A stretch of DNA of 10,341 nucleotides, taken from positions 1-10,341 of the forward strand of contig JBKJLC010000280.1 of the NCBI GenBank assembly GCA_046597055.1. The letters are read 5' to 3'. The position numbers were made by a program, and so were the translations under genes. Within the stretch, counting starts at the first letter, position 1, and the number at the start of each line of letters is the position of its first letter. The notes under the pieces were generated by a model. That model did not search any database, was not told the DNA's origin, and saw nothing but the letters and a program-made list of their open reading frames with translations. Origin of the DNA: Kofleriaceae bacterium (GTDB lineage: Bacteria; Myxococcota_A; Polyangia; Haliangiales; Haliangiaceae). This document shows positions 1 to 10,341 of this stretch, in pieces.

Positions 1-105
1 GCGCCGAAGGCGCCGTGTCGAAGGGCAGAGCGCCAAGGTGCCGCACGTCGCTCCGACGGGCTGCCCTTCGACGGCGGGCTCGCGTGCGCTCGCCCTGGCG
101 CAGGG
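1..105. repeat. REP/REPIN-like inverted repeat pair (GTCGAAGGG / CCCTTCGAC core), probably truncated at the left window edge
   Basis: GTCGAAGGGCAG (17-28) is the exact reverse complement of CTGCCCTTCGAC (61-72). A GCGCC-GAA-GGCGC mini-hairpin lies at 1-13. The region is extragenic. Confidence 0.55.
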
Positions 106-287
106 CCACCGGGAAGATGTGTGGGATCCTGAGGGCAGCGGGCAGCGCTCACGATTGAGCCTATCGTGCAGGCCGCCGGCCAGGCCAGCTCCATCATCAT
201 GCACCCGGTCTTCAAGGCCTTTCGCCCGGGCGCGCCGGGCGCCCGCCACCGCCGCCGCGGCGCTCGGCCGCGCGTCGCGGCTCCCGC

Positions 288-475
288 GTGCCGAGCGCCA
301 GAGCGCCGAGCACCGGAGCGCCGAGGCGACGCGGAGGCCAGCACGTCGAACGCAGCCTCATCCGCAGCGACCCGCCGTGGCGACGCGCGCCGCCGCGGTC
401 AGCCCCGGCGCCGAGCCGACCTGGACGCCGGCACCTCGGCGCTCGGCACTCCGCACTCGGTCTCGGGACCTCGGA
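288..475. repeat. Two inverted arrays of degenerate 6-8-nt tandem repeats (CCGAGCG-type at 291-326; CTCGGCR-type at 435-475)
   Basis: Left units: CCGAGCG, CCAGAGCG, CCGAGCA, CCGGAGCG, CCGAGG. Right units: CTCGGCG, CTCGGCA, CTCCGCA, CTCGGT, CTCGGGA, CTCGGA. 288-299 pairs perfectly with 438-449, and 316-326 with 434-444. Confidence 0.55.
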
Positions 476-604
476 AGGCAAGCCGGGCTCGCGAGACGCC
501 GGCCGCGTCGCGCTGCACTTTCATCGGTGCCGATGGGCAGGATCATGAGCGCAGCACGGTGCCGAACGGGGGCTTCGACGGTCTGCCCTGTCGGCGTGGG
601 TCGC

Positions 605-632
605 GCTGTCCGGTCTCCGGACAGCTGTCCGG
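605..632. promoter_or_regulatory. Candidate upstream activator (enhancer) site for a sigma-54 enhancer-binding protein
   Basis: GCTGTCCGG-tct-CCGGACAGC (605-625) is a perfect 9-bp-arm inverted repeat containing TGT-N11-ACA. It overlaps the perfect 16-bp palindrome CCGGACAGCTGTCCGG (617-632) and lies ~90-115 bp upstream of the predicted sigma-54 start site. Confidence 0.6.
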
Positions 633-692
633 CCGGCGGACGCCGGTGGCCGGGACCCGGACGGCGTCGACGCCGATCCGCGGGCTTGCGCG

Positions 693-708
693 CGGCACGC
701 GGCTTGCG
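693..708 (+). promoter_or_regulatory. Sigma-54 (RpoN) -24/-12 promoter
   Basis: CGGCACG-CGGC-TTGCG matches the TGGCACG-N4-TTGC consensus with exact GG-N10-GC spacing (GG 694-695, GC 706-707). The predicted +1 near 719 falls just before the SD AAAGGAG (726-732) and ATG 742. Confidence 0.75.
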
Positions 709-741
709 ATGGGTCTGCTCACTCGAAAGGAGCGAGCTCAG

Positions 742-1041
742 ATGAACGCAAGCAATGTCGGAACTGTCAGTGGCAATCGACCCAAGATGTTCAAGGTGCT
801 GTGTCCGGTGGAACGCAAGGATGGAGGGACCTTCTGGATGCGGGTGGGATCGGCGTTCCCCAACAAGGACCAGTCGATCAACCTCTATCTCGACGCGCTG
901 CCGCTCGGTCACAACAAGCTGCAGATCCGGGAGATGGAGGACGAGGACTTCAATCGCGGGGGCAAGAAGCGCGATGGCGAGGCGCCGCCGAGCGCGAGCG
1001 CGGGGGCCGGCCCCGGCGGCACCGACGACCTCCCGTTCTGA
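742..1041 (+). CDS. Small (99 aa) hypothetical protein, putative single-stranded DNA-binding protein with SSB-like acidic C-terminal tip
   Basis: Strong SD AAAGGAG at 726-732 before ATG 742; the ORF-track extension from 166 is low-complexity and crosses the promoter. Beta-rich core FKVLCPVERKDGGTFWMRVGSAFPNKDQSINLYLDALP, then a Gly/Ala/Pro linker, ending DDLPF. The CDS is well supported; the function is inferred. Confidence 0.85.
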   Translation: MNASNVGTVSGNRPKMFKVLCPVERKDGGTFWMRVGSAFPNKDQSINLYLDALPLGHNKLQIREMEDEDFNRGGKKRDGEAPPSASAGAGPGGTDDLPF

Positions 1042-1086
1042 CCGGACCCTGGAACCAGCAAGGAACTGACGATGAAGGAGCGTGTC

Positions 1087-1521
1087 ATGGAGACAGGTGA
1101 GAGCGTGCAGAGTGGCAAGGGCGCGGCGCGGTGGCGGCGGGCGATGGCGTCGGCGGCGATGGCGGCCATGGTGGCGATGGCCGGGGTGACCTGGCTGTCG
1201 CCGCAGGTCGCGGCGGCGGCACCCAGGGCGCTGCCCGGGGTGGTGGCGACGCGGAGCACGGCCGAGCCACCGGCGGCGCGGGCGGGCAAGAAGGAGGTGG
1301 CCGGCAAGCTCAACCTCAACACGGCGACCGCCGATCAGCTGATGTTGCTGCCGGGGGTGGGCCCGTCGAAGGCGGAGCGGGTGGTGGCGTGGCGCGGGAA
1401 GCACGGGCCGTTCAAGCGGACCGCTGACCTGCGCAAGGTGAAGGGGTTCGGCTACAAGACACTCAAGAAGCTCGAGCCGTACCTGGACGTGAAGGGCGAC
1501 TCGACCCTGGCGGCCCGGTAG
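1087..1521 (+). CDS. comEA: ComEA-family helix-hairpin-helix DNA-binding/uptake protein (exported)
   Basis: C-terminal LNLNTATADQLMLLPGVGPSKAERVVAWR..GPFK..DLRKVKGFG is the tandem HhH of ComEA. The N-terminus is signal-peptide-like (RWRR, hydrophobic stretch, VAAAA). SD AAGGAG at 1075-1080 precedes ATG 1087; ATG 1072 is an alternative start. Confidence 0.88.
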   Translation: METGESVQSGKGAARWRRAMASAAMAAMVAMAGVTWLSPQVAAAAPRALPGVVATRSTAEPPAARAGKKEVAGKLNLNTATADQLMLLPGVGPSKAERVVAWRGKHGPFKRTADLRKVKGFGYKTLKKLEPYLDVKGDSTLAAR

Positions 1522-1548
1522 CGGCCGCGGCGGGCACCGTCGACCCGT

Positions 1549-1685
1549 CGCTGGCGGCGACGGCGGTGGCCACGGATCTCCCGGACGTGCCCGGGCTCGC
1601 GGAACCGGCGTCGCCCGAATCGACGTCGCCTGCGCGAGCCTCGGCCGCCCGGCCGGCTCCGTGGCCACCGCCGTCGCCGCCAGCG
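1549..1685. repeat. 137-bp element with perfect 28-bp terminal inverted repeats (MITE-like or long extragenic hairpin)
   Basis: CGCTGGCGGCGACGGCGGTGGCCACGGA (1549-1576) is the exact reverse complement of 1658-1685. Internal stems form at 1594-1601/1633-1640 and 1609-1613/1621-1625. CGT flanks both ends (1546-1548, 1686-1688). Confidence 0.8.
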
Positions 1686-1716
1686 CGTCCGATCACGGCC
1701 GCTCGAGCGAACGGGG

Positions 1717-1722
1717 TATGGT
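1717..1722 (+). promoter_or_regulatory. Putative -10 element (TATGGT) of a leaderless or near-leaderless M20 peptidase transcript
   Basis: TAnnnT hexamer 8 nt before ATG 1731, with no SD in between. Confidence 0.45.
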
Positions 1723-1730
1723 CCGCGCCG

Positions 1731-3074
1731 ATGGCCGTGCCCGCCCTGCCGCTCGACGCCGAGGAGATGTGCCAGCACCTGCTGCGCATCGACACCACCA
1801 ACCCGCCCGGCAACGAGCGGCCCGCGGCCGACTACCTCGCCGGCAAGCTGCGCGAGGTCGGCTACGAGGTCACCGTGGTCGAGGCGGCTCCGACCCGGGC
1901 CAACCTGGTCGCGCGCTACCGCGGCACCGGCCAGGCGGCGCCGCTCCTGCTGTCGGCGCACCTCGACGTGGTCGAGGCCGACGCCAGCAAGTGGAAGCAT
2001 CCGCCGTTCTCGGGCGTGATCGCCGACGGCTGCCTGTGGGGCCGGGGCGCGATCGACATGAAGAACATGGCGGCGATGTCGGTCGCGATCATGCGCAAGT
2101 TGGCGATCGAGAAGCCGGCGCTGGCGCGCGACGTGATCTTCGCGGGCGTCGCCGACGAGGAGGCCGGGTGCGATCACGGCTCGGCCTTCCTGGTCGATCA
2201 CCATCGCCACCTGGTCGAGGCCGAGTACGCGATCGGCGAGTCGGGCGGCTTCTCGCTCCACCTCGCCGGCACCACCTTCTACCCGGTGCAGGTGGCCGAG
2301 AAGGGCCTGTGCTGGGTGCGCGCGCGCTTCACCGGCGAGCCCGGTCACGGCTCGATGCCGCGGCGCGACAGCGCGGTGACCCGCATGAGCGAGGCGCTGG
2401 CCCGGCTTGGCTCGGCCCGGTTCCCGGTCCACGCGACCCAGTACGTCCGCGATTTCTTCGAGGCGGTCGCGGCCCGGCAGCCGCGCGCGGCCCAGCCGCT
2501 CCTGCGCCTGCTGACCCGGCCCGAGCTGCTGTCGCGGGTGCTGCGCCTGGTGCCCGACCTCGGCACCACCCGCAGCCTGAACGCGCTGCTCAGCAACACC
2601 GCGTCGGCGACCGTCGTGCGCGCCGGCAGCAAGACCAACGTCATCCCGGGCGTGGCCGAGGTCGAGATCGACGGGCGCACCCTGCCCGGCCAGACCGACG
2701 AGGATTTCCTGCGCGAGCTGCGCGCGATCCTCGGGCCCGACGTCGAGCTCGAGGTGATGCGGTCGGCGCCGCCGACGGTGACCGAGCCGGTGGCGTCGCC
2801 GCTCTACGACGTGATCGCCCGCCAGATCGTCGCCCGCGAGCCCGACGCGGTCGTGGTTCCGTACATGATCCCCGGCTTCACCGACGCCAAGCACTTCACC
2901 CGCATGGGCGCGCGCTGGTACGGGTTCTCGCCGGTGAAGATCGAGAAGGACGCCGGCATCAAGTTCGCCGACATGTTCCACGGCCACGACGAGCGCATCC
3001 CGGTCGCCGGGCTGCACTGGGGCGCCGAGGTCCTCGACGCGGTCGTGCGCGAGTTCAGCGGCGCTTCTTCGTGA
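1731..3074 (+). CDS. M20/M25/M40-family metallo-hydrolase (acetylornithine deacetylase/aminoacylase-like), 447 aa
   Basis: Motifs IDTTNPPGNE, SAHLDVV, WGRGAIDMK, ADEEAG, GHGS, GFTDA and HGHDERI are present. Start placed at ATG 1731 because the ORF-track start at 1566 lies inside the inverted-repeat element and adds only low-complexity sequence. Confidence 0.93.
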   Translation: MAVPALPLDAEEMCQHLLRIDTTNPPGNERPAADYLAGKLREVGYEVTVVEAAPTRANLVARYRGTGQAAPLLLSAHLDVVEADASKWKHPPFSGVIADGCLWGRGAIDMKNMAAMSVAIMRKLAIEKPALARDVIFAGVADEEAGCDHGSAFLVDHHRHLVEAEYAIGESGGFSLHLAGTTFYPVQVAEKGLCWVRARFTGEPGHGSMPRRDSAVTRMSEALARLGSARFPVHATQYVRDFFEAVAARQPRAAQPLLRLLTRPELLSRVLRLVPDLGTTRSLNALLSNTASATVVRAGSKTNVIPGVAEVEIDGRTLPGQTDEDFLRELRAILGPDVELEVMRSAPPTVTEPVASPLYDVIARQIVAREPDAVVVPYMIPGFTDAKHFTRMGARWYGFSPVKIEKDAGIKFADMFHGHDERIPVAGLHWGAEVLDAVVREFSGASS

Positions 3075-5061
3075 CCCGCGCGCGGACCGGGCCCGCCGGC
3101 GCAGCCTGATCAGGCGTCGCCGGGATCGCCGGTCCGGCGGCGGCCGCCGCCGCCGGACCGACCGGGGCCGGGCCCGCCGCGGCCGGGGCCGCCGCGGTGC
3201 CGCCATCGAGCTCGGGTCCCGCGTCGCGCACCACCGGCACGCCGGCGTCGCGCACCACCGGCACGCCGGCGTCGCGCACCGGCACGGTGGTGCCGCGGTC
3301 GAGCGCCGGTGGATCGAGCACGGCCCGGGTGATCACGAACGACAGGAGCGCGATCACGGCGGCCCCGACGATGATCGGCCACCACCGGCGCGCAGCGACG
3401 CCGCCAAACCCGGCGACCGGGGGCGTCGTGCTCGTTCGGGCGGCCGGTGGCGAGACCACCCGCGGCGTGGTCGGCGTCGCGCCGCGGCCGGTGCTCGGAT
3501 CGCGGCGCGCCGGCGCCGGGTCGCGCCGCTGCGACACCCCGGGCGGCGCGGCGGCCCCACCGAAGACCGGCGAGGGCCGCGGCGGGGTCGCGAAGCGCCG
3601 CGCCGCCTCGGGGCCACGGTCTGCGCCCGGCTCGCGCGGCGGCGGCACCGGCGGTGATGCATGAAGCGGGGCGCTGCCGCGTCCCGACGGCGGCGGGCCC
3701 TTGGGCCCGGCCGGGGGCAGCAGCGGGGTCTTCGGCGGGCTCGGCGGGAGTTGATCGAGCCGCGCGCCGGTTGGCGCCGGACGCGGCCGGCGGTCGGGCA
3801 GGCGCTCGGGCTCGAGCGGGGGCGCGGCGACGGTGAACTCGCCCGAGTCGCGCGACAGGTGCAGCGGGGCGCCCTCGGCGGTGACCTCGCCCGACCGGGG
3901 CCGGGCGCCGTCGGAGGTGACGTCCTCGGACGCCGCCCGCGGCAGGCGGGCCAGCCGGGTCTCTTCTTCCTCGAACCGGTCGATCACGCGGCGCGCGTTG
4001 ATGAGCCCGGTGCCATCGGGGTCCTGGGCGAACCCGTCGGCGGTGCGGATCCGGACCACGGTCGACTCGCCGCCCTCGAACCCGCCGGTCGAGGGCTTGA
4101 GGCGCCGCCCGCCGGCCTTGCCACGCGCGGCGACCCGCGCGTCCGCGTCGCGGTGCTGGCTCTGGGCGGTGATCACCAGGCGCGCGAGCGCCGCCGCCGG
4201 ATCGCCCTCGGCGCCGTCGAGCGTGTAGCGCAGGCCGCGCAGGCGCTTGCCGAGCTCGCCCGCCGATGGCAGCCGCTTGCGCGGATCCTTGGCCAGCGCC
4301 TCGACCAGGATCGCATCGAGATCGGCCGACAGGTCGGGGACCAGCTCGCGAACCCGCGCGATCGGCGACTCGCGCACGGCGCGCAGGGCGTCGAAGTCGG
4401 CCAGCCCGGAGAACAGCCGGCGCCCGGCCGCGAGCTCCCACATCATCACACCGACCGCGAAGACGTCGCTGCGCGCGTCGACCGGGCCGCCCGCGGCTTG
4501 CTCGGGCGACACGTAGCCGTAGCGGCCGCGCAGCCCGCCGGTCTGGGTGCCGTCCTCGGGGCGCTTGGCCAGCCCGAAGTCGGTCAGCTTGACCTCGCCG
4601 GCGCGCGACACCAGCACGTTGGTCGGCGTGACGTCGCGGTGCACCAGCCGCATGGGGCCGCCGTCGGGTCCCGGCGCCGCCTGCGCGTGATCGAGCGCCT
4701 CGCACACCTCGGCGCCGATGTGCAGGACCAGGTCGATCGGCATGCGCTGGCGCCGCGCCTCGATGCCCGACTGGAGCGAGCCCAGGTCGACGCCCTCGAC
4801 GAACTCCATGACCAGGAAGTGCTGGCCATCGTCGCCGAGCCCGACATCGAAGATCTGAACGATGTTGCGGTGGCGCAGGGCCGACAGGATCTTGGCCTCG
4901 GCGATCAGGGCCTCGACGAACCGGGGATCCTGGCTCAGGTGCGGGAGGATCCGCTTGATCGCCACCGGCTTCTCGAAGCCACCGGCCGCGATCGCCTTGC
5001 CCCGGAAGATCTCCGCGACGCGGCCCGCGCCGATGCGCTCGAGCAGCTCGTACCGCGTCAC
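3055..5061 (-). CDS. Membrane-anchored Hanks-type Ser/Thr protein kinase (Pkn-like), 668 aa
   Basis: YELLERIGAG, VAIK, HRNIVQIFD, HRDVTPTN, DFG, YVSPEQ and DARSDVFAVG motifs. A long Pro-rich linker precedes a TM segment (WWPIIVGAAVIALLSFVI) and a low-complexity tail. The 3' end overlaps the convergent peptidase by 20 nt. Confidence 0.92.
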   Translation of the reverse strand: MTRYELLERIGAGRVAEIFRGKAIAAGGFEKPVAIKRILPHLSQDPRFVEALIAEAKILSALRHRNIVQIFDVGLGDDGQHFLVMEFVEGVDLGSLQSGIEARRQRMPIDLVLHIGAEVCEALDHAQAAPGPDGGPMRLVHRDVTPTNVLVSRAGEVKLTDFGLAKRPEDGTQTGGLRGRYGYVSPEQAAGGPVDARSDVFAVGVMMWELAAGRRLFSGLADFDALRAVRESPIARVRELVPDLSADLDAILVEALAKDPRKRLPSAGELGKRLRGLRYTLDGAEGDPAAALARLVITAQSQHRDADARVAARGKAGGRRLKPSTGGFEGGESTVVRIRTADGFAQDPDGTGLINARRVIDRFEEEETRLARLPRAASEDVTSDGARPRSGEVTAEGAPLHLSRDSGEFTVAAPPLEPERLPDRRPRPAPTGARLDQLPPSPPKTPLLPPAGPKGPPPSGRGSAPLHASPPVPPPREPGADRGPEAARRFATPPRPSPVFGGAAAPPGVSQRRDPAPARRDPSTGRGATPTTPRVVSPPAARTSTTPPVAGFGGVAARRWWPIIVGAAVIALLSFVITRAVLDPPALDRGTTVPVRDAGVPVVRDAGVPVVRDAGPELDGGTAAAPAAAGPAPVGPAAAAAAGPAIPATPDQAAPAGPVRARVTKKRR
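3221..3286. repeat. In-frame 24-bp tandem repeat (2 exact copies + 1 partial) in the kinase C-terminal tail
   Basis: GCGTCGCGCACCACCGGCACGCCG at 3221-3244 and 3245-3268, plus a shortened copy at 3269-3286. Encodes (GVPVVRDA)n on the minus strand. Confidence 0.85.
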
Positions 5062-5067
5062 CGGCCG

Positions 5068-5076
5068 AAGCTACCA
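5068..5076 (-). promoter_or_regulatory. Putative extended -10 (TGgTAGCTT) of a leaderless kinase transcript
   Basis: The minus strand reads TGG-TAGCTT-cggccg-GTG(5061), with no SD. Confidence 0.5.
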
Positions 5077-5218
5077 TGGGGGCCCCCGGCTTCGGTGCGC
5101 TCGGGCTCCCCGCCCACGGCATCGCGCCCGACCGCCTGGTTCCCATGTCGAAGGGCCTGGCCGCGGGTGGGCTGATGGAGGTGCGAGCCGACCTCAGGTG
5201 GGGTCGGACCGGTTGCGG

Positions 5219-5224
5219 TATCTT
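5219..5224 (+). promoter_or_regulatory. Putative -10 (TATCTT) of a leaderless serine hydrolase transcript
   Basis: TATCTT-cgcccg-GTG(5231), in frame with the hydrolase ORF. Confidence 0.5.
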
Positions 5225-5230
5225 CGCCCG

Positions 5231-6352
5231 GTGATCGCGCCGCTCCCGGGAGATCCGATCGCCGCGATCGCGGACGCCCTCGACGCGGCAATCGCGGCCG
5301 GGGTGTGCTCGGCGGCGGCCGCGGCCACCGGCGACCGCGACCACGCCTGGACGTGGGTCCACGGCCACACCCGCGCGGCACCCACGCCGGGCCCGGCGAT
5401 CGCGCCGGCCTCGCCGTTCGACCTCGCGTCGCTGACCAAGCCGATGGCGACCGCCGCGATCGCGATGGTCCTGGTCGGCGACCGCCGGCTCGCGCTCGAC
5501 GCCCCGGCCGCGCGCTGGCTGCCGGTGCCGTCGCCTGACATCACGGTCGCCCACCTGCTGGGGCACGCCGCCGGCTACCCACCACACGTGAAGCTCTACG
5601 AACGCATCTGGGCCGGCGACCTCGACGGCGCGCCCGATGCCCGCGCGGCGCTGGTGACGATGGCGTGCACCACGCCGCTCGAGGCTGCGCCCGGGACCCG
5701 GGCCGCCTACAGCGACCTCGGCTACATCACGCTGGGCGCGCTGCTCGAGCGCGCGACCGACCGCAGCCTCGCCGAGCTGCTCGCGCTGGTGACCGCCCCG
5801 CTCGGCCTCGACGCCACCGGGTACGTCGACCTGACCGTGCCGCGGCCCGGCTTCGCGTCGGCCCCGGTCGCGACCGAGCTCGATGCGCGCCGCGGCCTGG
5901 TCGCCGGCGAGGTCCACGACGAGAACTGCCACGCCGGCGGCGGCATCGCCGGCCACGCCGGCCTGTTCGCTCCGATCGGCGACGTCGCCCGCTTCGCCGC
6001 CGCGCTCGCCCGCGCGGCCCACGAGCCGGTCGGTCGGTTGCGCCCCGACGTGGTGACTCGCTTCATCACCTGCGCGGCCGCGCCCGCCAGCTCGTGGCGG
6101 CTGGGCTGGGACACGCCCTCGCCGGTCGCGGGCGTCTCGCACGCGGGCGACGCCTGGCCGCGCACCCACGCGGTCGGCCACCTCGGCTTCACCGGCACCT
6201 CGATGTGGCTCGATCAAGCCCGCAGCCGGTGGGTCGTGCTGCTCACCAACCGCGTACATCCCAGCCGCGACCGACCCGCCGCCGTGCGGATCAAGGAGCT
6301 GCGCCGCTCGGTCGGCGACCTCGCCTGGTCGCTGCTCGAGCGGACCGCCTGA
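5231..6352 (+). CDS. Beta-lactamase-family (AmpC/esterase-like) serine hydrolase, 373 aa
   Basis: FDLASLTK (SxxK), LLGHAAG, YSDLGY (YxN-equivalent), GEVHDEN, AGHAGLF, GHLGFTGT and LLTNRVHP motifs. Start placed at GTG 5231 because the ORF-track start at 4862 overlaps the kinase. No signal peptide is evident. Confidence 0.9.
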   Translation: MIAPLPGDPIAAIADALDAAIAAGVCSAAAAATGDRDHAWTWVHGHTRAAPTPGPAIAPASPFDLASLTKPMATAAIAMVLVGDRRLALDAPAARWLPVPSPDITVAHLLGHAAGYPPHVKLYERIWAGDLDGAPDARAALVTMACTTPLEAAPGTRAAYSDLGYITLGALLERATDRSLAELLALVTAPLGLDATGYVDLTVPRPGFASAPVATELDARRGLVAGEVHDENCHAGGGIAGHAGLFAPIGDVARFAAALARAAHEPVGRLRPDVVTRFITCAAAPASSWRLGWDTPSPVAGVSHAGDAWPRTHAVGHLGFTGTSMWLDQARSRWVVLLTNRVHPSRDRPAAVRIKELRRSVGDLAWSLLERTA

Positions 6353-6373
6353 CCTCCGGGCCAAGGCCGCCGG

Positions 6374-7240
6374 TCAGGCCTGGGCGGCGCCGCGGGTGGC
6401 GCGGAACGTGCGCAGCATGTCCGGCGAGATCACGTACTTCGAGCCGCACGAGTCGCACCGGACCTCGAGCGGGTCGCCCTCGAGCATCGACTCGATCTCG
6501 GCTTCGGGCAGCGTGAGGATGCTCGTCATCACCCGCATCTCGCTGCAGGTGCAGCCGAAGCGCAGCGGCGAGGTCGCCAGCTCGGCGTGCTCGAAGCCGG
6601 CGAACACCGTGGCCGCCAGCTCGGCCGCGGTGCGACCGCGGCCCTCGAGCAGCGACGCGATCGGCGCGAGGTTGCCGAGGTGATCGGTCATCGCGTCGAT
6701 CACCTCGCGGGTCGCCTCGGGCAGGAGCTGCACCAGGTAGCCGCCGGCGACCCGCACGCCGCCGGGCCCCGGCAGCGCGGTGATCGCGATCATCGAGACG
6801 ATCTGCTCGGACTGCTTCATGTACAGCATGAGCGCGGTCGCCATGTCGTGGCCATCGGGGATCGCGACCACACCTTGGTGCAGCGCGCCGTTGGGCAGCG
6901 TGTAGTTGACGTGGAGGCGGTGATCACCCTCGGCGAGCACCGGCACGTCGGCACCTGGATTGACCAGGCCGCGGTTGGCGCCATCGGCCAGCGCGTCGGC
7001 GACCAGCGAGCTGCCCCGGCGGTCCTTCCACACCAGCTGGACCCGGCGCGTGGGCTGGGTGGTCTCGCGAACCAGGACCGCGCTCGTGATCAGCTCGGCG
7101 AGCCGCAGGCCGAGGGTGTCGCCGGTTCCCTGGGCGGCGAGCGCACCCCGCACGGTATCGGTGGTGACCGCGGCGATGAGGCGGAACGCGCCGTCCATCG
7201 TCATGAGACGCACGACCTGGTCACCCGTCGAAGAGGACAT
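6374..7240 (-). CDS. hslO: Hsp33 redox-regulated chaperone, 288 aa
   Basis: Begins MSSSTGDQVVR. Contains YMKQSEQ, AGGYLVQLLPEA and the zinc-centre motifs CTCS and EVRCDSCG. Start ATG 7240; the ORF-track start at 7594 overlaps the LytTR frame. Confidence 0.9.
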   Translation of the reverse strand: MSSSTGDQVVRLMTMDGAFRLIAAVTTDTVRGALAAQGTGDTLGLRLAELITSAVLVRETTQPTRRVQLVWKDRRGSSLVADALADGANRGLVNPGADVPVLAEGDHRLHVNYTLPNGALHQGVVAIPDGHDMATALMLYMKQSEQIVSMIAITALPGPGGVRVAGGYLVQLLPEATREVIDAMTDHLGNLAPIASLLEGRGRTAAELAATVFAGFEHAELATSPLRFGCTCSEMRVMTSILTLPEAEIESMLEGDPLEVRCDSCGSKYVISPDMLRTFRATRGAAQA

Positions 7241-7246
7241 CGCCGG

Positions 7247-7252
7247 AGCATA
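7247..7252 (-). promoter_or_regulatory. Putative -10 (TATGCT) of a leaderless hslO transcript
   Basis: The minus strand reads TATGCT-ccggcg-ATG(7240). Confidence 0.55.
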
Positions 7253-7336
7253 GGCGGCGCGCCGCGCGACGCAACCCCACCAGGCAGCCAGAGGTGACCG
7301 GCGCCAGCCGGCGCCGGCGGCGCCGCCCGCCTGCCG

Positions 7337-7648
7337 GTGCGCACCGGCGAGCGGATCGAGCTGATCGACGTCGACGCCATCGACTACCTGATCGCCGACG
7401 GCAACTACGTCGTCATCCACGCCGGCGGCCGCGGTCACCTGGTGCGCGAGACGCTGTCGGCGATGGCGCGGCGGCTCGATCCCGCGCAGTTCGTGCGCAT
7501 TCATCGCTCGCGCATCGTCCGCCTCGATCGCATCCACGCGATCGAGCCGCTGTTCCATGGCGAGTATCGGCTCACGCTCCGCGACGGGACCCACCTGACC
7601 TCGGCCCGCGGCTACCGCGACTCGCTGCGCGTCGCGCTCTATCTCTGA
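7337..7648 (+). CDS. Stand-alone LytTR DNA-binding domain; start uncertain, possibly a truncated response-regulator remnant
   Basis: IDYLIADGNYVVIH, RETLSAM..RLDPAQFVRIHRSRIV and GEYRLTLRDG..L..SARGYR are typical LytTR motifs. No receiver domain; the frame is closed upstream by TGA at 7295-7297. Confidence 0.75.
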   Translation: MRTGERIELIDVDAIDYLIADGNYVVIHAGGRGHLVRETLSAMARRLDPAQFVRIHRSRIVRLDRIHAIEPLFHGEYRLTLRDGTHLTSARGYRDSLRVALYL

Positions 7649-7723
7649 TCGGGTGCTCGGGTGCCGGCCTGGCGATCGTCTCCGCGCGAGGCGACGTTCA
7701 CCGAACGAGCCGGCGCCGGCGCG

Positions 7724-8281
7724 CTATCGCCAGCGCGCGCGCAGGCGGCACGCGTCGGAGCCCTCGAGCCGGCAGCTGTGCGTCTCGGTGTGCACGTCCT
7801 GTCCGCCCGACAGCTCGCACGAGCGCTCGGCCCAGCCCTGCACCGACTGGCAGTGCACGCAGCTCGGGGTCGGGAAGCCCTCGATGGTCAGCTCGATCTC
7901 GCCCGACGCCAGCTCGCGCAGCGACAGCTGGCCGGCGTCGTAGTGCAGGTGCCACAGCCGCGCGGCCCGGGCCATGACCCACTTCACGGTGCCGACCTTG
8001 TAGAACAGCCGGTAGATCGTGGTCATGTTGGCCTCGGCGCCCACGCGGCCGAGCACCTTGATGAGCGCGCCGTCGCCCTGCCCGAACAGCAGGTCGATCG
8101 CCGTGCTCAGCTCGACGAACTCGACGAACGGGTACCAGGTCGCGACCGCCACGCCGTCGCGGATCGCGCCGGCGAGCCCGGGTGATACCGCTTCACACAG
8201 CCGCTCGATCCCGTCCTGTCCGTGGTTGAGGCGGACCCAGGTCACGCGGGACGCGAGGGCGCTTCCCTTGACGTTCGCCAC
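7724..8281 (-). CDS. Myxobacterial DUF2378/TIGR02265-like protein (V4R/HNOB-like ligand-binding fold inferred), 185 aa
   Basis: N-terminal VKG, a WYP motif, [21 protein letters not shown] and a C-terminal C-x7-C-x5-W pattern. Coding-like codon usage. Family assignment is from recognition only. Confidence 0.7.
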
Positions 8282-8286
8282 GCCTC

Positions 8287-8292
8287 ATTATA
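8287..8292 (-). promoter_or_regulatory. Consensus -10 (TATAAT) of a leaderless transcript of the DUF2378-like gene
   Basis: The minus strand reads TATAAT-gaggc-GTG(8281). Confidence 0.6.
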
Positions 8293-8340
8293 CGCGCCCC
8301 CGCCACGGCCGTACCGTGCGGCCCGCAAAAGGAAGTCAAC

Positions 8341-9897
<1,557 letters not shown>

Positions 9898-9978
9898 GCG
9901 CGGGTCACCGGGTGTGATTCCGCGCGCACCCCGTGGCCGCAAACCTGCGGTGCCCGCGTCGGCCGCGGCCATCGGCGT

Positions 9979-9984
9979 TATGAT
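9979..9984 (+). promoter_or_regulatory. Putative -10 (TATGAT) of a leaderless lipoprotein transcript
   Basis: TATGAT-cgcgcg-ATG(9991). Confidence 0.55.
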
Positions 9985-9990
9985 CGCGCG

Positions 9991-10341
9991 ATGCGCATGC
10001 TCGCCTGGCTACCGGTCGCCGCCCTCGTCACCCTGCTCGCCGGCTGCGGCGACATCCCGCAGACGTTCACCGACGCCGCCGGCGGTGGCGGTAGCTGCAC
10101 ACCGGCCTGCGCTGCCTCCGCGACCTGCACCGGCACCACCTGCGCGTGCAACGCCGGCTACACCGGCGACGGCCTGACCTGCACCGACGACAACGAGTGC
10201 ATGACGGGCAACGGCGGCTGCGACAGCAACGCCACCTGCACCAACGTCCCCGGCACCCGCACCTGCTCGTGCCTGCCCGGCTTCCTCGGCGACGGCGTGA
10301 CCTGCCGGCAGAGCTGGATGCTGGTGGGGACGCTGCCCGGC
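9991..10341 (+). CDS. Lipoprotein with tandem EGF-like domains (partial; runs off the window end)
   Basis: Absent from the ORF track. Manual translation: MRMLAWLPVAALVTLLAGCGDIPQTFTDAAGGGGSCTPACAASATCTGTTCACNAGYTGDGLTCTDDNECMTGNGGCDSNATCTNVPGTRTCSCLPGFLGDGVTCRQSWMLVGTLPG. It has an LAGC lipobox and two 6-Cys EGF modules, the second with a calcium-binding-type DDNEC start. Confidence 0.88.
   Translation, partial: MRMLAWLPVAALVTLLAGCGDIPQTFTDAAGGGGSCTPACAASATCTGTTCACNAGYTGDGLTCTDDNECMTGNGGCDSNATCTNVPGTRTCSCLPGFLGDGVTCRQSWMLVGTLPG

Follow-up and report, generated by a model that had tools for sequence, protein, structure and literature searches.

A predicted sigma-54-type regulon of myxobacteria that unites genes for DNA capture and recombination

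The X-comEA locus

The window, by which we mean the whole 10,341-nucleotide stretch of DNA analysed here, carries a gene for a small protein that we call X, followed on the same strand by comEA (Table 1). Its nearest named relatives are Kofleriaceae, and this group of myxobacteria is the most likely source of the DNA. An earlier note on this DNA had described a near-consensus sigma-54 promoter, a strong Shine-Dalgarno sequence before an open reading frame ending in DDLPF, and a downstream comEA with its own Shine-Dalgarno sequence, and all of these are present, the promoter in the form GG-N10-GC. Gene X is also coding by a codon model. Translation of comEA could begin at ATG 1072, preceded by AAGGA at 1060-1064, or at ATG 1087, preceded by AAGGAG at 1075-1080. 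The product scores 57.9 bits against TIGR00426, above the cut-off of 53.1, through a C-terminal HhH DNA-binding domain that also matches HHH_3 (PF12836) at E 7e-20; against the full-length model TIGR01259 it scores 61.9, under that model's cut-off of 152. An N-terminal hydrophobic stretch of Ala, Met and Val can be read by eye at about residues 25-50. The inverted repeats beyond comEA are a possible transcript end for X-comEA. The reading of the region upstream of the promoter had to be revised: what had been taken for a single palindrome at 605-632 is one complete box together with half of a second, and a third box, with one mismatch, had been overlooked.

Table 1. Features of the X-comEA locus, with the gene for a candidate activator elsewhere in the source genome (G000). 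Offsets are counted from the first base of the -24/-12 motif.
Feature	Position	Strand	Offset	Remarks
Box 1, TGTCCG-N5-CGGACA	607-623		-86	perfect; predicted activator site
Box 2	626-642		-67	perfect; predicted activator site
Box 3	647-663		-46	1 mismatch; predicted activator site
IHF-site-like conserved element	676-688	+		TTG at end; 4 bp upstream of promoter motif
Sigma-54 -24/-12 motif, CGGCACGCGGCTTGCG	693-708	+		GG 694-695, GC 706-707, 10 nt between
Shine-Dalgarno sequence of gene X, AAAGGAG	726-732	+
Gene X	742-1041	+		99-aa ORF, C-terminal end DDLPF
comEA	1072-1521	+		HhH domain at C-terminus; alternative start 1087
GC-rich inverted repeats 3' of comEA	1522-1685	+		putative transcript end
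FHA-AAA-HTH protein P0203	G000:C15:2138-3529			candidate activator; own promoter has box and -24/-12 motif

The remainder of the window is unexceptional. No gene was called in positions 1-600, which hold a perfect 12-bp inverted repeat (17-28/61-72). Between 1731 and 9897 lie ordinary genes for an M20 peptidase, a Ser/Thr kinase, a beta-lactamase-family serine hydrolase, Hsp33, a stand-alone LytTR protein, a V4R-like protein and a carboxyl transferase. In relatives, a Ser/Thr kinase gene is often the downstream neighbor of comEA.

X was detected in 36 of 41 genomes (the source genome included), mostly as one match each, and comEA lies downstream on the same strand in all 25 loci fetched. Among 80 named GTDB loci, which overlap the 41-genome set and whose relatives are not independent, comEA stands 36-870 nt from X in 74, while two are truncated and four unlinked; the conserved linkage that the earlier note proposed to look for is supported. 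Linked records include Haliangium, Nannocystineae, Anaeromyxobacteraceae and Archangium titles. In a sample of the phylum, 49 of 301 genomes had X, and 43 of these belonged to the same class. In 15 class-level loci from this sample comEA follows X in 14 and the -24/-12 pattern is present in 12, and the box in these further loci is different; in the five loci fetched from outside the class, comEA was never beside X. No regulator gene is a conserved neighbor of X-comEA in the loci compared. Two loci from another family (L340 and L347) have an upstream repeat of the TGTCC-N2/3-GGACA type before X, a drifted operator.

The promoter and the genes that share it

How might X and comEA be controlled? 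Transcription is predicted to start near position 719. The boxes are 17-bp gapped palindromes, YGTCCG-N5-CGGACR, and the positions of 200 such boxes, from loci of the genus and its wider relatives, peak at -46, -57, -67, -77 and -87, with -46 the best conserved (47 of the 200 lie exactly there). Phasing strength is 0.83 at a period of 10.3 bp versus 0.27 at 9 and 0.28 at 12. Such helical phasing is expected of an activator that loops to sigma-54. The element just upstream of the promoter is, in the window, a poor match to the IHF consensus, which we take to be WATCAR-N4-TTR, but an exact one in AT-richer relatives (L287, L323, L326 and L330). With rpoN encoded in the source genome, the -24/-12 motif conserved and the predicted activator boxes helically phased, the sigma-54/enhancer architecture first proposed for this locus is upheld. 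The box and the -24/-12 motif are kept upstream of X in all 17 genus loci, this one included, and the composite pattern gives 68 matches in seven relatives versus none for a reversed-pattern control.

Scanning G000 for boxes with a -24/-12 motif returned 15 matches by a mismatch rule and 10 by weight matrices; the matrices were trained without this locus, and the window nevertheless received the top score. The genes behind these promoters include a recA on contig C26, comM, radC, a gene for an FHA-domain enhancer-binding protein (FHA-EBP), two Uma2 genes and RAYT-like genes. Promoter conservation was counted over the best 30 loci per family, plus second recA genes fetched by hand. Within the genus, box and -24/-12 motif precede the second recA in 13 of 14 scorable loci listed, comM in 12 of 12, radC in 13 of 15, FHA-EBP in 7 of 13 scorable and the housekeeping recA in 0 of 13. 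Over all loci listed, the corresponding figures are 57/78 for X, 19/27 for the second recA, 17/29 for comM, 16/30 for radC, 8/26 for FHA-EBP and 0/30 for the housekeeping recA. The 56 pattern loci from seven relatives again comprise X, the second recA, comM, radC and the EBP, alongside multicopy genes of one genome (G016), Uma2 genes and others. A control element is shared by comEA, comM, radC and a recA, as in a competence regulon, and in many distant relatives comM adjoins the second recA.

Other families have a degenerate or a different box. Among nine more distant genomes, several radC, comM and second recA genes are again preceded by -24/-12 motifs, and the boxes are mostly degenerate, so an extension of the regulon to M. 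xanthus is plausible only.

Other genes carry the composite promoter as well. In G016, more than 20 near-identical copies (for example L178 and L189-L201) drive a multicopy gene of about 430 codons, presumably DUF222/HNH-like although it has no Pfam match at 1e-4; the pattern suggests that the promoter was copied by a selfish element. Two small unnamed gene families that stand behind the composite promoter in several genomes, one represented by G000:C150:26832-27230 (L030), L182 and L188 and the other by G000:C162:46643 (L029), L213 and L224, are candidate further members of the regulon.

What, then, of the uptake machinery? G000 does encode the remaining components that the earlier proposal presupposed: comEC, two dprA genes, a comF-like gene (below cut-off) and pilQ. 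It also has a canonical ssb, separate from X, on contig C212, whose product ends in DDDIPF. The expectation that uptake genes would carry the same promoter signature was borne out for comM, and the signature was found on radC and the second recA as well; it failed in G000 for comEC, both dprA genes, comF and the pilM-Q operon, and no composite stands before ssb. Nor are comEC, comF, dprA or pilus genes among the 56 pattern loci from the seven relatives.

Comparison with known regulons shows both likeness and difference. According to the accessible text of two papers, the competence genes comEA, comM and radC are regulated together in Legionella (PMC12378983) and in gamma-proteobacteria (PMC1635313), and ssb also occurs in known competence regulons (PMC1635313, PMC12378983). 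In the Sxy(TfoX)/CRP-S regulon of Haemophilus, Vibrio and E. coli, one class of palindromic site precedes comE, comM, radC and an ssb-type gene, and that regulon, like the present one, was found by phylogenetic footprinting (PMC1635313). CRP-S promoters use sigma-70 and CRP, whereas those described here would use sigma-54 with phased enhancer boxes; CRP-S also includes comF, dprA, rec2/comEC and pil (PMC1635313), whereas the present set has none of these but does have the second recA. The Legionella RocC/RocR set of comEA, comEC, comM, radC plus comF has the comEA/comM/radC core in common, but its control is post-transcriptional repression by a small RNA (PMC12378983) rather than sigma-54 activation.

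The absence of comEC, dprA, comF and pilM-Q from the promoter set, unlike most known competence regulons, counts against a competence regulon, as do the many composite promoters that stand before Uma2 genes, RAYT-like genes and further genes that are multicopy or unrelated. Both observations would suit a LexA-independent regulon for DNA damage or replication stress, in which comEA merely rides along and mobile-type genes have borrowed the promoter. The two recA genes bear on this directly. All 39 housekeeping recA genes form one clade, and GTTCAG, which we take to be the myxobacterial LexA-box consensus, lies upstream of 24 of these versus only 2 of 30 second recA genes, which places the latter outside a LexA regulon; lexA carries a GTTCAG-type motif too. 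A damage regulon would have to accommodate this separate box on lexA and the housekeeping recA, the lack of any uvr, recN, ruv, imu or lexA gene among the G000 composite matches and the 56 loci of the seven relatives, and the presence of comEA, comM and radC, a competence triad. M. xanthus also has two recA genes, one with a LexA box and the other, recA1 (MXAN_1441), without one, induced late by UV and required to integrate electroporated DNA (accessible text of PMC7029660). RecA1 is LexA-independent (PMC12288472, PMC9705874), and UV and mitomycin C both raise its level (PMC7029660; PMC12288472), as would suit a damage response. The accessible text of PMC7029660 names no regulator, no sigma-54 promoter and no link to comEA or comM, and the main texts of PMC12288472 and PMC9705874 mention neither comEA, radC nor competence. 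We infer that the second recA is the ortholog of recA1 of M. xanthus, a species outside our trees. Weighing both sides, we regard a damage regulon as quite improbable.

The promoter could instead serve predation, with ComEA capturing prey DNA as food while the cytoplasmic proteins guard the chromosome during nucleotide salvage. Myxobacteria are predators (PMC8538405), and the same argument has been made for the CRP-S regulon (PMC1635313), as far as the accessible parts of these sources go. A dedicated RecA and ComM are under the same promoter, however, and no nucleoside-salvage gene lies directly downstream of a composite promoter in G000 or at the 56 loci of the seven relatives. Because recombination genes share the promoter, feeding alone fits less well than transformation, and we hold it to be very improbable. 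Natural transformation of M. xanthus is the subject of a title cited in PMC8538405.

On the evidence of these conserved patterns, a sigma-54-type regulon that unites genes for DNA capture and recombination is real, with each of its regulatory steps a prediction. We favor, and consider probable, a reading in which X and comEA are a single operon within a competence and recombination regulon that depends on sigma-54.

Which protein would bind the boxes? The candidate P0203, an FHA-EBP, has an FHA domain, an AAA+ domain with GAFTGA and an HTH-like C-terminus; HTH_50 matches all four of its orthologs scanned, but not P0203 itself at E 0.001. The 27 FHA-EBP orthologs form one clade (SH-aLRT 99 in a quick tree) and have in common a conserved recognition-helix motif that 12 G000 paralogs do not share. 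Since, of 13 orthologs outside the genus, only 1 has boxes before its gene, and since G000 has 87 sigma-54 activator-domain matches, FHA-EBP is unproven as the activator. We give somewhat less than an even chance to the proposal that it is the activator, with positive feedback at its own promoter gated by Ser/Thr phosphorylation. In G016 the candidate gene appears as two overlapping pieces (C37:65848-67163), through a frameshift or an assembly error.

Protein X

X had been described as SSB-like. The comparison holds for its acidic D-x-PF tail, found in 49-52 of 52 close homologs and 72 of 108 wider homologs, and fails for the sequence as a whole, with the canonical SSB family (PF00436) matching 0 of 108 family members. 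Like SsbB/YwpH and the OB-fold SSB proteins, X is small, ends in this tail and is co-regulated with uptake genes; unlike them, it has a predicted four-strand core of about 50 residues and natural tandem duplicates. In the AlphaFold model this beta core (residues 17-64, pLDDT 80-90) and a short helix are followed by a disordered linker and the tail. K18, W32, N41, D43, S45, N47, R63 and the terminal PF are near-invariant, and the core is charge-neutral, with 9 K/R and 9 D/E. The predicted homodimer scores 0.41 against a mark of 0.42.

The family is large, with 1688 clusters at 50% identity (E<=0.001), and viral proteins make up most of its two highest-ranking Atlas clusters. Scans of Pfam, NCBIfam, PDB sequences and PHROGs gave nothing usable (one weak PHROGs row, E 0.027). 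Foldseek returned no PDB match at E<=0.001 for either the X monomer or a natural tandem homolog. The best VIA matches were to unrelated beta proteins (Z 3.1, rmsd 3.7 and 59 aligned residues for X; Z 6.1, rmsd 3.8 and 103 aligned for the tandem homolog, from a model with pLDDT 60), and those in BFVD were unnamed or uncharacterised phage proteins. We had ourselves guessed at a fold like that of PC4, Whirly or Drc, to which the fold searches lent no support. Tandem duplications of the domain occur in P0076, P0095 and P0134, and P0095 is predicted to form an eight-stranded beta unit (pLDDT 60). The nearest named Atlas cluster is DUF736 (PF05284), at 0.78, which is under the reliable range. PF05284 matches 0 of 108 family members, and DUF736 members were found in 0 of 301 genomes, a search in which the controls were likewise silent. 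DUF736 resembles X in being a small protein and comes from conjugative elements, being an ICE backbone gene (accessible text of PMC8627217).

Homologs of X recur beside genes of DNA transfer. In a handful of contexts chosen from the search matches, rather than surveyed, X homologs lie directly after comM (L355/L363), at the end of conjugation clusters that we take to be trb-like (L362, L364), beside a replication-relaxation gene of relaxase type carried by a Myxococcus plasmid, and behind the antirestriction gene of a phage. Two further loci, L360 (G190:C8) and L361 (G294:C1), each have four dispersed copies of a 62-aa tail-less homolog over about 19 kb, among lipoprotein-like genes.

The SSB-like tail and these contexts suggest that X is a non-canonical ssDNA factor, and given the ssDNA-type contexts of its homologs it likely works like an SSB accessory while standing outside the SSB family by sequence. 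We see an even balance of probability that X itself coats or hands over the imported strand. With the regulon otherwise as proposed, X might instead be an adaptor, a mimic of the SSB tail that recruits or sequesters SSB partners or nucleases without binding ssDNA. The near-universal tail in close homologs, a core that is not basic and the failure to match any Pfam family or PDB sequence would all suit an adaptor. Against it stand the conserved residues of exposed type, K18, W32, R34 and R63, and the many plasmid, ICE and phage homologs that lack the tail yet occur in ssDNA-transfer contexts, which indicates that the core has a role of its own. We judge an adaptor role somewhat unlikely.

Boxes throughout the genome and a model for the regulon

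The box is not confined to promoters. G000 has 310 exact copies of the full 17-mer versus 4 for a control, and 401 of the core GTCCG-N5-CGGAC versus 13-61 with other spacers; the box is the most over-represented gapped palindrome of this genome (z 85). Genes contain most of the core sites (324 of 401, 81%), which use all three frames and are spread evenly over gene length. Synonymous shuffling reduces the 324 coding sites to 84-110, and control spacers lie below their own shuffled values. Of the peptide contexts able to encode the box, 161 of 411 (39%) and 96 of 258 (37%) actually use it, versus 14 of 323 (4%) and 4 of 202 (2%) for controls. Each of 17 genus genomes holds 106-541 copies of the 17-mer (controls 3-18); outside the genus, genomes of two other genera hold 160 and 57 copies, and the 22 that remain hold 0-15. 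A REP-type extragenic repeat is ruled out by the 81% of sites that are coding. A second over-represented gapped palindrome of G000, TCACA-N8-TGTGA, has 56 copies versus about 1 expected.

Could the scatter be the primary function, the box serving a factor for the nucleoid or for uptake specificity that acts across the genus, as has been proposed for HIP1 or uptake sequences, with the promoter arrays secondary and FHA-EBP merely a target? The coding sites in all three frames, the peptide contexts and the copy number per genus genome all speak for such a factor. The density, 1 box per about 27 kb, speaks against it, being far under that of DNA uptake sequences (DUS) or HIP1. Phased promoter arrays are moreover kept in genera without the scatter. 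DUS of Neisseria and Pasteurellaceae, and cyanobacterial HIP1 (accessible text of PMC5861425), resemble the box in being lineage-restricted and over-represented genome-wide inside coding sequence; the box differs from them as a gapped 6+5+6 palindrome that doubles as a phased promoter element, and for HIP1 the same source reports no evidence of a gene-regulatory role. Compared with a regional pattern of the Noc, SlmA or MatP kind, boxes in G000 are mildly overdispersed (p 0.0015); spacing is even in G041, among the matches listed, which cover half the genome, and uneven on G019:C1. Of five isolated intragenic boxes compared between species, two aligned and one was scorable and kept. We consider a primary nucleoid or uptake factor improbable. 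Many genomes with only 0-15 boxes still keep boxes at promoters, and from this conservation of promoter arrays where scatter is absent the promoter role is wider and probably older than the scatter. The scatter would be a lineage-specific addition; whether it consists of decoys, a self-mark, sites of a nucleoid factor or a product of biased drive, the data cannot settle.

Some boxes stand in unusual surroundings. A 550-bp intergenic gap at G000:C39:44912-45200 (L038) has six or more boxes beside a cluster of DnaA-box-like 9-mers; it is ruled out as oriC, since dnaA lies on C23, where it has DnaA-box clusters to itself and boxes are absent. Boxes also lie between istA and istB genes at G000:C45:21873-21918 and C219:8662, elements that we take to be IS21-like.

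How would the regulon work? An enhancer-binding activator would occupy two or three phased boxes and, probably helped by IHF bending, open the -24/-12 promoters of X-comEA, the second recA, comM and radC together. ComEA would draw DNA into the periplasm, the separately controlled ComEC, ComF, DprA and pilus machinery would import one strand, X would coat it or pass it on, and RecA1 with ComM and RadC would integrate it. The scattered boxes may likewise be bound by this activator and could determine the threshold at which it switches, a step we think unlikely. A bolder version, to which we give little credence, has myxobacterial competence run by a self-activating, phosphothreonine-gated sigma-54 EBP whose operator has reached hundreds of intragenic sites; the boxes would be a genome-wide self-mark through which the chromosome, or incoming kin DNA with such boxes, titrates or triggers it, X would belong to a new non-OB ssDNA-binding family drawn from conjugative elements and phages, RecA1 would be the dedicated transformation recombinase, and selfish nuclease and transposase genes would have copied the promoter so as to be active during competence.

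In the openly accessible main-text literature searched, we found no description of the regulon, the box or protein X, and no case in which sigma-54 with an enhancer protein directly runs a competence regulon. X adds an unnamed protein family without a matching solved fold that recurs in ssDNA-transfer contexts, and an operator spread through coding sequence would be a new link between gene regulation and genome-wide repeats. Why do myxobacteria retain both recA genes, and how is the LexA-independent copy controlled? The regulon offers a testable answer, and overexpression of FHA-EBP might let hard-to-transform myxobacteria take up DNA.

Follow-up and report, generated by a model that had tools for sequence, protein, structure and literature searches.

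A 99-residue protein encoded by a Kofleriaceae bacterium is probably a dimeric binder of single-stranded DNA (ssDNA) with an SsbB-like role in a previously undescribed competence regulon. Its gene lies in the 10,341-nucleotide stretch of DNA analysed here (hereafter the window). The protein has an SSB-like tail and its gene sits directly before comEA, from which we infer that it likely coats DNA entering the cell in natural transformation; that inferred picture extends to DNA binding, dimerisation, docking to partners and co-regulation. The case for an ssDNA-binding protein comes from three ssDNA-producing settings, from a core whose basic and aromatic residues are conserved and from a tip of SSB type, and the chromosomal position and promoter of the gene point to a role in competence.

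The open reading frame is real and looks expressed. AAAGGAG precedes its ATG by 9 nt, and the translation, which contains FWMRVGSAFPNKDQSINLYLDALP and closes with GGTDDLPF, bears out the frame and the TDDLPF terminus reported by an earlier, sequence-only reading of this DNA. The gene is present in a single copy in the source genome. By Pfam, the other genes in the window encode an M20 peptidase, a kinase, a beta-lactamase family protein, Hsp33, a LytTR protein and a carboxyltransferase, and look unrelated. Between the LytTR and carboxyltransferase genes lies a 185-aa ORF (7724-8281, minus strand) with a faint V4R match alone.

Table 1 Features of the 99-aa protein gene and its surroundings, in window coordinates.
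Feature	Position	Strand	Basis
Palindromic box 1, TGTCCG-N5-CGGACA; predicted regulator site	607..623		exact core conserved upstream of homologues
Palindromic box 2, TGTCCG-N5-CGGACG, 19 bp after box 1	626..642
Palindromic box 3, bearing one mismatch, 21 bp after box 2	648..662
Predicted sigma-54 -24/-12 promoter motif, GGCAC-N6-TGC	694..707	+	-24/-12 consensus; conserved upstream of homologues
Shine-Dalgarno-like AAAGGAG	726..732	+	sequence
99-aa protein gene (P0001)	742..1041	+	translation, homologues, AlphaFold model
P0001 parts: core of four strands (~residues 15-65), a short acidic helix, a linker that varies, and the DDLPF tip
SSB-Ct-like tip DDLPF of the 99-aa protein	1024..1038	+	translation, end-motif counts
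comEA-like gene (hydrophobic N-terminal leader, HHH_3 domain)	1072..1521	+	PF12836, E 7e-20, above cut-off

By sequence comparison the protein belongs to an unnamed family. Pfam returned no family for it at E ≤ 1, and when 150 family members were searched at E ≤ 0.1 no Pfam family matched more than two of them. NCBIfam and PDB sequence searches gave nothing real, with no PDB sequence matching the family profile at E ≤ 10. The family profile itself recovered 1,688 representatives at E ≤ 0.001 (clusters at 50% identity) and had matches in 73 of 401 genomes sampled across the phylum, 64 in the protein's own class and 9 outside it; homologues carry the names Kofleriaceae or Myxococcales, which makes a Haliangiales-type myxobacterium very likely as host. 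Weak matches to phrog_18187, a family of uncharacterised function, came from 41 of 52 close members (best E 1e-4). In the ESM Atlas the neighbours are phage and Myxococcota clusters without names, and the closest cluster that has one is DUF736 (0.78). Two genomes (G152:C8 and G257:C1) carry four extra family copies clustered in ~15 kb, possibly on a mobile element.

Conservation is concentrated in residues 15-65, where W32, G36, N41, D43, S45, N47, P54 and R63 are each at least 90% conserved. Across 150 sequences the aromatic and basic positions stand at 92% (W32), 92% (F/Y39), 76% (Y49), 89% (K18), 77% (R34) and 96% (R63), with a mean core charge of +3, and this basic and aromatic core is conserved far more than the tip. 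The AlphaFold model places strands at residues 17-24, 30-40, 46-50 and 61-64 and one short helix at 67-74, with block pLDDT values of 83-94 for residues 11-70 and 55-61 for the last 29 residues. Head-to-tail duplications of the unit occur naturally in 11 proteins, and the predicted model of one tandem-duplicated member has eight strands (pLDDT 81, pTM 0.69). In the tandem-duplicated members P0075, P0203-P0206, P0208, P0211 and P0215 the C-terminus is fused to a CxxC...CxxC zinc-ribbon-like segment.

That the core does not look like canonical SSB, as the sequence-only reading had remarked, holds up at the level of sequence: PF00436 matched 0 of 150 family members, although the same model finds the true SSB of the source genome at E 4e-41, and hhalign gave 2-3% probability against 10 myxobacterial SSBs. 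Profile searches likewise gave no match to other candidate families. PC4, YdbC, Whirly and Pur families are absent from the Pfam matches of the 150 members (E ≤ 0.1) and from PDB sequence matches (E ≤ 10); the match to the PC4/YdbC/Pur-alpha fold is at noise level, the helix is missing from the tandem model, and no PC4-like chain is listed for that model. DUF736 (PF05284) has no profile match among the 150 members, and hhalign against two DUF736 proteins gave 7.6% and 0.2% (a shallow template), with a GAAW...KLD-like stretch in common, so that a remote kinship is possible; DUF736 is reported from all Mesorhizobium ICE and plasmid elements (PMC8627217). The predicted fold may differ from those of known ssDNA binders.

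The likeness to canonical SSB lies in the disordered linker and the acidic tip ending in PF. This canonical trait, a DDxPF tip behind a disordered linker, is present in the 99-aa protein and only in part across the family. Stop-terminated frames of 80 aa or more number 51,579 in the source genome, and 28 of them end in PF and 2 in [DE][DE][ILV]PF; these two are the canonical SSB and the 99-aa protein, so the tip is more than chance. Close homologues have a terminal PF in 52/52 cases behind a linker of varying length, DxPF in 36/52 and DDxPF in 10/52, and distant representatives in 112/149, 33/149 and 10/149, respectively, in counts that favour tailed matches because the search profile contained the tail. 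What is conserved is the terminal PF, not the acids: where the tip is present the last nine residues contain a mean of 1.3 acids, whereas the mean is 2.9 for a set of 28 canonical SSBs of this bacterial family, 24 of which end in DDDIPF. Closed ORFs ending in PF number 65 of 79 in locus set A (the best 80 of 90 matches) and 7 of 29 in set B (the best 30 phylum-sample matches). Tail conservation among homologues, on which the sequence-only reading had staked its proposal, is complete for the PF end among the close homologues but does not hold family-wide: of 22 loci that belong to other Myxococcia families 1 has a PF end, and of 6 plasmid or ICE relatives none has. Judged from these sequences, the tip is under selection where present, in Haliangiales-type members, but is lineage-limited and not the core function of the family.

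The strongest link to DNA uptake is the neighbouring gene, a context that the sequence-only reading missed. The comEA-like gene begins 30 bp 3′ of the 99-aa protein gene, and the two likely share an operon. Among loci for which 1 kb or more of sequence is available, the same strand carries a comEA match no further than 1.2 kb downstream in 72 of 76 cases for set A and in 28 of 28 for set B, where a few genomes occur in both sets and the set B count covers the best 30 matches, leaving aside extra paralogues and weak phylum-level matches. The exceptions include one Patescibacteria member and one viral member, both tail-less. On one contig (loci L055 and L058) the gene-comEA unit occurs twice, ~7 kb apart, with identical protein ends, by duplication or as an assembly artefact.

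Because comEA linkage persists in members that lack the PF end, pure mimicry of the SSB tail, one of the roles suggested at the outset, cannot be the core function. A broader version, in which the protein acts as adaptor or decoy without coating DNA, its core oligomerising or binding a protein while enzymes that bind SSB tails, exonucleases for instance, are recruited or titrated by the tip, is unlikely. The invariant PF end of the close homologues and the net charge of 0 of the full-length protein are in keeping with it, as is the proposal that phage proteins with DDDIPF tips engage host enzymes (PMC13687109; bioRxiv 10.64898/2026.04.29.721553). Yet the tip is far less conserved than the basic and aromatic core, and PF is missing from 21 of the 22 other-Myxococcia loci, while comEA is found in all of them with enough sequence.

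The source genome carries comEC, two dprA genes, comM, radC, rpoN and a comF-like gene (below cut-off), together with three recA matches, one of them a fragment, and a separate canonical SSB that ends in DDDIPF. The 99-aa protein gene has two genetic traits of a competence-specific SSB, a link to competence genes and a separate housekeeping SSB. In two relatives (G247:C66 and G287:C2) the family gene and a canonical ssb lie ~3 kb apart on opposite strands.

Upstream of the gene, an unbiased palindrome count recovered GTCCG-N5-CGGAC, the exact core of which occurs in 53 of 111 upstream regions, versus a mean of 0.28 in shuffles. Copies are often in tandem, 18-22 bp apart, three of them in the window; the box was found in none of 22 loci from other Myxococcia families. 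Sigma-54 promoters have the consensus GG-N10-GC at -24/-12. Of two sets of upstream regions, a strict motif of this type occurs in 57 of 86 and 11 of 22, compared with 0.9 and 0.3 after shuffling, and a loose one in 65 of 86 and 21 of 22; the opposite strand of the same regions gave 0. Motif, correct strand, conservation and an rpoN gene in the genome, the sequence hallmarks of a sigma-54 promoter, are all present. Distances from box to promoter peak at 39, 50 and 70 bp.

We surveyed the box, allowing at most one mismatch, at other genes in a sample of 30 Kofleriaceae genomes; the gene sets were picked after the pattern in the source genome had been seen, and related genomes are not independent. 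It lies upstream of comM in 21/29 and radC in 18/28 (in-gene controls 1-2), of dprA in 1/30 and of ssb in 0/28; upstream of comF the box and the sigma-54 motif each occur in 1/23. The strict sigma-54 motif accompanies comM in 15/29, mostly at -57/-58, and radC in only 4/28. Kofleriaceae have two recA types, and with three partial loci skipped the C26 type has the box in 10/12 and the sigma-54 motif in 7/12, versus 0/13 for both in the C222 type. The box-bearing recA type lies within ~10 kb of comM in several Kofleriaceae genomes. A connection to incoming DNA, first suggested from the tail, is thereby backed both by comEA linkage and by upstream motifs common to comM, radC and one recA.

The box is not confined to these genes. 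Tandem boxes form 14 clusters in the source genome, four of which are at the 99-aa protein gene, comM, radC and one recA, and the remaining ten adjoin other genes. YGTCCG-N5-CGGACR occurs at 310 sites, versus 0-34 at other spacings; 178 of the 310 fall inside crudely called ORFs, and the strict promoter motif is near only 13 (4% versus 0.8% at random). This genome-wide spread, with the ten other clusters, counts against a dedicated regulator, and the box may instead be bound by a global or nucleoid factor. The clustering of six boxes on source contig C39 (~44900-45100) beside a low-coding stretch also raises that possibility, since the stretch, which contains DnaA-box-like 9-mers, is possibly the replication origin. 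At C239:53497-53781 of the source assembly, five near-identical boxes, TGTCCGGATC(T/C)CGGACA, occur at irregular spacing.

The same gene set would also suit a damage response or DNA scavenging, in which the 99-aa protein binds ssDNA, with prey DNA serving as food or repair template, rather than transformation. Repair too would account for recA, comM and radC; the box is absent at dprA, comF (in all but the single cases above) and comEC; and some tandem boxes lie directly downstream of polA and uvrA. We nonetheless think it unlikely, as comEA is the tightest link, the motifs are absent at the other recA and at ssb, and the main text of the DdiA paper contains no mention of ComE, competence or RadC.

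Relatives on mobile elements extend the ssDNA setting beyond uptake. A Myxococcus plasmid relative (core profile, E 2e-16) has a replication-relaxation gene on one side and a TraM-domain gene on the other, and a phage relative (E 7e-13) lies 3′ of an antirestriction gene. Plasmid relatives occur near MobQ or MobA relaxase genes, with a relaxase or coupling-protein gene nearby in 3 records; two rhizobial relatives have only a methyltransferase and parA as neighbours. In phage P19250A the relative has DLPF at its end, and its gene comes after those of an Erf annealase and an exonuclease. Its clade, which also ends in PF, aligns with the 99-aa protein family at 96% by hhalign, although the core profile gives only E 0.008. 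In 80 close viral loci of this clade, which as one clade count as one observation, the family gene directly follows the exonuclease in 76/76, and Erf lies upstream in 68/68 of those whose sequence extends far enough; none of the 80 loci contains a canonical SSB match. The slot beside Erf and exonuclease is often occupied by a phage SSB. Among the viral records, the KX815270 gene annotated diguanylate cyclase/phosphodiesterase (L117:3298-3954) matches phage exonuclease families and is likely misannotated, and an MW202512 protein annotated SSB (L198:3501-3938) has a similar-looking N-terminal core, not significant by core profile, and a Q-rich linker, with an internal DDDIPF followed by 36 further residues, perhaps through a frameshift.

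Judging by these sequence contexts, the family was probably recruited into myxobacteria from mobile elements, where its relatives adjoin relaxases and phage recombinases. Uptake, conjugation and phage recombination are three separate contexts that all involve ssDNA; with a full tip in only two frames of the source genome, this makes it very improbable that the function is unrelated to ssDNA (RNA binding or comEA regulation, for example) and that PF is a generic C-terminal motif, a reading that would accommodate the absence of any known family or fold match and the poor conservation of the tip acids.

SsbB is an OB-fold SSB paralogue, and DdrB has a pentameric, non-OB fold. SsbB of Streptococcus pneumoniae and Bacillus subtilis resembles the 99-aa protein in that it is SSB-like, exists in addition to an essential SSB and is tied to competence genes, and in having a tail dispensable for part of its job, as in the present family; pneumococcal SsbB protects internalised ssDNA (PMC3128108). 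The 99-aa protein differs in having no SSB sequence match, a core of about half the size and a predicted sigma-54 promoter, and its ssDNA binding is putative. Deinococcus DdrB, which is damage-induced, binds ssDNA, has annealing activity and is used in transformation (PMC7314969), and offers the parallel of a lineage-specific alternative ssDNA-binding protein with a transformation role, a role that for our protein is putative. It is absent from the listed Pfam, PDB-sequence and fold-search matches of the family. A protein that anneals strands or mediates recombination, in the manner of DdrB or lambda Orf, rather than a passive coat, would match this precedent and the company that the phage relatives keep with Erf and exonuclease. 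It seems improbable, since the phages concerned already encode the annealase Erf and the host has DprA, and Orf, like DdrB, does not appear among the listed sequence and fold matches. The phage proteins DUF669 Gp63 and Bas52_0087 are non-canonical and SSB-like, from families with DDDIPF tips in recombination contexts; they are described as OB-fold by prediction and are much larger than the 99-aa protein, and neither has a link to comEA (PMC13687109; bioRxiv 10.64898/2026.04.29.721553).

For an SsbB-like protein the following sequence of events can be envisaged. A sigma-54 activator, or another factor acting at the boxes, would switch on the operon of the 99-aa protein and comEA along with comM, radC and the second recA, and ComEA and ComEC would import one DNA strand. 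Pairing of two four-stranded cores would give a beta unit of eight strands, and its conserved aromatic and basic residues would bind the imported strand and protect it. In Haliangiales-type members the tip would dock in the pockets that receive the SSB tail on partner enzymes, probably with weaker binding than that of SSB, and through this PF tip the coated DNA would likely be handed to the recombination enzymes of the cell. In other Myxococcia the core may work without a tip; pneumococcal SsbB keeps its reservoir function, and its protection of DNA, without its last seven residues (PMC3128108). More tentatively, the family could be a new structural class of ssDNA-binding proteins, a 50-residue four-strand unit that dimerises to an eight-stranded beta fold, serving as the SSB of phages and conjugative elements, domesticated by myxobacteria as the leading gene in a competence regulon under sigma-54 control (with comEA, comM, radC and a dedicated recA) and given an SSB-type tip in some lineages.

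We found no description of this family or of a sigma-54 competence regulon in myxobacteria in the literature searched, a body that excludes most subscription papers and supplements; data on the orthologue could already be present in M. xanthus proteomics or in activator-target tables. If ssDNA binding is true, it enlarges the small set of SSB architectures by one fold, puts a name to a family that comprises at least 1,688 clusters (50% identity) across myxobacteria, plasmids and phages, and makes the tip a portable module on an unrelated core. The common promoter features offer a reason for the second recA copy and give testable handles on the myxobacterial DNA-uptake switch: a candidate sigma factor, an operator sequence and a gene list.
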